Assembly (NCBI GenBank): GCA_036732685.1
Contig: DAINBY010000014.1
Location: forward strand, 2,704-66,703
Direction: 5' to 3'
Origin: Candidatus Cybelea sp.
Lineage (GTDB): Bacteria; Vulcanimicrobiota; Vulcanimicrobiia; Vulcanimicrobiales; Vulcanimicrobiaceae
DNA length: 64,000 bases
In this document: positions 1-64,000 of the stretch, piece by piece
Layout of the letters: the number at the start of each line of letters is the position of its first letter
Numbering within the stretch: the stretch's first letter is position 1
Made by a program: the position numbers and the translations under genes
Notes under the pieces: model-generated
What the model saw: only the letters and a program-made list of their open reading frames with translations
What the model was told of the DNA's origin: nothing
Databases searched by the model: none

Positions 1-767
1 CACGCGCCGATCGGATCGACCTCGGCACGATTGCTCTTCACCGCAACCTTCGATCGGCTTCCGGGATCCCGCGCGATCGCCATGATCTCAACGGTGCCGT
101 CGGCGATCTCCGGAACTTCCATCTCGAGCAATCGCTGCACCAAACCTTCGGCCGCGCGCGAGAGGATTACCTGCGGTCCCTTCGGAGACTTCTTGACGTC
201 GAGCACGTAGGCGCGAATGAAATCGTTGATGCGATAGGCCTCGCCCGGAACTTGCTCGTCGAGATACATGACGGCTTCGTCGCGCCCCTCGAGCGTCACG
301 TACATGTTGCGCTGCTCGTAGCGTTGTACCGTCCCCGTAACGAGGTCGTTGAGCTTGCGTACGTACTTATTGTAGACCGTGTCCCGCTCGGCTTCCCGAA
401 TGCGCTGCACGATGACTTGCTTGGCGGTCTGCGCGGCGATTCGCCCGAAGTCTTTCGGCGTCACCTCTTGATCGAAGTAATCCCCGATCTGATAAGGCCC
501 GCCGGCCTCTCCGACGGAAATCTCGAGTTTCGGATCTTGGACTTCCTCGACCACGGCGCGCCGGTGAAAAACGCGGTAGGCGCCGCTCTGCCGGTCGACG
601 ATCACGATCGCATTCGACTCGCTTCCGAAATGGCGTTTGTACGCGGTGAGCAACGCCGCTTCCAGCGCCTCGAGCAGCATCTCGAACGAGATGTTGCGCT
701 CCCTCGCAATGTATTGGAGGACATCGATGAGCTTCTCTTCAGTCGCCGCGTTTTCGATCGTTGCCAT
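1..767 (-). CDS. nusA: Transcription termination/antitermination factor NusA (N-terminal part; gene runs off the window edge)
   Basis: Absent from the ORF track because it is truncated by the edge. My minus-strand translation from the ATG at 765-767 gives MATIENAATEEKLIDVLQYIARERNISFEMLLEALEAALLTAYK..., a typical NusA N-terminal domain. It lies directly downstream of rimP, as in the conserved rimP-nusA operon. Confidence 0.88.
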   Translation of the reverse strand, partial: MATIENAATEEKLIDVLQYIARERNISFEMLLEALEAALLTAYKRHFGSESNAIVIVDRQSGAYRVFHRRAVVEEVQDPKLEISVGEAGGPYQIGDYFDQEVTPKDFGRIAAQTAKQVIVQRIREAERDTVYNKYVRKLNDLVTGTVQRYEQRNMYVTLEGRDEAVMYLDEQVPGEAYRINDFIRAYVLDVKKSPKGPQVILSRAAEGLVQRLLEMEVPEIADGTVEIMAIARDPGSRSKVAVKSNRAEVDPIGA

Positions 768-1284
768 GTCTCTGTTTCCGTTCTAGTTTATCTCGCGTAA
801 GATCCGCCCGCGGATCGTATTCCAAATTTGCCGACTTGATCGCTGCCATCGGGAGCAGCAGCTCGCCGCGCTCGGTCTCTACGACGACCGTCTCGCCGCG
901 CAAGCCGCGGAGAAGTCCGCGATGCGTCTTACCCCCGTCGACCGTAAGCGACGTCACGACTCGGACGCGCTCGCCGGCGAAACGCCGGTAATCCTCCGGT
1001 CGCACGAGCGGGCGCTCCAGTCCCGCCGACTCTACTTCGAGAGTGAACGCGGCGTCGAGGCTGCCGAGCGTTTCGTTCAGCCGCGCGGCCACACGCTCGC
1101 AGAGTGCGAGATCGACGCCGCCCCGACGATCGATCGTCACGGTTAGCGCAATCGTGCCACGCACCGGATGGGCACGACGCGCCACGATCTCGATCTCCGA
1201 GAAGGTTGGATCGTGCGCGATCGCGTCGAGCTCGCGCTCGAACGCTGCCGTCACCGACGCACCACCCCGGGAGACGCTTCTCAT
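739..1284 (-). CDS. rimP: Ribosome maturation factor RimP
   Basis: 181-aa ORF. The core ...FTLEVESAGLERPLVRPEDYRRFAGERVRV... matches the RimP 'EVSSPG.DRPL' signature. It sits immediately upstream of nusA and overlaps it by 29 nt. Confidence 0.8.
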   Translation of the reverse strand: MRSVSRGGASVTAAFERELDAIAHDPTFSEIEIVARRAHPVRGTIALTVTIDRRGGVDLALCERVAARLNETLGSLDAAFTLEVESAGLERPLVRPEDYRRFAGERVRVVTSLTVDGGKTHRGLLRGLRGETVVVETERGELLLPMAAIKSANLEYDPRADLTRDKLERKQRHGNDRKRGD

Positions 1285-1633
1285 GAATCCGTTCGCCTGC
1301 TCTCTGAAGCAGCGAAGCGCGGGACGAACCCACGCTCCTTAAGAAACCATCGTCAAGGATACCGAAAATTGCGACGGGCCGCAACCCCACGTGGGCGCGA
1401 CCCCTCGCTCTTTGTTCCTATTTTGCGATCGGCGCGCCGCCGGAAAATCGTCCGGCTGCCGTAGGCGCGCATTAGGCGCCTGCTATTCGGTGCGTCCTCG
1501 CGGGCCTACGTGGCCCGGCGGATTTTGCGGTTCCAACCGCCCTCCTTCGTTTTTGACGAAGCGTGCCGGCCTTTCCGGCACAATGGAATTCTAGTGCGAC
1601 TAATGTCGAAATTCAAGCGGGAAACGCATCAGT

Positions 1634-3055
1634 TCACGGCGACGAGACGGGCGACGGTGCGAACGGTACGAGCCGCCTCCCGTCGCACGGCTGGGAAACC
1701 ATCCCGTCGACGATCGGCGCGATGCCCGCGTCGAAGGGGCCGAGCGGCGGGGCGGCTCCGCCGCCGCCGCCAATCGCAATCTGCGTGCCGTTCGCGGGCC
1801 CCGCGTGGACGTTGCTCTGCACGTTGCTCACGCCGGCCGATGCGTCGGCATATCCGCCACGTTCGGCTTGTGGATAACGAACGAGCCATCCCGTACAGAT
1901 CGTCGTTGGCCCGGCTTTGCGCGAGGCGACGACCCACATTTTGACGCGCTCCTCGTTGCCCGTACCGCGCACCTCGTAAATGTACTTCGTCTTGGCGAGC
2001 ACATCGGGCGGCGGCGTCGGTTCGAGCCGGCCGCTTAGCGAGAGGTTCGGCGTGTACGACTTGCTCGACGGATTCACCGGATTGTGCGGAAGCAGCGACC
2101 GCAGCTTGGCGTTGATGTTCGGCGCGCTTCGCGACTTTGGTGCGGCCGTTATCGCAGGGGCAGGCTGCGGCGTTGGTTGGATCTCGATCGGACGTTCCGC
2201 CGACGGCGCCTTCTTCGGTGCGTTCCCGGCTCGGGGTCCCGGGGATGGTCCGCCGCTCGGTCCGGGAACCGGTGCGGTGCCGGCCGTCTTGGCGACCGCC
2301 GCCGCCGTACTCGTCGGGCTTGGATTCGGAACGCCGGATCTCGGCGCCGGCGCCGGCGAGGCACGCGCCGCCGGCGCGGGACTCGCACTCGGTGCGGCGC
2401 TTGCGCGGGCGAGCGCTGCGGCCGTCGGCGAGGCGCGCGGCAGCACCGGGGCGGGCGTTGAAGCCCGCGCCGTCTCACGGGCGACCGGTGCGGGCGGCTT
2501 CGGAGATGGGCGCGCCGACGGCGCGCTCGTCGGGACGGGGGAAGGGGCCGCGCTCGGCGGCGCCTTTAACGCGACCGCAACCGGCCCGACCGTCGGAACG
2601 GTTATCGGCGCGGCCGGAATCTCGGTGTTCGGCTGCGTTTCGAAGATGTTCTGAGTCGGTTGCGGATTCGGTTGCGGCGTCTGCTGCGGGATGGGACGCG
2701 GGTTCGGCGGCGCGGTCGGCGCGATCTTGGCAAGCTCGTGACGATTGACGGGCATCCGTTGCGTCTGCGGTTGCGCCAAGGCAGCGTGACGAAGCGGAGC
2801 GACGACGTTAACGTGAGGCACGGGCGCTACGGCTCGGACCGCTGCCGGTTGATTCGCAACGACGACCGGAGACGTGCGCTCGATCGTGACGACCTCGCCG
2901 CCCTGGACGCTCTCGGTCGCGCCTTGTTGCGACGAGCTGGTGAGCACGGAGAAGAGCAGCGCAGCTAGCAACGCATGCAGGAAGAGCGAGGCGAGGAAGC
3001 TCGCCGTCAGCCGTTCCGGATAACGGCGGTCTCGCGGATCGCGCTCGAAATTCAC
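1634..3055 (-). CDS. Membrane-anchored Pro/Ala-rich protein with a TonB-like N-terminal anchor and an unrecognised C-terminal domain
   Basis: GTG start at 3055. N-terminal helix SFLASLFLHALLAALLF carries the His typical of TonB anchors. A Pro/Ala-rich spacer of about 250 aa follows, then about 130 aa (KYIYEVRGTGNEERVKMWVVASRK...) that does not look like TonB_C. GC3-rich codons support coding. Confidence 0.6.
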   Translation of the reverse strand: MNFERDPRDRRYPERLTASFLASLFLHALLAALLFSVLTSSSQQGATESVQGGEVVTIERTSPVVVANQPAAVRAVAPVPHVNVVAPLRHAALAQPQTQRMPVNRHELAKIAPTAPPNPRPIPQQTPQPNPQPTQNIFETQPNTEIPAAPITVPTVGPVAVALKAPPSAAPSPVPTSAPSARPSPKPPAPVARETARASTPAPVLPRASPTAAALARASAAPSASPAPAARASPAPAPRSGVPNPSPTSTAAAVAKTAGTAPVPGPSGGPSPGPRAGNAPKKAPSAERPIEIQPTPQPAPAITAAPKSRSAPNINAKLRSLLPHNPVNPSSKSYTPNLSLSGRLEPTPPPDVLAKTKYIYEVRGTGNEERVKMWVVASRKAGPTTICTGWLVRYPQAERGGYADASAGVSNVQSNVHAGPANGTQIAIGGGGGAAPPLGPFDAGIAPIVDGMVSQPCDGRRLVPFAPSPVSSP

Positions 3056-3124
3056 GAGAACGCTTAAGTGCGCTTAACGTAACGCAGGAGCCTGCCGTCT
3101 TCGGCGCCCAAGGCCACTTGAGTA

Positions 3125-4558
3125 ATGGAACCAATCCTGCAAAAACGCACGAAGATCGTCGCAACCGTCGGGCCGGCGACGCGCGATCCTGCAATCCTGC
3201 GGTCGCTCTTTGTTTCCGGCGCCAACGTGCTGCGGTTGAACTTCTCACACGGCACGCTCGAGGAGCACGCAGCAGTAATCGAATCGGCGCGCGCGATATC
3301 GGCCGAGCTCGGGATACACACCGCGCTCTTACAAGACTTGCCGGGCCCCAAGGTGCGCACCGGTCCACTCGCGGACGGCGTCGCATCGGTGCGGCTGGAG
3401 CGCGGCGAGCGCTTCATCATCACCTCCGAGAACGTGGCGGGAACCGCGCAGCGGGTCGGCACCACCTACCGCGATCTGCCGGCGGACGTCGCGATCGGCA
3501 AACGGCTCTATCTTCAAGATGGAGCGATCGCGCTGCTCGTCGTTGGAAAGAGCGCCACGGAGATCGAGACGACCGTCGAATTCGGCGGCGATCTGCGTGG
3601 GGCCGTCGGCATAAACTATCCGGATGGGTCGTTGAACATCGCATCGGTCACGCCCAAGGATTTCGAGTACCTCGAATTCGGACTCGAGCACGGTGTCGAT
3701 TACGTCGCCCTCTCGTTCGTGCGTTCGGCCGAAGACGTCGAACGCGCAAAGGCCTTTATCGCGGAGCGAAGCCGACGCGTGCCGGTCATTGCAAAGATCG
3801 AAAAGCACGAGGCGCTCGCCGAGCTCGATTCGATCATCGCCGCCGCCGACGGAATCATGGTCGCGCGCGGCGATCTCGGAATCGAGGTTCCGATCGAGAC
3901 CGTTCCGATCATACAAAAGGAGATCATCGCGAAGAGCAATCGCGCGAGCAAACCGGTCGTCACCGCAACGCAGATGCTCGAGTCGATGATTACGTCGCCG
4001 CGTCCGACGCGCGCCGAGGCGACCGACGTCGCGAACGCCATTCTCGACGGCACCGATGCCGTGATGCTCTCCGCGGAGACGGCGATCGGCGCTTATCCAA
4101 CCGAAGCCGTTCGGACGATGGCCGAGATCGCCCGCCAGATCGAGCAGCACTATCCCCACGCTTCCCTGCGCGACCGGCGTTTGGAGAACATCGAGCCGAC
4201 GATCGCTTCGTCGATCGCCGAAGCCGCGACGCGCGCGAGCGCCGAACTGAAGATTCCTTTTATCGTTACCGGAACGACGACCGGAAACACGGCACATCAC
4301 ATCGCGGCATTTCGTCCGCGGGCGCGGATCGTGGCGCTAACGCCCGAACCACGAGTCGCGCGCCGGTTGGCGCTGCTCTGGGGAACCGAAGCCCTGCTCA
4401 TCGACACCTACGCGTCGATCGACGTTTTGCTCTACATGACCGAACGCCATATGGTGCGCGAAGGTCTGGTGACCTCCGGCGACTTGATCGCCTTTACGAC
4501 CGGCATGCCGGTCGGATCGGGCGGTACGAACGTCCTCAAGATCCATCCGATCCCTTAG
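3125..4558 (+). CDS. pyk: Pyruvate kinase
   Basis: 477 aa. KRTKIVATVGPAT...ANVLRLNFSHG...LQDLPGPKVRTG and MVARGDLGIEVP are classic pyruvate kinase motifs. Confidence 0.95.
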   Translation: MEPILQKRTKIVATVGPATRDPAILRSLFVSGANVLRLNFSHGTLEEHAAVIESARAISAELGIHTALLQDLPGPKVRTGPLADGVASVRLERGERFIITSENVAGTAQRVGTTYRDLPADVAIGKRLYLQDGAIALLVVGKSATEIETTVEFGGDLRGAVGINYPDGSLNIASVTPKDFEYLEFGLEHGVDYVALSFVRSAEDVERAKAFIAERSRRVPVIAKIEKHEALAELDSIIAAADGIMVARGDLGIEVPIETVPIIQKEIIAKSNRASKPVVTATQMLESMITSPRPTRAEATDVANAILDGTDAVMLSAETAIGAYPTEAVRTMAEIARQIEQHYPHASLRDRRLENIEPTIASSIAEAATRASAELKIPFIVTGTTTGNTAHHIAAFRPRARIVALTPEPRVARRLALLWGTEALLIDTYASIDVLLYMTERHMVREGLVTSGDLIAFTTGMPVGSGGTNVLKIHPIP

Positions 4559-6224
4559 CGGCGCTCGCAAGCAACACGCGCGCGTGACGAATCGCCGCGT
4601 CGTGCGATTCTCCCGAGAGCATGCGCGCGATCTCCGCCTCGCGATCCTTGCGGCCGTCGATCGGGCGCACGGCGATGCTCGTCTCCTTCTTCGCTTCGAT
4701 CTTATCGAGCACGTAATGGCGGTCGCCCCAGGTCGCGAGCTGCGCGAGGTGGGTGACGCAGACGACCTGTCCGCGACGGGCCAGCTCACCGATCCGCGCG
4801 CCGACGGCCGTCGCAGTCGTGCCGCCGATTCCGGCGTCGATCTCGTCGAAGACGAGGGCGCCGCGCTCGTCTAGCGCGCCGGCAAGCACGACGACGAGCG
4901 CGAGCAGCACGCGCGAAAGCTCGCCGCCCGATGCGACGCGCGCGAGCGGGCGCGCCGCTTCGCCGGCGTTGGCCGAAAAGAGAAACTCGACGCGCTCTGC
5001 GCCGTGGGCGCTAATGCGGTCGAGTCGTTCGATCGCGACGTGGAAGCCTCCGGAGCCGAGTGCGATCTCGGCGAACTCGGCGAGGATTCGCTTACGCAGG
5101 GTTACCGCGGCCCGGGTGCGCAGCGCGGTCAGCGAAGTGGCGGCTTCGCGCAACTCGCGATTCGCCGATTCCACCTCCGCTTCGAGCGCCGCGGTGCGCC
5201 GATCGCGACCTTCATATTCGTCGACCGCGAGGCGCGCCGCGCGTCCGGCCGCGGCGATCTCCTCGATCGTTCCGCCGTACTTGCGTTTCAATCGCTCGAT
5301 CAGATCGAGGCGCGTGTTGATCGCGTCGAGTTCAGCCGGATCGTATTCCGCACCGTCGAGCGCACGCCCTACGTCGGCAGCGAGCTCGACGGCCTCCGAT
5401 TGCAGCGCCGACGCTCGTTGGGCCATCTCGTGCAGCGCCTCATCGAAGCGTTCCACGCCCCCGAGTGCGCCGGCCGCCGCTCCGAGCGCGCTCGTTACGC
5501 CTCGCTCTTCGGCGGCGAGCGCTTCCCGCGCCGCGTGCAACGCCGTCGCAATGCGCTCCACGTTATCGAGATAGCTGCGCCGCTCCGTCAGCCGTTCGCT
5601 TTCGCCGCTCTCGAGCCGGGCCGAATCGATCTCGCGCACTGCGAACGCGGCGTCGTCGTAGCGCTCGCGTTCGCGGCGTTCGTCACGCGTTAAACGCGAG
5701 AGCGCCTCGGCCGCGGCTTGCGCTCGCGCGTACGCGCCGGCGACCCGCTCGCGAAGTCCGAGCGCCGGTCCGCCGGCGAATCGGTCGAGCAACTCGAGGT
5801 GATAGGCAGGCGCGAGCAGCCGCTGCGCCTCGTGCTGTCCGACGATCTCGGCGATCGCATCGCGGATCTCGCGAACGTATGCAGCCGTCGACGCGCGGCC
5901 GTTCACGCGCAGCGTCGAGCGTCCCGTCTCGGTCATCTCGCGCGCGACCGTCGCCGCCTCGCCGGGATCGAGTTCGAACCCGTCGGCTGCGAAGCGCTCG
6001 CGCATGGCATCGTCGGCATCGAATACGAGCGTGACGAGCGCGCGACGAGCGCCGCGCCGTACGACGTCGGCGCTCGCGCGCGCCCCCAGCGCAAAATCGA
6101 GCGCGCCGATCAGCATCGTCTTGCCCGAGCCGGTCTCGCCGGTAAAGATCGTTGCGCCGCCGGCAAACTCGACCTCGGCGCGCTCGATCAGACCGTAGCT
6201 TTCGATCAGGAGCTGCCGCAACAT
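4536..6224 (-). CDS. recN: DNA repair protein RecN
   Basis: 562 aa. N-terminal Walker A FTGETGSGKTMLIGAL, a long coiled-coil middle and a C-terminal SGGELSRVLLAL...LVFDEIDAGIGG (SMC-type signature/Walker B). The 3' end overlaps convergent pyk by 23 nt. Confidence 0.95.
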   Translation of the reverse strand: MLRQLLIESYGLIERAEVEFAGGATIFTGETGSGKTMLIGALDFALGARASADVVRRGARRALVTLVFDADDAMRERFAADGFELDPGEAATVAREMTETGRSTLRVNGRASTAAYVREIRDAIAEIVGQHEAQRLLAPAYHLELLDRFAGGPALGLRERVAGAYARAQAAAEALSRLTRDERRERERYDDAAFAVREIDSARLESGESERLTERRSYLDNVERIATALHAAREALAAEERGVTSALGAAAGALGGVERFDEALHEMAQRASALQSEAVELAADVGRALDGAEYDPAELDAINTRLDLIERLKRKYGGTIEEIAAAGRAARLAVDEYEGRDRRTAALEAEVESANRELREAATSLTALRTRAAVTLRKRILAEFAEIALGSGGFHVAIERLDRISAHGAERVEFLFSANAGEAARPLARVASGGELSRVLLALVVVLAGALDERGALVFDEIDAGIGGTTATAVGARIGELARRGQVVCVTHLAQLATWGDRHYVLDKIEAKKETSIAVRPIDGRKDREAEIARMLSGESHDAAIRHARVLLASAAKGSDGS

Positions 6225-6239
6225 CCTCTACCAACGATC

Positions 6240-7076
6240 TTAACGACGAGGATCCTTAATAGAAACACCCCAGAGCATCTTTGCTTCGAGCCGCTCGAGA
6301 AAATGCAGCGGCGCGGTCCGCGCGAAGCGGACGCGTTTCGGATGGCACCGGATGACGACGCTGGAGCTCGGCGCGACCTCGCTCACCACGTCGCCGTCGC
6401 ACTCTAGGTGCGCTTGAGCAGCCTCCAGATCCGAGGTAATCTCGATGGGCGATTGCATCGGCACGATCAGCGGGCGCGAGAAGAGCGTATGCGGCAGGAG
6501 CGGCACGACTCCGAAAGCCGCGACCGACGGTGCGATCAGCGAGCCGCCCGCCGATAGAAAGTACGCAGTCGACCCGGTCGGGGTCGCGACGCAGATCCCG
6601 TCCGCCGCGATTTGCGTCGAGGCGCCGTCGTCGACGCGCAGCCCGAACGGCACGAGCCGCGAGACCTCGCCCTTTCGCACCACGACGTCGTTGAGCGCGA
6701 AGAACCGCCGCTCGCCGTACTCGGCCTGGAGCGCAGTGCGCTCGTCGATGACCAGCCCGCGTGAGACGATCGCGGGAAGATCGGCGAGCCGCGGATCGTC
6801 CTCGTCGAGCTCGGTCAGGAAACCGAGCCGCCCGGTGTTGATCCCGAGCAGCGGAATGTCGTACTCGACGGCGATGCGCGCGGCGCGCAGCAGCGTGCCG
6901 TCGCCGCCCACCGTGACGATCAATGCCGCGTTGGCCACGGCGGATCGGTCGACGACGTCGAATCCGTTTGCACGAAAGTCGGTCGCGATCCGCGTCGCGA
7001 TCGTGCGCGCGTGCTCCCGCTCGGTATCGACGTGGAGTGCGATGACCTTCTTTTCGATGGCGAGCATCGTCGTCAT
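6240..7076 (-). CDS. nadK: NAD(+) kinase
   Basis: Internal ATG at 7076 (MTTMLAIEKK...) of the 445-aa track ORF. Motifs: IVTVGGDGTLLRAAR and GINTGRLGFLTE. The Arg-rich sequence upstream is read-through in the tlyA region. ATGA overlap with the tlyA stop. Confidence 0.9.
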   Translation of the reverse strand: MTTMLAIEKKVIALHVDTEREHARTIATRIATDFRANGFDVVDRSAVANAALIVTVGGDGTLLRAARIAVEYDIPLLGINTGRLGFLTELDEDDPRLADLPAIVSRGLVIDERTALQAEYGERRFFALNDVVVRKGEVSRLVPFGLRVDDGASTQIAADGICVATPTGSTAYFLSAGGSLIAPSVAAFGVVPLLPHTLFSRPLIVPMQSPIEITSDLEAAQAHLECDGDVVSEVAPSSSVVIRCHPKRVRFARTAPLHFLERLEAKMLWGVSIKDPRR

Positions 7077-7855
7077 GGAAGGGTCCCTTCGCCGAGGACC
7101 GCTTCGAGTCGTGCGTCGTCGAACGCCTCCCCCGACCGGCGCAGCTCCAACAGGAACTCGCGGTTGCCGGCCGGCCCGGTCAGCGGCGATTCGATCAAGG
7201 CGACGGGTACGAGCCCCAGCGGCGCCGCGGCCTCGCGTAGGGCGCGCAGAACGTCGCGGTGCGTGCCTCGATCGCGGACGACGCCGCCCGCGCCGACTCG
7301 TTCGCGGCCGGCCTCGAACTGCGGCTTGACGAGCGCGACGACGACGCCACGGGGCCGCAGGTATCCAACCGCGCGCGCCAGGATCGTTCGCAGCGAGATG
7401 AACGACGTGTCGATCGTTATCACGTCGAAGCCGTTCGGAAACGAGTCGTCGGCGAGCCGGCGAAAGTTGACCCGTTCCATGACGACGACGCGCGGATCGT
7501 TGCGCAACCGCCAGTCGAGCTGCCCGTAGCCGACGTCGACCGCGGTCACACGTGCGGCGCCGCGCTGCAGCAAGCAATCGGTGAAGCCGCCAGTCGAGGC
7601 GCCGGCGTCGAGCGCTTCGACTCCGCCGACGTCGATTGCAAAGGCCTCCAGCGCGTGTTCGAGTTTTTCGCCGCCGCGGCTGACGAAACGCCGGGGACGT
7701 TCGAGCTCGATGCGCGCATCGGCGGCAACGCTCTGCCCGGCCTTCGCGGCAACGACGCCTTCGACGCGAACGCGCCCTTCCATAATGAGGCTGCGCGCTT
7801 GCGAGCGAGTGATACCTTCGCGGTCGGCGACGGCCTCATCGAGCCGAATTCTCAC
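7073..7855 (-). CDS. tlyA: TlyA-family rRNA 2'-O-methyltransferase (S4 + FtsJ domains)
   Basis: GTG at 7855 gives VRIRLDEAVADREGITRSQARSLIMEGRVRVEG (S4 domain). This is followed by VSRGGEKLEHAL...LDAGASTGGFTDCLLQRGA (SAM-binding motif). The start was chosen by homology to the TlyA N-terminus. Confidence 0.85.
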   Translation of the reverse strand: MRIRLDEAVADREGITRSQARSLIMEGRVRVEGVVAAKAGQSVAADARIELERPRRFVSRGGEKLEHALEAFAIDVGGVEALDAGASTGGFTDCLLQRGAARVTAVDVGYGQLDWRLRNDPRVVVMERVNFRRLADDSFPNGFDVITIDTSFISLRTILARAVGYLRPRGVVVALVKPQFEAGRERVGAGGVVRDRGTHRDVLRALREAAAPLGLVPVALIESPLTGPAGNREFLLELRRSGEAFDDARLEAVLGEGTLP

Positions 7856-7966
7856 GCCGCTTCGATTCCCAGAACGGCGCCGCAGACCTGGCTCGACCGT
7901 CACGGGGAGCGTTGCGAGCGCGCTATAAGGGTGTTCGATGAAATTTCCGACCTTTTGGCGGCAAAG

Positions 7967-8272
7967 ATGAGCGTCGCGCCGGTTCTTGCAGCACTCGGCG
8001 AGGAATCGCGTCTGCAAATCGTCCGAAGACTCTGCGAGAGCGGACCGCTATCGATTACCAAGCTTACCAAAGGCGCGGAAATCTCGCGTCAAGCCGTCAC
8101 GAAGCACTTGCTCGCGCTCGACCGGGCGGGGCTGGTGCGCAGCGAGCGCCACGGCCGTCAGCGGATTTGGGAACTCGAGCCGAAGCGCCTCGACGAAGTG
8201 CGCCGCTACTTAACGCAAATCTCTAAGCAGTGGGACGACGCGCTCAGCCGCCTGAAGGCGGTCGAGGAGTAG
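7967..8272 (+). CDS. ArsR/SmtB-family transcriptional regulator
   Basis: ATG at 7967: MSVAPVLAALGEESRLQIVRRLCESGPLSITKLTKGAEISRQAVTKHLLALDRAGLV, a winged-HTH ArsR pattern. It is the only plus-strand gene between two minus-strand arrays. Confidence 0.8.
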   Translation: MSVAPVLAALGEESRLQIVRRLCESGPLSITKLTKGAEISRQAVTKHLLALDRAGLVRSERHGRQRIWELEPKRLDEVRRYLTQISKQWDDALSRLKAVEE

Positions 8273-8306
8273 CGAACGATCTCACGGCGCGAGAGCGGCC
8301 GGAAGT

Positions 8307-8564
8307 TCAGAACGGGATCTGGTCGTCGAGCTCGTCGCTCTTCGCGCGCTCGCCTTTACTGCGCGGTTGCGGCTCGACCATTGCGTCATCAATCTGACCC
8401 TGCGCGGTTTTGAGCAAGGCGTCACACTCGCGCGCGAGTGCCTTCCCTTCTTTGAACAGCTCGGTCGCGCGCTGCAGCTCGACGGTGCCGCCCTCGAGCT
8501 CCTTGACGATCGCATCGATGCGCGCGAGCTTCTGCTCGAAGGTCTGCGGTAGACGATCGCTCAT
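8307..8564 (-). CDS. xseB: Exodeoxyribonuclease VII small subunit
   Basis: 85 aa from the ATG at 8564: MSDRLPQTFEQKLARIDAIVKELEGGTVELQRATELFKEGKALARECDALL, the XseB pattern. ATGA overlap with the xseA stop. Confidence 0.85.
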   Translation of the reverse strand: MSDRLPQTFEQKLARIDAIVKELEGGTVELQRATELFKEGKALARECDALLKTAQGQIDDAMVEPQPRSKGERAKSDELDDQIPF

Positions 8565-9829
8565 TCTGGCTGCACCGATTCCACGCGTGCCGCGAACGTC
8601 CCGCGCCGAAGCTGGGCGGCGACTTCGTCGCCGATCGTCAACGAGGCCGCATCGTGGACGGCGGCGCCGTTCTTCGTGACGATGGCGTATCCGCGCTCTA
8701 GCGGCCGCGTCGGATCCTCGCCGTCGAGTCGCGCTAAACCGTTCTCGAGGCGCCGAAGGAACGACTGCATGGTTCGCTCGATCGAACGAACGAGCGCGCC
8801 GTCCGCGCGCACGAGGCCGAGCCGCCACTGCGCGACCCGCGCGGCGGGACTGCGCTGATCCAGCCTGCGCTCGAGCGCGCGCGTCCGCTCCGAGCAGCGC
8901 GCAAGGAACGTCGCTGCGCCGTGATCGAGCCGCAGCGCGGCGGGTCCCAAGCTCCCGGCTTTGGTCGCCAGCACCGAACGATAACCGCGCGTGAGGGAGG
9001 CGCGCAGCGCATTGAGGCGCTCGAACGCCCGCTGCCACTCCTGCGCAAGATGGACGGCCGCAGCCGTCGGCGTTGCAAGCGCGAGGTCGGCGACCTCGTC
9101 GGCGAGATGACGATTCTTCAAATGGCCCAACGCGGTAACGACGGGATGCGCGCAACGCAGGATCGCCCGTACGACCGGCTCGAGGTTAAACGTCAGCCGA
9201 TCGTCGCTCGAGCCACCCCCACGCGTGAGCACGATGACGTCGACCTTCGCGCGCGAAGCGCGGTCCATTGCCTCGGCCACTTCGACGTCGGCACCCTTTC
9301 CCTGAACGCGCGACGGAAAGAAGAGAATTTCGACGTGCGGCGCATCGGCGCGCAACCGTCCCTCGAAATCCGCGCGTGCGTCGTCGTTGCTCGTAACGAG
9401 TGCGATTCGGCGCGGAAAGAGCGGAACGGCGCGTTTTCGCGAAGCGTCAAAGGCCCCTTCGGCGCGCAGGCGGATGCGTAGCTCCTCGATCTGCGCCGCG
9501 AGCTTCCCTTCGCCCACCAGCGAGACCGCTATCGCACGAAGCTGATAGAGCGAGCGGTTCGGGCGAATTTCGATGCTGCCCGCAGCGCGTACCGTCAATC
9601 CTTCCTGGAGCTTTGGAAAGCGCCGCACTTCGTTCGCAAAGGAGAAGCAACTCAACACCGCTTCGCCTTCCTTGAGCGTCATGTTCAGGTTTCCATCCGC
9701 CCAGCGTTTGATATCGGTTATCTCTCCGACGATCGCAATGCGCTGCAGCGACGTATGCCGCGAGACCATCACGGAGAAGCGTCGCGAGAACTCGCCGACC
9801 GAGAGCTCGAGAACGCCGTCATTGTTCAC
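8561..9829 (-). CDS. xseA: Exodeoxyribonuclease VII large subunit
   Basis: GTG at 9829 (GTGA overlap with the upstream PBP stop). OB-fold N-terminus ...LQRIAIVGEITDIKRW.DGNLNMTLKE... then IALVTSNDDARADF, VDVIVLTRGGGSSDD and a coiled-coil tail. It is adjacent to xseB. Confidence 0.85.
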   Translation of the reverse strand: MNNDGVLELSVGEFSRRFSVMVSRHTSLQRIAIVGEITDIKRWADGNLNMTLKEGEAVLSCFSFANEVRRFPKLQEGLTVRAAGSIEIRPNRSLYQLRAIAVSLVGEGKLAAQIEELRIRLRAEGAFDASRKRAVPLFPRRIALVTSNDDARADFEGRLRADAPHVEILFFPSRVQGKGADVEVAEAMDRASRAKVDVIVLTRGGGSSDDRLTFNLEPVVRAILRCAHPVVTALGHLKNRHLADEVADLALATPTAAAVHLAQEWQRAFERLNALRASLTRGYRSVLATKAGSLGPAALRLDHGAATFLARCSERTRALERRLDQRSPAARVAQWRLGLVRADGALVRSIERTMQSFLRRLENGLARLDGEDPTRPLERGYAIVTKNGAAVHDAASLTIGDEVAAQLRRGTFAARVESVQPE

Positions 9830-11961
9830 CGGCGGCGTCGGGGCGTCGGTGTCGATTGCGTCGCCAACGGCGACGGCGATGCAGACGGAGATCCAGAGGG
9901 CACGATCGTCGCAGGCGGCGGCACTTCGTCGGGCGGCGACGCGTAGGGTGGGGGCACCGTCGGCGCAACGAGCCCCGCGCCGGCGCCCGCATACTGATTG
10001 GAGCGATAGGCATCGATCGAGTTTCCGCATCCGTACTGCGGCTCGGTGCCCTTCAGATAGTACTCGTAGCCGCCGCGGCCGCAACCGGCAACTTTGGCGA
10101 CCTCCTCGGTGGGAAACGGAAACTCGTGCGGCGGCGTGCCGGCAAGCGCGGCCTTCATGAAGCGCGCCCAAATGCGCGCGGGAACGTTGCCGCCGTACGA
10201 TTCGACCATCGGCGTGTAGTCGTCGTTGCCGATCCAAACCGCAGCGACGAGATCCGGCGTGAACCCGACGAACCAGGCATCGCGAAAACTCGAGGTCGTG
10301 CCGGTCTTTCCGGCGGCGGGCCGGCCGATCACCGCGTTGGGATAGCCAGTACCGCGCGCGATGACGTCCTGCAGCATCGAGGTCATGATGAAGGCGGTCC
10401 CCGCGCTCACCACATCGGTGGCCTGTGGAAATCGATCGTCGAGAATGGTACTCCCCAACGAATCCTTGACGATCCGAAACGGCGTTGGTTCGATGAAGAG
10501 GCCTTGATTCGCCAAGGTCGCATAGCCCGTGGCTTGATCGAGCACGGTAATGCCCGAAGAGCCGAGCGCAAGCGAGAGATTCGCCTCGAGCGGCGACGTC
10601 ACACCCATCCGGTGCGCGTATTCGATGACGCGATCCAGGCCGACGCGCTCGGCAAGCTTGACCGCGACGATGTTGCGCGAGAGCGTGAGTGCTTCGCGCA
10701 GCGTTATCGCGCCCATATAGCTGTTGTCGTCGTCCATCGGCGACCAGTGGGTTCCGTCACCCATCGGATAGCTCACCGCCGTATCGTCGATGATCGTCGA
10801 TGCCGGAATTCCTTGATCGATCGCTGCGGTGTAATCGTAAATCTTGAAGGACGAACCGGGCTGGCGGCGCGCCTGCCACGAGCGATTGAACTGATTACGC
10901 AGCGAGAACCCGTCGCCGCCGACCATCGCCAGAATCTCGCCGGTTGAGGGACGCAATGCGACGAGCGCGGCCTGATGTGCGCCGATCCCCTCCGCTACGG
11001 CTTGGTGCACGCCCCAGGTCACCGCGTCTTGCGCGAGCTGCTGGAGGTGGGCGTCCATCGTCGTATAGACTTGAAGGCCGCCCTGTTCGACGACGTTCGC
11101 GCCGAAAAGCTTTTGGAGCTGTGCGATCGCAAAGGTCGTGAAGTACGGGAAGCGATACCCCTGAAGGCCCTCGGGGCGCTGCGAAATCAGATCGAGCGGG
11201 GCCTCGGAGGCGGCGTTTGCCTCGGCCCGCGTCACGTAACCGCTTTCGACCATGCGATCGAGCACGTGACGCTGCCGGTCCCGGGCCAAATCGAGATTCG
11301 TAAACGGAGAGTAATCCGAAGGAGCGGCCACGATTCCCGCCAGCATCGCCGCTTGCGCGAGCGAGAGCGCGTCGACGTTGCGCCCGAAGTAGGTGTGTGC
11401 GGCAGCGTCGACGCCGTACGCTCCGGCGCCGAGATAGATGATGTTGAGGTAGCGCTCGAGGATCTCGTCTTTAGTGTAGTAGCGCTCGATCTCGATCGCG
11501 AGCAAGGCTTCCTGAATCTTGCGCGACATCGATACCTGATCGTTGAGAAAGAGCCGCCTCGCGAGTTGTTGCGTGATCGTCGAGGCGCCTTGGAACTGCT
11601 GATGCGTCACGTCGGCGAACGCGGCGCGCACGATGCTCTGGAAATCGACGCCGTGATGGCGATAGAAGTTGTGATCCTCGTTGGCTACGAAAGCGTCGCG
11701 GACGAGGGGCGGGATGCCCGAGATCGGCACCCAGACGCGGTTCTCTTTGTAGACCGAGGCGAGCAGCGCTCCGTCGCGTGCGAAAATGCGGGTCGAGCTC
11801 GCCGGTTGGTAATCGGCCATACGGCTGATGTCGGGCAGGTTTCGTCCGTACGTCGCGATTAGGCCCGCGACCGTGCCGATCCCAAAGAGCACGATCATCA
11901 GCAGCGCGACCAGGAGGCCTCGCCAAAAGCCGCCGCCGCGCCCTCGTCTACGCTTTGACAT
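9826..11961 (-). CDS. Class A penicillin-binding protein (bifunctional glycosyltransferase/transpeptidase, PBP1A type)
   Basis: 711 aa. N-terminal TM helix, GT51 motifs (FVANEDHNFYRHHGVD, GASTITQQLAR), a transpeptidase SxxK region (PGSSFKIYDY) and KTGTT. The tail is Pro-rich. Confidence 0.9.
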   Translation of the reverse strand: MSKRRRGRGGGFWRGLLVALLMIVLFGIGTVAGLIATYGRNLPDISRMADYQPASSTRIFARDGALLASVYKENRVWVPISGIPPLVRDAFVANEDHNFYRHHGVDFQSIVRAAFADVTHQQFQGASTITQQLARRLFLNDQVSMSRKIQEALLAIEIERYYTKDEILERYLNIIYLGAGAYGVDAAAHTYFGRNVDALSLAQAAMLAGIVAAPSDYSPFTNLDLARDRQRHVLDRMVESGYVTRAEANAASEAPLDLISQRPEGLQGYRFPYFTTFAIAQLQKLFGANVVEQGGLQVYTTMDAHLQQLAQDAVTWGVHQAVAEGIGAHQAALVALRPSTGEILAMVGGDGFSLRNQFNRSWQARRQPGSSFKIYDYTAAIDQGIPASTIIDDTAVSYPMGDGTHWSPMDDDNSYMGAITLREALTLSRNIVAVKLAERVGLDRVIEYAHRMGVTSPLEANLSLALGSSGITVLDQATGYATLANQGLFIEPTPFRIVKDSLGSTILDDRFPQATDVVSAGTAFIMTSMLQDVIARGTGYPNAVIGRPAAGKTGTTSSFRDAWFVGFTPDLVAAVWIGNDDYTPMVESYGGNVPARIWARFMKAALAGTPPHEFPFPTEEVAKVAGCGRGGYEYYLKGTEPQYGCGNSIDAYRSNQYAGAGAGLVAPTVPPPYASPPDEVPPPATIVPSGSPSASPSPLATQSTPTPRRRR

Positions 11962-12349
11962 TTGCTACCGCGCTGAGCACGCCGTTGACGAAACGTCCGG
12001 AGTCCTCGGTGGAGAATCGTTTCGCGAGCGCCACCGCTTCGTTAATCGCGACCGCCGTGGGCGTCTCGGGGCGGCAGCGAAGTTCGAACGTTGCCATCTC
12101 TAAGAGCAGCCGGTCGATGGTCGGCAAGCGCTCGATGGCCCAGCCATCGAGCAGCGGGCTCACGATCCGATCGGCCTCGGCGGCGTAATCGAGCGTCCCC
12201 ATCGCGAGCTCTTCGACGAATGCCCGCTGCTCGCTCGCCGCTTCTTCTCCGACGATCTCGCGCACCGCATCGCGCGGTTCCCGATCGCCGATAACGACCG
12301 AATACAACACTTGCAAGGCTTGCTCGCGCGCGAGTCGCCGCGAGGTCAT
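11948..12349 (-). CDS. nusB: Transcription antitermination factor NusB
   Basis: 133 aa: [14 protein letters not shown]...[13 protein letters not shown]...[16 protein letters not shown]...SGRFVNGVL, canonical NusB. ATGA overlap with accC. Confidence 0.9.
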
Positions 12350-13725
12350 CGCACGTGCGGGTGGGCCGGATGCACCGGCGCACCGTTGGAGAGAATGCGC
12401 GCCGGAATGAACTCGACGTCGTAGCGCCCGGAGCGAAACTCGGGCGTCGCGAGAATCTCGAGGCAGAGGTCGATCGTCGTGCTCACGCCTTCGACGAGCG
12501 TCTCGCGCAGCGCTCGGTCCATCCGCGCGATCGCCACCTTGCGGGTCTCGCCGAACGCGACGATTTTTGCGATCATCGAATCGTAGTACGGCGGAATCGC
12601 GGCGCCCGCGTACAAATGCGTGTCGACCCGAATCCCCGGTCCACCCGGGAAGACGAGTTTGGAGACGGTTCCGGCCGCCGGCGCAAAGTTATTGCGAGGA
12701 TCCTCGGCGTTGATCCGGCACTCGATCGCGTGGCCGCGGGCAACGAGATCGTCTTGCACGTATCCGAGCGGCTCGCCGGCGGCGATACGAATCTGCTCCT
12801 TGACGAGGTCGATGTTGTAGACCATCTCGGTAACGGGATGCTCGACCTGGATGCGCGTGTTCATCTCCATGAAGTACGCGTCGTCGCCCGCCACGAGAAA
12901 CTCGAGCGTGCCGGCGTTCGTGTAGCCGACGTAGCGTGCCGCCTGCAAGGCCATACCGTGCAACGAATCGCGCGCCGGCGGCGAGAGATTCGGCGCGGGC
13001 GTCTCTTCGACCAGCTTCTGATGCGCCGGTTTCTGCACCGAACAATCGCGTTCGCCCAAGTGAACCACGGTGCCGAATTCGTCGCCGAGTACCTGGACCT
13101 CGATGTGCCGCGGCTCGCGGATCAACCGTTCGACATAGACGCGGCCATCTTTGAAGCTTGCCTCGGCCTCCGCGGTCGCACCGGCGTACGCGCGGCTCAG
13201 CTCGCTCGCCTCGTTCACGACGCGCATCCCTCGTCCGCCGCCGCCCGCCGTGGCCTTCAACAGCAACGGGTAGCCGATCGATCTCGCGGCGCGCTCCGCC
13301 TCCTCGACCGATGCCAGAACGTCACTTCCGGGCGTCGTTGGGACGCCCGCCTCGCGAACGACGCGTTTCGCCGTCGCCTTGTCACCCATTAGCGCGATGA
13401 CGCTGGGTTTGGGTCCGATGAAGGTGAGTCCGTGGTCGTTGCAGATCTCGGCGAAGCGCGCGTTCTCCGCCAGGAACCCGTAGCCGGGATGAACCGCATC
13501 GCACTGCGTGATGAGCGCGGTCGAGATGATGTTCGGAATGTTGAGATACGATCGTCCGGCCGGACCGGGACCGACGCAAAACGCTTCGTCGCTTTGACGC
13601 ACGTGCAGCGAATCGCGATCGGCCTCGGAATAGATTGCCACCGTCCGAACGCCCAGCTCTTGGCAGGCGCGATTGATTCGCAACGCGATCTCGCCACGAT
13701 TGGCGATCAAGACTTTTTTGAAGAT
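12346..13725 (-). CDS. accC: Biotin carboxylase (AccC-type)
   Basis: [20 protein letters not shown]..., ATP-grasp [24 protein letters not shown]. The first canonical start is TTG at 13710. The in-frame upstream codons ATC-TTC-AAA-AAA-GTC complete the conserved [12 protein letters not shown]-terminus, so I extend to ATC at 13723-13725 (see findings). Confidence 0.88.
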
Positions 13726-13727
13726 AA

Positions 13728-14621
13728 CTACTTCCCTCGCGCTACTAAGAAGAGCGCCTGGCCGTACTCGACCGGCATACCGTCGGCCGTTGCCACCGAG
13801 ACGAGCCTGCCCGGCCCCAAGCTGTGAATCGGCGTGCGAATACCGAGCGCTTCGATATAGCCGAGCTCGCGATCGCCGTCCAGTGCGTCGCCTTCGGCCG
13901 GTACCGGGCGGGTCAAGCGGAAGATGCCGACGAGATCCGCTTTGATCGTGTCGATGCGTTGCGACGCAACCTCGGCCGATCGCGCTTCCATTCCTCGATC
14001 GGGCGTTCGAATCGGCTTTGGAGCCGCAACGAGTTCGATCTCGCCCGCGGCGTCCTCCACCCGAACGGCAACGGCATCGCTTTCGGCCAGAAAGCGCGCG
14101 AGCGCGCGTACGCGTTCGCTTACGAACGGTTGCTCTAGGGGCATCACGTCAACGCTTTCGCGCTCGGCGCGCGCCACCCCCGCGAGCTCCGACGGTCGCA
14201 GCGCGTCGCGTAGCGCCGTGAAGCGATCGTCGATCTCGGCGAGCGGCACCAAAACGAAGGCGCGCTCGCGCAGGTGCGCGTGAGGAACGCGCAGCCCCGC
14301 TTCGTCGATCTCGAGCTCGTCGAAGATCAACAGATCGAGGTCGATCGCGCGCGGACCCCATCGCTCGCGGCGAATCCGGCCCGACTCGCGCTCGATCGCG
14401 AGCAAGCGCTCCAGCAACAAGCGCGGAGTCATCTCCGTTTGGACGAGCGCCACCGCGTTGAGGAACCATGGCTGATCGGTATTTCCCCACGGGGCAGTAC
14501 GGTAGAGCGACGAGCGACGCACCACGCGACCGAGCTCGCGCAGTGACGCGAACGCGCGCTCGACGTTTGCGAAGCGGTCGCCGAGGTTGCTGCCGATTCC
14601 GATGAAGGCCGAGTGCGTCAA
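13728..14621 (-). CDS. folK: HPPK (FolK) fused in frame to a BCCP-like (AccB-homologous) domain lacking the biotinyl-lysine
   Basis: TTG at 14621 overlaps the folB stop. HPPK part: [12 protein letters not shown]...LYRTAPWG...[10 protein letters not shown]...[15 protein letters not shown]. No stop occurs before MPLEQPF.... The remaining roughly 137 aa aligns without gaps to AccB, but the motif reads EALGIRT instead of EAMKMMN. Confidence 0.75.
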
Positions 14622-14998
14622 CTCGCGTCGTATCGCGGATTGGGGCGATCCAGCGTCACGCTCGGCGTTGCGCCGTCGAGAATGCCGGGCTTCGACAGGG
14701 TTATGCGGGCGCGCGCGATGCGGCGATCGGCGAAGACGGCTTCGAGCAGATCGCCCGCCAGGCGTTCGAGGAGTGCATACGACTTCGTAGCGACGATCGT
14801 AACGAGCTCGTCGCGAAGCGCCGAATAATCGAGCGTCTCCGCCAGCTCGTCGGATCGCTGCGCCGCACTGAGATCGATCTCGGCGGTGAGGTCGATCCTG
14901 AGGAGCTGCCGGCGTTCGCGTTCTTGCAGGAGCGCACCGATGCGACCGTAGGCGCGCACGCCGCGCAGCGTTATGGCGTCCAATCGGCGGGCCTCCAT
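14618..14998 (-). CDS. folB: Dihydroneopterin aldolase
   Basis: 126 aa from the ATG at 14998: ITLRGVRAYGRIGALLQERERRQLLRIDL...DYSALRDELV... is the FolB pattern. It lies between folP and folK. Confidence 0.85.
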   Translation of the reverse strand: MEARRLDAITLRGVRAYGRIGALLQERERRQLLRIDLTAEIDLSAAQRSDELAETLDYSALRDELVTIVATKSYALLERLAGDLLEAVFADRRIARARITLSKPGILDGATPSVTLDRPNPRYDAS

Positions 14999-15831
14999 CC
15001 GCGCACGATTGCATCGGCGACACTGACCGCATCGCGCGCGGCCGCAACGTCGTGCACGCGCACGATATCGATACCGGCCCGCACGGCGAGTGCAATCGTC
15101 GCGGCCGTACCGTAGACGCGGTCGGCCGGTCTTCGCCCGGTAAGTCTGCCGATGGTCGACTTGCGCGAGGTGCCGATCATCGTCGGAAAGCCAAGCGATA
15201 CAACCCTGTCGAGCGCGCACAGAACCTCGATGTTCTGGTCGGCGGTCTTTCCGAAACCGATTCCGGGATCGAGGATGATTCGTTCGGCCGGTATTCCGCG
15301 TGCTATCGCGCGGGCCGCGCAATTATCGAGATAGCCCACCACGGCGTCGACGACGCGGCCGTCGTAGGCCGTGCCGTTTTGATTGTGCATCGCCACGATC
15401 GGGATGCCTAGCTCGGCCGCGAGGTCCAATAACTCGTCCGGCGCACCCCATACCGAGTTGACGAGATCGGCCCCGGCCGCGTGCGCGGCGCGGACGACCA
15501 TCGGCTTATAGCTATCGATCGATATCGGAACGCCGGGTAGCTGCGAGCGTACCGCGCGGATGACCGGAAGAACGCGTGCCATTTCGACCGCTTCGTCGAC
15601 GGGCCGGTGACCGGGACGCGTCGACTCCCCGCCGACGTCGAGGATGTCGGCCCCCTCGCTGCACTGCACCACGGCGCGCGCGCTCGCTTCCGACGCGCTC
15701 TCCAGGCCGTCGCCGGAGAACGAGTCCGGCGTAACGTTGACGATTCCCATGACGTACGTGCGCGAACCCCATCGCAGCTCGCTATCGCGCAGTGCGAGGC
15801 CGCCGTTCAGACCGTGGTCGGTGCGTACCAT
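14971..15831 (-). CDS. folP: Dihydropteroate synthase
   Basis: ATG at 15831. Motifs: VMGIVNVTPDSFSGDG, ADILDVGGESTRPG, ISIDSYKP, ILDPGIGFGKT, GTSRKS. Confidence 0.9.
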   Translation of the reverse strand: MVRTDHGLNGGLALRDSELRWGSRTYVMGIVNVTPDSFSGDGLESASEASARAVVQCSEGADILDVGGESTRPGHRPVDEAVEMARVLPVIRAVRSQLPGVPISIDSYKPMVVRAAHAAGADLVNSVWGAPDELLDLAAELGIPIVAMHNQNGTAYDGRVVDAVVGYLDNCAARAIARGIPAERIILDPGIGFGKTADQNIEVLCALDRVVSLGFPTMIGTSRKSTIGRLTGRRPADRVYGTAATIALAVRAGIDIVRVHDVAAARDAVSVADAIVRGWRPADWTP

Positions 15832-17129
15832 TCGCGCAATCCAGCAACGATAAACGTCGAGCCGGTTACGACGACCACGTCGTCGATCTCGGCGCGGCGG
15901 CGAGCGACGGTCAAGGCTTCGATCGGATCGGCGACCGTTCGTCCCCACGTGCCGAGCGTTTCGGCGATCGCGGCCAGCCGTTGCGGCGCGATCGCACGCC
16001 GCCCCGAAACGGCGAAACTCGTAAACGTAAAGGTCGACGGGAGCTGCGCGAGGATCTCGATGATTCGCCGCGCATCTTTCGACTCTCCGATGGCGACGAC
16101 GTAATGGATTCGTCGTCCGGCGAAGCGTTCGCGCAACGAAGCGACGAGCGATTCGGCCTTCTCCGCGTTATGCGCGATATCGAAGACGACCGTCGGGTTG
16201 CGCGACACGACCTCCATGCGACCGGGAATGACGAGCTCTGCAAAAGCACGCACCACCTCCTCGACGCTCGGCCGCAACTCTTCGCCGAGCAGTTCGATGA
16301 CCGCGATTGCCGTCGCCGCGTTCACGCGCTGGAAGATGCCGAGCACCGGCATCCGGAGGCGATACGATCCGCGCGCCGAGGTCGCCGAGAGCGTTTGCCC
16401 CAGCGGGTACTCCTCGCTCTCAGTTTGCACGGAAACGGCCTGCGCAACGTTGACGACGCGAGCCCCGGCCTGCTCCGCGTATCGCGCGATCGCGGCTGCG
16501 GCGCCGTCCGGTACTGCGGCGAGCACCAGTGGAACGCCGCGCTTCGCGATGCCGGCCTTCTCGAGCGCGATCTCCTCGAGCGTCGTGCCAAGCACGTCGG
16601 TATGGTCGTAGCCGATCGAGGTAATGGCGGCGACCAGCGGATGGATGACGTTCGTGCCGTCGAGTCTGCCGCCCAAGCCGACTTCGATCACCGCGATGTC
16701 GACGCGCTCCTGCGCGAAGTAGGTAAAGGCGAGCGCGAGCAGCGTTTCGTAGTAAGTCGGCCGTCCGTAGTTCGATGCCGTTGCCTCGATTGCCGGCATC
16801 ATCGCATCGAGCAGCGCCGCGAAGCGTTCGCGCGAGACCGAGCGGCCGTCGATGCGGGCGCGTTCGGTCATCGAGTGCAAATGCGGCTTGGTGTGTAAGC
16901 CCGTGCGTCGCCCGGCGGCCTGCAGCGTGGCGGCGATCATCGTCGAGGTCGATCCTTTTCCGCTCGTCCCGCCGACGTGAATCGTGGGATAGGCGCGATG
17001 CGGATCGCCCAACGCGGCGAGGAAAGCGTACATGCGGTCGAGCTTGTACGACGTCCGCGGCGAAGCGATTTCGTCGATCGTGCCGAGCAGGTACTGCTCG
17101 GCCTCCTCGTAGGTGCCGATGCGGGTCAT
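15807..17129 (-). CDS. folC: Bifunctional folylpolyglutamate synthase/dihydrofolate synthase
   Basis: 440 aa: IHVGGTSGKGSTSTMIA (P-loop of the Mur ligase family), VIEVGLGGRLDGTN, YDHTDVLG. Confidence 0.9.
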   Translation of the reverse strand: MTRIGTYEEAEQYLLGTIDEIASPRTSYKLDRMYAFLAALGDPHRAYPTIHVGGTSGKGSTSTMIAATLQAAGRRTGLHTKPHLHSMTERARIDGRSVSRERFAALLDAMMPAIEATASNYGRPTYYETLLALAFTYFAQERVDIAVIEVGLGGRLDGTNVIHPLVAAITSIGYDHTDVLGTTLEEIALEKAGIAKRGVPLVLAAVPDGAAAAIARYAEQAGARVVNVAQAVSVQTESEEYPLGQTLSATSARGSYRLRMPVLGIFQRVNAATAIAVIELLGEELRPSVEEVVRAFAELVIPGRMEVVSRNPTVVFDIAHNAEKAESLVASLRERFAGRRIHYVVAIGESKDARRIIEILAQLPSTFTFTSFAVSGRRAIAPQRLAAIAETLGTWGRTVADPIEALTVARRRAEIDDVVVVTGSTFIVAGLREWYAPTTV

Positions 17130-17608
17130 CCGTCTACGACGCGATCGGCAAGAAGTTCGAGCGCGTGCGGCAGCACCGGCAGGAGGACGTCGAGCGTCTC
17201 TCTCACCGCTCGCGGGCTTCCGGGAAGGTTGACGATCAGCGTGCGGTCGCGAACGCCCGCAAGCGCGCGAGAGAGCATCGCGGTCTTCGTCTTGACGAGC
17301 GAGGCCGCACGGATCGCCTCGGCGATTCCCGGAACTTCGTAGTCGATCACCGCTGCGGTTGCCTGCGGCGTGCGGTCGCGCGGCGAGAGGCCCGTGCCGC
17401 CGCTGGTCAGGATCAGATCGGCCGCGTGCGAATCAGCCAGTTCGATGATCTCGGCTTGCAACGCGGCGGCGTCGTCGCCGATGATCCGCTCGCGCACGAT
17501 CGAATAGACGCCCGCGAGCCGTTCCCGCATCAGCGGAATGCACTCGTCGGCGCGCTCTCCCGCGGCCGCGCGGTCGGAGAGCACGATCAGCGCAACGTTA
17601 AAGGTCAC
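17126..17608 (-). CDS. mog: Molybdopterin adenylyltransferase / MogA-MoaB family protein
   Basis: 160 aa: ALIVLSDRAA.GER.D......ADLILTSGGTGLSPRDRTPQA...NLPGSP.AV, the MoCF_biosynth domain pattern. Confidence 0.85.
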   Translation of the reverse strand: MTFNVALIVLSDRAAAGERADECIPLMRERLAGVYSIVRERIIGDDAAALQAEIIELADSHAADLILTSGGTGLSPRDRTPQATAAVIDYEVPGIAEAIRAASLVKTKTAMLSRALAGVRDRTLIVNLPGSPRAVRETLDVLLPVLPHALELLADRVVDG

Positions 17609-18071
17609 GGTCGTAATCGCCGCTCTTGCCGCCGCGCTTGCGGAGCAGCCGGACGCTTTCGATGGTGATTCCTTTGTCGAGCGACTTCGACATATCGTAA
17701 ATCGTCAACGCGGCGACCGATGCCGCGACCATCGCCTCCATCTCGACGCCGGTGCGGGCGGTTGTGTGCGCCTCGGCCTCCACGCGCAGCACGCCGTCGC
17801 GGCGCCAATCGAAGCGGACGGCGACGCTGCTCAAGGGCAACGGGTGCGCGAGCGGAATGAGGCTCGCAGTCTGCTTCGCCGCCATGATGCCGGCGAGCTG
17901 TGCCGCGACGAACGCGTCGCCCTTGGCCAAGGTTGCCGCTTTGAGCGCCGCGACCGCCGCACGATTCATGCGAACGAGCGCCTCGGCGCGAGCGAATCGC
18001 GCCGTTACGGCCTTCTTCGACACGTCGACCATCACGATGCTGCCGTCGCGCGCGACGTGGGTCGGTTTCAC
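17598..18071 (-). CDS. moaC: Cyclic pyranopterin monophosphate synthase MoaC
   Basis: 157 aa: MVDVSKK.VT.R.A.A...KGD....A.LAGIMAAKQT..LIPLAHPL....V......TGVEMEA.....VA.LTIYDM.K, canonical MoaC. Confidence 0.9.
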   Translation of the reverse strand: MKPTHVARDGSIVMVDVSKKAVTARFARAEALVRMNRAAVAALKAATLAKGDAFVAAQLAGIMAAKQTASLIPLAHPLPLSSVAVRFDWRRDGVLRVEAEAHTTARTGVEMEAMVAASVAALTIYDMSKSLDKGITIESVRLLRKRGGKSGDYDRDL

Positions 18072-18268
18072 CGCGACGATCGCACCGGCGAACCTTGGAA
18101 GCGCGCCCAGATCAGGCAGAGTAGCGCGAGCACCCAGCAGACGACCAAATGCGTGATGTGATGCGCGTGCAAGGCTCCCGACTCGGTAAAGAGATTGATC
18201 TTGCCCAAACCGTAAAGGATGCCGAGTACGAAAAAGACGATGGCCAGGAGCACGGCGATGGCTCTCAT
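18068..18268 (-). CDS. Small hydrophobic membrane protein (66 aa), function unknown
   Basis: ATG at 18268 forms an ATGA overlap with the uppP stop, and its own stop overlaps the moaC start. MRAIAVLLAIVFFVLGILYGLG...HLVVCWVLALLCLIW gives two predicted TM helices. The coding call rests on coupling and hydrophobicity only. Confidence 0.5.
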   Translation of the reverse strand: MRAIAVLLAIVFFVLGILYGLGKINLFTESGALHAHHITHLVVCWVLALLCLIWARFQGSPVRSSR

Positions 18269-19122
18269 GAAATGACTCCCCTCCTTGCGAGAACGTACGA
18301 GATTGCGCCGACGATGACGCAGTACCAGCCGAACGGCCGCAGATCGTTCGAACGGAAGTAGCGCATCAGGAAGGCTACCGAAAGATATGCGGCGACGCCC
18401 GCGAGAATTCCGCCGCAGACCGCTTCGAGCAGTACGACGTGCGCCGCCGGCGCGAAGAGCTTGGGCGCTTCGAGCAGAGCCGCCGCAAGAATCACCGGCG
18501 TCGCTAGAAGAAACGAGAAGCGGGCCGCGCTCTCGTGATCGAGGTCGCAGAGCAGGCCCGCGACCATCGAGATTCCCGATCGCGAAATGCCCGGCAGCAA
18601 CGCGAAGCCCTGCGCAACGCCGATCAGCACGCTCGCCGGATAGCTTAGGTCCTCGATCGGTTTGTACGTCCCCGGACTCGTCCGGTGCTGACGCCGGCGA
18701 AGCGCCTCGCCGGCAAACATGACGAAACCGTTGACCAGCAGGAAGAGCGCAGCCGGCGCGGGCGATCCGAAGAGCCGGCGTACGGGCGCCTCGAAGACGA
18801 TGCCGAGTATGCCGACGGGAATCGTTCCGACTACGAGGCGCCACCCGATTCGCTCGTCGCGATCGTCGCTCAAATGTCCGCGCACGACGCTGGTGACGAG
18901 CGCGCGAACGATGCCGCGCCACTCGGCTCGATAATAGAGAATCAACGCGATCGCCGTGCCGAGATGCAGCACGACGACGAAGGCGAGAAACGACGGACTG
19001 GAACGATCGAAGTGCCCGTGCAAGAGCGCCGGAACCAATATGGTGTGGCCCAAGCTGGAGATGGGGAAGAGTTCGCTGACGCCCTGCAAGAGCGCGAGCG
19101 CCAGCGCTTGCGCGACCGTCAT
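18265..19122 (-). CDS. uppP: Undecaprenyl-diphosphate phosphatase
   Basis: 285 aa: LLQGVSELFPISSLGHTILV, PGISRSGISMV, polytopic. This is the BacA/UppP signature. Confidence 0.9.
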   Translation of the reverse strand: MTVAQALALALLQGVSELFPISSLGHTILVPALLHGHFDRSSPSFLAFVVVLHLGTAIALILYYRAEWRGIVRALVTSVVRGHLSDDRDERIGWRLVVGTIPVGILGIVFEAPVRRLFGSPAPAALFLLVNGFVMFAGEALRRRQHRTSPGTYKPIEDLSYPASVLIGVAQGFALLPGISRSGISMVAGLLCDLDHESAARFSFLLATPVILAAALLEAPKLFAPAAHVVLLEAVCGGILAGVAAYLSVAFLMRYFRSNDLRPFGWYCVIVGAISYVLARRGVIS

Positions 19123-19739
19123 TACCAGGCCACGAACTTTACGCTAAAGGCGTACGTGCTTGCCATCGGTTTGCAGTCGCGAAGCAACGGCGTATACCGC
19201 GCATCGCGAGCCATTCCCACGGCAACGAGATCGAGCGAGGAGTTTCCCGTGCTCTCCGTGACGCTGGCGCTGGTCACCTGACCGGTGGGGTCGAGCTGCA
19301 CCGTCACCCGCGCGACCCCGCTCGTTCCCGAAGCGCGGGCCTCCGGCGTGATCTCGGGCGGAGCTGGGCTCCCGACGACCGCCGCGGCGATATCGGTTCG
19401 GGCGCACGCAACGGCAGTCGCGACCGGCTGCGGGGTAGCGGTCGCTACGGGAGGCGCAGGCGTTGCCGCATTGCCTCCGGTCGTTCCGGCCGAACCGGGG
19501 CCTTTGCGCGCCGGCGGCGCCGAACTCGTGGTACGTGGGGCAGGCGTTTGTTTTGGACGCGGCGGGGGTGGCGTCGGCGGTTTCGTCACCGCGATCGTCG
19601 CCGGACGATGCTCGATCGATACGACTTCAGCCTGACTCTCCGGCGTCGGCGTCGTCGGGTGCAGAATCAGCGCGACGATCAGGTGCACCAGCAACGAGAG
19701 CGCCAGCGCGACCAGCAATAAACGCGGGGTGCGTTTCAT
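19122..19739 (-). CDS. TonB-family energy transducer (TM anchor, Pro-rich spacer, TonB_C)
   Basis: 205 aa. Anchor LLLVALALSLLVHLIVALIL with the conserved His, spacer KPPTPPPPRPKQTP, and a C-terminus GVARVTVQLDPTGQVTSASVTESTGNSSLDLVAVGMARDARYTP that resembles TonB_C. Confidence 0.7.
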   Translation of the reverse strand: MKRTPRLLLVALALSLLVHLIVALILHPTTPTPESQAEVVSIEHRPATIAVTKPPTPPPPRPKQTPAPRTTSSAPPARKGPGSAGTTGGNAATPAPPVATATPQPVATAVACARTDIAAAVVGSPAPPEITPEARASGTSGVARVTVQLDPTGQVTSASVTESTGNSSLDLVAVGMARDARYTPLLRDCKPMASTYAFSVKFVAW

Positions 19740-19760
19740 CGCTCATCGAGGACGGGACGG

Positions 19761-20480
19761 TTAGTCGGGCTGGAAGTCCGCGCGGAAAAGATAGTCGCCC
19801 GTGGTTGGGCTGCAGTCGACGAGCTTCGGCGAGTACGTCGACTGCCGAGCCGCCCGCAACGCCGCCTGATCGATCGCCATGTTGTTTGCGCTCTTGAAGA
19901 CTTTGGCCGTAATAAGGTTGCCGCTCGGTCCGACGGTCACTTCAATCTCGACCGTCACCGCCCCGAGTCCGAGATCCTTCGCCGATTCGGGGTAATCCGG
20001 CTGCACGGGATTCGTCACGGTCGCCTCGACGTTGGGATTGGCGCAGGCAGGCTTGGGCGTGCCAACCGTTGCGGCGGGGCCGGGCGTACCCTGCTGGCCC
20101 TGTGGAACGCCGTTTTGGCTGCCGGTCTTGGGTTGGGCGACGGTGTTCTCGGTCGACGTCGTCGCGCCGGCGTTGTGCGTCTTGATGAGATTGACCTTGA
20201 GCTTCGGCTGCTCCACTTGCTTCTTTTGCGGTGGAGGCGTCGAGTTGGGCGGCGGAGTGGGAGTCGGCGGCGGGGTGGGCGTCGGCGGCGGCGGCGTATG
20301 AACGATGATCTTGCGCTTCGAAACCGTGACCTGCTCGGGCCCCTGCTGCTCGGCGTGCTTGTTGAAGTTGGGCAGAAACGAACCGATCGCCAAATGCGCG
20401 ATAATCGAAATGAGAAAGGCGATGCCGATATAGCTTCGGACCCGCTCGCCGGTCGTTAGATAGCCGCTTCGTTTTGCCAT
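19761..20480 (-). CDS. TonB-family energy transducer (second copy)
   Basis: 239 aa. Anchor IGIAFLISIIAHLAIGSFL, spacer PPPPTPTPPPTPTPPP, TonB_C-like PDYPESAKDLGLGAVTVEIEVTVGPSGNLITAKVFKSANNMAIDQAALRAARQSTYSP. Confidence 0.75.
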   Translation of the reverse strand: MAKRSGYLTTGERVRSYIGIAFLISIIAHLAIGSFLPNFNKHAEQQGPEQVTVSKRKIIVHTPPPPTPTPPPTPTPPPNSTPPPQKKQVEQPKLKVNLIKTHNAGATTSTENTVAQPKTGSQNGVPQGQQGTPGPAATVGTPKPACANPNVEATVTNPVQPDYPESAKDLGLGAVTVEIEVTVGPSGNLITAKVFKSANNMAIDQAALRAARQSTYSPKLVDCSPTTGDYLFRADFQPD

Positions 20481-20483
20481 CGG

Positions 20484-20909
20484 CTACTGCGACGTCCCCC
20501 CGGGCGTATTCTCAACGTGGTTTGCCAGACCGAAATCGGTCAAGTCGACTTGCTTGGCGGCGTCCATGACCTGAAGGATCACGCCGTAGCTGGACCTCGG
20601 ATCGGCTTTGACGATCACGCTCTTGAAGCGATGATCGGTGGCATCTTGGAGCTGCGCGAAGGCCGCCTTCGCATCGGGAATCGCCACGGTGGTCGAACCG
20701 ATCTGAACGTGGTCGTGCTCGTCGATGATGACCACGATCTGTGAGGGCTGAACCTTGTCCTTGTTGAACGCGTCGGGCAGCTTCGGCTCTTTTGTAACCG
20801 ACGCCAAGATGATGAAGATGATGAGGAGCACCAACAGCACGTCCGTGAACGGCGTGATGTTGATGGTCGACATTACCTCGTCTTCGCCCTGTCCGGTGGA
20901 AACGGCCAC
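20484..20909 (-). CDS. exbD: ExbD/TolR-family biopolymer transport protein
   Basis: 141 aa: INITPFTDVLLVLLIIFIIL (with the conserved Asp in the TM helix) and a periplasmic ...VIVKADPRSSYGVILQVMDAAKQ. Confidence 0.85.
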   Translation of the reverse strand: MAVSTGQGEDEVMSTINITPFTDVLLVLLIIFIILASVTKEPKLPDAFNKDKVQPSQIVVIIDEHDHVQIGSTTVAIPDAKAAFAQLQDATDHRFKSVIVKADPRSSYGVILQVMDAAKQVDLTDFGLANHVENTPGGTSQ

Positions 20910-20926
20910 GTCGAATTAACCTCCGG

Positions 20927-21337
20927 TTACGACGTTACGAAGCCGACGTCTTCTAGGCCGGCGTTCTTCGCAGCGTCGAGGATTCGAATGATGACGCCGT
21001 ACGGCGCCTTCGCGTCGGCGATGATCGCCACGTGGTGGCGCGGCTTCTTCTTCGACGCGTCGTACATCACACGATAAACGCCGGTGGTATCGGTCTTGAC
21101 GCCGTCGACGAAAATCACGCCCTTATTGTTGACGTCGACCTCGATGTCGTTCTTGTTCTTGGTATTGGTCGCCGTGTTGGGACTCTTGTTGGGCAGCTCT
21201 TTTTCGAAGCCGGGCGGCGCCACCAAAGCGGCGAGAATCATGAAGATGATCAGCAGGACCAGCAGCACGTCCGTAAACGGGGTGATGTTGATCTCGGCCA
21301 TCACCTCTTGATCTTGCTGCGACGAAAGGAGGCTCAC
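20927..21337 (-). CDS. exbD: ExbD/TolR-family biopolymer transport protein (second copy)
   Basis: 136 aa: EINITPFTDVLLVLLIIFMIL ... VAIIADAKAPYGVIIRILDAAKNAG. Confidence 0.85.
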   Translation of the reverse strand: MSLLSSQQDQEVMAEINITPFTDVLLVLLIIFMILAALVAPPGFEKELPNKSPNTATNTKNKNDIEVDVNNKGVIFVDGVKTDTTGVYRVMYDASKKKPRHHVAIIADAKAPYGVIIRILDAAKNAGLEDVGFVTS

Positions 21338-21354
21338 GATCGCGCCTTACGAGC

Positions 21355-22023
21355 TTACTTGCCGGCTTTCGAGGGCTGATAGAGCTCCGTTGGAATCGGC
21401 GCGCCGGTGTTGTGGAAGTGCAGCATCTCGGCGAGCTGGTTCGCAGCGACGATCATTTCCTGGTTGTAATTCTTGATTCGTGACTTGAAGAAGTTGAAGA
21501 ATACCACGGCGATGACCGCGATGATCAGACCGGTCGCCGTAGTAATGAGAGCTTCCGAGACGCCGGCCGCGACGACGGCCGGAGTAGAGTTGCCCTTCAA
21601 CGCGATGTCTTGGAAGGCCCGAATGATGCCCAAGACCGTTCCGAAGAGGCCGACGAAGGGCGCGATGACGGCGATCGTTCCGATGATCGCGAGATTGCGC
21701 TCGAGCGAGTTCAAGTGCTCCATGAGCGCGATCGAAAGCGCGTCGGTAATGTCGGCGCGGTTCTTCTCGCCACGACGAAGCCCGAACTCGAGGATCCGCG
21801 GAAGCATGCCGCGGTGCTTTTTGCAGATTTCGATCGCTCCGTCAAGGTCGTCGCTCGAAACTTTCGTTCCGATCTGCCGCAGCAGACCTTTGGTGTCGCC
21901 ATGCTGCATTTGGAAGAATACGAGCCGCTCGATGACGACTGCGAGACCAACGATTGAAATGAGCAAGAGCAGCCACATATCCCAGCCGCCCTGCTGCATA
22001 AGACCCATAAATCCGGAAAACAC
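21355..22023 (-). CDS. exbB: ExbB/TolQ/MotA-family proton channel protein
   Basis: 222 aa. Three TM segments. LAIIGTIAVIAPFVGLFGTVLGIIRAFQ...ALITTATGLIIAVIAVVFFNFF is the MotA_ExbB signature. GTG start at 22023; an internal ATG start is also possible. Confidence 0.85.
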   Translation of the reverse strand: MFSGFMGLMQQGGWDMWLLLLISIVGLAVVIERLVFFQMQHGDTKGLLRQIGTKVSSDDLDGAIEICKKHRGMLPRILEFGLRRGEKNRADITDALSIALMEHLNSLERNLAIIGTIAVIAPFVGLFGTVLGIIRAFQDIALKGNSTPAVVAAGVSEALITTATGLIIAVIAVVFFNFFKSRIKNYNQEMIVAANQLAEMLHFHNTGAPIPTELYQPSKAGK

Positions 22024-22138
22024 GGTGCTCTACCACCCTCCACTTGACGTAGTGCCACGGCGGCCGGCCGCCCTGTGAGGGCGAGCCATTGGCCTATGCC
22101 GCGCTAAAGTCCTGGTAATGTTACCTTTCGCCTCCCGA

Positions 22139-23500
22139 CTAACCCGAGGGAGTGCCATTGAGGTTCGATTTGATGAACGTTTCGATCTGCAACGCGAGTG
22201 CTTCGTTGCCGTCGGCTTTGGCCTGTTGGTCGGCCTTGTTCAGAGCGTCGGTAGCCTTTTGCTTCATACCTGCATCGTGGCTCGCGGACCATTGCGCGGT
22301 GAGCGCGACCCCATCGGCAAAGTTCGCCGCCGCGTAGTTTGGATTCGTTGCGAGAGCCTTTTCAGCATAAGCTTGCATCCGCTTGTAATCAGGTTTTTCG
22401 GTGCGCGCTATAGCAAACGCGGCGAGGGTATTCGCTGTGACGGCGATCTTGGGATCGCCCGTGGCGGCGGCTTGGTCGAAGTCGGCGAGCGCAGTTGGCA
22501 CGTCTTTGGCCGCCGCGGCCGCGGTTCCCGACTTAATCAATGCCTCGCCCATCGCCGCGGCGCCGGCCGTGCTGCCGGGATCGAGTTGCTTGATTTGAGC
22601 GGCCATCGACTGCGCTCCGGCCGTGTCGTTGGTCGCCATGTATGCTTCGAGTAGTTCGGAGTCGATGTTCACTTTGGCCGAAACCGGAATCTTCGGATCG
22701 CCCATGGCTTCGTCGTGCGCCGCCTTCAGCGACGCCTGCGCAGCGGCGTAATCGCCCATAGAGAGTTGAGCGACGCCCAGGGCGAAACGCGAGTTTGCAT
22801 CCGGCGCGAGCGCGTAGGCTTTCTGGGCGTACCCGAGCGCTTGGCCTGCATTGGCCCGCGCGATCTTTACCGCCGCGGTCGCGAAGCTTCGCGCCGCGAT
22901 CGGCCGAAATTGCGGCCCGATCGTCCCGACCTTGTCGAAGGCGGAGGCCGCGGTTTCAAAGTCTCCGGCATCGAACGCCGCGATTCCGAGCATCTGGCGC
23001 AGCGACTCGTCGCCCGGCGAGCTGAGCAACGCCGATTCGGCCTTCGATTTCGCCGACGCGTATTGACCCTGCCGAATGAGCGCCGCAACCTGGCTTGCGG
23101 CTGAACTGAGCGAGCCGCCGGCCGGCATGCCGGAGTCCTCACTCGGATTCCTCGCAACAGACTTGCCGCTAAACTTCAACGTGAAGTCGTAAAAGGACGT
23201 AATCGGCGTCGTGCCGCGGTGGGCCGGCTTATAGGTCGAGCTCTGGGCGATCTCCATCGCGGCGGCATTGTCGCCGGAGTTGGTCGATTTAATGACGTGC
23301 GTAGCCTTGTGCGTGCCGTCGGCATTCACTTGAACCTGCACGACGACGGTGCCGTTGCCGGCGATCGCCTGCGTCGTCGTTCCCTGCTTGATGAGCTTCG
23401 GTTTCGTGTACTCGTTGGCATACTGCGCCACCGCCGGAAGTTGTGCGAGCGCGACGAGCGTCGCGATAGCGGGAGCTACGATGCGAAAGTTAACGTTCAT
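22139..23500 (-). CDS. Secreted protein with an N-terminal TonB_C-like domain and a TPR-repeat region
   Basis: ATG at 23500 (ATGA overlap with the rluB stop). Signal peptide MNVNFRIVAPAIATLVALAQLPAVAQ. GTVVVQVQVNADGTHKATHVIKSTNSGDNAAAMEIAQSSTYKPA resembles TonB_C. Ala-rich TPR-like repeats (GDFETAASAFDKV, GDYAAAQASLKAA ...) follow. Confidence 0.7.
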   Translation of the reverse strand: MNVNFRIVAPAIATLVALAQLPAVAQYANEYTKPKLIKQGTTTQAIAGNGTVVVQVQVNADGTHKATHVIKSTNSGDNAAAMEIAQSSTYKPAHRGTTPITSFYDFTLKFSGKSVARNPSEDSGMPAGGSLSSAASQVAALIRQGQYASAKSKAESALLSSPGDESLRQMLGIAAFDAGDFETAASAFDKVGTIGPQFRPIAARSFATAAVKIARANAGQALGYAQKAYALAPDANSRFALGVAQLSMGDYAAAQASLKAAHDEAMGDPKIPVSAKVNIDSELLEAYMATNDTAGAQSMAAQIKQLDPGSTAGAAAMGEALIKSGTAAAAAKDVPTALADFDQAAATGDPKIAVTANTLAAFAIARTEKPDYKRMQAYAEKALATNPNYAAANFADGVALTAQWSASHDAGMKQKATDALNKADQQAKADGNEALALQIETFIKSNLNGTPSG

Positions 23501-24270
23501 GGCGTACCTCGAGCGGCTGGGCGAGTCTTCGTGTTCGGCTTGGTACGAGGCGCTTCGTCCGGCGGCCTGCGGTGCCGTTCGAGCGCGGCGCGTTCCTTTG
23601 CGGTCAGCGAGCGCAGGTCCCCTGGCGGTAGGTTCCCCAAGCGCAGCGGTCCGAAACGAGTTCGCGCCAGTTCGAGCACCGGGTGGCCGAGCGCTTCGAA
23701 CATCCGGCGTACTTGCCGGTTTCGCCCTTCGTGAATCGTAACATCGACGACGCTGCGATCGCGCCGTACCGCGACGACGCGGACCTTCGCCCCGGCCGTG
23801 AGAGACCCGTCGAGCGCAATTCCCTCGTGCAGACGTCGCACCTCCGGCTCCGAAAGCCGGCCGGCGATCGCAACCCGGTACGTCTTCTCGACGCCGTAGC
23901 GGGGATGAAGCAGGCAATGGGCGAGCTCGCCGTCGTCGGTAAGCAATAGGACGCCGCTCGTGCCGTAGTCGAGCCGGCCGACCGGCACGACGCGCGCGCC
24001 TCGGGGAAGAAGGTCGGCGACGGTGCGGCGGCCCGCCGGATCGCGCATCGTGGTCACGACGCCGATCGGCTTATTGAGAAACAGGTAGGTGTGCTCGGCC
24101 GGAACGGCAACGGTGCGGCCATCCACTTCAACACGATCGCCGTCACCAACGATCGTTCCCAACGTGCGTGTGACCGTGCCGTTGACCCGGACGCGTCCCG
24201 CAGCGATCAGTTCATCGGCAGGCCGTCTTGCAGCGACTCCGGCTTGCGCTAAATACCTATTGAGGCGAAT
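23497..24270 (-). CDS. Pseudouridine synthase, RsuA/RluB family (S4 + catalytic domain)
   Basis: Catalytic part: LFLNKPIGVVTTMRDP..R.TV.DL......VPVGRLDYGTSGVLLLTDDGELAH. The first canonical start is TTG at 24162, but the in-frame upstream sequence encodes a textbook S4 domain (RLNRYLAQAGVAARRPADELIAAGRVRVNG). I therefore extend to ATT at 24268-24270 (see findings). Confidence 0.82.
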   Translation of the reverse strand: MRLNRYLAQAGVAARRPADELIAAGRVRVNGTVTRTLGTIVGDGDRVEVDGRTVAVPAEHTYLFLNKPIGVVTTMRDPAGRRTVADLLPRGARVVPVGRLDYGTSGVLLLTDDGELAHCLLHPRYGVEKTYRVAIAGRLSEPEVRRLHEGIALDGSLTAGAKVRVVAVRRDRSVVDVTIHEGRNRQVRRMFEALGHPVLELARTRFGPLRLGNLPPGDLRSLTAKERAALERHRRPPDEAPRTKPNTKTRPAARGTP

Positions 24271-24282
24271 CCCCGCGCCTCG

Positions 24283-25797
24283 CTAGTACTTGCCGTTCCC
24301 GCTATCCTCGTATCCCCGGGACATCGAGAGCGCCTCTTTGGTAACCGACTGCAGGAACTCTTCGTTCGTGCGCGTCTGCACCATCTTGTCGAGGATGATC
24401 TCGGTGATGTCGCCGGTATTGAGGACGGCCGTCGCGCGACGCAGCATCCAGATCTTGCGCATCTCGTCGGGCGAGAGCAGCAGTTCTTCGCGCCGCGTGC
24501 CCGAGCGCTTGATGTCGATCGCCGGGAAGACCCGCGATTCGGCAAGCTTGCGCGTGAGATTGAGCTCCATGTTGCCGGTGCCTTTAAACTCTTCGAAGAT
24601 GACGTCGTCCATCTTCGAGCCCGTCTCGATCAAAGCGGTTCCGATGATCGTGAGCGAGCCGCCGTTTTCGATCTTACGCGCCGCACCAAAGAATCGTTTC
24701 GGCTTGTGAAGCGAGGCGGTGTCGAGACCGCCCGAGAGGGTCCGGCCCGAGCTCGCCACGGTTTGGTTGTAGGCACGCGCGAGCCGCGTAATCGAGTCGA
24801 GTAGAATCACGACGTCCTTGCCGAGCTCGACGAGCCGCTTCGCGCGCTCCATCGTCAGTTCGGCGACGGTCGTGTGGTTCTCGGGGTGCTCGTCGAAGGT
24901 CGACGCCACGACTTCACCGTCGATGGTGCGCTGCATGTCGGTTACTTCCTCGGGGCGTTCGTCAACGAGCAGCGCGATGATGTGCGCGTCGGGGTGATTG
25001 AGCGAGATGCCTTGCGCGATATTCTTGAGCAGGGTCGTCTTGCCGGCCTTTGGGGGCGAGACGATCAATGCGCGCTGACCTTTCCCGATCGGCGAGAAGA
25101 GATCGATCACGCGAGTCGAGAGTTGCGTCGGGCGCGTCTCGAGTTTAAAACGCTCTTCCGGGAAGATCGGCGTGCCGCGTTCGAAGACCGGCCGTCCTTT
25201 GACCGCCTCCGGATCCAAGCCCATGACCTTGTCGACGCGAATCAGCCCGTAATACTTTTCGCCCTCTTTCGGGCGCCGCGTTTGACCTTCGACCATGTCG
25301 CCGCGCCGCAACTCGAATCGGCGGATCTGCGACTGGCTGACGTAGATGTCGTCGCTGCCGATGTAGTAACCGGCGCGGCGCAAGAAGCCGTATCCCTCGG
25401 GAAGTATGTCGAGGATTCCGCTGGCCAGCTCGAGGCCGGAGCGCGAGATCTGCGCTTGCACGAGCATCGCGACGAGCTCGTCCTTCTTGACCTTTGCCGG
25501 AGCCGGGATCTCGACTTCGAGCTCCTTGGCGAGCTCGACGAGCTCGGTCTTGGTCTTCTCCGAGAGCTGCGCCGCGGTTTGCATCGGCGGCAACTCTACC
25601 TGCGGCAGTTGATCGTGGTGGATAACCGGATGTTGGGGAAAGTGCCGGCGTCGCGCTCGCCGGCGGCGCCCGCCGCCGCCCCCTTGTTGGGAGCGCATGT
25701 CGTTATTGGGCCGGTGGTCGACGTTGGGGCGATGTTCGACGTTGGGGCGATGTTCCGTTTGCAGAAGAGTCATCTCTCTAGGAATCGCTCGCGCCAT
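24283..25797 (-). CDS. rho: Transcription termination factor Rho with an N-terminal extension
   Basis: 504-aa ORF: GILDILPEGYGFLR (RNA-binding domain), Walker A GKGQRALIVSPPKAGKTTLL, LVDERPEEV, GGSLTIIGTALIETGS. About 70 aa lie upstream of the usual N-terminus. They contain EHRPNV EHRPNV DHRPNN and GGGGGRRRRARRR. The true start is uncertain. Confidence 0.93.
   Translation of the reverse strand: MARAIPREMTLLQTEHRPNVEHRPNVDHRPNNDMRSQQGGGGGRRRRARRRHFPQHPVIHHDQLPQVELPPMQTAAQLSEKTKTELVELAKELEVEIPAPAKVKKDELVAMLVQAQISRSGLELASGILDILPEGYGFLRRAGYYIGSDDIYVSQSQIRRFELRRGDMVEGQTRRPKEGEKYYGLIRVDKVMGLDPEAVKGRPVFERGTPIFPEERFKLETRPTQLSTRVIDLFSPIGKGQRALIVSPPKAGKTTLLKNIAQGISLNHPDAHIIALLVDERPEEVTDMQRTIDGEVVASTFDEHPENHTTVAELTMERAKRLVELGKDVVILLDSITRLARAYNQTVASSGRTLSGGLDTASLHKPKRFFGAARKIENGGSLTIIGTALIETGSKMDDVIFEEFKGTGNMELNLTRKLAESRVFPAIDIKRSGTRREELLLSPDEMRKIWMLRRATAVLNTGDITEIILDKMVQTRTNEEFLQSVTKEALSMSRGYEDSGNGKY
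25702..25755 (-). repeat. 18-nt tandem repeat (2 identical copies plus 1 diverged) inside the rho 5' extension
   Basis: Plus strand gacgttggggcgatgttc occurs twice in tandem (25720-25737, 25738-25755), preceded by the diverged copy gttattgggccggtggtc (25702-25719). These encode EHRPNV/EHRPNV/DHRPNN. Confidence 0.85.
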
Positions 25798-25938
25798 GCT
25801 GGGACAACCGAGGGCGAGGCGAGGCTGCCGTCGCTATCAGGTCAGTGACGTGAACGTGGGGATGTCAAAAGCCGTCGCGGCTGTCACCAAACGACCGCAA
25901 CGCGACGCCACCAACTATAACACAGCGTCAGCGAGCGT

Positions 25939-26538
25939 TCAAGCGGGGCTCAAGCGAGCGGTTCCGCTAAGGAATGGGCTTCCTGCTGCGTAGAAACGCA
26001 GCCGGCGCTCCGCTGCGGCCGTCACGCCGATTCGGGGACTGCGGCGCACGCGCAGAGCAAGGGCATCCGAATCGGCCAGCCATAGGTAGGGATGCGTGAA
26101 GAGATCGATCCCGTCGAGCGAGCGATCGATATCGAACGCGCGACAGAGTCGACCGGGACCGCGGCAAAGGTCGTCGGTGCGCTCCACAGCGCGGCGTTTG
26201 CGCATCAGCTCGACTCCTTCCACCGGTTCGAGCGCCCGCACGAGCACGCCGGCGCCTTCGCCGTCGCGCTCGCTCGAAAGATTGAAGCAGAACGAGGTGC
26301 CGTAGATCTGATAGACGTAGGCGCGGTGGGGTGGGCCGAAGAGCGTCGCGTTACGCGCACTCTTGCCGCGGAACGCATGACATGCGGGATCTCGCGGAAG
26401 GTAGGCCTCCGTCTCGACGATTCGACCGGCTACGGTACCGTCGTCGCTAACGCGAACGAGCACGCATCCGAGCAACGCGCGTGCCAGCGCACGCGTTTCG
26501 ATCGGCAAACGCTCCGGTTTCAGCCGGTGCAACGTCAT
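25939..26538 (-). CDS. mpg: DNA-3-methyladenine glycosylase (Mpg/AAG family)
   Basis: ATG at 26538: ALARALLGCVLV......GRIVETEAYL..DPACHAFRG.S.RN..LFGPPG.AYVY.IYG...CFN, the Pur_DNA_glyco family pattern. Confidence 0.85.
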   Translation of the reverse strand: MTLHRLKPERLPIETRALARALLGCVLVRVSDDGTVAGRIVETEAYLPRDPACHAFRGKSARNATLFGPPHRAYVYQIYGTSFCFNLSSERDGEGAGVLVRALEPVEGVELMRKRRAVERTDDLCRGPGRLCRAFDIDRSLDGIDLFTHPYLWLADSDALALRVRRSPRIGVTAAAERRLRFYAAGSPFLSGTARLSPA

Positions 26539-26966
26539 GCAGCAACGTTCAGCGCCGCTTCGGCCCTCGCCCTTTGCGTGATGTCGTCGACCGCCCCGGT
26601 CTGCATCGCGAACTTCGCAAGCGAGTTGAGCGCACATCGGAGGCGGACGTACGGAATCGCGAGCCGGTCGTCGACACCGCGCCCGCTCGTGATCTCTTCG
26701 GCGAACGCCGAATCACCAACGACGAAGCGGACGTCGCGTAAACCGCGCTTGGCGAGCGCTTGCGCGACGGCCGTCAATGCGGCGTACGCGACCGCGCGTT
26801 CGCCAAACGGCGTCGAGCCGGCGACGCGAAAGCCGATCCGGATGAGGTGCGCACCCTCCGGACCGGCTAGCCTTGCGTACGCAACACCTCTGCCGCGATG
26901 GTCGGCAGCGTACCCAACACCGGCCTCTACTCCGGGACCGGCACTTCGCGTCGTTCGCATCTCCAT
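26535..26966 (-). CDS. Hypothetical protein, possibly a degenerate RNase H-like (RVT_3-type) fold
   Basis: 143 aa, with ATGA overlap onto mpg. The order GVGYA... / ERAVAYAALTAVAQALAKRG / VRFVVGDSAFAEEI / ...DDITQRARAEAA resembles the RNase H beta-alpha layout, but the first catalytic Asp is not evident. Weak call. Confidence 0.4.
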   Translation of the reverse strand: MEMRTTRSAGPGVEAGVGYAADHRGRGVAYARLAGPEGAHLIRIGFRVAGSTPFGERAVAYAALTAVAQALAKRGLRDVRFVVGDSAFAEEITSGRGVDDRLAIPYVRLRCALNSLAKFAMQTGAVDDITQRARAEAALNVAA

Positions 26967-27006
26967 AGGCTTCTTATGCCCAGTTTAGTGCGAACATATG
27001 TTCGAG

Positions 27007-28149
27007 TCAAGCGATTTTTGCGGGTTTTGCCAGGCTTTCATAGAGGGCTTCCATACGGTCGAGCTGGGCCTCGATCGAGAAGCGGCGCGCAGCCTCGCGG
27101 GTCTCGCCGGCCTCCGTGGCGACGCCGGCCGCGAGCTGGCGGAGAGCGACTGCGAGCGCTTCGGGATTCGGGGCGGCGATGCGCCCCGCGCCGCCGAGGA
27201 CATCCCGGTTTTGCGGGGCATCGGCCACAATGACGTGCGTGCCCGCCGCCATCGCCTCGGCGAGAACGAGACCCTGCGTCTCGGTCGTGCTCGGCATAAC
27301 GAACGCATCGGCGCTCGCGTAGAGGCTGGGCAGTTCGTCTCGGGCGACGACGCCGAGAAACCGAGTCGCCGCGTTGACGCCGATCTCGGCGGCCAGGCGC
27401 TCCAGCTCGTCGCGGTGCGGACCGTCCCCGGCGATGACGAGTTTGAGGGAGTCGACCTCTGCCCGCGCGAGCGCCCGCAGGAGCAGCTCGACGTTCTTCT
27501 CCTTCGCCAACCGGCCGACGTATAGGAGCATACGGTCGGACGGGTGGAGACCCAGCCGCGCGCGCAGGGCCTCGTCTCGCCGTCCCGCGCCGAAGCGCGC
27601 CAAATCGATGCCGCTCGGCACCACTTCGATCCGCACCGTAACGCCCAAGTCGCGCAGGCGCGTCGCCATCGTTTGGGTCGGAACGACGACCGCGTCGGCC
27701 TGATTGGCAAAGGCGCGCGTCAGTCGCCCGGCGACAAACCGGGTGGCATTCGCTTCAAATGGAACGTAATGCGCGTAGGCTTCCAGCTGCGTGTGATACG
27801 TGTAGACGAGCGGCATTCCGTAGCGTCGCGCGTAGCGCAGGCCCATCCAGCCCGTCACGAACGGCGAGTGGACGTGAATGAGCGAGAGCCGCTTAATGAC
27901 GTTGTCGCGATTGCGCCGGCTGACCAAGGGCAGAGTCAAGCGGTACGGGGTGCGCGTCGGTAGCGGAAGCGAGGGCATTCGAAAGACCGGCCCGTCGGCT
28001 TCGGCAAGGCCCGGCATCCACGGAGCGAAGCAAAAAACTTGATGGCCGCGCGCGCGCAGACCATCGGCGAGGGCCTCGACCGACGCGACGACGCCGTTGA
28101 CCACCGGATGGTAAATTTCGGTGAAAAACCCGAGGCGGAGCGGCTCCAT
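27007..28149 (-). CDS. Glycosyltransferase, GT4 family (GT-B fold)
   Basis: 380 aa. N-terminus LRLGFFTEIYHPVVNGVVASVEALADGL.ARGH.V. C-terminal half LLYVGRLAKEKN...FVMPSTTETQGLVLAEAMAAG carries the GT4 EX7E-type motif. Confidence 0.8.
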   Translation of the reverse strand: MEPLRLGFFTEIYHPVVNGVVASVEALADGLRARGHQVFCFAPWMPGLAEADGPVFRMPSLPLPTRTPYRLTLPLVSRRNRDNVIKRLSLIHVHSPFVTGWMGLRYARRYGMPLVYTYHTQLEAYAHYVPFEANATRFVAGRLTRAFANQADAVVVPTQTMATRLRDLGVTVRIEVVPSGIDLARFGAGRRDEALRARLGLHPSDRMLLYVGRLAKEKNVELLLRALARAEVDSLKLVIAGDGPHRDELERLAAEIGVNAATRFLGVVARDELPSLYASADAFVMPSTTETQGLVLAEAMAAGTHVIVADAPQNRDVLGGAGRIAAPNPEALAVALRQLAAGVATEAGETREAARRFSIEAQLDRMEALYESLAKPAKIA

Positions 28150-28246
28150 CGCGACCCTTCCTTCGCCCCCTAAACCAGGGGCGCCCTCAAAAGGAGGCCC
28201 CTTCCGTCCGTGAGACTTTCAGCATATTCCCGTTCCTCGGCGGATG

Positions 28247-28255
28247 TGCTATATT
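28247..28255 (+). promoter_or_regulatory. Candidate extended -10 promoter element (TGc-TATATT) for the G5/3D-domain gene
   Basis: tgcTATATT at 28247-28255 is the only AT-rich -10-like hexamer in the 300-nt divergent intergenic region. The -35 17 nt upstream (TTCCCG) is poor. It would give a leader of about 190 nt. Sequence pattern only. Confidence 0.3.
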
Positions 28256-28449
28256 GCCCGGGTCAGGCCAGCCCGCCACGACGGAGAGCAGGCAGGCATG
28301 GGAATTCATTGGCGATTCCGTCGCATCCAATCGCCCCGCGGCCGATTAGCGCCGCTTCCCCAAACGCACGTCTCGTCGTTTTATCGTTCCGATTTGCGTG
28401 GTGTCGATCGCAACCGTGACGCGAGCCGAGAGAAGAAAGGAACATCGGG

Positions 28450-29118
28450 TTGATCGGACGTCTGCTCTACGCTTCGCTTTTTATTGCCGCCATTGGGATG
28501 TACCCAGCGGCGGCCGCACCCGTCACCGCGGTAACTTGGCACCGCGACGGGGTTCTCACGTGGGAGCGCGTCGCGCGCCGCACGATTCGGCCGCAAACGA
28601 TTCACCGGCTCACCGTCGGCATGGCACCCGGACATTCGAAAGTCCTCGCGCACGGCAACGCCGGCCTCGTCGAGATCCGCACGTTCTACGCGCAGCGCGA
28701 CGGCGGCCCCGTTCACCATAAGGTGATCTCTTCGACGATTCTGGTTGCGGCGAAGCCGCGGATCCTCGCCGAGGGCATCGGCGCCACGCCGCTCTATAGC
28801 TTTGAAGCCCACGGGCTCGCCCAAATGGCGTACATGGCGCGAGCTGCAATCGAAATGCTCGCAACCGCCTATACCGCCGGTTCGGCCGGCGGAAGCGGCG
28901 TGACGGCGATCGGGCGCCGCGCGGGATACGGCATCGTCGCCGTCGATCCGCGCGTCATTCCGCTCGGAACGCGCCTCTACATACCTGGGTACGGTCTGGC
29001 GATCGCCGGCGACACCGGCGGGGCAATCGTCGGAAATCGAATCGATCTCGGTTTCGACTCGCTGCGCGAGGCAATGCTCTTCGGTCGCCGCGACGTTAAA
29101 GTCTATCGCCTCAAGTAG
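28450..29118 (+). CDS. Secreted G5 + 3D domain protein (YabE/cell-wall-associated type)
   Basis: TTG start at 28450, with a signal/anchor LLYASLFIAAIGMYPAAAAP. G5-like VLAHGNAGLVEIRTFYAQRDGGPVHHKVISSTILVAAKPRILAEG. 3D domain ATAYTA...G.TA.G....YGIVAVDPRVIPLGTRLYIPGYGLAIAGDTGGAIVGNRIDL. It lies upstream of rsmA, as yabE does in Bacillus. Confidence 0.75.
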   Translation: MIGRLLYASLFIAAIGMYPAAAAPVTAVTWHRDGVLTWERVARRTIRPQTIHRLTVGMAPGHSKVLAHGNAGLVEIRTFYAQRDGGPVHHKVISSTILVAAKPRILAEGIGATPLYSFEAHGLAQMAYMARAAIEMLATAYTAGSAGGSGVTAIGRRAGYGIVAVDPRVIPLGTRLYIPGYGLAIAGDTGGAIVGNRIDLGFDSLREAMLFGRRDVKVYRLK

Positions 29119-29132
29119 CGAATAACCGCGGG

Positions 29133-29963
29133 GTGACGACGCCCCGCCAAATGCTCGCCCAAGCCGGGCTTGCGCCCAAGAAACGCTACGGGCAAAACTT
29201 TCTGCAAAACGAACCGGCGGCGCGCAAGATTGCGCAACTCGCTCTCGCCGGGACGGCTCCAGCTACGCGAACGCTTGAAATCGGCGCGGGTACCGGTGCG
29301 CTGACCCGCGCGCTCCTCGACGAAGGCGCCGATCTCACCGCGCTCGAGATCGATCCCGAGCTCGTCGCGATATTGGCAGCGCGCGAGGATCTTCGCGCCG
29401 TCGAGATCGTATGCGCCGACGCGCTCGAGTTCGATTATCGTGCATGGTCGTCGGGGCACCGCTGGATCGCCACCGGGAACCTGCCCTACAACGTTGCGAC
29501 GCCGGTGATGATGCGCCTGATCGAAATGGAATGCGGCCCCGATTCGCTCACCGTGATGGTGCAGCGTGACGTGGCGGAGCGCATCGTAGCTGTTCCAGGA
29601 ACGCGGGCATACGGCAGCCTCTCCGTTGCGGTCCAGTTCGCGATGCGCGCGCAGACGGTGTTAACGCTTTCGCCGGGCTCCTTCTTTCCGCCGCCGAAAG
29701 TACGCTCGAGCGTGGTGCGGCTCGTACGCCGCGACGCGCCGGCGGTCCGTCCGCGCGATCTTGCGGCGTTTTGGAAGGTCGTGCGCGGCGCCTTCGCGTA
29801 CCGGCGCAAAACGCTCGCGAATACGCTCGCACTTGCACTCGATCTCGATCGAGCGCGAATCCTGCGAGCCCTCGAATCGAGCAATCTCTCTCCGGAGATT
29901 CGCGGTGAACGACTCGAACTCGGCGATTTCGCCCGCCTGGCCGACGCGCTGGCCGAAGAATAG
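29133..29963 (+). CDS. rsmA: 16S rRNA (adenine1518/1519-N6)-dimethyltransferase
   Basis: 276 aa: KKRYGQNFL, LEIGAGTGALT, GNLPYNV. This is canonical KsgA/RsmA. Confidence 0.95.
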   Translation: MTTPRQMLAQAGLAPKKRYGQNFLQNEPAARKIAQLALAGTAPATRTLEIGAGTGALTRALLDEGADLTALEIDPELVAILAAREDLRAVEIVCADALEFDYRAWSSGHRWIATGNLPYNVATPVMMRLIEMECGPDSLTVMVQRDVAERIVAVPGTRAYGSLSVAVQFAMRAQTVLTLSPGSFFPPPKVRSSVVRLVRRDAPAVRPRDLAAFWKVVRGAFAYRRKTLANTLALALDLDRARILRALESSNLSPEIRGERLELGDFARLADALAEE

Positions 29964-29985
29964 CTTCAAGAACCCATGGACCTGG

Positions 29986-30639
29986 GTGATCGCGATCTTC
30001 ATCGCCGGTCTCTTTATCAGCGTCTTTGTTTTCAGCCTCAAGAACCCGCCCCAACCCATCAACGTCTCTCCGTTCGAAGTCTTCGGACTGCAGTTCGTCA
30101 TCGACGCATTGCTCGTGGGGCTGGTGCTCGCTACGTTGCGGCCGCTCTCCGGATTCACGCTGCGCGAGCTGGGGTTTCGCGTGCCCGATCGATCGACGCT
30201 CCTGACGGCCCTCGTGGGGTTCGTCGCGATGGTCCTGGTTGCAAATGGGAGCGAAGCGGCGATCACCTATTTCTCGAAGAACGATCACTCACAAGACGTC
30301 ATCCAGATGTTCAAACATCTTCACGACCCGGGGACGATCGCGGTCTTCGTCGTCTTCGCCGTGATCTTCGCGCCGTTCGTCGAAGAGACGATCTTCCGCG
30401 TCTTCTTCTTCAACCTCGGCCTGCGTTACGGCGGGTTCTGGGGCGGCGCGATCGTGAGCGGCGTTCTTTTTGGGATCGCACACGGCGACTTGTACGCGGC
30501 ATTACCGCTCGCGTTGGGCGGCATCGTCCTCTGCGCCGTGTACTACCGCACGCGCAACGCGTACGCATCGATGATCTCGCACGCGCTCTTCAACGCGCTG
30601 GCGATCGTCCTGCTTATCGCCTTCCCGAAGCTTACGTAA
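29986..30639 (+). CDS. CPBP-family intramembrane glutamic endopeptidase (CAAX protease-like)
   Basis: FAPFVEETIFRVFFF (EExxxR), GVLFGIAHG (FxxxH) and ISHALFNAL (HxxxN) are the three CPBP motifs. The protein is polytopic. The start is uncertain: GTG at 29986 is chosen, and an earlier GTG near 29904 is possible. Confidence 0.75.
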   Translation: MIAIFIAGLFISVFVFSLKNPPQPINVSPFEVFGLQFVIDALLVGLVLATLRPLSGFTLRELGFRVPDRSTLLTALVGFVAMVLVANGSEAAITYFSKNDHSQDVIQMFKHLHDPGTIAVFVVFAVIFAPFVEETIFRVFFFNLGLRYGGFWGGAIVSGVLFGIAHGDLYAALPLALGGIVLCAVYYRTRNAYASMISHALFNALAIVLLIAFPKLT

Positions 30640-31717
30640 GCAGTCGCGCGGCCTCGACGACGCTCTGCGCGTCGATCGCGCGCGTGTCGAGATAGACCAA
30701 GCGGTGTTGGAGCGAGGGCGGTTTCGTCGCGGTCGCCGGCCGGCGATCGAATCGCCGATCGCGCACGTAGCGTCCCACGATGTGGATGGCATCGCGATTC
30801 GGCTCGTCGTACCAGTCGGGGTGGTGAGCGACCCAGAGCCCCACGGTCGGAACCCCGCCTCGCGCGAGCGTGAGGTGCAGCGGGCCGGCCGGAATGCCGA
30901 CGAAAAGATCGATTCGTTTCGCCAGCGCCTTGTAGACTCGCGCGAACGGCTCGTCGACGTCGCCGAATAACGCTCGAAAGCCGGCGACGCCGTCGCCCAG
31001 ATCTTCGTCGTCCATTGAGATGAAACGCCAGGCCGGCGATTGCCGGCGCATCGCGGCGACGAACGCGCGAGCCTCGGATCCGTCGCCCCAGTTCTTGCGC
31101 GCTGCGGTCATGCCGCTGCGCGAAATCACGCCCAATCGCACCGGCGGGCCTGCGAATCGCGCAAGCCGCTCGTCGACTGAGCTCTGCGCCGCCTCCGGCG
31201 CGTCGAAGTCGATAGCATTGACGAGCGGCTGCGAGAGATCGATTCCGGCGAGCCGCTGCGGCGCTACCAGCATCCGCACCAAGTTCCGCGCTTTGGTGTG
31301 AAACGGATACGGCGTTCGGCCTTCGGTTTCGGGATAATCCGTCCAGAGCAGAGCTTGCGGTGCGAACTCGGCCACGGCAGCGTCGAGCGGCGGTGGAATC
31401 TCCAAGGTGAGCGAGCGTCCGTCGCATTGCGCTAGTCGCACGCCGAAGTGCGGCGCGCCGAGATTCGAGCCGGTTCCCGGTGCGCGCACTCCGCTGAAGA
31501 GCGGCTCGACGCCGGCGCTTCCCTCCGCGACCGAAACGAAGTCATCGCCAAAGCGGGTGATCGCATAGGTATTCGACGGCTCGAGCAGTGGCGCGATCGT
31601 ACCGAACGTTACCCAATCTCCGAAACCATGCGGCCAGTAGATCAGCGCGCGCGTATCGCGGAGCGCGGCGAACCGCCCGCGGTCCTCGCGTACTGCCGGC
31701 AGCGTAAGCCTCGCCAT
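30632..31717 (-). CDS. Glycosyltransferase family 9 (heptosyltransferase-like) protein
   Basis: 361 aa. The C-terminal LAKRIDLFVGIPAGPLHLTLARGGVPTVGLWVAHHP resembles the GT9 'DSGP.HLAAA.G.P.V.LFG' block. The N-terminal half is poorly recognisable. Confidence 0.5.
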   Translation of the reverse strand: MARLTLPAVREDRGRFAALRDTRALIYWPHGFGDWVTFGTIAPLLEPSNTYAITRFGDDFVSVAEGSAGVEPLFSGVRAPGTGSNLGAPHFGVRLAQCDGRSLTLEIPPPLDAAVAEFAPQALLWTDYPETEGRTPYPFHTKARNLVRMLVAPQRLAGIDLSQPLVNAIDFDAPEAAQSSVDERLARFAGPPVRLGVISRSGMTAARKNWGDGSEARAFVAAMRRQSPAWRFISMDDEDLGDGVAGFRALFGDVDEPFARVYKALAKRIDLFVGIPAGPLHLTLARGGVPTVGLWVAHHPDWYDEPNRDAIHIVGRYVRDRRFDRRPATATKPPSLQHRLVYLDTRAIDAQSVVEAARLLT

Positions 31718-31720
31718 ACG

Positions 31721-32953
31721 TCAGCGTCCGAGCGGCACGCCGCCGCAAAGATGCGCGGGCATGGTGCCGCGTAGGCTCGCGAAGAACGCCGTCGCGTCTG
31801 TATCGTAGGCCGGACAACCCGGAGAGTGTGGATCGGGGCGCGGATCGAGCCGAACGCTCCGATTCGCAGCAGCGACTGCCCAGACGCCTTCATCGCCACG
31901 CGCGAGCAGAATGCTTCGTCCGCTCTCCCGCAACGCGACCGCGCGCTCGTAGGCGCTCCAGTCTACCACGAACGGCCAGCGTCCCGGCCGTAGCACGTCG
32001 TCGTTGAACGCGAGCATCGCAACGAGCGCGCAGGGAACCATCCAGCGCGCAAAACGCACCTCGCGCGCCACACCAAAAGCCGCCCCGGCCGCCGTCGCCG
32101 CCATCAGGGGCGCGACGTAGTGCGAGCCGAGCCGGCTCGGTTCGTAGTTCCAGGGGCGCATAAAGAGGATCTCCGCAAGCAGCGGCGCCGCAAGCAGCAG
32201 CCAACGGCCGACGGCGACCGGCGCAAATGCAAACGGCGCCAGCAACAGCACCATCATGCCCACCTTGCTTCCGGGATTGAAAATCTGCAGCGAATACCCC
32301 GGATCGTTCGGGTGCACGCCGGCAGCGCGTTCGAGGAGCCAAAAGCCCGCGCCGTTGACGACCGCGAGCATCGCGAGCGCGACGCCGATGCGCCGGTCCC
32401 ACCAAATCGCGCACGCCGCCCCGAACCACGCCACGAAGAGAATCTCGTCCTCTTTCAAACCCATTAGGAGCTGCGCCAAAACGAGCGTCCACCACAACGA
32501 ATGCCGTCGCGCAGCAAGCGCGCCGCAGAGCGCGAGCAGCGGCACGAAGACGTTCTCGGAGAAGTTGTCGTAGCTCAGCCCTTGCGCCGCCGGTGAAAGC
32601 AAGTATGCAATCGCGAGCAGATTTGCCGCGCGCGCTTGGAGCCCGAGCTCTCGCCCGAGCAACGCGAGCGGAATCGCCGCCAGCGCGACGGCGAGCACCT
32701 GCACGACGATCAGCGTCTGTGCCGAGGGAAAGAGCGCCACGAGCGGCACGAGCGCCGTCAACACCCACGAATCGTGGACTAAGAAATGCTGCCGCCACTC
32801 GCCATAGTTCCACGACGACCCATGCTGCAGATTGACCAGCGTCTGCAGATACGTCCCAAGATCCGCACCATACCGCAGCGCATACAGCTTATTAAAATCG
32901 AGTGCCACATAGACAGCGACAAAAACCGCCACCCCCACGAACGTGGCTCGCAT
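31721..32953 (-). CDS. Polytopic membrane protein, DUF2079-like (putative envelope glycan transferase)
   Basis: ATG at 32953: MRATFVGVAVFVAVYVALDFNKLYALRYGADLGTYLQTLVNL...; at least 9 hydrophobic segments (SAQTLIVVQVLAVALAAIPL ...). The longer track ORF upstream is Arg/Ser-rich read-through over the neighbouring gene. An alternative ATG exists at 33022. Confidence 0.55.
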   Translation of the reverse strand: MRATFVGVAVFVAVYVALDFNKLYALRYGADLGTYLQTLVNLQHGSSWNYGEWRQHFLVHDSWVLTALVPLVALFPSAQTLIVVQVLAVALAAIPLALLGRELGLQARAANLLAIAYLLSPAAQGLSYDNFSENVFVPLLALCGALAARRHSLWWTLVLAQLLMGLKEDEILFVAWFGAACAIWWDRRIGVALAMLAVVNGAGFWLLERAAGVHPNDPGYSLQIFNPGSKVGMMVLLLAPFAFAPVAVGRWLLLAAPLLAEILFMRPWNYEPSRLGSHYVAPLMAATAAGAAFGVAREVRFARWMVPCALVAMLAFNDDVLRPGRWPFVVDWSAYERAVALRESGRSILLARGDEGVWAVAAANRSVRLDPRPDPHSPGCPAYDTDATAFFASLRGTMPAHLCGGVPLGR

Positions 32954-33137
32954 CTCTCTTACGCCGAGTCGCGGCACCGTGGAGCGCCGATGAGAAGCGT
33001 CCAGTTTTTTGGGGCCAGCCATGGAGGGCTGCTTCAAAACTTCGTTCTCCCCAAAAAATGGTCGAGCAGGAGCGCGCAGGACGCGCGCGACGGGCGTCTT
33101 CTCATCGCCGCTCCACGGTGTCGCGACTCGGCTCGCA

Positions 33138-34229
33138 TCAACCCGTCGGTTCGACGCGCTCCGCCAATTTCTCTCGATGCACGCGCTCGACGATCGCCCG
33201 CAGCCGTTCGATAAAGCGTTCGGGCGAGAATTGCTCCGCATGCGCACGCAAACGCTGCGCATCGAAGCGCGACGCATCGAAGCCTCGCAACACGCCCGCG
33301 AGCGATTCGGCATTCGGCTCGTCGAAGAATGCGCCGGTCTCGCCGTCGACGATCGTCTCGAGCGCACCGCCGGCACGATAGGCGATGGTCGGGCGTCCGG
33401 CCGCGGCCGCTTCGAGCGGGACGAGGCCGAAGTCTTCCTCGCCCGGAACGATTGCCGCGCGCGCGTTCCCGGCCAACTCGTTGAGCCGGGCGTCGGATAC
33501 GTATCCGAGCAAAGTCGTCGTCGTTCCCTTCGCGAGTTCGCGCAGGGAGCGTTCCGCCGGACCGGTACCGGCGACGAGCAGCGGTACGTTAGCGAGTGCG
33601 GCGGCGCGGACCGCAAGCTCGACTCGTTTGTACGGTAAGAGACGCGTCGCGACGATAAAGTAATCGCCGCGGCCGGTGCCGAGCGTAAAGCGGTCGAGGT
33701 CGACCGGACAGTGGAGCACGTCGCTCTCGCGCCCGTAATACTTTTTGATTCGATCGGCAACGTTGCGAGAGTTCGCGACGAAACGCGTCGGCCGCTGTGC
33801 GGCCTCTCGGTCCCAGGCAATCAATCCGTCGACGAACGGGCGCGCAAACCCCGGAACGTACTCTTCGGGCGCGAACGCGAAGCGGCTAACGGTGTTGATG
33901 TAGCAGATGTGGGCGGCGCCGGGAGGAACGCGGATGCCCTTCGACCACGAGGTGGTCGAGCTGACGATCGTATCGAACCCGCGAAGATCGAACGATTCGA
34001 ATGCGCGCGGATAGAGCGGTGCGAGCGGCCGGAAGTACCGGTTCGCGAAGGGTATGCGCGCCAGATACGAGGCTCGTACGCGCGCCGCCGGAAACGTGTC
34101 GCCGAGCGCGCGCTCGTCGTAGAGCGAGGTATAGATCGGCGCGTCAGGCCAAGCTCGCGCGATATGCGCGAAGACACGCTCGCCGCCGCCGCGCTGGTTC
34201 AAGTAATCGTGAACGAGCGCAACCCTCAT
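33138..34229 (-). CDS. Glycosyltransferase, GT4 family
   Basis: 363 aa: MRVALVHDYLNQRGGGERV... and the C-terminal VPGEEDFGLVPLEAAAAGRPTIAYRAGGALETI (EX7E motif). Confidence 0.8.
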   Translation of the reverse strand: MRVALVHDYLNQRGGGERVFAHIARAWPDAPIYTSLYDERALGDTFPAARVRASYLARIPFANRYFRPLAPLYPRAFESFDLRGFDTIVSSTTSWSKGIRVPPGAAHICYINTVSRFAFAPEEYVPGFARPFVDGLIAWDREAAQRPTRFVANSRNVADRIKKYYGRESDVLHCPVDLDRFTLGTGRGDYFIVATRLLPYKRVELAVRAAALANVPLLVAGTGPAERSLRELAKGTTTTLLGYVSDARLNELAGNARAAIVPGEEDFGLVPLEAAAAGRPTIAYRAGGALETIVDGETGAFFDEPNAESLAGVLRGFDASRFDAQRLRAHAEQFSPERFIERLRAIVERVHREKLAERVEPTG

Positions 34230-34250
34230 GGCAACGGGAACGAGGAGCGT

Positions 34251-35597
34251 TTAATCGGAAAGGTTGGCGCCTCGTGGTAACACGAGCGCGATCGTCGGAT
34301 TGCCGAGATAGGTCCGCGCGACGCGTTGAACGTCGTCGGGAGTCGTCGCCGCGATCGCTGCAAGGGCTCCGTTGATGAAATCGGGTGAGGCGCTCTCACG
34401 GGAGAAGACGGCGGCAAGCCACGTGCGCGTTTCGAGCGTCGTCGCATCGTTCGCAAAATCGCCGGCCGCTTCGGCTTTGAACTCCTCGATCGAACCTTGC
34501 AGACGGGTCGCGGCGAGTACGTTGACAATCGAGAGCGCGGTCGCGAAGGCGCGGCTCGGATTACCGTTGAGGCCGCCGTTCACATAGAGGACGAGGTTTG
34601 CCGGGGCGCGATCGTAGGCGTAGACGGCACCGACGGAGCGCGAGGCGAACGTGGGCGAGACGACGCCGGGCACTTGCGCGATATCCGAGAGCGTGCGCCG
34701 GATGAACGCCGCCAAAACGAGCATCGGACCGAAGTCACGGCTATCGACCTTTGGCGCGGGATACTGGGCGATGAGCCACGGCGACGCGATGTCCCGGTGC
34801 GCGACGATCTCGTGCGTTGCGCCGCTGAGCGCTGCCACGCGTACCGGTACCGCGGCCGTCGTCCCCTCCGGCAAAGCCGAAGCGAGCGATGTCAACGCGT
34901 CGGGCGGCAGCACTTCGAGACGTCCGGCCGCGCTCACCAGCACGCCGCCACGCCGATAGTAGCGCTGATAGAACCCCCGAGCATCGTTGGAAAAAAACTG
35001 TGCGAGCGAGTTCGGCGTTCCGAGCTCCGGCAACCCGACGTTCGCCTGCGAAGATGAGGCGGCGTTGAGCATGTCGAGGCCGACTTGTAGGGCGATCTGT
35101 TGCGTTTGCGCGATCTCACGCACGAGCGTCGAACGCGCTTCGCGCACGGTCGGCGGCGAGAAATCGGGAGCGGCTATTGCGCTGCGGAAGAGTTGGAGCA
35201 CGGCAGGCGCGTCGTCGGCGAGCGATTCGACGTAAAAGCGCACGTCGCTCGGATCGACGGTGAAGCGCACGGAGCCGCCCCGAGCGGCGATCGCCTCCTC
35301 GAGCGGCATCGCCGGCATGTCACCTTGAGCTTGGCGAAGGGCGACCGGCGTGCGGACGATCGTCTCGGCGACGAGCGCCGACAAGCCGTTCTCTTTGAGC
35401 GTTTGGCGGTCGAGGCCGGCACGTACGACGTACGCGACGCCGACGAGGGACGCCGTGCTATCGGGCTGGCGAACGATCGTCGCACCGGCGACGTTTTCGA
35501 CGGCCGGCACCGGCACCGTAGCGGCAGCCAACGTCGGGCTCGGCGAGAGCGCGATCGTAAACGCTGCGATCGCGCAGAGCGAGAATGGCGACCTCAC
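34251..35597 (-). CDS. Secreted M16 (pitrilysin/insulinase)-like protein lacking the HxxEH zinc motif
   Basis: 448 aa. Signal peptide MRSPFSLCAIAAFTIALSPSPTLAAA. Two-lobed M16-like layout. The position of the zinc motif reads GLSALVAETIV (no His pair). ATGA overlap with the upstream paralogue. Confidence 0.6.
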   Translation of the reverse strand: MRSPFSLCAIAAFTIALSPSPTLAAATVPVPAVENVAGATIVRQPDSTASLVGVAYVVRAGLDRQTLKENGLSALVAETIVRTPVALRQAQGDMPAMPLEEAIAARGGSVRFTVDPSDVRFYVESLADDAPAVLQLFRSAIAAPDFSPPTVREARSTLVREIAQTQQIALQVGLDMLNAASSSQANVGLPELGTPNSLAQFFSNDARGFYQRYYRRGGVLVSAAGRLEVLPPDALTSLASALPEGTTAAVPVRVAALSGATHEIVAHRDIASPWLIAQYPAPKVDSRDFGPMLVLAAFIRRTLSDIAQVPGVVSPTFASRSVGAVYAYDRAPANLVLYVNGGLNGNPSRAFATALSIVNVLAATRLQGSIEEFKAEAAGDFANDATTLETRTWLAAVFSRESASPDFINGALAAIAATTPDDVQRVARTYLGNPTIALVLPRGANLSD

Positions 35598-36901
35598 GGG
35601 GTGGACTCCTTCTGCGGAGTGGTCGCGACCAAATCGACGACCACGGGCTTACCGAGATACCGGCGGACGATGTCGGCGACGTATTGCGGATCGAGTTCGC
35701 GCGCAGCGCGTTCGTAGGAGCCGCTCCCGATGCCCGGTGCGTAATCGAGATTCCCTTCGACGCTATACCAGCCGAGATTGTCGGCGCGTTCTTGCGGCGT
35801 CTGCGTATCGGCGGCGACGTGATAGAGAAATGCCTCACGCGCCGATTCGAACGTCTGCCGGTCCATCGGTTGTTGCAGCGCGGAGAGCGCATCGAGGACG
35901 TGCTGTTCGGCTTGCTTTTCGTGATCGCCGCCGATGGTCACGAGCATGACGCCGGGGTCGTGCAGCGTGATGAACTGACCGACGACGAGCGCATCGCTCT
36001 GCGCTTTATCGAGCGCCTTAGTCACGACGCCGGTCTGCTCGCGAAAGAGATAATCGGCGATAAAGTCGAGCGCGGTCGCCGCCTTCTCGTCGGCGATCGG
36101 CGGACCGATCCACGCCAAACCAACGCCGTCGACGGAGCCGGTGCTCGTCGCCGATGCCGGCGTAGGAGCGAGCGTCGAATCGAAGGGACGATCCATCGAC
36201 CCGCCGCCCGGGCCATCGGTGACCGCCGCGACGCTCGAAGCATCGACGTTGCCCGTCAGCGTCAGCACGCCGTTCTCCGCGCGGAAGGCGCGTTTGGCGA
36301 AGTCGCTGACTTGTGCCGTCGAGATGCTCGTTAGCTGCGAGACCGAGGTCGGTAACGGCGGATAGTGCTCCGGGCCGTTCGCGAAGATCTGGCCGAACAG
36401 CAAATCGTGCAACGTGGTATCGGATTCGTAGCGCTGCTGCACGCCAAGCACGGCGGCGTTGGCTCGCGCAGTTTTCACGGCCGTGTCGTCGACGGCGGGC
36501 GCGAAATAGGCGGCCGTCATCGCCGCCACGATGCGGCGCGAGGCCGAAGCCGGAACGATCGCCGCGATTCCGACGATGTCGGGATAGACTTCGATATTAA
36601 GCTGGCCGCCAACGGTGTGGACGAGCGCGTAGAGCGATCTCCCGCTGGCGAGCGGCGCTACCGCCGCGGCCGTCGCCGCCAGGTTCGCGAGGCCCGGCGT
36701 CGCGTTATCGTAGCCCGCGCCCGGGGCGCGAAACCAGAGCCCGATCGCGGCCGTTCCGACGCCGGGATCGGGATCGAGCACGTACGAGCCGCCACGCGGC
36801 AAGGGGTTGAGTTGTTGCATCGCCGCATCCGCGTGGTACGGGGCGAGGCAAAGCGATGCGAGGCCGAGCACCGCAGCCGCGAACGCCGTTCGACGCATCA
36901 A
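35594..36901 (-). CDS. Secreted M16 (pitrilysin/insulinase)-like protein lacking the HxxEH zinc motif
   Basis: 435 aa. Signal peptide [55 protein letters not shown] occupies the place of 'G..H.LEHM.F'. ATGA overlap with the ftsH stop. Confidence 0.6.
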   Translation of the reverse strand: MMRRTAFAAAVLGLASLCLAPYHADAAMQQLNPLPRGGSYVLDPDPGVGTAAIGLWFRAPGAGYDNATPGLANLAATAAAVAPLASGRSLYALVHTVGGQLNIEVYPDIVGIAAIVPASASRRIVAAMTAAYFAPAVDDTAVKTARANAAVLGVQQRYESDTTLHDLLFGQIFANGPEHYPPLPTSVSQLTSISTAQVSDFAKRAFRAENGVLTLTGNVDASSVAAVTDGPGGGSMDRPFDSTLAPTPASATSTGSVDGVGLAWIGPPIADEKAATALDFIADYLFREQTGVVTKALDKAQSDALVVGQFITLHDPGVMLVTIGGDHEKQAEQHVLDALSALQQPMDRQTFESAREAFLYHVAADTQTPQERADNLGWYSVEGNLDYAPGIGSGSYERAARELDPQYVADIVRRYLGKPVVVDLVATTPQKESTP

Positions 36902-38820
36902 GCCGGTTCCGGCGATATCTTCGGTGGAAGGCGCGACGGCTTTTCGGCGCGCTTCGGCTCCTCGGCGGCCGGACGCTCCGACTGCGCCTCCGCTGGAGGC
37001 GCGACTTCGGTACCTGGAGTCCGATCGTACGGACGCCCCGCCAGGATCGCGCGCACTTCCTCGGCTTCGACCGTCTCGTACTCGAGCAAGGACGCGACCA
37101 TGCGTTCGACCTTATCCCAGTTCTCGTCGAGCAACCGCCGGCCGTTTTCGTAGCACGACTCGATGATCTTGCGCACCTCGGCGTCGATCTTGCTCGCGAC
37201 TTCCTCCGAGTAGTTTCGCTCCTCGCCGAAATCGCGACCAAGAAAGACTTGGTGCGCGCCGCGCCCGAACTGAATCGGGCCGAGCTGGCTCATACCGTAT
37301 TGGGTGACCATCCGCCGAGCAAGCTCCGTCGCCTTTTCGAAATCGTTGCTCGCGCCGGTCGTGACGTCGCCGAATCTGATCTCCTCGGAGAGCCGCCCGC
37401 CCATCGCCATCGTAATCGACGCGAGCAGTTCTTCGCGCGTCTGACTATGGCGGTCGTCCTCGGGGAGCGACCACGTGATGCCCAGCGCCATTCCTCGCGG
37501 AATGATCGTCACTTTGTGAACCGGGTCGGCCTTCTCGAGCATCCCGCCGAGGATCGCGTGACCCGACTCGTGGTAGGCCGTTACTTCCTTCTCTTTCTGC
37601 GACATCACGAGCGACTTACGCTCGGGGCCGACCATGACGCGGTCGATCGCTTCGTCGCAGTCGATCATCTCGATGAAATTCTTGTTCTTGCGGGCTGCGA
37701 GCAGCGCGGCTTCGTTGAGCAAGTTCTCGAGATCGGCGCCCGAGAAACCGGGCGTGCGCTTCGCGAGGGTCTCGAGCGAGACTTCCTTACCGAGCGGCTT
37801 GTTGCGCGCGTGCACTTCGAGAATCTTCTCGCGCCCCTTGAAGTCGGCACGGCCGACGACGATCTGTCGATCGAAGCGTCCCGGGCGCAAGAGCGCGGGG
37901 TCGAGCACGTCCGAACGGTTCGTCGCCGCGATCAAGATGACGCCCGTGTTTTGATCGAATCCATCCATCTCGACGAGCAACTGGTTGAGCGTCTGTTCGC
38001 GTTCGTCGTGGCCGCCGCCCAAGCCGGCACCGCGTTGCCGTCCGACTGCATCGATCTCGTCGATGAAGACGATGCACGGCGCCGACTTCTTCGCTTGGTC
38101 GAAGAGATCGCGCACGCGCGAGGCACCGACGCCGACAAACATCTCGACGAAATCTGAGCCCGAGATCGAGAGAAACGGCACCCCTGCCTCGCCCGCGATC
38201 GCGCGAGCGAGCAGCGTCTTGCCCGTACCCGGCGGCCCTAGGAGCAAGACCCCTTTGGGAATCCGCGCACCGAGCGATTGATACTTCTTCGGATACTTGA
38301 GGAAGTCGACGATCTCCGCAAGCTCTTCTTTGGCTTCGTCGACACCGGCGACGTCGGCGAAGGTCACCTTCGGCCGGTTCTCCGAGAGCATCTTCGCGCG
38401 CGACCGCCCGAACGAAAGCGCCTGGCTTCCTCCGCTCTGCGCCTGACGGAGTATGAAGAAGAGCAAGAGCACCGTGATCGCCAGTGGACCCAACGTCATG
38501 AGGCTCGAGAGCAGCCCGGTATTCGACTGCTGGTCGAAGCTGATCGCTCCGCTCTTTACCCGTTTGTAGACCTCGTCGACAAAGGTTTGATCGACGTTGG
38601 GGACGGCGACCGAGTACTTCGTACCGTTGGCGAGGTCGCCGATCGCGTTAAGGCCGGTTGCGTGGAACGATTGAACCTGGCCGGCCTCCAGCTTTTGATA
38701 GAATGCGCCGTAGTCGAGCCGGGTCTCGCCCTCGCTCGGCTGGACAAAGCGCTCGACGATAATGAAGACGGCGATCACCGCAAGGATGATCAGAACGATG
38801 GACCGGAGATGTTTACTCAC
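36898..38820 (-). CDS. ftsH: ATP-dependent zinc metalloprotease FtsH
   Basis: 640 aa. Two N-terminal TM helices, Walker [14 protein letters not shown], Walker [33 protein letters not shown], zinc site HESGHA. Confidence 0.97.
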
Positions 38821-38827
38821 GTTGTGG

Positions 38828-39394
38828 CTAGACCGTTTTTTCCTCTCGAAGCTCCGCGAGATAGGGGAGGTTGCGGTAGAGTTCCTTATAGTCCAAACCG
38901 TAACCTATAGCAAAGACGTCCGGGATCTCGATGCCCAGGTATTCGACGGGCACCGCGACTTCACGTCGCGCGGGCCGGTCGAAGAGCGCGCAGCTGCGTA
39001 AAGTCGCCGGACCGCGCTCTGCTAGCAACGCTCGAAGGAAGTGTAACGTGCGACCGTTGTCGACGATGTCGTCGGCAATCAGCACATTGGCACCGGCAAC
39101 GGCATGCTTGCAATCCATGCCGATCCTGGGCTCGCCGCCGCTGCTCCCGCGGCTTCCGTAGCGCTCGACCAATACATAGTCAACCATCATCTCGCTCGGA
39201 CCGTCCGCCCTCCCCGCGATGGCACGGGCGAGGTCGGCCGTAAAACAGAGCGCTCCTTTCAACACGCCTAGGAGAAGGAGCGGTTTCCCCCGGTAATCTC
39301 CGGCTATGCTAGCTGCCAGGCGCTCGATCGCTTCCGCGATCGCCGCCGGAGTGCAGATTGCGGGTCCGACCTCGGCTCCATATTCGGCCGTCAC
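38828..39394 (-). CDS. hpt: Hypoxanthine phosphoribosyltransferase
   Basis: GTG at 39394 (GTGA overlap with the tilS stop): LLLLGVLKGALCFTADLAR...; PRPP motif VLIADDIVDNGRTL; DVFAIGYGLDY. This is the conserved tilS-hpt-ftsH order. Confidence 0.9.
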   Translation of the reverse strand: MTAEYGAEVGPAICTPAAIAEAIERLAASIAGDYRGKPLLLLGVLKGALCFTADLARAIAGRADGPSEMMVDYVLVERYGSRGSSGGEPRIGMDCKHAVAGANVLIADDIVDNGRTLHFLRALLAERGPATLRSCALFDRPARREVAVPVEYLGIEIPDVFAIGYGLDYKELYRNLPYLAELREEKTV

Positions 39395-40278
39395 TCCCTG
39401 TTGATACCTGCGACCGACCCCCGTTCGATTCTCAGCGCGAGCCCAGGCTTCATATGAAAAGTACCGGTCCCGCCGCGCTCGAGCGCCCGTACCACCTCCT
39501 CGACGTGCAGAAAGTCGATATCGCGCAGTTCGGCATCGATGCAGAGCTGCTCGCGAACGGATCGCCGAAGCGCCGCGCGCCGGGTAGCGACGCGCTCGTC
39601 GGCAACGACCGCGGCCGCACGGGCAACCGCCGCGTCGAGCGCCGGAAAGAGGGGCCGCAACGCCGACAATGCCTCCCGCACCGCGTTGCGGCGCAAATTC
39701 ATGTCCGCGTTCGAGGGATCGACCGCGTAGGGCAGCGCGCGCGTGTGACAGTACGCGCGCAGCGTCTCCGATGGAATTCCAAGGAAGGGGCGCGCGAGAT
39801 CGAGGCCCGGCGCAAGCCGCCGCCGGCCGCGCATGCCGCGCAGCCCGGCCGGCCCCGTGCCACGAAGCAGGGCGAGCAGAACGGTCTCGGTTTGATCTTC
39901 GGCATGGTGCGCGGTCGCAACAACGCCGCACTCCCACCGTTTTGCGGCATCCATCAGCGCGGCATACCGAGCCGTTCGCAACCGCTGTTCGCCGCGCGCT
40001 TGCACTGCAAGCGCGATCACGTCGAGCGGCATGCCGAACTGCGCGGCGATCTGCAGGGCGACGCATTCGTCCTGCCATGCCGACGCCCGCACGCCGTGAT
40101 TGACGAACGCGACGTGAAGGGTGAGCTCCAAGCGCTGCGCTACCGCGCGGAGTACCGCCGCGAGAGCGACCGAATCGGGTCCGCCGCTGCAGGCGATCAA
40201 GATGCGCTCTCCCCGCCGAACGACGCCGCTCTCTTCGACGGCGCGTTCGACGTCACGCTCGGGGTGGGCGCCTCTCAC
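39391..40278 (-). CDS. tilS: tRNA(Ile)-lysidine synthase
   Basis: 295 aa. PP-loop ILIACSGGPDSVALA, HHAEDQTETVLLALLRG. Confidence 0.85.
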   Translation of the reverse strand: MRGAHPERDVERAVEESGVVRRGERILIACSGGPDSVALAAVLRAVAQRLELTLHVAFVNHGVRASAWQDECVALQIAAQFGMPLDVIALAVQARGEQRLRTARYAALMDAAKRWECGVVATAHHAEDQTETVLLALLRGTGPAGLRGMRGRRRLAPGLDLARPFLGIPSETLRAYCHTRALPYAVDPSNADMNLRRNAVREALSALRPLFPALDAAVARAAAVVADERVATRRAALRRSVREQLCIDAELRDIDFLHVEEVVRALERGGTGTFHMKPGLALRIERGSVAGINRE

Positions 40279-40742
40279 GATCTCCGTACGTGGGCCGCGA
40301 TCTCGCGTTCGACGTCGCGCTTGGCCACGGCGGCCCGCTTATCCCAGAGCTTCTTACCGCGCACGAGACCGAGCTGTATCTTGGCGATGCCGCGGGTGAA
40401 ATAGAGGCGCAGCGGCACGACCGTTAGCCCCTTCTCCGCGACCCGGCTCTGTAATCGACGGATCTCTTCCTTATGCATTAGGAGTTTGCGCGGCCGCGTC
40501 GGCTCGGCGTTGGAAAAACTCCCCTGACGATATGGAGGGACGTGCATGCCGAGCAACCACGCTTCCCCGTCGCGAAACCGTGCAAACGCCTCGGCCAAGC
40601 TCGCGCCGCCGGCCCGAATCGCCTTCACCTCGGTTCCGGTCAGCGCCAGGCCCGCCTCGAGCGATTCGAGAATATGGTATTCGTGGCGCGCGCGCCGATT
40701 ATCGATCGAGGGAGCGTTGCTCACGGCGCGAGCGATCTCCAC
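40275..40742 (-). CDS. smpB: SsrA-binding protein SmpB
   Basis: 155 aa: NRRARHEYHILE..EAGLALTGTEVK..R......L.EAF......EAWL.GMHV.PY......N.EPTR.RKLL.HK.EI..L, canonical SmpB. No tmRNA gene lies next to it. Confidence 0.95.
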   Translation of the reverse strand: MEIARAVSNAPSIDNRRARHEYHILESLEAGLALTGTEVKAIRAGGASLAEAFARFRDGEAWLLGMHVPPYRQGSFSNAEPTRPRKLLMHKEEIRRLQSRVAEKGLTVVPLRLYFTRGIAKIQLGLVRGKKLWDKRAAVAKRDVEREIAAHVRRS

Positions 40743-41176
40743 GGATTACGGCGATCGTCGGCGGCATCGAGCATGCCGCGCGAAACGAAACTTCCTTCGG
40801 CGCGCGCGAGCACCGCGCCGTGCGCATCGAGAACGGTTGCCTCAACGCCGAGTACTCTTCGACGCTGCCACGTGACACGCCCGCGAACCTCGATCGGCGC
40901 TTCGAGCGGCACCGGCTTTCGGAAGCGGACGCTGACGCTCGCGGTGACGCCGCGATGACCGGCAAAGCCGGCGGCGTGCGCCATAGCTTCGTCGAGCAGC
41001 GCCATCACGATCCCGCCGTGCGCGATGCCGCGCCAGCCCTGATACTCCGCCGCCAGCTCGAGCCGGGCGACGACGCCCTCCGCGTCGCCGGCGCGATCGA
41101 AGTGCACGTGCATCCCGATGGGATTGGCAGGACCGCACGCAAAGCAGTTGCCGTCGTCGAACGGTACGTCGCTCAT
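40721..41176 (-). CDS. PaaI-family (hotdog fold) thioesterase
   Basis: ATG at 41176 (ATGA overlap upstream): CFACGPANPIGMHVHF......GIAHGGIVMALLDEAMAHA...VTASVSVRFRKPV, the 4HBT/PaaI pattern. Confidence 0.75.
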   Translation of the reverse strand: MSDVPFDDGNCFACGPANPIGMHVHFDRAGDAEGVVARLELAAEYQGWRGIAHGGIVMALLDEAMAHAAGFAGHRGVTASVSVRFRKPVPLEAPIEVRGRVTWQRRRVLGVEATVLDAHGAVLARAEGSFVSRGMLDAADDRRNPWRSLAP

Positions 41177-41898
41177 CGTCCGGCGTTCAAGCGGTTGACG
41201 AGGTGCGCCGGTAAGCCCGCGGCGCGCATCTTCTCCTGCACTTCCGCGATCGGATACTCGTATCGCGTCCACTCGACCCGGCGCGCCTCGGAATCGTAGG
41301 TGACGAAGCACGGCTGCGGGTTGAGGTCGCGCGGCTGCCCCACGCTGCCGACGTCGATGACGTACCGCTTGTCGGCCTCGAGATTCAGCACGCCGCCCTT
41401 TTGCATGTGTTTGTGCGCGATGTTTCCTTCGGTGTCGAGCATCCAGTACTCTGCGATATGCGTGTGCCCCACAAAGACGATGCGCGCGTCGGTCTGTTCG
41501 AAGGCGCGCGCCGCGGCCCCCTTGTCGAGTATGTACTCGAAGTAATTCACGGGGGCGCCGTGCACGAGCAGAAAGTCGGGCAGGCGAAGCTCGTACGGGA
41601 GCGAGTTCAACCAGAGGCGGCTCGCCTCGTCGAGCACCCCTTGCGTCCAGCCGATCGCCGAGCGTGCCGCGGCGTTGAAATTCTCGACGCCAAAGTTCTC
41701 GACCGCGGCAAGGTCGTGATTCCCCAAGACCGCGTGGCGGCAACGATCGCGTAGCAGCGCGACGCACTCGTTTGGATTCGGACCGTAGCCAACGACGTCG
41801 CCGAGCGAGACGAGCGCGTCTTCATTGGAAATCGTCGCAAGAACGCGCTGGAGCGACTCCAAGTTCGCGTGGACGTCCGAAACGATTGCGTATCGCAT
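41173..41898 (-). CDS. Metallophosphoesterase (YfcE/MJ0936-like)
   Basis: 241 aa. SDVHAN, GDVVGYGPNP, GNHD and VHGAP... GHTH form the calcineurin-like phosphoesterase motif series. Confidence 0.85.
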   Translation of the reverse strand: MRYAIVSDVHANLESLQRVLATISNEDALVSLGDVVGYGPNPNECVALLRDRCRHAVLGNHDLAAVENFGVENFNAAARSAIGWTQGVLDEASRLWLNSLPYELRLPDFLLVHGAPVNYFEYILDKGAAARAFEQTDARIVFVGHTHIAEYWMLDTEGNIAHKHMQKGGVLNLEADKRYVIDVGSVGQPRDLNPQPCFVTYDSEARRVEWTRYEYPIAEVQEKMRAAGLPAHLVNRLNAGR

Positions 41899-41902
41899 GC
41901 GA

Positions 41903-43000
41903 TCAGACGAAGAGCTCGTTAAGGACGTCGCTCAGTGCTGCGGCGAAAGCCGCACGCATCGGCTCCGTTCCCGCACTGACGCGAACGTAGGAATCGAGCG
42001 GCGGCGCTCCCGGCTTGCGAATCCAAACGCCGCGAGCGAGCAGCGCATCCATCACGCGCCGCGCTTGCTGCGCCGTCTCCATATCGATGCAAACGAAGTT
42101 CGTGCGCGATTCGATATATCCGCGACCGAGCCGGCGAGCGAGTTGATAGTACTCGTCGCGCGCGCGTGCGGTCGCATCGACGACGTACCCGCGGAACCCG
42201 TCGTCGCCCAGCGACGCCAGCGCGCCGATCTGAGCGTTGCGGTTGATGCCGTAGTGGAGCCGGATTTTTTGAAACGTTCGGACGTTGCGCTCCGTCGTCA
42301 CCGCGTAGCCGATCCGCGCGCCTGCCATGCCGTACGCTTTGGAGAAGGTGCGCAACCGAATGAGACGGTCTTCGTATGCCGGCGCGAGCAGCTCGCGCTC
42401 GTCGACGAAATCCGCGTAGGCCTCGTCGAGCAGCAGAAGGCTCTCGTGCGGGAGCGCATCGTAGAATCGCGCGATCTCCGACTGGGAGATGAACCGTCCG
42501 CTCGGGTTGTCGGGGTTCGCAAGATAGACGATCTTCGGCAACTCGCTCCGGGTGGCCGCAAGCATTGCCTCGCAATCGGGCCTCCCGTCGCGGCAATATT
42601 CGATCTCCACGAGCCTGCCGCCGTATCCGGCGACGTGGTAAGCAAAGGTAGGATAGGTACCGCGCGTCGCGAGCGCGGCATCGCCCGGCGCGACGAAGGC
42701 GCGCACCGCCAACCCCATCAAATCGTCGATGCCCGAGCCGACGACGATCTCCTCGGGCCGGCAACGGTGTTTGGTCGCAAGCGCGTCGCGCAAATCGAGC
42801 GACTCCGGATCGCCGTACCAAGCCAGGCGCGGCAGCTCGCGCGACATCGCCTCGATGGCCTTCGGCGACGGGCCGAAAGCGCTCTCATTGGCGCCCAGGC
42901 GCACGAGCTCGCGCTGACCGGTCTCGCGCATCAACTGTTCGGGACCGATGAACGGCGTCGTCTCCGGAATCGCTTCGACGGCGCTCGTGGGTCGAATCAC
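41903..43000 (-). CDS. hisC: Histidinol-phosphate aminotransferase-like class II aminotransferase
   Basis: GTG at 43000 (GTGA overlap with the moeA stop): LGANESAFGPSP, YLANPDNPSG, LLLDEAYADF, and the PLP-lysine block RTFSKAYGMAGARIGY. Confidence 0.8.
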   Translation of the reverse strand: MIRPTSAVEAIPETTPFIGPEQLMRETGQRELVRLGANESAFGPSPKAIEAMSRELPRLAWYGDPESLDLRDALATKHRCRPEEIVVGSGIDDLMGLAVRAFVAPGDAALATRGTYPTFAYHVAGYGGRLVEIEYCRDGRPDCEAMLAATRSELPKIVYLANPDNPSGRFISQSEIARFYDALPHESLLLLDEAYADFVDERELLAPAYEDRLIRLRTFSKAYGMAGARIGYAVTTERNVRTFQKIRLHYGINRNAQIGALASLGDDGFRGYVVDATARARDEYYQLARRLGRGYIESRTNFVCIDMETAQQARRVMDALLARGVWIRKPGAPPLDSYVRVSAGTEPMRAAFAAALSDVLNELFV

Positions 43001-44247
43001 GGACCGCCCAAGAAGCGGTGAACGGTAACGAGCGCGCCTGCTTCCCACTCTTCGTCGCGCTCTTCCATAACGATGTAGCCATCGGCGCGCGCCGTCAGGC
43101 TCACTGAAAACGAGCGCAACGCCAGCGGATGCGCGAGCGGCAACCCGCCATCGTCCTCGAGTCGGACGGGCACGTACCAGGTCCAATCGCGCCGGCTGCG
43201 CGACGGGCCGGCGAGGCGAGCTTGAAGCGACGGTGCGGCGAGCGGCGCGCCCGCGAGCGCCGCCACGATCGGCAGCGCAACCGCCTCGAGCATCATCAAC
43301 GCCGAGGTTGGATTGCCCGGCAATCCGACGATCGGCTTGCCGCCGTGCGCCCCGAAGAGCGTCGGCTTTCCGGGCTTGACGCGAAGTCCGTGGACGACGA
43401 CGCCTGGGTCGGCAATTGCGGCCACGGCCCGCGGCAAGCGGTCGCGCTCTCCAACCGACGAGCCGCCGGTGACGACGACGGCGTCGCACTCCGCGATCGC
43501 CGCCGCTATCGCCGATTCAAACTCCGGCGCTTCGTCGCGCAGGGTGGGATAGTGGCGCGGCGACGCGCCCATCGCGCGCAAGGAGGCCGCGACGGCGTGA
43601 CGATTGGAATCGCGGATCTGCCCCGGCCGCGGTCGTTGCCCGGGATCGATCAGCTCGTCGCCGCTCGAAAAGAGTGCGATGACGGGGCGTCGATAGACCG
43701 GAACGGTCGTCCGGCCCAGCGTTGCAAGCACGCCGATTTGGGGCGCTCGAATTCGCCGGCCCGCGGGGAGAACCGTCTCGCCGCAGCGCATATCGCCGCC
43801 GCGCTCGGCGACGTTCTCGCCGGCGGCGACCGGCGCCCCGACCACGATCCTGCCGTCGACGGCGCGCACCTCCTCGACCGGAACGACCGCATCGGCGCCG
43901 GCAGGCAGAACGCCGCCGGTCGGAATCCGGCTCGCGAGGCGATCGGAGACGGCATGGATCGGAGCTCCGCCCATGCGCACGTCTTCAACGATCTCAAAGG
44001 TTCCGGGCGCCGCCTGCGCTCGCAGCGCGAACCCATCCATCAGCGACCGCGGCGCAGCCGGATAATCGTCATCGGCGACGATTGCCTCGGCGAGAACGCG
44101 CCCCGGCGCCTCGTCGAGTGCAACGAGTTCGCTCGAGGGCCGCGGAATCGCGACGCGCGTCAAAAACGCTACGATCGCCTGGCGCGGCGGCAGCAATCGT
44201 TCGAACGTAAACCCCGTCTCCGGTAGGAGTGGATTTACGGACTGCAT
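42997..44247 (-). CDS. moeA: Molybdopterin molybdotransferase MoeA
   Basis: ATG at 44247: PRSLMDGFALRA, IPTGGVLPAGADAVV, LFSSGDEL, VVVTGGSSVGERD, FGLPGNPTSALM. This is canonical MoeA. Confidence 0.9.
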   Translation of the reverse strand: MQSVNPLLPETGFTFERLLPPRQAIVAFLTRVAIPRPSSELVALDEAPGRVLAEAIVADDDYPAAPRSLMDGFALRAQAAPGTFEIVEDVRMGGAPIHAVSDRLASRIPTGGVLPAGADAVVPVEEVRAVDGRIVVGAPVAAGENVAERGGDMRCGETVLPAGRRIRAPQIGVLATLGRTTVPVYRRPVIALFSSGDELIDPGQRPRPGQIRDSNRHAVAASLRAMGASPRHYPTLRDEAPEFESAIAAAIAECDAVVVTGGSSVGERDRLPRAVAAIADPGVVVHGLRVKPGKPTLFGAHGGKPIVGLPGNPTSALMMLEAVALPIVAALAGAPLAAPSLQARLAGPSRSRRDWTWYVPVRLEDDGGLPLAHPLALRSFSVSLTARADGYIVMEERDEEWEAGALVTVHRFLGGP

Positions 44248-44262
44248 AAGGCGCGCTTCTCC

Positions 44263-45558
44263 ATGCTCGACATCGTTTTGATTCGGCGCGATCCCGACCG
44301 CGTGCGACAGGCTCTCCGTCGCCGCGGGCTCGATGACGCGCCGGTCGGCGAGGTTCTGCGCTACGACGAAGAGTACCGCTCCGCGCTGACCTCGGTCGAG
44401 CGAGCGAAAGCCGAGAAGAATAGGCTCTCGGCCGCGATCGGGGAAGCGGAGGACAAGGCGGCCGCCGCGCGCGAGCTGCGGCCGAAGATTACCGAGCTCT
44501 CGCAACGCATCGCAGACTTCGAAGAGCGGGCACGCGCGCTCTCACTCGCCGAGGAGGGCTCGCCACTGCGCAGCCTGCTCGACAATATGCCGAACCTGCT
44601 CGACGACTCCGCTCCGGACGGAACCGATGCGAACGCCAACGTCGAAATGCGCAGATGGGGCGAACCGCCGCGCTTTGACTTTGCACCGCTGCCACATTGG
44701 GAGCTCGGTGAAAAGCTCGGCGTTCTCGATTTCGCACGGGCGGTGAGGCTGTCGGGAAGCCGGTTCGCGGTGCTGAGCGGCGCCGGTGCACGGCTCTCGC
44801 GCGCGCTCGCCGGGTTCTTTCTCGATCGGGCGGCCGAACGCGGCTACGTCGAAGTCGCTCCGCCGCTGCTCGTCTCGCGCGAAACGATGTGGTCGACGGG
44901 GCAGCTCACCAAATTCTCGGATGCGATGTTTGCCGATGCCGACGGCGATCTCTTCATGATTCCGACGTCCGAGGTTCCGCTGACGGCACTCCGAGGCGGC
45001 GAGATCCTCGAGGCAGCGGAGCTTCCGCTCCAGTACGCCGCCTCAACGCCGTGTTTCCGCAAAGAGGCGGGGGCTGCCGGAAAGGATACGCGCGGATTGA
45101 TGCGCTTGCATCAGTTCGATAAGGTCGAGCTTGTGTGGCTGACCGCTCCCGAAGCTTCGTTCGACACGCTCGAAAGACTAACGCACCACGCCGAGATGCT
45201 GCTGCAAGAGCTCGAGCTTCCGCATCGCGTCGTTGCGCTTTGCGGCGGCGACACGGGCTTCAACGCCGCCAAGACCTACGATCTCGAGGTCTGGATCCCG
45301 AGCAGCGAATCGTATCGGGAAATCAGCTCGTGCTCGAACTGCACCGACTTTCAGGCGCGGCGCGCTTCGATTCGCTTCCGCCGAGATTCGAGTGCCAAAC
45401 CGGAGCTCGTGCACACGCTCAACGGCTCCGGGCTCGCGATCGGACGCACGCTCATCGCGATCATGGAGAACCATCAGCAACGCGACGGCTCGATTGCGAT
45501 TCCGCGCGCGCTTCAACCTTACACGGGTTTCGCGCGCTTAGGAAACGTCTCGAATTAG
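44263..45558 (+). CDS. serS: Seryl-tRNA synthetase
   Basis: 431 aa. MLDIVLIRRDPDRV..., a coiled-coil arm, and class II motifs (FRKEAGAAGKDTRGLMRLHQFDKVE, LNGSGLAIGRTLIAIMEN). Confidence 0.97.
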   Translation: MLDIVLIRRDPDRVRQALRRRGLDDAPVGEVLRYDEEYRSALTSVERAKAEKNRLSAAIGEAEDKAAAARELRPKITELSQRIADFEERARALSLAEEGSPLRSLLDNMPNLLDDSAPDGTDANANVEMRRWGEPPRFDFAPLPHWELGEKLGVLDFARAVRLSGSRFAVLSGAGARLSRALAGFFLDRAAERGYVEVAPPLLVSRETMWSTGQLTKFSDAMFADADGDLFMIPTSEVPLTALRGGEILEAAELPLQYAASTPCFRKEAGAAGKDTRGLMRLHQFDKVELVWLTAPEASFDTLERLTHHAEMLLQELELPHRVVALCGGDTGFNAAKTYDLEVWIPSSESYREISSCSNCTDFQARRASIRFRRDSSAKPELVHTLNGSGLAIGRTLIAIMENHQQRDGSIAIPRALQPYTGFARLGNVSN

Positions 45559-46485
45559 TTCGAGCAGTACTTCCCGGTCGAGATAGCGGATGTGTCCGTG
45601 CTCGCGGCGCAGCGCCTTGCGAGACTCGAGCTCGGCGATCGCCCGCGCGGCGACTTCCTTGACGGTGCCGCCCGCAGCGGCTATTTGCGACTGCGTGATC
45701 GTCGAGAGCGACGCGGCGGCCGGCACTAACCCGCGTTCCGGCATCGCGTATACGAGCAGCACCCGAGCGATCCGCCCGAGGATCGGCAGCGACCCTTGGA
45801 TCGCGAGCGCGTCGGCCAAGAGGCGAATGCGCTGGGCCATGACGATTCCGAGCGCGCTCGTCAGCTGCGGTTGGCGTTCGGCAATCCGCGAGACGACCTC
45901 CCACGGAATCTTGAGCACGTGCGCCGTTTTTGAGAAGACCGCGATTCGCGACATCTTGAATCCGCGATCGAAGTATTCGGCTACGCCGAAAAGCTCGTAG
46001 GGAAAGATCTCATAGAGAATCCGCTCGCGCTCGCCGCCGCCGCCGTTGGCGCGGGCGACGATCCCTTCGGTGACCATACCGATGAACGTCCAATCAACGT
46101 TCTCAGCAACGAGGGTCTGTCCGCGGCGGCCGGTCTGCCAGAGCGCCGACGCGGCCAGCTCGGCGCGCACGCCGGCATCGAGCGATGCAAAGGCCGGGCA
46201 TCGGCTCAAATGCTGCGCGGCGGAGTTGCGCTCGCTCGACTCGCCGGAGCGCTGCGTCAGCCGGAGCTGCCAGAGACGATTCGCGACGCGGCGCGTTTCG
46301 ACGACGAAACGATCCGGCCGGTCTTGCGTAATACGCGAGGAGAGCGCTCGCGGCTCGTTCTCCGTTATAAGGGTAAGCGTGGCGCCCGATGGTAGACGAT
46401 CGAGGGCCTTGCGCACGAGGTCGGTACGCTCCCACGCGGGGACGGCTCGCAGGTCGATTTCGGCTGGTTGAACCACTCTCGTCAC
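45538..46485 (-). CDS. Crp/Fnr-family transcriptional regulator with an N-terminal DUF2249-like domain
   Basis: 315 aa. N-terminal IDLRAVPAWERTDLVRKALDRLPSGATLTLITENEPRAL......RLWQLRLTQR resembles DUF2249. A cNMP-binding-like barrel follows, then a C-terminal HTH (TQSQIAAAGGTVKEVAARAIAELE). The 3' end overlaps serS by 21 nt. Confidence 0.72.
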   Translation of the reverse strand: MTRVVQPAEIDLRAVPAWERTDLVRKALDRLPSGATLTLITENEPRALSSRITQDRPDRFVVETRRVANRLWQLRLTQRSGESSERNSAAQHLSRCPAFASLDAGVRAELAASALWQTGRRGQTLVAENVDWTFIGMVTEGIVARANGGGGERERILYEIFPYELFGVAEYFDRGFKMSRIAVFSKTAHVLKIPWEVVSRIAERQPQLTSALGIVMAQRIRLLADALAIQGSLPILGRIARVLLVYAMPERGLVPAAASLSTITQSQIAAAGGTVKEVAARAIAELESRKALRREHGHIRYLDREVLLELIRDVS

Positions 46486-46539
46486 GTTCTCGCCGGGCCG
46501 AGCGCTCTACTCCCAGACAGGCACGAGAGAGGAGTTAGC

Positions 46540-47058
46540 ATGGTAGGTTCGTTGGTAAAGCGGTTGGTTAGCTGCGTCGGAATCATCTGGCTGGGAGTCG
46601 CAGCGTCGGTTAGCCCGGCGTCGGCACAGTCCACGATGTCCTATTTCAACTCGGCGATAACCCAGGTCTACGGATCGACGTATCCGATTACCGGAAAGCT
46701 CGACCTGGAGATCTTCCCCGACGGCCACCTGCGCGGTTATTATCACACGTCATATTACAAGCTCTACATCCCGGTCGCAGGCGGTCGCGACGGGAACTAT
46801 ATCTGGTTCGACATCGGACCCTCGAGCGTCGATCTCGGGCTTGGTGCAGGTCCCGAGGGAAAGCTGCACGTCGTCGCCACGATGAATAACGACGGTTCCT
46901 TCCGCGGCCAGGTCTATCCGGAGACCGCGGCGGTTCTCTCCGGGCTCTCGATGCAATACAACTTTGCAAACACCTCGCCGAGTTCGCAGAACTCGACCGA
47001 CCAGTACGTCTTCGCAGCGACGCCGACGTCGGAAGTTGAATCAACGCCGGCGCCGTAG
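46540..47058 (+). CDS. Secreted hypothetical protein
   Basis: ATG at 46540 preceded by GAGAGGAG. Signal peptide MVGSLVKRLVSCVGIIWLGVAASVSPASA. GC3-rich codons. No family recognised. Confidence 0.55.
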   Translation: MVGSLVKRLVSCVGIIWLGVAASVSPASAQSTMSYFNSAITQVYGSTYPITGKLDLEIFPDGHLRGYYHTSYYKLYIPVAGGRDGNYIWFDIGPSSVDLGLGAGPEGKLHVVATMNNDGSFRGQVYPETAAVLSGLSMQYNFANTSPSSQNSTDQYVFAATPTSEVESTPAP

Positions 47059-47073
47059 CGAACGAGTGAGCTT

Positions 47074-47754
47074 CTAGCCCCCGAGCGAGCGTTGGCCGAC
47101 GACGCGGCCGACCGCCGGAGTCGAATCGGCGCCGTTGCCCCAGATTCCGTTGAAGCTGTTGTTGTCGCCGTTGAACCAGAACGAGAACCATCCCGAACCC
47201 ATGGGGCCGGTCCACGTCGCGCGAACCTTATCCTTCGTGCGGAACTTCCCGTTGAGGGTGATCGGGCCGGTATGGCAGACGACCGTCGGTCCCGACTCCG
47301 TGCACTTCATCGCGCCGACGAAGGCGGTTGGTCCGCCGGCACCAACGACGTTCCAGGTTCCCTTCGCGGTAATCGGCGAGGGCGGCAGCACCTTATTGCC
47401 GACGAACGAGCCGTTTGCGGAGCGCCCGTTGTAGCCCCACGTTCCGTTGAAGCTGTGCCCGTTCGCGCTGACGTAGACCGTGAGCCAGCCGGCGCCGCCG
47501 GGGCCATGCCACTTTCCGTTGATCTTTCCGTCGGTGACGAAGCTCCCGGTAAAGCCGTTTCCGTTCGAGGCATTGTTCCCGACGACGCCCATACCCGACT
47601 GGGTCAGCGTGACCGTCGAAGTGGAGCTGCCGTTCAGGCCGGTCTGCTGAACGCTCCAGGTACCGGTGATGTTCGGCGGGCTGGCAAAGACCGCAACCGC
47701 CGAGGTTGCGGCGATTGCGAGACCGCAGCATAGCGCAATAACAAGACGTTTCAC
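47074..47754 (-). CDS. Secreted hypothetical protein with an internal duplication (W/G/N-rich)
   Basis: GTG at 47754. Signal peptide VKRLVIALCCGLAIAATSAVAVFA. There are two similar halves, each with GTW... then G(K/T)W.GP.G.GW...(6-7 aa)...N..SFNG.WG.NG. Confidence 0.55.
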   Translation of the reverse strand: MKRLVIALCCGLAIAATSAVAVFASPPNITGTWSVQQTGLNGSSTSTVTLTQSGMGVVGNNASNGNGFTGSFVTDGKINGKWHGPGGAGWLTVYVSANGHSFNGTWGYNGRSANGSFVGNKVLPPSPITAKGTWNVVGAGGPTAFVGAMKCTESGPTVVCHTGPITLNGKFRTKDKVRATWTGPMGSGWFSFWFNGDNNSFNGIWGNGADSTPAVGRVVGQRSLGG

Positions 47755-47874
47755 GAAGTTCCTTTCCTCTGTAACTAGGTTTGGTAGGCATGCCGATTCT
47801 ATCGAAAAAGTGCCCGCCGTGCCACCTCCCAAGGAGCAGGGACCGCGTCCCGGCCATGGTACCTGAGCTGCGAA

Positions 47875-48318
47875 ATGAAAATTTTCTTGGCAATCGCCGT
47901 GACGGTCGCGGCGCTCGCCGCGACCTCGCGAGCTGCAGGCGCCACCGGCACTGTTGTGATTGCGTACGCGGATGGATCCACGAAGCTCTATCGCGACGTC
48001 CGGATCATCATCTGGAACGAAAGCATGGCGATCACCTCGGCCGACGGGCAGGGCACGGTGGTCTTCGGTAAGGCCTCCTGCACGAAGATCGGCGAGCTCG
48101 TGCGTTGCCTCCCCTACGACGCGACGCTCTTCCAGAACGGGGGGAAGCTCCACATTGCCCTGGCGTCGGGGACGGTCTGGCTGAATCCGAGCCGGGAGTA
48201 CCAGCCGATGAGCCACTCTTCGACCGAGATCCCGCCGCGCGGCGTCCTGCTCGCCGTCCGAACCCGGCACGGCACGGACGTGACGATGACGGGCACCGTC
48301 GACGAGGTGCACCGATGA
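47875..48318 (+). CDS. Secreted hypothetical protein (147 aa)
   Basis: Signal peptide MKIFLAIAVTVAALAATSRAAGA. The stop overlaps the next gene's ATG (ATGA). No family recognised. Confidence 0.55.
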   Translation: MKIFLAIAVTVAALAATSRAAGATGTVVIAYADGSTKLYRDVRIIIWNESMAITSADGQGTVVFGKASCTKIGELVRCLPYDATLFQNGGKLHIALASGTVWLNPSREYQPMSHSSTEIPPRGVLLAVRTRHGTDVTMTGTVDEVHR

Positions 48319-49229
48319 ACGGCCCACGTGCGGCTTCGATCGCGCTCGTTTTATCGCTCCTGCCGGTCGCCGCCCTGGCCGTCCGCGGCGGCTTTGCACG
48401 TCCTTCCGGCGGATTCGATCTCCACGGAGAGCCCGGCGGATCGCATCCGCAAAGCGCTAGCCACTCGAGCACCGGACCCGCCGGCACCAGCCGCACGACG
48501 AACGTCACGAACACGGGCAACGGGTACAACCGATCGACCACGGCGACGAACGGAGGATATAGCCGCACCAGCACGGGGGGCGCCTCGAGCAACGGAAACT
48601 ACTATCACAGCAGCAACGGCTCGAGCCCGTACGGCAGCCACAGCAGCAGCACGAACGGCAACTACAATAGCGGAAACTATACGCACAATGGAAGCGGGAG
48701 CAATCCGTACGGTTCGTACAACACCTCGGGGAGCGGCAACACCCACAACCATACGTACAGCGGGTCGACGACGGCGACAAATCAGTGGGGCCAGACCTAC
48801 CACTCCAGCACCTACACGAACAACGGCTACGTCTATCACGGCGCCGTCGTCACGAATCCCGTCTACGCGCACTACCCGGTGTGGGGCTGGAACGGCGGCT
48901 ACGCCTGGTACGCCGCGCCGTACTATTGGGGCGGTGGATTCTGGGGCGCGTTCGCCATCGGTGCGGCGTCGGCGGCGGTCTACGGCTCGATCGTCGCCGC
49001 CAACAACGTCACATACACGTCCTATCAGACGCAGGCTGAGAGCCCGGGCGCAAAGCTGCTCTCGAGTTACCATCTCACGCAGACGCAGTGCGGACCTCCG
49101 AATCTCGTCGTCGTCTACGGACCCAACAACAGCGTCATCTGCGCCTATCCGAATAACCTCGTCTCGGCGGGCAACTACAGCGTCGACACCCAGACGCTGA
49201 CGATAGTATCGGAGAAGCCCGCTTCCTGA
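48315..49229 (+). CDS. Single-pass membrane protein with an N/S/G/T/Y/H-rich low-complexity ectodomain
   Basis: ATG at 48315. Signal peptide, then about 150 aa such as NGNYYHSSNGSSPYGSHSSSTNGNYNSGNYTHNGSGSNPYGSYNTSGSGNTHNHTYSG. A W/Y-rich stretch follows, then hydrophobic GGGFWGAFAIGAASAAVYGSIVAA, then an ~80-aa C-terminal domain. The codons are GC3-rich, so this is real coding. Confidence 0.55.
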   Translation: MNGPRAASIALVLSLLPVAALAVRGGFARPSGGFDLHGEPGGSHPQSASHSSTGPAGTSRTTNVTNTGNGYNRSTTATNGGYSRTSTGGASSNGNYYHSSNGSSPYGSHSSSTNGNYNSGNYTHNGSGSNPYGSYNTSGSGNTHNHTYSGSTTATNQWGQTYHSSTYTNNGYVYHGAVVTNPVYAHYPVWGWNGGYAWYAAPYYWGGGFWGAFAIGAASAAVYGSIVAANNVTYTSYQTQAESPGAKLLSSYHLTQTQCGPPNLVVVYGPNNSVICAYPNNLVSAGNYSVDTQTLTIVSEKPAS

Positions 49230-49242
49230 GCTGCGCTCCACG

Positions 49243-49998
49243 ATGAGCCCAACGATCATCGGCCTCGCGGCTTTCGCATGTCTCTTTGGCGCAGCGCTCT
49301 TCGGAATGCATCTCCGAAACGCGCTGCCGGGACATCACCTCGCTGACGACTCGCGCCATCTCCTCGAGATCGGACTCGGCATCGTCGGCACGATGGCGGG
49401 CCTGGTCTTGGGCCTGATCGTGGCCTCGGCGACCGGATCCTACAATGCTCAGCGCAGCGAGCTACTCGATGCCTCGGCGAAAGTCGTGCTGCTCGACCGC
49501 GTTCTCGCGCACTACGGAGCGGGCGCGGGAGCCGCGCGCAATGCGCTGCGCGTGGCGGTAGTGCAAACGCTCGACCACGTATGGCCGCAAGAGGGATCCG
49601 GCGCTCCGCAATTAGACCCATCGGCGATACGCGGAGAAGTCGTGCTCGACGATATCGAGGAGCTAGCGCCCGCGACGGACCGTCAGCGTCTGCTCAAGCC
49701 GGAGGCAGCAAGTCTGGCGATGAGCATCTCGCAGACGCGCTGGCTCATGTTCGAGCAGACGGGCGAGTCGATCTCGACCCCACTCTTAGTCTTGCTAGTT
49801 TTCTGGTTCACGATTACTTTCATCGGATTCGGACTCTTCTCGCCACGGAATCCGACCGTCATCGTGGCGCTCGCACTCTGCGCGCTGGCCGTATCGGGCG
49901 CGATCTTCGTCACGATCGAGATGTATACGCCGTTCCAGGGTCTAGTGCAAATCTCGAGCGCACCTCTTCGCGCGGCGCTCGCGCACGTCGGCCGCTAG
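49243..49998 (+). CDS. Membrane protein, DUF4239-like
   Basis: 251 aa. N-terminal TM helix, LLEIGLGIVGTMAGLVLGLIVASATGSY, and two C-terminal TM helices. It resembles DUF4239 (bestrophin-like) architecture from memory only. Confidence 0.5.
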   Translation: MSPTIIGLAAFACLFGAALFGMHLRNALPGHHLADDSRHLLEIGLGIVGTMAGLVLGLIVASATGSYNAQRSELLDASAKVVLLDRVLAHYGAGAGAARNALRVAVVQTLDHVWPQEGSGAPQLDPSAIRGEVVLDDIEELAPATDRQRLLKPEAASLAMSISQTRWLMFEQTGESISTPLLVLLVFWFTITFIGFGLFSPRNPTVIVALALCALAVSGAIFVTIEMYTPFQGLVQISSAPLRAALAHVGR

Positions 49999-50522
49999 AT
50001 TGCGCGTTGGGTGGGCACGGCCTCCCAAACCTTTCGCGCCGCCGGCGGCAAGGAATCCATGTGCTTCAAGAAGAGCGTTAGTTGCCAGATCTGTTCGTCG
50101 CGCAGCGATTCTCCGAACGAAGGCATCCCGGTAAATCGAATGCCGTGGGCCACCTTCCAATAGGTGATTCCCTCGGGATCGTCTTCGACGCCGTCCTTGG
50201 CCAGTTGAGGCGGCTTTTGATAGAGTCCGCGTGCGGTGTTCGACGGCTGACCGTCGGCGGCACCGTGACAGACCGTGCAGTTCGCGGCGTAAAGCTTGAT
50301 ACCCGCGACGAGATTCGCGTCGTTGAGCGCAACCGGATTGGGCCCCTTCGGCGCTTCGCGAGCGAGCGACGCGTGGAGTGAGTTCGACGCCGCCCAGCGC
50401 TCGAGTCTCGGCGGCTTGGCGTCGGCGTTCGCAGGCATGGCACCCATCTTAATTCCGAGGTAGAGGCAGAGCGCGATTGCGACGAGCGTCGCGACGATGC
50501 CGATGACGAATCCGCGTATCAT
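49995..50522 (-). CDS. Membrane-anchored mono-haem c-type cytochrome
   Basis: 175 aa. N-terminal TM helix IGIVATLVAIALCLYLGI, haem-binding CTVCHG (CxxCH), and a distal Met candidate in FTGMPSF. Confidence 0.75.
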   Translation of the reverse strand: MIRGFVIGIVATLVAIALCLYLGIKMGAMPANADAKPPRLERWAASNSLHASLAREAPKGPNPVALNDANLVAGIKLYAANCTVCHGAADGQPSNTARGLYQKPPQLAKDGVEDDPEGITYWKVAHGIRFTGMPSFGESLRDEQIWQLTLFLKHMDSLPPAARKVWEAVPTQRAI

Positions 50523-50611
50523 AGCCGTCGCTTCGACGCTAATCCGGACTTAACCGGCGGACCCTGCGCTCTCCACTGGTTGTCAGGCACTGCCGATATT
50601 GTGAGTACATC

Positions 50612-52135
50612 ATGTCAACGATCAGCATCCCCGCCTCAGGCGGCCTCGGCGCCGGCACCCGCTCGATTCTCGGCAAGCTTCCGCGTGCTCTTTGGATCGC
50701 CGCGTTGCTCCTGCTCGCGGGCGGCACGCTGCTCGTGCGCCTCGTCGCGTCTCATGCGGGCAACGCGCTGATAACGGCACCGGTAACGCAGACGGATCTC
50801 GTTGCATCGGTCACCGCATCGGGAACGGTCAATCCGCAGAATCTCATCTCGGTCGGTACGCAAGTCTCGGGCACGATCGCCTCGATCGACGTCGACTACA
50901 ACAGCAAGGTGAAGCGCGGTCAAGTCCTGGCGCGACTCGATCCGAGCACGCTTCAAGCGCAGCTCGAGCAAGCCGATGCCACGCTCGCCCAAGCCCAAGC
51001 GCAAGTCGCGCAAGCTGCCGCGAGCGCAAACGGCGCAACCTCGGGAATCGGCGCCGCAAGTGCAAATGCAGCCGCCGAGTTGGCAGCCGTTGCGGCGGCG
51101 AAAGCGAACGTGGGCAAGACGCAAGCCGCGCTGATGCTCGCGCAGAAGACCGAATCCCGCGACGCTTCGCTCCTCACGCAAGGTTATGTCGCGCAGAGCA
51201 CCGTCGATACGGACCGCGCGACCATCACGGAAGATGCCGGCGACGTGGCTTCCGCGCAAGCGGCCGTCGCCCAAGCGCAGGCGCAAGACGCCGCCGGCAA
51301 CGCGACCGTCGGCGAAAACGCGTCGACTGCCCAGAGCCAAGCCGCCGGGACGGAGGCCGCGCAAGCCAACGTGAGTGCCGCACAGGCCGTCGTTCGCCAG
51401 GACGAGCTCAATCTTTCGCACGCGATCATCACGTCACCCGTCGACGGCACCGTCGTCGCGCGCGACGTTTCGGTCGGTCAGACCGTGGCCGCGTCGCTGC
51501 AAACGCCGACGCTCTTTTCGATCGCGCAGAATCTCGGAAAGATGGAAGTCGATATCAACGTCGGCGAACCGGATATCGGTAACGTCAAGCCCACCGATGC
51601 GGTGTCGTTCTCGGTGCTCGCGTATCCGAACGAACTCTTCCACGGAACCGTCTCGCAGGTTCGCATCAATCCGCAGACGCTCAACAACGTCGTCACCTAC
51701 GATGTGGTAGTCTACGCCGCGAACACCGGTGGGAAGCTCTTACCTGGCATGACCGCGAACGCGACGATCGACGTCGCCGGCGTGAAAAACGCGCTCGTCG
51801 TTCCGCTCGCCGCTCTGCATTCAGCCGCAGCCGACGAGAGCGCGACGACGCCGTGGGGCAGCGTTAGCGGCTCTGCCGCGAGCGGCGCGATCGCCGTGGG
51901 TTCGACGGCTCGTCTCGCCGTCGAGCGCAACGGCAAGGCTCTTCCGATTGAGGTCTACGTTGCGCTAACGAACGGCACGCAGGCCGCGGTCGAGCCGCTT
52001 CACGGCGCCTCCCTTTCAGCCGGCGACCTGGTAGTCATCGGCACGAACCAAGCGCATCGCAACACCGCGAGTCAGGGCGCACGGGCGCCGATCAGCGGGG
52101 CCGCGAGCGGTGCGATGCGGGGGCTGCACTCATGA
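50612..52135 (+). CDS. Efflux periplasmic adaptor (MacA/HlyD family)
   Basis: 507 aa. TM anchor, GTVNPQNLISVGTQVSGTIASIDVDYNSKVKRGQVLARLD (lipoyl-like), a long Ala/Gln coiled-coil hairpin, SPVDGTVVARDVSVGQTV. ATGA overlap with the ABC ATPase. Confidence 0.8.
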   Translation: MSTISIPASGGLGAGTRSILGKLPRALWIAALLLLAGGTLLVRLVASHAGNALITAPVTQTDLVASVTASGTVNPQNLISVGTQVSGTIASIDVDYNSKVKRGQVLARLDPSTLQAQLEQADATLAQAQAQVAQAAASANGATSGIGAASANAAAELAAVAAAKANVGKTQAALMLAQKTESRDASLLTQGYVAQSTVDTDRATITEDAGDVASAQAAVAQAQAQDAAGNATVGENASTAQSQAAGTEAAQANVSAAQAVVRQDELNLSHAIITSPVDGTVVARDVSVGQTVAASLQTPTLFSIAQNLGKMEVDINVGEPDIGNVKPTDAVSFSVLAYPNELFHGTVSQVRINPQTLNNVVTYDVVVYAANTGGKLLPGMTANATIDVAGVKNALVVPLAALHSAAADESATTPWGSVSGSAASGAIAVGSTARLAVERNGKALPIEVYVALTNGTQAAVEPLHGASLSAGDLVVIGTNQAHRNTASQGARAPISGAASGAMRGLHS

Positions 52136-52829
52136 CGCCCGTCGTCCAGGTCGCCGATTTGCGTAAGGAGTACGCGATGGGCAGCGACCGCGTCTACGCC
52201 TTGCGCGGCGTCGAACTGACCGTCGAACCCAGCGAGTTCCTCGCCGTGATGGGCCCGTCCGGCTCGGGAAAATCGACCTTTATGCACGTGGTAGGGCTCC
52301 TCGATGCTCCAAGTGCGGGAAGCTATCGCTTCGAAGGCGGCGAGGTCTCGCATTTAAGCTCCGACGCGCGAGCCGACATCCGCGGGCGGCGCCTCGGATT
52401 CGTCTTTCAAGCGTACAACCTGCTGCCGCGAACGAGCGCACTCGAAAACGTCGAGCTCCCGATGGTCTACGCGGGCGTACCGGAAGAGGATCGCCGTCGC
52501 ATCGCGCTGGCGAAGCTCGAGATGGTCGGCGTTGCGCAGCTCGCGCAGCATCACCCCAATCAAATGTCGGGCGGCCAGCAGCAGCGGGTCGCGATCGCGC
52601 GCTCGCTGGTCAACGATCCGGGCCTCATTCTCGCCGACGAACCGACCGGCGCGCTCGACACCAAGAGCTCGCAAGAGATCATGCGGCTCTTCGCGCGTTT
52701 GAACGAGAACCAGGGTATCACGGTCATGCTCGTGACGCACGAACCCGACGTCGCCGCTTACGCACGCCGCATCGTCACGTTTCGCGACGGACGCATTACC
52801 GGCGACGCACCCAACGATCGGCAAGCCGC

Positions 52830-52833
<4 letters not shown>
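52132..52833 (+). CDS. ABC transporter ATP-binding protein (MacB/LolD type)
   Basis: 233 aa. Walker A GPSGSGKST, Q-loop, signature MSGGQQQRVAIARSL, Walker B LILADEPTGALD. Confidence 0.95.
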
Positions 52834-54043
<1,210 letters not shown>

Positions 54044-54047
<4 letters not shown>

Positions 54048-54712
54048 AGCCACGCATCGCCGTCATTGACGACGAACCGCACATTCGCGAGCTGCTCTCG
54101 CTCGCGCTCGGCCACGGCGGCTACGCGGTTCGATGCGCGGCCGACGGCGCTGCCGGACTCGCGCTCGTGCGAGAATGGTCGCCGGATCTGATCGTTCTCG
54201 ACGTAATGCTGCCGCAGATGAGCGGTATCGAGCTCTTGCCGGCGATTCGTCGCCTCACCGATGCGCCGATCGTCATGCTAAGCGCACGCGGCGAGCTCGA
54301 GAACAAGGTCGAGGGACTCGCGCACGGCGCCGACGACTATTTGAGCAAGCCCTTCGAAATCGCCGAGCTGCTCGCGCGCATCGATGCGAAACTGCGCCGC
54401 CCGCATCTGGAGACTCGCGCCACGCTGGAATATGAGGGTTTAACGGTCGATCTCGAAGAGCACGTCGTCGAACGCGACGGGCGCCGTCTCGATCTTTCGC
54501 CGCTCGAATTCGCGCTGCTCGTTACGCTCTTGCGCCGCCCCCGCCGCGTTTTCACGCGTGAAGAGCTGCTCGACGAGGTTTGGGGCGAGGCCGACGTCGG
54601 CACGGGTGCGGTCGAGCGATACATCTCGTATCTGCGCGGCAAAGTGGACGAAGGGTTCGAGCGCCCCTTGATTCAGACGATACGCGGTACCGGCTACACG
54701 CTACGTGTCTGA
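54044..54712 (+). CDS. OmpR-family response regulator
   Basis: GTG at 54044 (GTGA overlap with the permease stop). Receiver IAVIDDEP...PDLIVLDVMLP...SARG...DDYLSKPF. Winged-helix LSPLEFALLVTLL...VFTREELLDEVWG...IQTIRGTGY. Confidence 0.9.
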
Positions 54713-56048
54713 AGCATTCGCTCCGTTTGCGAGCCGGCTCACCCGCGGCTACGTGTTACTTGCGGTCGCGTTGATCGCGCTCGTCGTGCTCACGACCACC
54801 GTCCTGGCCTTTCTGCTCTACGTCGGCACGCTGAACGACACGATCGCCAGCGACGCGCGCCGCGTCACGGAACGGGCGCTCGGATACCAACGCCTGCACG
54901 AGCCGCTCAACGCGTACGCTCCCGCGCTCGCTGCGCAGTCCGGCGGCGCGCGCGTCGGCGTGCGCATTTACGACGGCGAGCACCGGCTGCTCGCGCAGAG
55001 CGGCCCCGAGAGTGGGACCGGGCGCTTGGCACGCGGGACGGCCGCCCTCTTCGGACTTCATCCGGCGATCGTACGCGTCACCGGCGGAGCGATCGTCATC
55101 GCGCCGGATCTCGCGGGTTTTTCGAGGCTTCTCGAACGCTATCTCACGTTCGTCACGCCGATCGGCGTGCTGGCAGTCGTCGCCGCGTGGCTCGCCGGAC
55201 GCGCCGTGACGCGCCGCGCCATCGCCCCGCTACGAGAGGTCACGTCGGCGTTGCGCGGGATCGCCGCCGGAGATTTTGCACCGCAGCCGTTGCCGCCCGG
55301 CGAGGCCAGCTTACGCGAGCTCACCACGGCCTATAACGAGGTCGCTCGGCGACTGACTGCAGTGACGCTCGAGCGGGACCGCAACGAATTGCAGATGCGG
55401 CAATTCATCGCCGACGCGGGGCACGAGCTGCGCACGCCGCTAACGATCGTCATGGGGTATCTCGAGATTCTGCAGCGTGGCGTCGTCGACGACGCGGCCG
55501 GCGTCGGACACGTTTATGAAACGATGCTGGCGGAGAGCCGGCGGATGCGCGCCGCGATCGAGAAGCTCATCTTGCTGGCGCGCCTCGAGCGCCCGGCGCC
55601 CTCGCGCAGAGAGCGCTTTGACGCCACGGCGCTCGTAACGCGCGCCGTCGATGCGTTGCAGCCGCTCGCGGGGCCCGGGCGGATCGCGGTGACGACCCGC
55701 ACGGGACCCTGCAGTATCGAAGCCGACGAAGCCGAGCTCTACGAAGCGATCAAGAACGTCGTCGAAAACGCGGTGCGCTACGCACCCGGCTCGCCCATCT
55801 CCGTCGACGTCTCGTGCGACGCGCAATGGACGACGATCGCGGTGAGCGATCGGGGGCCGGGAATGGAGGCGCAAGACGCCGAGCACGCGTTCGATCGCTT
55901 CTATCGCGGCGGAGATCGCCTCGGCGACGGCTCGGGGCTAGGCCTGGCGATCGCGAAGCGCGCCGTCGAGCGAGCTGGAGGCGCGACTGCGCTCGAAAGC
56001 CGCCCCGGAGCCGGGACGCGGGTAACGATTTCGCTTCCGCGCGTGTAG
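54705..56048 (+). CDS. Sensor histidine kinase (TM-sensor-TM, HAMP, HisKA, HATPase_c)
   Basis: 447 aa. H-box FIADAGHELRTPLT, N-box NVVENAVRYA, G-boxes DRGPGM and GLGLAI. Confidence 0.9.
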   Translation: MSEAFAPFASRLTRGYVLLAVALIALVVLTTTVLAFLLYVGTLNDTIASDARRVTERALGYQRLHEPLNAYAPALAAQSGGARVGVRIYDGEHRLLAQSGPESGTGRLARGTAALFGLHPAIVRVTGGAIVIAPDLAGFSRLLERYLTFVTPIGVLAVVAAWLAGRAVTRRAIAPLREVTSALRGIAAGDFAPQPLPPGEASLRELTTAYNEVARRLTAVTLERDRNELQMRQFIADAGHELRTPLTIVMGYLEILQRGVVDDAAGVGHVYETMLAESRRMRAAIEKLILLARLERPAPSRRERFDATALVTRAVDALQPLAGPGRIAVTTRTGPCSIEADEAELYEAIKNVVENAVRYAPGSPISVDVSCDAQWTTIAVSDRGPGMEAQDAEHAFDRFYRGGDRLGDGSGLGLAIAKRAVERAGGATALESRPGAGTRVTISLPRV

Positions 56049-56056
56049 AAGCGTGT

Positions 56057-56512
56057 ATGAGCGTCCACGTATACGGAATCAATCACATCGCCATCGAGGT
56101 CGACGACGTCGCGAAGGCCGTCGCGTTCTACCAAGACGTGTTCGACCTCGAGAAACTCGACGAGGGTGAGGGCGACGCATTCTTCAAGATCGGCGAGCAT
56201 CAGTTTCTGGCGATGTTCCAAGCGCGTCGAGGAGAGGCCAATCGCACGCGCCACTTCGGGTTGATCGTGCGCGACGAAGCGCAACTCGCCGAAATCCGCC
56301 AGAAACTGACTCAGACGTACGGCATAAAACTCATACCGCCGTTTCGCTGTGACTTCATCGATCCGTTCGGGAATCGAATCCAGGTCGTCGATTTGCACGA
56401 CGAGTCGCTGGTTTGGCTACTCCCGTACCGGGAGGTTCAAGACGTGTTCGGGCCGGAAGCCAAGGCCGACCAACCGTCCGGGAATGCGCGGCAGGAACGG
56501 CAGCCAGCGTAA
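56057..56512 (+). CDS. VOC (glyoxalase/bleomycin-resistance/dioxygenase) family protein
   Basis: ATG at 56057: INHIAIEVDDVAKAVAFYQDVF.......HFGL.V.......DPFGNRIQVVD. The roughly 30-aa C-terminal tail overlaps the convergent monooxygenase gene. Confidence 0.72.
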   Translation: MSVHVYGINHIAIEVDDVAKAVAFYQDVFDLEKLDEGEGDAFFKIGEHQFLAMFQARRGEANRTRHFGLIVRDEAQLAEIRQKLTQTYGIKLIPPFRCDFIDPFGNRIQVVDLHDESLVWLLPYREVQDVFGPEAKADQPSGNARQERQPA

Positions 56513-57637
56513 TAGCGCCGGCAACCGGTGCAGAAAAGGCGCGCGCCCGTTCGTCAGCACGCGACCGATGATTCGGCGCTGAATGAAGAGCTGAATCGCC
56601 TGCGTGAGTCGCGCGGCCGATTCGCGCCGGCGTTGGACGGCGGCGAGATCTTGCTCGTCGACGCCACCGCGCAGGAGCTTGCACGCGAGCATGTTCGCGC
56701 TCGCGACCGCATCTTGAATCGCAAGGTTGATCCCGACGCCGCCGATCGGCGACATCGCGTGCGCCGCGTCGCCGATGCAGAGAAATCCCGGACGATACCA
56801 CCGGCGAAGCCGATTCACGCGAACCGTCAGCAGTTTGACGTCATCCCAGCCCTTTAGCTCGTCGACGCGATCGGCCAGGAAGGGTACGATCGCCGCGATC
56901 TGCGCGTGAAACTCGTCCAATCCGCGCTCGTGCAGCTCGGCGAGCGTCCCCTTTGGAATAACGTACGCGCACTGCCAGTAGACTCCGCGGTCGATAAGCG
57001 CCATGATGCGGCCGTCTCGAATGTATCCGAACGTTTCGTGCGGGTCCTCGGGGCGCTTACTCAGACGCAGCCAGAGAACGTCCATCGGTGCGCCGAGCTC
57101 GACGACGTCGAGACCGGCTCGCCCGCGAAGCAGCGACTCGCGTCCGTCGGCGGCGATCGTGAGATCGGCCCGAACGTCGAGCGCGCCCTCGGGAGTCTGC
57201 GCGCGGACGCCGGCAACTCGTCCGTCCTCCCAAATCAGCTCCTCCGCGCGCGCCTGCATCCGCAAGTCGAAGGCCGGATAGCGCTTTGCCTCTTCGGCCA
57301 GGAAATTGAGAAAATCCCATTGCGGCATGAACGCGACGAACTTGCACCGCGTGGGCAGATGCGTGAAGTCGGCGACGGTCACCAGCGTGTCGCCCAGGTT
57401 GCCGGCTAGCGTCGTTACCTCTTGGTGCGGACGCTTCAGAAAAGAGTCGAGCACGCCGAGCTCGTCCATTACGTCGAGCGTCGACGGATGGATCGTATCC
57501 CCGCGAAAGTCCCGCAAGAAATCGCCGTGCTTCTCGAGCAGCACGGTAGACACGCCTGCGCGCGCAAAGAGCAGCGCCGCCATCATTCCCGCCGGTCCGC
57601 CGCCGACGATGCAGCAGCCGGCGCGCACCTCGCTCAC
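56417..57637 (-). CDS. FAD-dependent monooxygenase (UbiH/aromatic-ring hydroxylase-like)
   Basis: GTG at 57637 (GTGA overlap with the upstream gene's stop): CCIVGGGPAGMMAALLFARAGVSTVLLEK (GxGxxG), RGDTIHPSTL, and LCIGDAAHAMSPIGGVGINLAIQDA (FAD ribityl-binding motif). Confidence 0.8.
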   Translation of the reverse strand: MSEVRAGCCIVGGGPAGMMAALLFARAGVSTVLLEKHGDFLRDFRGDTIHPSTLDVMDELGVLDSFLKRPHQEVTTLAGNLGDTLVTVADFTHLPTRCKFVAFMPQWDFLNFLAEEAKRYPAFDLRMQARAEELIWEDGRVAGVRAQTPEGALDVRADLTIAADGRESLLRGRAGLDVVELGAPMDVLWLRLSKRPEDPHETFGYIRDGRIMALIDRGVYWQCAYVIPKGTLAELHERGLDEFHAQIAAIVPFLADRVDELKGWDDVKLLTVRVNRLRRWYRPGFLCIGDAAHAMSPIGGVGINLAIQDAVASANMLACKLLRGGVDEQDLAAVQRRRESAARLTQAIQLFIQRRIIGRVLTNGRAPFLHRLPALLRWLPFLPRIPGRLVGLGFRPEHVLNLPVRE

Positions 57638-58143
57638 CGAAGCGTTTGCGTGTAGAAGTGGTAGCGGGCGAACTCGGCTTCGCGCTGGTTGACGCGGGCC
57701 TCGCACGCCGCACCGATCTCGTCGACGAAATTTTCGAGCGAACGCTCCGCGATACCGGGCGTGAACGCCGCACCCACGAGCTTGCCGAAAAGCTGCATCG
57801 GCAGCTCGTAGGTTCCTTCCAAGTGGAGCGTCGATTCGCCGAGTGCCTCCAGCGGTTCGACGCCGATTCGCCCTTTGAACCCGGGAAAAGCCGCCGGCAG
57901 ATTCGCCGACGTAAATGCGATCTCGAAGGCGCGCGCTTCGTTAGGGACTCGTTCGACCGCAAGACTAATCGGAACCGCAACGTATCCGACGTCGGGAAGG
58001 TGCAGATCGCCGAAACTCACGTGCAATGCAAACCCACGCCACGGCCCGTCCTGATCGGCGATCGCCTTCAAGAGCTCGGCGAGCGCCTGGGATGCGGAAT
58101 CCGCGGGAACCCCTAACTTTCGTTCGAGCCGTATCTCCGGCAC
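57634..58143 (-). CDS. Hypothetical protein (169 aa), translationally coupled to the FAD monooxygenase
   Basis: MPEIRLERKLGVPADSASQALAELL.... No signal peptide and no recognised motif. The coding call rests on GC3 bias and the 4-nt coupling. Confidence 0.5.
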   Translation of the reverse strand: MPEIRLERKLGVPADSASQALAELLKAIADQDGPWRGFALHVSFGDLHLPDVGYVAVPISLAVERVPNEARAFEIAFTSANLPAAFPGFKGRIGVEPLEALGESTLHLEGTYELPMQLFGKLVGAAFTPGIAERSLENFVDEIGAACEARVNQREAEFARYHFYTQTLR

Positions 58144-58212
58144 GTCAACCTCCTTGCACGCTTCATTCGGGGCCGGGAAGCCGCGGGTCCTCGATTGGGT
58201 AAGACGGAGAGC

Positions 58213-58569
58213 ATGGCTCAGCTTATTGCTCGCTTCCCGGTCGCGGCTACGGTGCTGTTATTGGCCTTCTCAAACCTCTTCATGACCATCGCCTGGTATG
58301 GCCATCTGAAGAACACCAAGAGCCCGCTGGTTCTGGCCATCCTTGCTAGTTGGGCGATCGCGCTGCTCGAGTATTGCTTTCAGGTTCCCGCTAACCGAAT
58401 CGGATACGGCGCGCTGACGCTGACCCAGCTCAAGATCGTGCAGGAGGTCGTAACGCTCGTCGTATTTACCGCGTTCGCATTTCTCGTCTTCGGCCAAACG
58501 CCAAAGTGGAACTACGGCGTGAGCTATCTCTTTATCGTGGGCGCCGTATATTTTGCATTTAAAGGCTAA
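58213..58569 (+). CDS. Small DMT-superfamily membrane protein (DUF486-like)
   Basis: ATG at 58213 preceded by GGAGAG. FSNLFMTIAWYGHLK, LLEYCFQVPANRIGY, LTQLKIVQEVVTLVVF and four TM helices match my recollection of the DUF486 family. Confidence 0.62.
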   Translation: MAQLIARFPVAATVLLLAFSNLFMTIAWYGHLKNTKSPLVLAILASWAIALLEYCFQVPANRIGYGALTLTQLKIVQEVVTLVVFTAFAFLVFGQTPKWNYGVSYLFIVGAVYFAFKG

Positions 58570-58584
58570 AAGAGCGAGCCGCCA

Positions 58585-59127
58585 TCACCGACTTTGCGGC
58601 GCGGCGGCTTGCACGCACGGACCACGCTCTTGCAGATTCCCAAGCGGAACCACGTGAAATGCGTATCCTGGTCCGACCGTGATGTTGGTCCCGTTGATCG
58701 CTTCGTTGGCCGCGATCGCACCGCCAAATGGGAGCACGCGCGCTCCTAGGGCGAGCGCCGACGGATCGTGCGTCAGGATCGAAGCATCGATTGGAGCGCC
58801 GGCAACCTGGACCTCCTGCCCGTTGAGCAGCAGAAAGCGCGGTTCCAAAACGATGATACCGTTGCGCGCTCGATTGCTCGCTGGAATTGCGTTCAGCACT
58901 GCGCCGTAGCCAACCGTGCCGGCCGGGTAGGTGGTGCCGTTGCTCGAGACTCTGGCCGTCGTCTCGAACCGAAAGACTTGGCCGGAAAAGCCCGCGGCGG
59001 AGCTGATCGTCGACAGCATCCGCACGGGGATCAGCGCATAGCATGAAAGTGCCGCATCGCTCGGAGGCGGCCCCACCGCTATACCGAGCGCAAGGAAAAA
59101 CGCAAGAATCGAATACCGTATGGTCAT
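58585..59127 (-). CDS. Secreted hypothetical protein
   Basis: ATG at 59127. Signal peptide MTIRYSILAFFLALGIAVGPPPSDA. No family recognised. Confidence 0.5.
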   Translation of the reverse strand: MTIRYSILAFFLALGIAVGPPPSDAALSCYALIPVRMLSTISSAAGFSGQVFRFETTARVSSNGTTYPAGTVGYGAVLNAIPASNRARNGIIVLEPRFLLLNGQEVQVAGAPIDASILTHDPSALALGARVLPFGGAIAANEAINGTNITVGPGYAFHVVPLGNLQERGPCVQAAAPQSR

Positions 59128-59252
59128 TGGCGCCTCCAGTTGATCGCTTGCAACCAAGCGCTTATTGCCTCCAGGCTTTTTATCGCCTTCAAATCGTCCG
59201 GATAGGTCCGGCGGGAATTGGCACGCCTAGCTGAAATCTTAGGCGTACCTAA

Positions 59253-61127
59253 ATGAGCATCTTTCTTCGGCCGGCATGTGCGGCGATCATCGGCGCGCTT
59301 GCCCTCCTCGTTCTGCTGCCGGCGTCGGCCCTTGCCGACGGCGACGATCAAGCAGCGTCGGCCAGCACGGCGACGCTCGGTCTTCAGCCGATCCGTGGAG
59401 CGATACCCCGAGCAACGGCGGCGGCGGGTGAGTCACGCGTCTTCCAACGTCCGGACGGCGCGTATCAAGCGATTCCGAGCGTTTCGGGCCGGACGAAGAC
59501 GTTCCACATCGCCGAGCGCGTCGCACCCTGGACGCTCGCGCCGGGTCTGACCGTCATGGCAAACACCTATAACGGCGTCGTGCCGGGGCCGGCGCTCGTC
59601 GTGCGCCAAGGCGATTCGGTGGCGATCGACTACGAAAACGACGGCACGACGCCCGACTCGGTTCATATGCACGGCGTGCACGACATTCCGGTAACGATGG
59701 ACGGCGTCGCCGGTATCTCGCAGAAACTCGTGCCGCCCGGCGGTCACTTCATCTATCATTTCGTTGCAAATCAGCCCGGCACGTTCATCTATCACACCCA
59801 CGACGACGAAGCGATGCTCGACTCCGGACTCTACGGCGCGATCATCGTCGAACCGTCGAATCCGCGTCCGGTCGAGCGCGGTCTGGCGCACGACTTTCTC
59901 GAGGTGATCTCGTCCTGGCAGATTCAGAGTGCGGCCGAGAACCATTTCACCTTCAACGGCAAGGAGTATCCGTCGACACGCGCGCTCGACGTTCGCCGCG
60001 GCGAGCACTTTCGCATTCGCTGGATCAATATCTCGGGCGAAGAGTTTCACACGATGCACACGCACGGACACTATCAACAGATCGTCGCGCGTGACGCCGC
60101 GCCCGTCGACTATACCGACGTTGAGGATACCGTGCTGGTCGCGCCGGGACAACGCGTCGACGTCGTGGTCGACGCGAACGCGCAGCCCGGCACTTGGCTG
60201 ATCCATTGCCACGTGCTCGACCATATCGAGGACGCCAACGGCATGCCGAGCGGCCTCATCACCGCCATCCACTATATCGGAACGCCGAACACGCTGCCCG
60301 CGATGTATCGCGCGATGATGCCCGCCGCGCGCCCGCCCGCGCGCGCTTTGAGTTTTTGGACGACGGTGCTGCTGGGAGCCGTGGCCGGCTTTACGATCTT
60401 CCTCGGCCTGCCGATCGCGCGAGCGCGCCGGCTCTCACCGCAGACGGTCGCCCTGCTCAATGCGCTTGCGATCGGCATTCTGCTCTACCTCGTCGTGGAG
60501 ATCGCGCAGAACGCGATCCTTCCGATATCGCGAGGAATGAACGCGTGGCACGTCGGCGCGGGGGCGTTTCCCATCGCCGCAATCGTGGTTTTCATCGCGG
60601 GCTTGCTGATTGGTTTGGTCGGGCTCGGAAGCGCGGCGACGCATTTTGCGCGTCAGGCCGCGTCGCATGCTGAAAACCCGGTCGTTCTCGCCGCCATAAT
60701 CGCGATCGGGATCGGCGCACACAACTTCGGCGAAGGCTTGGCGATCGGTGCATCGGCGGCATCGGGTGCGACCGCGATCGCGGTCGCACTCATCGTCGGC
60801 TTTGGCCTTCACAATGCCACCGAAGGCTTCGGCGTAGCGGCACCGATGGTAGGGAAGGTCGTACCGAGCTGGGCGCAGATCGGCCTTGCCGGGCTCATCG
60901 CCGGCGGCCCGACCTTCATCGGGACGATTCTCGGCTACAGCTTCTACTCGCCAACGCTCTCGGTCTTCTTCCTCGCGATTGCAGTTGGCGCGCTGATCTT
61001 TGTGATCGGAGAGTTATGGAGCGTGCTGCGTCGTACCGGGCTCACGGGTTTCGTGACCGCAACGATGTGCCTTGGCTTCCTCATCGCGCTCGCGACGGAG
61101 CTGTTTCTCGACATCAACGGGGGTTAG
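59253..61127 (+). CDS. Fusion protein: secreted two-domain multicopper oxidase + ZIP (ZupT/GufA-like) metal permease
   Basis: 624 aa. Signal peptide, then the four MCO copper motifs HMHG, YHTH, HTMHTHGH and HCHVLDHIEDANGM within about 340 aa. About 8 TM helices follow with GAHNFGEGLAIG and GLHNATEGFG (ZIP TM4/TM5 signatures). There is no stop between the two parts. Confidence 0.85.
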   Translation: MSIFLRPACAAIIGALALLVLLPASALADGDDQAASASTATLGLQPIRGAIPRATAAAGESRVFQRPDGAYQAIPSVSGRTKTFHIAERVAPWTLAPGLTVMANTYNGVVPGPALVVRQGDSVAIDYENDGTTPDSVHMHGVHDIPVTMDGVAGISQKLVPPGGHFIYHFVANQPGTFIYHTHDDEAMLDSGLYGAIIVEPSNPRPVERGLAHDFLEVISSWQIQSAAENHFTFNGKEYPSTRALDVRRGEHFRIRWINISGEEFHTMHTHGHYQQIVARDAAPVDYTDVEDTVLVAPGQRVDVVVDANAQPGTWLIHCHVLDHIEDANGMPSGLITAIHYIGTPNTLPAMYRAMMPAARPPARALSFWTTVLLGAVAGFTIFLGLPIARARRLSPQTVALLNALAIGILLYLVVEIAQNAILPISRGMNAWHVGAGAFPIAAIVVFIAGLLIGLVGLGSAATHFARQAASHAENPVVLAAIIAIGIGAHNFGEGLAIGASAASGATAIAVALIVGFGLHNATEGFGVAAPMVGKVVPSWAQIGLAGLIAGGPTFIGTILGYSFYSPTLSVFFLAIAVGALIFVIGELWSVLRRTGLTGFVTATMCLGFLIALATELFLDINGG

Positions 61128-61130
61128 AGT

Positions 61131-61874
61131 ATGTACGTACTCGTCGCCCAAGCTGCCGCGACATCACCGGCACCACAAGCAACGTGGAACTCAATAACGC
61201 TAGGTGCGCCGGCATCAACCCTGCGCCCAGTCCTCGGCGATCCGCTACGCATCTTGCTCTTCAAAGACGGGACACGCCGCGTGGCGCGCTATTGGATCCC
61301 CGGTGCGAACTCGACGTACGCGATCGTGATCGAGGAGCGAGGATACGTTACAGGGTTCGATATCTTCGCCGACACGGCACCGACTAGCATTCTTGAGAAC
61401 GTGCCGCCCGATCCGCTGGGCATTCGCTTAGGCGATGCGTTCGAGAACGTGAAGGCTCCGGACATTCCGCTTCGGCGAGGCGTCGACGAAAACGGCGCAC
61501 CGATTCTCACCGGTCGGTTCTCCCCGGCGGTTGGGATGGTGTATTCGTTTCAGGATAACCGCGTGGGCAGCATAGAGTGGGCGACGGCACTTCCGGCCGG
61601 GAAGCCGGAGCTTTCACCGCTAACAGACCCGGGCGGCGAAGCCACGTCGTCGGCGATCCTCGACATGCAAAAGAACGAGATCGACGGTGTCGACTGGGAG
61701 TACCGTTATATCTCCTTCCATCCGTGCACGGATACCGTGCGCTGGAAGCTTCAATCGCAGTCGCTACTCAGTCAGAACGGCCGCGCGTTTGACAAGCTTC
61801 ACGCCGTCTGTCCGCCGACGAAAGCCGAGCGCGACTTCTACTTCGACATCACCAACTATTTCGGCAAACTCTAG
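61131..61874 (+). CDS. Hypothetical protein (247 aa) immediately downstream of the MCO-ZIP gene
   Basis: The ATG lies 3 nt after the preceding stop. MYVLVAQAAATSPAPQATW.... No recognised domain. GC3-rich. Confidence 0.55.
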   Translation: MYVLVAQAAATSPAPQATWNSITLGAPASTLRPVLGDPLRILLFKDGTRRVARYWIPGANSTYAIVIEERGYVTGFDIFADTAPTSILENVPPDPLGIRLGDAFENVKAPDIPLRRGVDENGAPILTGRFSPAVGMVYSFQDNRVGSIEWATALPAGKPELSPLTDPGGEATSSAILDMQKNEIDGVDWEYRYISFHPCTDTVRWKLQSQSLLSQNGRAFDKLHAVCPPTKAERDFYFDITNYFGKL

Positions 61875-61877
61875 TCG

Positions 61878-63146
61878 CTACGGAGTTACGCTAAACACGG
61901 TTCCCCAGCCGGTCTTCACTCCACCGCCTTGCGTAGTACCGAAGAGCTTGCCGTGGAACTCGGTCACGCGAGCAAACGGGTTCGCGCCGTCGCTGCCGCC
62001 GTGGTTTTGCGCTTGAAATGCGTGAAGGACGCTTTCGCTGCCCGACGTGCCGACCTTGAAGACCGTGCCCCAGTTAGGTTGCCCGCCTTGATAGGTGGTT
62101 CCGTAGAGTGTGCCCTTCATGGCGAGAAGACCGGCGTACGGATACGCTCCATCGCCCCCGCCTTTAAACGAATAAAGCACGCGTTCTTGACCCGAGAGCG
62201 TCGAATCGAAGACCGTTCCGTATCCGGCCGCGCCGCCGTATTTGGTCGTCCCGTAGAGTTTGCCGCTCACGTTCGTCAGGCCGCCGAAGGGATATCCGCC
62301 GTCCTTTCCGGCCTTGAAACTATAGAGCACGCGTTCGGCGCCGGAGGTGGTGATATCGAAGATCGTGCCCCACCCGGCCGCGCCGCCCTGCTCCGTCGTT
62401 CCGTAGAGCTTGCCGTTGACGGCGAGCAGCTTGCCGTACGGATAGCCGCCGTCTTTTCCGGCCTTAAAGCTGTAGAGAACGCGCGCCGCTCCCGAGGTCG
62501 TCGTTACGAACGCCGTTCCCCAACCCGGTGTGCCGCCTTCGACCGTCGTGCCGTACAGCTTCCCTTTGAAGGACAGGAGGCTGGCATATGGCGCTGCGCC
62601 GTCCTTCCCGGCCTTGAAACGGTAAATCACGCGTTCCTTACCCCCGGTGCTCGTGCCGAAGATCGTACCCCAACCGCTGGGAGTTCCGCCCGACGACGTC
62701 GTGCCGTAGAGCGTCCCGTTGACGTCGACCAAGCCGGCACACGGATACGCGCCGTCACTGCCCGACTTGAAGCTATAGATCACGTGCTCCTGACCCGAGG
62801 CATCGAGCTCGAAAACGGTGCCGTAACCGAGCGTTCCACCCTGCTCGGTCGTACCGTAGAGCTTACCGTTTACGGCAATGAGTCCGTCGTATGGCAACGC
62901 GCCGTCGGGCTGCGCCTTGAACTTGTAGAGCGACTCGTATCCGGGACCCGCTTCCTCCCCACGCGCATTGGCCCGCGTGCGCAGCGATGGCGGCTGCGTG
63001 CACGTCCATGCCGCGGCCGGACGTATGACCGACGCACCGTCACTCGATGGCGCAATCGGAATCGGCGACTGCGCGAAATGCGCGCAGCTCGTGAGCAAGA
63101 GAGCGGATGCAAGGACCGCTGTAGTACGCATCATGTTGCGATGCAT
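61878..63146 (-). CDS. Secreted/lipoprotein tandem-repeat protein of the GloVer (choice-of-anchor) repeat type, probable beta-propeller
   Basis: 422 aa. N-terminal AVLASALLLTSC (lipobox-like). Seven repeats of about 42-44 aa, such as GGT.GWGT(V/I)F......G.ERVLYSFK.G.DG..P...L....GKLYGTT. Confidence 0.72.
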   Translation of the reverse strand: MHRNMMRTTAVLASALLLTSCAHFAQSPIPIAPSSDGASVIRPAAAWTCTQPPSLRTRANARGEEAGPGYESLYKFKAQPDGALPYDGLIAVNGKLYGTTEQGGTLGYGTVFELDASGQEHVIYSFKSGSDGAYPCAGLVDVNGTLYGTTSSGGTPSGWGTIFGTSTGGKERVIYRFKAGKDGAAPYASLLSFKGKLYGTTVEGGTPGWGTAFVTTTSGAARVLYSFKAGKDGGYPYGKLLAVNGKLYGTTEQGGAAGWGTIFDITTSGAERVLYSFKAGKDGGYPFGGLTNVSGKLYGTTKYGGAAGYGTVFDSTLSGQERVLYSFKGGGDGAYPYAGLLAMKGTLYGTTYQGGQPNWGTVFKVGTSGSESVLHAFQAQNHGGSDGANPFARVTEFHGKLFGTTQGGGVKTGWGTVFSVTP

Positions 63147-63200
63147 ACCATAGCCGCATCGCCGAGTCCCGTTCCGGCGGCCGCGGCCCTTGCTACGCCG

Positions 63201-63896
63201 TTAGCACTTATTCGTTACAAGCGCGCCGGCGAAAATCTCGATGTCCCCGGTCTTTTCGCGGAACGTCAGTTGGTCGAAGACAGCGCCGACGGCCGCGAGC
63301 GATCCGCCGTATTTTGACTTCGCGGCGACCTGATAGCACGAGATGGCTGAGGACCAGCCAAGACCGTACAGATACTCGGACAACTCGACCGTGTAGCTCT
63401 TCTTAGGAATCAGATGCGAGCTCACGAGTGGGTTCCCTTTGGGAAGCGTCGGATAGAATCCCGGAAAGCTATTGAACGCGAGCTGAAGATAAAAGATGGG
63501 CTTTTGCGAGCCGGCAGGAGGGAAGTTCCCCCCGCTGTATGCCTTGGTGCTGCTAATTAACTTGACGTTGTATCCGTAGCTGCCATACGTCTTGGGATAT
63601 TGCAGTGCGCCGCCCCAACCCGAGAAAGCGGGAACGCAGAGCGATCCCCCGGACGTTTTCATCGCTTCTTTCGCCACCTCGGCGTAATATTTGGTGAGCT
63701 TTTGACCCTTACACTTCGGGACTGGCGTGAAGTCCGGGACGTTCGTTCCTAGGCGCTGCAGCGTATCGGCGGCTCCCCAGTTCGCCGGCGGCGGAGTGAT
63801 CGATGACTGACCGGCGCAGCCCGCGAGCAACGCGATCGCGAGTGCCGAAATGAGGAATCCCCAACGCGGCGATCCCGGGAAATTGAAGCGCACCAT
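63201..63896 (-). CDS. Putative lipoprotein, function unknown
   Basis: 231 aa. Strong GGAGG 5 nt upstream of the ATG. Lipobox ALLAGC. Lower GC than its neighbours by eye. Confidence 0.6.
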   Translation of the reverse strand: MVRFNFPGSPRWGFLISALAIALLAGCAGQSSITPPPANWGAADTLQRLGTNVPDFTPVPKCKGQKLTKYYAEVAKEAMKTSGGSLCVPAFSGWGGALQYPKTYGSYGYNVKLISSTKAYSGGNFPPAGSQKPIFYLQLAFNSFPGFYPTLPKGNPLVSSHLIPKKSYTVELSEYLYGLGWSSAISCYQVAAKSKYGGSLAAVGAVFDQLTFREKTGDIEIFAGALVTNKC

Positions 63897-64000
63897 GATA
63901 CCTCCTGCATGGCGAATGGTCCCCGGACTGCGCCGGGTCGTCCCAATCGTACTATCGGCCGTGCCGGCGAGGTATGGGGGGCGACCCTACCTTTGGGGAC

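Follow-up and report, generated by a model that had tools for sequence, protein, structure and literature searches.

What is the function of an accB-like gene that stands directly upstream of accC and encodes no lysine at the position where biotin is normally attached? The question is raised by a 64-kb stretch of DNA, referred to below as the window, from a Baltobacterales-type Eremiobacterota (Vulcanimicrobiota) genome with Candidatus Cybelea as its closest relative. On the minus strand, an operon runs in the order uppP, moaC, moaB, folC, folP, folB, folK, a segment resembling biotin carboxyl carrier protein (BCCP), accC, nusB, the gene for a class-A PBP, and xseAB. The open reading frame 14621..13728 (minus strand) is open throughout and encodes FolK followed by the BCCP-like segment of 138 aa. 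In an earlier sequence-only reading of this DNA, it was noted that no stop codon separates the two domains, and we find the same continuous frame. That reading left two explanations for the missing lysine, a regulator or scaffold like the BADC proteins of plants, or a decaying accB.

The accB position and the identity of the BCCP-like segment

The features of the locus are listed here in the order of transcription.

14618..14998, minus strand: folB (dihydroneopterin aldolase), PF02152 at 1.5e-23; just upstream of folK in the same operon
14229..14621, minus strand: catalytic part of folK (HPPK), PF01288 at 2e-39 for residues 6-131, TIGR01498 at 139 bits
14142..14228, minus strand: C-terminal tail of FolK and in-frame junction, without a stop codon; conserved GAAAGC ~10 nt before the internal ATG
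ATG 14144-14142 to TAG 13730-13728, minus strand: BCCP-like segment, 138 aa
14028..14123, minus strand: BCCP-like N-terminal domain (helix 8-21 and hairpin 26-39), from the AlphaFold secondary structure and HHalign
13965..14027, minus strand: linker, residues 40-60, pLDDT 47-52; variable in alignment A1
13731..13964, minus strand: biotinyl-domain-like beta sandwich without the biotinyl-lysine, residues 61-138, pLDDT >93; Foldseek; HHalign 99.7%
13836..13853, minus strand: hairpin E98-A-L-G101-I-R103; ggt at 13844-13842 is the biotinyl-lysine position
13728..13738, minus strand: last BCCP-like codons (R-G-K-stop) with GAGGG, Shine-Dalgarno-like for accC
12346..13725, minus strand: accC (biotin carboxylase), three Pfam domains; probable start ATC 13725-13723
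11948..12349, minus strand: nusB, PF01029 at 1.3e-30; its start overlaps the accC stop (ATGA)

The start codon of folK is TTG at 14621-14619, which overlaps the TGA of folB as TTGA. The HPPK domain scores above the TIGR01498 cut-off (139 vs 54 bits) and lies in a folP-folB-folK order, as expected for FolK. The BCCP-like gene is co-oriented with accC, from which its stop codon is separated by a gap of 2 nt, and nusB comes next after accC. The segment does, as the sequence-only reading had it, stand where accB belongs in an accB-accC-nusB order, and the loci of relatives have the BCCP-like gene in the same place.

The accC gene, which had been described as intact, is so in all respects that we can judge from its product. 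All of the catalytic motifs are present, including ECRINAEDP, and AccC scores 511-560 bits against solved biotin carboxylases, the closest being 9eb7, 8hz5, and E. coli biotin carboxylase (BC). It is a canonical biotin carboxylase under strong constraint, with omega about 0.12, and it looks functional; it therefore still needs a biotinylated substrate. As far as is known, biotin carboxylases are efficient with protein-bound biotin and very poor with free biotin.

The relationship of the 138-aa segment to AccB is hardly visible to methods that start from a single sequence. The segment scores 27.6 bits with TIGR00531, against a curated cut-off of 115 bits. Pfam gives no match to the biotinyl domain PF00364 in the segment, with PF13533 alone appearing at 13 bits, and a phmmer search of PDB sequences has pyruvate carboxylase as its best match at E = 0.13. 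The BLASTP alignment with E. coli AccB has 26% identity and 9 gaps, and therefore the earlier statement that the segment aligns with BCCP without gaps was wrong. The homology itself, including that of the N-terminal domain, was correctly recognized. When the family alignment (A1, 43 homologous sequences) was compared with an alignment of canonical AccB by HHalign, the two matched at full length over 134 columns, with 99.7% probability and E = 3e-25, and residues 5-39 of the BCCP-like protein were paired with residues 1-35 of E. coli AccB, the N-terminal domain. The AlphaFold model has pLDDT >93 across residues 61-138, and Foldseek matches it to 1bdo, Arabidopsis BCCP1 (9a87), 2ejf, and 4hr7, with TM scores of 0.8-0.89 at 1.4-3 Å. 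HHalign, AlphaFold, and Foldseek thus agree on homology to AccB over its whole length, with N-terminal domain, linker, and biotinyl beta-sandwich. We regard the AccB homology as secure despite the weak single-sequence scores, as the family-level evidence is decisive. By this evidence, the 138-aa segment is a very diverged full-length AccB and the positional orthologue of accB. In the HHalign alignment alone, there is a 5-residue gap in the BCCP-like protein at E. coli AccB residues ~95-99, which we take to be the 'thumb' carried by ACC-type BCCPs.

An invariant glycine at the biotin position

The DNA at 13853-13839 reads gaa gcg ctc ggt att, which encodes E-A-L-G-I and is followed by an Arg codon, so that the earlier reading of this motif was accurate. 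Both BLASTP and HHalign pair this hairpin with EAMKMM of E. coli, and HHalign places G101 opposite E. coli K122. The E-(A/V)-M-K-(M/L) hairpin with its biotinyl-lysine is therefore not found here. The Lys has been replaced by Gly and the flanking Met by Leu/Ile, and around the hairpin there are new invariant residues, R103, P105, and S108. The 138-aa part contains only three lysines, K43, K68, and K138; none is near the hairpin, and none is conserved in the family. The claim that no lysine lies nearby and that the domain cannot be biotinylated holds for the canonical site. As judged from its sequence, the BCCP-like protein cannot be biotinylated there, and the missing lysine predicts the absence both of biotinylation by BirA and of CO2 shuttling between BC and carboxyltransferase (CT). 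Compared with canonical AccB (E. coli, TIGR00531), the protein has the same position upstream of accC, the same three-part architecture, and the same fold; it differs in the Gly for Lys122, the Leu/Ile for the flanking Met, the 5-residue alignment gap, and the low TIGR00531 score.

Among 73 close homologues, which carry the names Candidatus Eremiobacteraeota, Baltobacteraceae, and Tumulicola, hardly any variation is seen at E98, A99, L100, G101, R103, P105, S108, and some 30 other positions. More than 100 relatives have EALG[I/M]R with very little deviation. The 30 Eremiobacterota (Vulcanimicrobiota) species recovered in a search of GTDB species genomes all have [IV][ED]ALG[IM]R, the nearest being Candidatus Cybelea sp. 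(77%) and then a MAG (75%). The alignment of orthologues that had been proposed as a check on the motif thus returns Gly throughout the order. The C-terminal R-G of the BCCP-like protein is likewise conserved family-wide. In every untruncated Eremiobacterota locus, accC comes directly after the BCCP-like gene, and the order folB-folK-BCCP-like-accC-nusB-PBP-xseAB is kept in L001, L003, L005, and L006. For the BCCP-like gene, omega is 0.26-0.59 at 41-59% amino-acid identity, although these are approximate values owing to the saturation of dS, and some pairs are undefined. The corresponding values for accC, also approximate due to saturated dS, are 0.11-0.17 at 74-86% identity, and the BCCP-like protein evolves about three times faster than AccC. 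These sequence comparisons show that the BCCP-like gene is real and under purifying selection, and that the Gly is invariant across the order.

Where was the lysine lost? The EALGIR/ESLGIR family tops the best 150 matches of a profile search in a library of 1.8 billion representatives. The next-best group, from Candidatus Eremiobacteraceae, has EAL-K-[LV]-[RKQ]..P at this site and a conserved C-terminal EPPR[IL] tail. In this sister order, Eremiobacterales, the gene sits between folB/folK and accC-nusB, and the protein, being encoded at the same locus, is therefore an orthologue. The biotin-site residue in 121 Eremiobacterales orthologues is Lys in 102 and Arg in 19. Asn (VETVNILNEV) stands at this site in L052, a low-GC Vulcanimicrobiota MAG in which the gene order is the same. 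Across the sequences compared, then, the syntenic AccB of the phylum has K, R, G, or N, depending on the lineage. This pattern implies either that the phylum could do without the attachment site from an early point or that the site has been lost several times. Replacement of the flanking Met residues and an apparently shortened thumb region are common to Baltobacterales and Eremiobacterales. The nearest relatives of the Gly-containing protein are Lys-bearing AccB proteins, encoded at this locus in the sister order, and the loss of Lys therefore arose within Eremiobacterota.

AccB-like genes without the lysine are also found in other phyla. Those of Armatimonadota have A, T, or R at the site, those of Limnocylindria and other Chloroflexota have G, and those of Ktedonobacteria, including the cultured Dictyobacter aurantiacus, have N. 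Some of these genes adjoin accC. No accC was found within 10 kb of the Dictyobacter homologue (L049) or of some of the other Lys-less homologues from Armatimonadota or Chloroflexota.

The junction with FolK

In the window, the stop codon of folK is gone, and the frame runs unbroken through an 18-nt spacer into the BCCP-like segment. In L001, FolK ends with ...VRLE-TAG, and the BCCP-like gene begins in the same frame after a spacer of 45 nt. The alignment of orthologues finds an in-frame fusion in 14 of the 30 species representatives (L009-L017, L019, L020, L023, L027, and L032). The first nine of these, L009-L017, comprise all of the nearest relatives and share the junction with protein similarity across it, ELAGVAR[AV]ERESV..M. 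Truncated proteins from JGI and full-length ones of 293-324 aa from several sources show the fusion as well. L002 and L004 were left out as evidence for the fusion, as these assemblies are riddled with frameshifts. In other lineages, folK and the BCCP-like gene are separated by a stop codon or by a 1.8-kb GAF-HD gene on the opposite strand. The sequence-only reading had cautioned that a single indel might mimic a fusion, and the shared junction of L009-L017 answers this caution. Because the junction is common to so many species representatives and to proteins from these other sources, it is not an indel artefact. The FolK fusion is real, inherited, and recurrent, but not universal.

Is the fusion a functional unit? 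A bifunctional protein could couple folate synthesis to the carboxylase or to lipid metabolism, and such a role would be in keeping with the frame being open in nearly half of the species, in all of the nearest relatives, and in full-length proteins of about 300 aa. However, in about half of the order the two are set apart by a stop, a spacer, or a gene inserted on the opposite strand, the linker between FolK and the BCCP-like part varies in length and sequence, and in L008, FolK is fused to a methyltransferase instead. Furthermore, no fused species lacks the Met that opens the BCCP-like part, an indication that translation of this part is initiated independently, and both this initiator Met and the GAAAGC some 10 nt before it are preserved whether or not the genes are fused. 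We therefore consider a functional fusion improbable. The earlier suggestion that the fusion ties the protein to the pterin operon finds no support, since the junction takes the form of a fusion, a stop with a 45-nt spacer, or an inserted gene, and nothing points to a functional link of the BCCP-like protein with pterin synthesis. The fusion came about when the folK stop was lost in a subclade in which both genes were already in frame, so that FolK has the domain as a C-terminal extension. The free 138-aa protein is probably still made, by internal initiation at the conserved ATG. The fusion would then be a tolerated consequence of the loss of a stop codon.

Possible roles beside AccC

What might a protein with a Gly hairpin do next to an apparently functional AccC? 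The BADC proteins are BCCP-like subunits without the lysine that bind BC and BCCP, are neither catalytic nor biotinylated, and have been called unique to the plant enzyme (PMC11926652). The Baltobacterales protein shares with Arabidopsis BADC1-3 a BCCP-like fold that has no biotinylation site, and the BADC analogy remains the best functional reading of the two originally offered. On balance, and with modest confidence, we favor the view that AccC has in this protein a BADC-like partner that cannot be biotinylated, and that the real carrier is encoded elsewhere. The gene linkage is tight and goes with translational coupling, with only 2 nt between the genes and the accC ribosome-binding site lying inside the last codons of the BCCP-like gene, which suggests that the Gly-hairpin protein would still bind AccC. 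It could then be a subunit with a part in assembly, tethering, or regulation but none in catalysis, like the BADC proteins of plants, and the biotin that carries the carboxyl group would sit on another protein, encoded elsewhere. This carrier might be a fused BC-BCCP, similar to Chloroflexus BC1 or to those of actinobacteria, or else a subunit that combines carboxyltransferase with BCCP.

There are both precedents for this proposal and differences from them. The plant BADC proteins are extra paralogues beside true BCCPs, whereas in Baltobacterales the syntenic accB orthologue has itself lost the Lys; since an orthologue was changed and no paralogue was added, the analogy to BADC may be superficial. 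Judged by the nearest relatives of the protein, common descent with plant BADC is not indicated. We infer that the BADC idea arose independently in bacteria by conversion of the orthologue. The ACC of Chloroflexus aurantiacus runs on a fused BC-BCCP (BC1), with BC2 and a separate BCCP left without an assigned role (PMC11077971). Chloroflexus belongs to a Terrabacteria lineage, and its separate BCCP keeps EAMKM, unlike the EALGI of Baltobacterales. The window AccC scores 546 bits against 8hz5 and 490 bits against 8hz4; from their names and lengths, these are presumably the structures of Chloroflexus BC2 and BC1, respectively. The epsilon subunits of actinobacterial acyl-CoA carboxylases have been cited as a precedent for non-catalytic 'glue' (PMC11926652). 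Like the proposed partner, they are small and non-catalytic, and they help a biotin carboxylase complex to assemble or to become active. They are not related to it in either sequence or fold, and they bind the carboxyltransferase beta subunit. In full-text literature searches, we found no description of bacterial AccB orthologues without the lysine, or of bacterial BADC.

The carrier was looked for in the sequences at hand. A search of the 64-kb window in all six frames, by regular expression and by phmmer, gave no second biotinyl domain. A canonical-AccB HMM run over 748 kb of Eremiobacterota loci, which mostly represent one region, found the syntenic gene only. Those canonical AMKM proteins that lie nearest to the profile of the family are from Chromatiaceae, Chloroflexota, Liquorilactobacillus, and others, and not from Eremiobacterota. 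Papers on Eremiobacterota and the supplements on V. alpinum list no biotin enzymes.

The same observations bear on other explanations of the Gly hairpin. The very weak scores with curated BCCP models might be those of a decaying accB pseudogene, or the Lys codon might have been miscalled and the fusion made by an indel, and the related long-read assemblies L002 and L004 are indeed full of frameshifts. However, the same Gly codon and the same junction occur in dozens of independent assemblies (JGI, ENA, NCBI, and Logan), the approximate omega is below 1 with many invariant columns, EALGIR among them, and the AlphaFold model is that of a confidently folded domain. Decay or artefact is effectively excluded by these comparative data, and the 'decaying accB' of the sequence-only reading can be set aside. 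A gene under selection could also encode a neofunctionalized protein with a role outside AccC catalysis, which has kept its position through operon history only. Such a protein might autoregulate the operon by means of its N-terminal domain, like E. coli AccB, or might be a platform or decoy for PII-type or other regulators. Its evolution about threefold faster than that of accC, the new invariant residues around the hairpin, the conserved tail added in the sister order, and the homologues in Dictyobacter and some Armatimonadota or Chloroflexota without a neighboring accC all agree with such a role. The strict adjacency to accC in Eremiobacterota, with the ribosome-binding site of accC in the last codons, and the retention of the whole AccB architecture, N-terminal domain included, do not, and we think neofunctionalization rather unlikely, though deserving of more weight than a functional fusion. 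Very improbable, in our opinion, is that there is no other carrier and that AccC works with the Gly-hairpin protein without covalent biotin, using non-covalent or free biotin or another acceptor. The lack of another biotinyl domain in the window and the 748 kb of related loci would agree with this, as would the strong conservation of AccC and the constraint on the hairpin, which is as strong as if it still entered an active site. However, the inspected sequence does not reach even a few percent of any single genome, and free biotin is a poor substrate for the biotin carboxylases we know of. Furthermore, the variation of the site residue among K, R, G, and N by lineage argues against a specific new chemistry.

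An order of soil bacteria, Baltobacterales, has turned its only syntenic accB into a gene without the lysine and has kept it under selection beside an intact accC, and similar genes occur in at least two other phyla, in contrast to the description of non-biotinylatable BCCP-like subunits as plant-only (PMC11926652). Should the protein serve AccC as a scaffold or regulator, the control of multi-subunit carboxylases by pseudo-carrier subunits would be a convergent and general solution, and one that could be tested in bacteria, as the order includes the cultured Vulcanimicrobium alpinum. In that case, scoring 'accB present' by homology alone in pathway reconstructions would also risk counting a non-functional carrier in this phylum. 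Were there no other carrier, this would challenge the rule by which biotin carboxylases require protein-bound biotin. In that very improbable case, the AccB-like proteins without the lysine in Eremiobacterota, Armatimonadota, and Chloroflexota could mark an unrecognized mode of biotin carboxylase operation.

The start of accC itself varies among these loci. The codon at the apparent start position, before F-[KR]-K-V-L-I-A-N-R-G-E, is ATG, GTG, or TTG in some relatives, but ATC or ATT in the window and in 22 of the 38 related loci, which makes 23 of 39 loci in all. In L024, L026, L028, and L034, there is an in-frame stop 1-2 codons upstream and no canonical start before ANRGE, so initiation of accC at AUU or AUC seems unavoidable there. 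The Shine-Dalgarno-like GAGG of accC is formed by the conserved Arg-Gly codons that end the BCCP-like gene. With a weak AUC or AUU start on accC, the Lys-less protein would be made in large excess relative to AccC. Such an excess fits a scaffold better than a competitive inhibitor, and it fits a role unrelated to AccC equally well. An A-AAA-AAG-like run at the accC start was considered as a frameshift signal and rejected, as it is not conserved in relatives. For the window, the ORF lister places the start of accC at TTG 13710 rather than at ATC 13725-13723.

Start sites of accC and of the BCCP-like gene

The apparent start codon of accC is ATC or ATT in 23 of the 39 loci, that is, in the window and in 22 related loci from other genomes or contigs (L001, L004–L006, L009–L011, L013–L015, L019, L020, L024–L026, L028, L030, L031, L034–L036, and L038), while the same position is occupied by ATG, GTG, or TTG in the remaining loci.

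13723–13725, minus strand: putative accC start in the window, of the apparent ATC/ATT type

The accC ribosome-binding site, GAGG, is made by the final Arg-Gly codons of the upstream BCCP-like gene, and the start given by the gene callers is a TTG five codons downstream of the apparent ATC or ATT. The accC genes of L024, L026, L028, and L034 have an in-frame stop 1–2 codons upstream of the apparent start, and these four loci have no canonical start ahead of the conserved ANRGE motif of accC. Frameshifts break accC and adjoining genes into several ORFs in the long-read-derived MAG contigs L002, L004, L015, L024, and L028, which are unsuitable for frame-sensitive arguments. L030 (DATJRM010000058.1) is labeled Candidatus Acidiferrales and carries a typical Eremiobacterota-type locus, with an EALGIR protein and accC; the label is probably a binning or labeling error.

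In the window (14145–14165), and at the corresponding site of L001 and other loci, the ATG of the BCCP-like gene is preceded at a distance of about 10 nt by a conserved GAAAGC, which is translated as 'ES' where it is in frame. It is kept in both folK-fused and unfused loci. Compared with the standard Shine-Dalgarno sequence it is a poor match, and it may be a signal of another kind.

Variation around folK and at the C-terminus

In one subclade, a gene of about 600 aa encoding GAF and HD-type (HD_5) domains forms an insertion between folK and the BCCP-like gene, on the strand opposite to both:

L003, 7929–9839
L005, 8130–9899
L006, 8116–9918

The Eremiobacteraceae MAG GCA_035710745.1 (L008) has FolK fused to a SAM-dependent methyltransferase domain:

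L008, 8703–10004: FolK-methyltransferase fusion gene, 433 aa

Thus, C-terminal fusions of FolK seem to be labile within this phylum. The BCCP-like orthologues of Eremiobacterales (L007, L008, and proteins P0235–P0344) have a C-terminal extension of about 30–60 aa that terminates in a conserved EPPR[IL] (or PPTTN/PPPGI) motif, a feature absent from the window's clade.

Lys-less AccB-like proteins in other phyla

Other Terrabacteria phyla also have AccB-like proteins in which T, R, N, G, or A takes the place of the biotinyl-lysine:

Armatimonadota: L040, L047, L062
Dictyobacter aurantiacus: L049
Limnocylindria: L050, L076
Chloroflexota: L055
Further proteins: P0124, P0139

In these phyla, accC was not found within 10 kb of some of the genes; it directly follows the gene in L047 and is located about 1.5 kb downstream in L050 and L076. 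The Lys-less proteins outside Eremiobacterota are 134–178 aa in size, with stop-to-stop ORFs of up to about 420 aa.

Follow-up and report, generated by a model that had tools for sequence, protein, structure and literature searches.

To our knowledge, the coupling of an oxidase to a permease is how, in the textbook account, fungi and algae take up iron with high affinity, always with Ftr1-type permeases, and the ZIPs (SLC39, TC 2.A.5), a major family of metal transporters found from bacteria to humans, are regarded as divalent carriers that have no redox partner. ZIP carriers are known for divalent cations and characteristically carry metals into the cytoplasm, and BbZIP was solved as a dimer. 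In archaea, the pairing of the multicopper oxidase (MCO) MCO1 with an adjacent ZIP was reportedly noted by Kerou and colleagues in 2016.

Ammonia-oxidizing archaea are already known for unfused pairs of MCO and ZIP genes (PMC7785015, PMC5817080), and for these pairs it has been hypothesised that a metal is oxidised outside the cell and then imported by the ZIP. The Fet3p-Ftr1p system and its relatives are ferroxidase-permease iron uptake systems (PMC11817551), in which an extracytoplasmic MCO is coupled to a membrane permease; Fet3p-Ftr1p is induced when iron is short, and its permease is believed to be fed by the oxidation. In FtrABCD, the cupredoxin FtrB acts with the permease FtrC in Fe2+ uptake (PMC11966278), and this system and EfeUOB both combine a periplasmic cupredoxin-fold protein with an inner-membrane iron permease (PMC11966278, PMC9174327). 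The two-domain MCOs, including mgLAC (2zwn), the Nitrosomonas blue copper oxidase (3g5w), SLAC and CjMCO, are obligate trimers because the trinuclear cluster sits between protomers; type-B members are defined by a T1 copper in the C-terminal domain only, and those characterised are slow laccases whose physiological roles are unknown (PMC13151041).

In Candidatus Cybelea sp., one gene encoding both a two-domain MCO and a ZIP-family permease was identified in a 64-kb window (64,000 nucleotides, the whole stretch of DNA that was analysed). The archaeal MCO1 and ZIP, likened to it here by component families, are of the same kinds, are genetically linked and have prompted a proposal alike in kind; however, they are two genes, whereas the Cybelea protein is one polypeptide, and they have been read as a copper uptake system, whereas the signals at the bacterial fusions are of the Fe/Mn type. 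Compared with Fet3p-Ftr1p, in which the parts are separate proteins, the oxidase is a monomeric three-domain enzyme and the Ftr1 permease carries REXXE motifs, the fusion has covalently joined parts, a two-domain oxidase of what is, by analogy, a trimeric type, and a ZIP with HNxxEG motifs. Because its permease is a ZIP outside the Ftr1 family, the fusion is an analogue and not a member of the Fet3-Ftr1 type. FtrABCD and EfeUOB parallel the MCO-ZIP fusion and the cupredoxin-ZIP fusions described below, but are multi-protein systems with Ftr1-type permeases and no ZIP, and FtrB, as a single cupredoxin, lacks a trinuclear cluster at which O2 could be reduced.

Architecture of the fused oxidase and permease

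The original prediction of a single ORF joining an MCO to a ZIP was confirmed; the gene encodes 624 aa from ATG to TAG and comprises the following parts.

59253..61127, + strand: complete fusion gene, 624 codons plus TAG (ATG start; full-length homologues)
59253..59336, + strand: predicted Sec-type signal peptide, aa 1-28, cleavage predicted between ASALA and DG, without twin-arginine (by eye)
59337..59477, + strand: low-complexity N-terminal tether, aa 29-75 (AlphaFold pLDDT)
59478..59867, + strand: MCO cupredoxin domain 1, aa 76-205 (Pfam Cu-oxidase_3)
59664-59675, + strand: HMHG, aa 138-141, in domain 1
59790-59801, + strand: YHTH, aa 180-183, in domain 1
59889..60287, + strand: MCO cupredoxin domain 2, aa 213-345 (Pfam Cu-oxidase_2)
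60048-60071, + strand: HTMHTHGH, aa 266-273, in domain 2
60204-60245, + strand: HCHVLDHIEDANGM, aa 318-331, in domain 2
60288..60350, + strand: inter-domain linker, aa 346-366 (per-column conservation, AlphaFold model)
60351..61124, + strand: putative ZIP-family permease domain, aa 367-624, with 8 transmembrane helices (ZupT model, BbZIP profile match)
60720-60737, + strand: HNFGEG, aa 490-495, TM4 metal site of the ZIP domain
60810-60827, + strand: HNATEG, aa 520-525, TM5 metal site of the ZIP domain
60903-60914, + strand: GGPT motif in TM6 of the ZIP domain

The Sec-type signal peptide, which had also been expected, was judged by eye and is kept in an alignment of orthologous loci, in which it ends between ALA and DADE. 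Together with an oxidase outside and a ZIP with an extracytoplasmic N-terminus, it gives the consistent topology that had been argued for. In the AlphaFold model, pLDDT falls below 50 at aa 22-51 and again at aa 359-362, on either side of the oxidase domains, and a helix is formed in the linker at aa 348-355; per-column conservation likewise divides the linker into a conserved amphipathic helix (LPAMYRAMMP) and a variable part (AARPPARA).

Both oxidase domains were recognised by Pfam above threshold (Cu-oxidase_3 at aa 98-203, E=1.4e-29; Cu-oxidase_2 at aa 224-326, E=1.2e-25). A PDB sequence search returned the two-domain laccases 2zwn (E=3.5e-46) and 3g5w as the best solved relatives, and laccases of the 2zwn/3g5w type were again the top Foldseek matches to the AlphaFold model (target TM-score ~0.8), identity to known two-domain MCOs being 32-34%. 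All four MCO copper motifs claimed from the first inspection are present, and their residue positions are now assigned. The eight histidines of the trinuclear cluster all occur, in HxH, HxH, HxxHxH and HCH motifs; among 148 full-length fusion sequences, those of domain 1 (H138, H140, H181 and H183) are kept in 147-148 and those of domain 2 (H269, H271, H318 and H320) are invariant. The T1 ligands H266, C319 and H324 are also invariant, and the probable axial T1 ligand M331 is kept in 140 of the 148, at a T1 His-to-Met spacing of +7 compared with the canonical +5. Domain 1 lacks a T1 Cys, since Thr182 of YHTH aligns with the Cys of YHCH in 2zwn; 2zwn and 3g5w, with a T1 Cys in domain 1, are of type C, whereas the T1 site of the fusion is in domain 2. 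Judged by these residues, the oxidase half is a type-B two-domain MCO with a complete set of ligands.

The fusion shares its fold and all copper ligands with the known two-domain MCOs, and a trimer is to be expected of it; by the rule of that family, the fusion protein is probably a homotrimer. In contrast, the known enzymes are soluble and have no attached transporter, and the signal of CjMCO is of the Tat type, whereas that of the fusion is of the Sec type. Asp323, which directly precedes the T1 His324, is kept in 148 of 148 sequences and presumably resembles the residue found in several metallo-oxidases. An Asp or Glu preceding the T1 His is common among MCOs, and Asp323 was for this reason judged non-discriminating as a clue to the substrate.

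In the C-terminal half, eight long helices were modelled by AlphaFold at aa 367-624, in agreement with the predicted eight or so helices carrying HNFGEG and HNATEG. The proposed check by HMMs for a ZIP domain in this half gave a divided answer: the Pfam Zip model (PF02535) was matched with partial coverage at 23.4-26.3 bits (E=5.6e-6), below its gathering cut-off of 35.1, whereas NCBIfam ZupT aligned at model positions 5-222 of 266 with E=1.2e-9, at 37.9 bits against a curated cut-off of 252, and a profile of the ZIP subfamily (A1) matched BbZIP (5tsa, 8j1m, 7z6m, 8ght) at E ~7e-12 over all eight helices, with positions 7-255 of 262 aligned to BbZIP chain residues 59-306. The ZIP fold was checked by profile against the PDB in this way as the 50 listed Foldseek matches of the full model were all MCOs. 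The assignment is thus based on the ZupT model and the BbZIP profile match, which indicate that the C-terminal half is a ZIP permease of a distinct subfamily, and close relatives exceed the Pfam threshold (P0126, 38.0 bits; P0240, 49.3 bits). HNFGEG and HNATEG align to HNLPEG and QDVPEG of BbZIP. The eight-helix fold is shared with BbZIP (5tsa, 8ght) and E. coli ZupT, and the TM4 HNxxEG coincides with the binuclear metal site of BbZIP; the fusion's ZIP is set apart by its TM5 motif (H-N-x-T-E-G, against Q-D-x-x-E-G in BbZIP), by a GGPT that is invariant in TM6 and by the extreme shortness of the loop between TM3 and TM4. Both HNxxEG motifs are invariant in 23 members of the subfamily; in the 148 fusions, H490, N491, E494, H520 and N521 are invariant and E524 is kept in 147.

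Recurrence and origin of the fusion

The fusion recurs in more than 120 protein clusters with 79-94% identity, all ~620-625 aa long, and both halves are strongly conserved in the 148 full-length sequences, in which only the linker at aa 358-365 is variable. Among species-representative Eremiobacterota genomes, 25 of 28 fusion loci contain a single uninterrupted frame. An assembly or sequencing artefact, in which a missed stop or indel joins two adjacent genes, might be suspected from a GC-rich hairpin (60326-60345), a type of sequence prone to error that lies exactly at the junction, and from the three species loci with a broken frame. However, all three breaks fall inside the oxidase half and not at the junction, the clusters are independent and derive from varied assemblies and technologies, and the ZIP half has no separate start but aligns with stand-alone ZIPs from their first residues, right after the linker. 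Because the same single frame recurs across assemblies, an artefact is exceedingly improbable, and these comparisons indicate that the fusion is real and selected.

MCO-ZIP fusions were also identified in a second Eremiobacterota clade (clade B), and the reverse order, ZIP>MCO, was found in several phyla, including cultured Kyrpidia, Aneurinibacillus, Alicyclobacillus and Deinococcus. One list of matches contained 99 MCO>ZIP and 23 ZIP>MCO clusters; across both domain orders, hundreds of clusters from several phyla are known, cultured strains included. No archaeal locus was present among the best 80 of at least 595 loci in a scan of the genome collection. Other members of the ZIP subfamily carry cupredoxin or cytochrome c fusions. 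In the domain trees, four fusion groups stand apart among unfused relatives, and on these sequence comparisons the fusion is judged to have arisen several times in bacteria. An origin from adjacent genes that later fused is not supported, because no ZIP adjoins the nearest unfused MCO relatives (P0158, P0144 and P0475) in their gene neighbourhoods. The occurrence of both domain orders, of separate fusion groups and of cupredoxin and cytochrome c fusions suggests that the oxidase and the ZIP are functionally coupled.

No paper describing or characterising an MCO-ZIP fusion was found in a literature search, and the architecture appears uncharacterised, in line with the first reading; it is not rare, occurring in several phyla. 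The repeated, independent assembly of a covalent unit from a ZIP and a complete oxidase that reduces O2 would imply a functional coupling that is absent from current ZIP models.

Upstream palindrome and linked regulators

Two elements were identified directly upstream of the fusion gene.

59220..59229, + strand: upstream arm GGCACGCCTA, which includes a half-site of the CCTA(A) type and complements the TAGGCGTACC arm that lies 10 nt downstream
59239..59252, + strand: palindrome TTAGGCGTACCTAA (TTAGG-N4-CCTAA), directly abutting the ATG, a putative one-dimer DtxR/IdeR-family operator

TTAGG-N4-CCTAA has this single match in the 64-kb window, and the palindrome is found just upstream of the gene at 18 of 25 clade-A species loci and at loci L001 and L002. 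The upstream arm is kept as GGYRYGCCTA in clade-A orthologous loci. In clade B, the palindrome precedes operons that contain DtxR-family genes, with the same arrangement of arms upstream of the regulator gene. At stand-alone ZIP genes of other phyla, the palindrome is perfect in 8 of 52 cases and has two or fewer mismatches in 22 of 52, the corresponding counts in background windows being 0 and 23 of 1433. The IdeR box is a series of CCTAA repeats lying across the -10/TSS of genes under repression (PMC10317159). The inverted CCTAA repeats found here appear likewise to lie over the promoter/TSS, the overlap with the -10-like boxes just upstream being judged by eye in orthologues; a sigma-70 consensus promoter scan of this stretch gave no match. 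These sequence features lead to the proposal that the palindrome is an operator at which a DtxR/IdeR-family repressor binds as one dimer. The 10-nt inverted arms can pair, and some compensatory changes occur among orthologues. A reading of these arms as an RNA hairpin was set aside as less probable than the protein operator because DtxR-family genes are adjacent, the core is a CCTAA repeat and -10-like boxes lie upstream; an Rfam search of 57500-61500 for riboswitches or other known RNAs returned nothing relevant.

DtxR-family genes, screened for with IdeR and MntR query sequences, adjoin 12 related loci, including all clade-B fusions. Their ligand residues were checked against PDB sequences: the regulators next to clade-B fusions have Met10/Cys102/Glu105/His106, as in IdeR, whereas those next to stand-alone ZIPs are mostly acidic at those positions, as in Mn sensors, Met/Cys marking Fe-type and acidic residues Mn-type regulators (PMC10317159; bioRxiv 10.1101/2024.02.12.579695). 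Clade B is the only group in which the Fe-type residues were observed, and no DtxR-family gene is present in the 64-kb window. In stand-alone Actinomycetota ZIPs of the subfamily, the gene-regulator pairing is the same as that of C. glutamicum MntT (cg1623), a ZIP repressed by the DtxR-family MntR (Baumgart and Frunzke, 2015, as cited in PMC11933003); MntT is, however, Mn-regulated and has no oxidase domain, and its deletion reportedly gave no distinct phenotype. The cross-phylum pairing of palindrome and regulator at this ZIP subfamily is new here.

Fur boxes with 2-3 mismatches of 19 were identified upstream of the ZIP>MCO genes at loci L089 and L091, where the background minimum was 5-6 mismatches and none of 2000 shuffles was as good. 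In Aneurinibacillus soli, an FTR1-family iron permease gene is oriented divergently from the fusion gene, and of the two it is the FTR1 gene that lies closer to a Fur box in the intergenic region they share. Searches for Fur, PerR, Zur and DtxR boxes upstream of the copies in Kyrpidia and Deinococcus found nothing above background. The plasmid copy of Deinococcus sp. KNUC1210 lies in a copper/heavy-metal island, behind CDF transporter and ArsR/SmtB regulator genes and among genes for Cu P-type ATPases, a CsoR-like regulator and a four-helix-bundle copper-binding protein. The Cybelea gene has no metal-related neighbours in the window; only a divergent FAD-dependent monooxygenase gene is syntenic with L001 and L002, and the downstream ORF (61131-61874) has no family match and is not conserved. 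The fusion gene appears, from these sequence signals, to be switched on by Fe or Mn shortage. The suggested substrate range of Fe/Mn/Cu is thereby narrowed by the operator, the linked regulators and the Fur boxes to iron first and manganese second, with copper remaining as a rival.

Candidate functions of the fusion

The explanation preferred here, though tentatively, is redox-coupled uptake by a device that metal starvation induces; the metal is most likely iron, and the device would be analogous to Fet3-Ftr1. The Sec-exported, ligand-complete type-B oxidase would sit on the outer membrane face, tethered by ~20 residues to a full ZIP permease within one membrane protein, probably a homotrimer. 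A metal-dependent repressor of the DtxR/IdeR family would bind, as one dimer, to an operator that overlaps the promoter, so the fusion would be made when sensed Fe2+ or Mn2+ is scarce. At the permease entrance, a redox-active metal, which is most likely Fe2+, would be the substrate of the oxidase and would then be carried in by the ZIP; the protein would thus be a one-polypeptide analogue of Fet3-Ftr1 and FtrABCD, with a ZIP for the Ftr1-type permease. Against iron uptake, oxidation of Fe2+ to Fe3+ would remove the canonical divalent substrate of ZIPs, and the lack of a DtxR-family gene in the window and of a match in the sigma-70 scan also count against the preferred explanation. A uniform iron role is opposed by the Deinococcus copper island, by the Kyrpidia copy without a recognisable box and by the position of the A. 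soli Fur box, and an iron role by the mild induction of the archaeal MCO1 and ZIP pair under copper limitation (PMC7785015).

A copper device, in which the oxidase would convert Cu+ to Cu2+ and the ZIP would import Cu2+, or in which the pair would detoxify as CueO/CopA do, is unlikely. Archaeal MCO1 and its adjacent ZIP are moderately up under copper limitation and import has been proposed for them (PMC7785015, PMC7819960), but that proposal is a hypothesis only; and although the Deinococcus copy is surrounded by copper genes, none flank the fusion in the window, L001 or L002, and the signals that recur beside fusions and ZIP relatives are of the DtxR/IdeR and Fur types, not CsoR, CueR or CopY. 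The best NCBIfam match of the oxidase half is a copper-resistance MCO subfamily, far below its cut-off, and no CueO-type Met-rich segment is evident in the fusion protein sequence. A small probability is likewise given to the ZIP serving the oxidase, as a membrane anchor or perhaps as an outward supplier of copper to the Sec-exported, copper-free enzyme, which would then cooperate with a different partner (an FTR1-type permease, for example) or act as a laccase on phenolics or humics. Sec export delivers unfolded protein, from which it would follow that the four coppers are acquired outside the cytoplasm; most fusion partners of the ZIP subfamily (MCOs and cupredoxins) are copper proteins, FTR1 is the divergent neighbour in A. 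soli, and slow laccase activity is what has been recorded for type-B enzymes (PMC13151041). Yet the metal-site residues, invariant or nearly so in the 148 fusions, exceed what an anchor needs, the cytochrome c fusion does not fit copper loading, the characteristic transport of ZIPs is inward, and Fe/Mn-type regulation is common to stand-alone ZIPs that lack an oxidase.

A guarded manganese importer, in which the ZIP would take Mn2+ and the oxidase would clear the entrance of Fe2+ (or Cu+) that competes or is toxic, sharpening selectivity in acidic, Fe2+-rich soils, is an idea without precedent and is improbable to a similar degree. Most regulators beside stand-alone ZIPs of the subfamily do have Mn-type acidic ligands, as would suit it, and the clade-A palindrome is indistinguishable from that beside Mn-type regulators (e.g., TTAGGCGCACCTAA in L038 and L049); repression of MntT by MntR (cited in PMC11933003) and the automatic JGI name "manganese oxidase" of some relatives also accord with it. 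The regulators linked to MCO fusions, however, have the Fe-type Met/Cys pair, and Fur boxes and the FTR1 neighbour occur at other fusions.

An extension of the preferred iron uptake explanation, that the ZIP subfamily constitutes a class of iron importers, redox-coupled and widespread in bacteria, that has so far gone unrecognised, is doubtful. Three ZIP protomers would lie beneath a trimeric ferroxidase whose T1 sites line a central tunnel, and oxidation would be mechanistically coupled to transport, in a device fused at least three times and with cupredoxin and cytochrome c variants; the ZIP might accept Fe3+, or oxidation might serve as a ratchet or gate. If this were true, the archaeal "copper" pair of MCO1 and ZIP would need reinterpreting as the same kind of device. 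Because the fusion fixes the stoichiometry and names the partner, the archaeal hypothesis becomes directly testable, and by analogy with its oxidase family the fusion would impose a trimer on a transporter whose solved structure is dimeric. Experiments are feasible now because carriers are in culture (Kyrpidia tusciae DSM 2912, K. spormannii, Aneurinibacillus soli and Alicyclobacillus cellulosilyticus). The pairing of operator and regulator across phyla offers a handle on the Fe/Mn regulons of uncultured phyla such as the Eremiobacterota, which abound in peat and in acidic soils. The host of the fusion gene described here is a soil bacterium.

Domain composition and conservation of the fusion gene

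The original prediction of a single open reading frame (ORF) joining a multicopper oxidase (MCO) to a ZIP permease was borne out at exactly 59253–61127 on the + strand, which encodes a protein of 624 aa with the following features.

aa 1–28: putative Sec-type signal peptide as read from the sequence (...ASALA/DG), with no twin arginine
aa 29–75: low-complexity tether
Oxidase half: two MCO-family cupredoxin domains (Pfam Cu-oxidase_3, E = 1.4e-29; Cu-oxidase_2, E = 1.2e-25)
aa 138–141: copper motif HMHG
aa 180–183: copper motif YHTH
aa 266–273: copper motif HTMHTHGH
aa 318–331: copper motif HCHVLDHIEDANGM
Between oxidase and permease: linker of 21 residues
C-terminal half: eight transmembrane helices (AlphaFold model, mean pLDDT 87, pTM 0.67)

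Among solved structures, the two-domain laccases 2zwn (E = 3.5e-46) and 3g5w come closest. In both, the cysteine of the mononuclear copper site (T1) lies in domain 1; in contrast, the window protein has Thr182 at that place and carries its T1 ligands (His266/Cys319/His324, with Met331) in domain 2. Type-B two-domain MCOs are homotrimers whose trinuclear copper cluster sits at the interface of protomers, with the T1 sites turned toward a central tunnel (PMC13151041), and by the definition in that paper the ligand arrangement places the window oxidase in type B.

The Pfam Zip model scored 23–26 bits on the window protein, under its gathering threshold of 35.1, and the ZIP assignment therefore needed care. 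The NCBIfam ZupT model aligned over most of its length (E = 1.2e-9), and a subfamily profile built from the window domain and 22 stand-alone relatives matched the solved BbZIP structure (E about 7e-12) along the full set of eight helices, and the metal-site motifs line up. The Pfam threshold is exceeded by relatives. HNxxEG (TM4), HNxxE (TM5), and GGPT (TM6) are invariant in the alignment of these 23 sequences, and the C-terminal half is assigned here, by its sequence, to a separate subfamily of ZIPs.

When 5.8 billion proteins were searched for homologues, more than 120 clusters were recovered at 79–94% identity, all about 620–625 aa long and labeled Candidatus Cybelea, Baltobacteraceae, or Eremiobacterota, from many assemblies and in several cases from Mb-scale contigs. 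In a survey of one genome per species, MCO-ZIP fusions made up 28 of the best 80 of at least 595 ZIP loci, and the frame was single and uninterrupted in 25 of the 28; the three broken frames (L011, L015, and L025, in species-representative Eremiobacterota genomes) are interrupted inside the oxidase half and never at the junction, and may be sequencing indels in metagenome-assembled genomes (MAGs) or real pseudogenes. Among 148 full-length sequences, the eight histidines of the trinuclear cluster are kept in 147–148, no substitution occurs at the T1 His, Cys, and His, the two ZIP motifs show little or no change, and variation is confined to the linker segment AARPPARA (aa 358–365); this pattern is that of purifying selection on both halves. 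An assembly or sequencing artefact was rejected, since the same single frame is found across clusters and genomes and both halves are conserved.

The codons of this variable linker form a GC-rich, terminator-like hairpin exactly at the MCO/ZIP junction (60326–60345, CGCGCGCCCGCCCGCGCGCG followed by CTTTGAGTTT). Terminator-like sites are not above chance in the region (two found, 1.7 expected), and the hairpin could be what is left of a terminator that once lay between two genes, or simply GC-rich linker codons.

Recurrence of the architecture

To assess the spread of the architecture, representatives at 50% identity were searched exhaustively, and follow-up searches were added. In addition to the clade of the window gene (clade A), a second, deeply diverged Eremiobacterota clade in the MCO>ZIP order (clade B), whose ZIP half is about 45–50% identical, includes Ca. 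Eremiobacter antarcticus. The reverse order, ZIP>MCO, was found in 23 of the 122 clusters of one hit list, as proteins of about 600 aa with every motif present, and is carried by the cultured Aneurinibacillus soli, Alicyclobacillus cellulosilyticus, Kyrpidia spormannii, and K. tusciae as well as by Deinococcus sp. KNUC1210 (on a plasmid), Actinoallomurus, Ca. Methylacidithermus, and proteobacterial MAGs; its presence in cultured strains makes the system testable. Members of the ZIP subfamily occur in at least 595 species genomes, and the stand-alone members among the best 80 of these belong mainly to Chloroflexota, Actinomycetota, and CPR bacteria. In neighbor-joining domain trees without support values, clade A, clade B, the main ZIP>MCO group, and the fusion P0126 are separated by unfused relatives, a placement that hints at a minimum of three fusions.

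The same ZIP subfamily was also observed with a C-terminal single cupredoxin of plastocyanin- or sulfocyanin-like type (P0182, P0220, P0227, and P0236) and with a C-terminal cytochrome c domain and no MCO (P0178), and a further member has a cupredoxin or cytochrome c partner (L066:4498-5580); these ZIP-cupredoxin and ZIP-cytochrome c architectures appear to be undescribed so far. The recurrent and independent fusion of this ZIP to one-electron redox domains outside the cytoplasm is the strongest argument that the two activities work together.

The possibility, raised with the original prediction, that the architecture would prove both common and already characterized held in its first part only: judged from the sequence searches, the architecture is common and not rare, with hundreds of clusters in both domain orders and in several phyla, but the literature search found no paper describing or testing a fused MCO-ZIP protein. 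Automatic database names for the fusion are "ZIP family zinc transporter" or "multicopper oxidase domain-containing protein." An adjacent MCO1+ZIP gene pair is a recognized feature of ammonia-oxidizing archaea, with a hypothetical function (PMC7785015, PMC5817080, PMC7819960); compared by description only, the archaeal pair consists of two adjacent genes, whereas the window encodes one fused protein. The pairing of oxidase and permease is already known as a kind, and the fused form is a variant of it, not a category apart; its value lies in its independent recurrence, in the regulatory link described below, and in its occurrence in cultured strains.

A candidate operator and the sensed metal

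A palindrome overlooked in the original prediction, TTAGGCGTACCTAA, lies directly 5′ of the ATG (59239–59252), with a matching arm, GGCACGCCTA (59220–59229), farther upstream, so that the whole element (59220–59252) reads GGCACGCCTA-N9-TTAGGCGTACCTAA. A single match of this type in 64 kb is not significant on its own, and its significance comes from recurrence across loci. Of 25 clade-A species loci, 18 have a perfect TTAGG-N4-CCTAA at this position, as do the orthologous loci L001 and L002; at the starts of stand-alone ZIP genes in other phyla, the palindrome is perfect in 8 of 52 and has at most two mismatches in 22 of 52, against 0 and 23, respectively, of 1433 background windows. Variants are symmetric (TAAGG-N4-CCTTA), and by eye a −10-like box often lies just upstream. 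The core is found at subfamily ZIP genes of Eremiobacterota, Chloroflexota, Actinomycetota, and Saccharimonadales, often adjoined by a gene of the DtxR/IdeR family of metal-dependent repressors.

Such regulator genes adjoin the ZIP gene in 12 loci, according to a tblastn screen with IdeR and MntR queries, whose conclusions were re-checked against PDB sequences; within the 64-kb window, no DtxR-family gene was found. Regulators beside stand-alone ZIPs are divergent, with the palindrome in between, and those of all clade-B fusions (L030, L034, and L045) lie immediately upstream and co-directional, with the same gene's 3′ end visible in L004; these regulator-fusion operons have the same palindromic element upstream. 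The IdeR box consists of CCTAA repeats, with two inverted repeats per dimer, and overlaps the −10 region or transcription start site of repressed genes (PMC10317159). TTAGG-N4-CCTAA is accordingly read as a candidate one-dimer site for a DtxR/IdeR-family repressor, and by the logic of the IdeR box the gene would be derepressed when the sensed metal is scarce.

In this family, Met10 and Cys102 raise selectivity for Fe2+, and Mn sensors have Asp, Asn, or Glu there (PMC10317159; bioRxiv 10.1101/2024.02.12.579695). The regulators beside the clade-B fusions are of the Fe type (Met/Cys/Glu/His at positions 10/102/105/106), as checked against real IdeR sequences (best matches 7b25 and 1fx7), whereas none of nine beside stand-alone ZIPs has the Met/Cys pair and six of the nine are of the Mn type (Glu at 10, Glu or Asp at 102). 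The Fe-type pair was seen in L030, L034, and L045, and the stand-alone loci compared include L038, L049, L050, L059, L061, and L073. Acquiring the oxidase domain thus goes along with a change in the predicted metal ligands of the sensor, in a small sample of three (plus one partial) versus nine. For the window's own clade, a candidate operator is present, and the putative Fe-type sensor residues come from clade B.

Signals independent of these regulators favor iron as well. Upstream of ZIP>MCO genes, Fur boxes with three (L089/L090) and two (L091) mismatches to the 19-bp consensus were found, against background minima of six and five, respectively; 0 of 2000 shuffles reached the observed scores. 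In A. soli (L093:4038-7812, AP017312.1), the ZIP>MCO gene and a gene for a 500-aa FTR1-family iron permease are transcribed divergently. The 460 bp between them contain a Fur box, TGATAATCATTATCG, that is near-perfect and closer to the FTR1 gene (about 65 nt from its start) than to the fusion gene; the locus is possibly a three-part iron system in a cultured bacterium. Three observations count against a uniform iron role. The ZIP>MCO gene of Deinococcus sp. KNUC1210 (L092:3339-8299, plasmid NZ_CP092195.1) lies inside a copper/heavy-metal resistance island, in an apparent operon ordered transporter, CDF, ArsR/SmtB regulator, hypothetical, fusion gene, hypothetical; no recognizable box was found upstream of the Kyrpidia copy; and copper limitation has a mild effect on the archaeal MCO1+ZIP pair (PMC7785015). 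Ranked by these sequence signals, iron is the most recurrent metal and manganese the second; copper is a less likely candidate.

Proposed mechanism, alternatives, and neighboring genes

The gene, as read from its sequence, joins an exported, ligand-complete oxidase to a ligand-complete ZIP under a candidate promoter operator, and the fusion is recurrent. The best-supported model, held tentatively and at somewhat less than even chances, is a ferroxidase-permease analogue built on a ZIP. By the family rule, the protein would trimerize through its oxidase, because the trinuclear cluster needs two protomers, and three ZIP units would then lie beneath an oxidase cap with the T1 sites toward the central tunnel (geometry of PMC13151041). 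The proposed analogues are Fet3-Ftr1 (PMC11817551) and FtrB-FtrC (PMC11966278), from which the window protein differs in having a ZIP as permease. The oxidase would act on the metal ion at the permease entrance. ZIPs carry divalent ions, and the benefit of oxidation is therefore the weak point of the ferroxidase-permease model; oxidation might work like a ratchet, filter for specificity, gate the carrier, or pass Fe3+ to the ZIP.

A copper device, combining the oxidase with a copper importer or acting as a copper detoxifier, is considered unlikely; it would suit the Deinococcus plasmid island and the mild copper response of the archaeal pair, but the new cross-phylum operator-regulator link points away from the copper reading published for that pair. 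Still less probable is a ZIP that anchors the oxidase and loads its copper. A manganese importer guarded by the oxidase against Fe2+ is rated just as low: it would accord with the Mn-type residues of most regulators beside stand-alone ZIPs, and the Met/Cys pair beside the clade-B fusions argues against it. In C. glutamicum, a ZIP is repressed by MntR, according to a work cited in PMC11933003.

The genes around the fusion in the window are as follows.

56417–57706: divergent FAD-dependent monooxygenase
Within 57634–59157, − strand: 169-aa ORF
58195–58569, + strand: DMT_6/DUF486 membrane protein
Within 57634–59157, − strand: 190-aa secreted-looking ORF
61131–61874, + strand: 247-aa ORF starting 4 nt past the fusion-gene stop codon
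61878–63146, − strand: 422-aa secreted-looking protein with about seven repeats of YSFK.G.DG..P...L....G.LYGTT..GG..G.GT.F

The 247-aa ORF may be co-transcribed with the fusion gene; it matches no Pfam family, and no counterpart was found after the fusion orthologues of L001 and L002. The 422-aa protein, also without a Pfam match, looks from its repeats like a propeller-type repeat protein. The monooxygenase is syntenic with the fusion gene in both orthologous loci: the three small genes that separate the two in the window (57634–59157) are replaced by direct adjacency in L001 and by one 165-aa ORF in L002.
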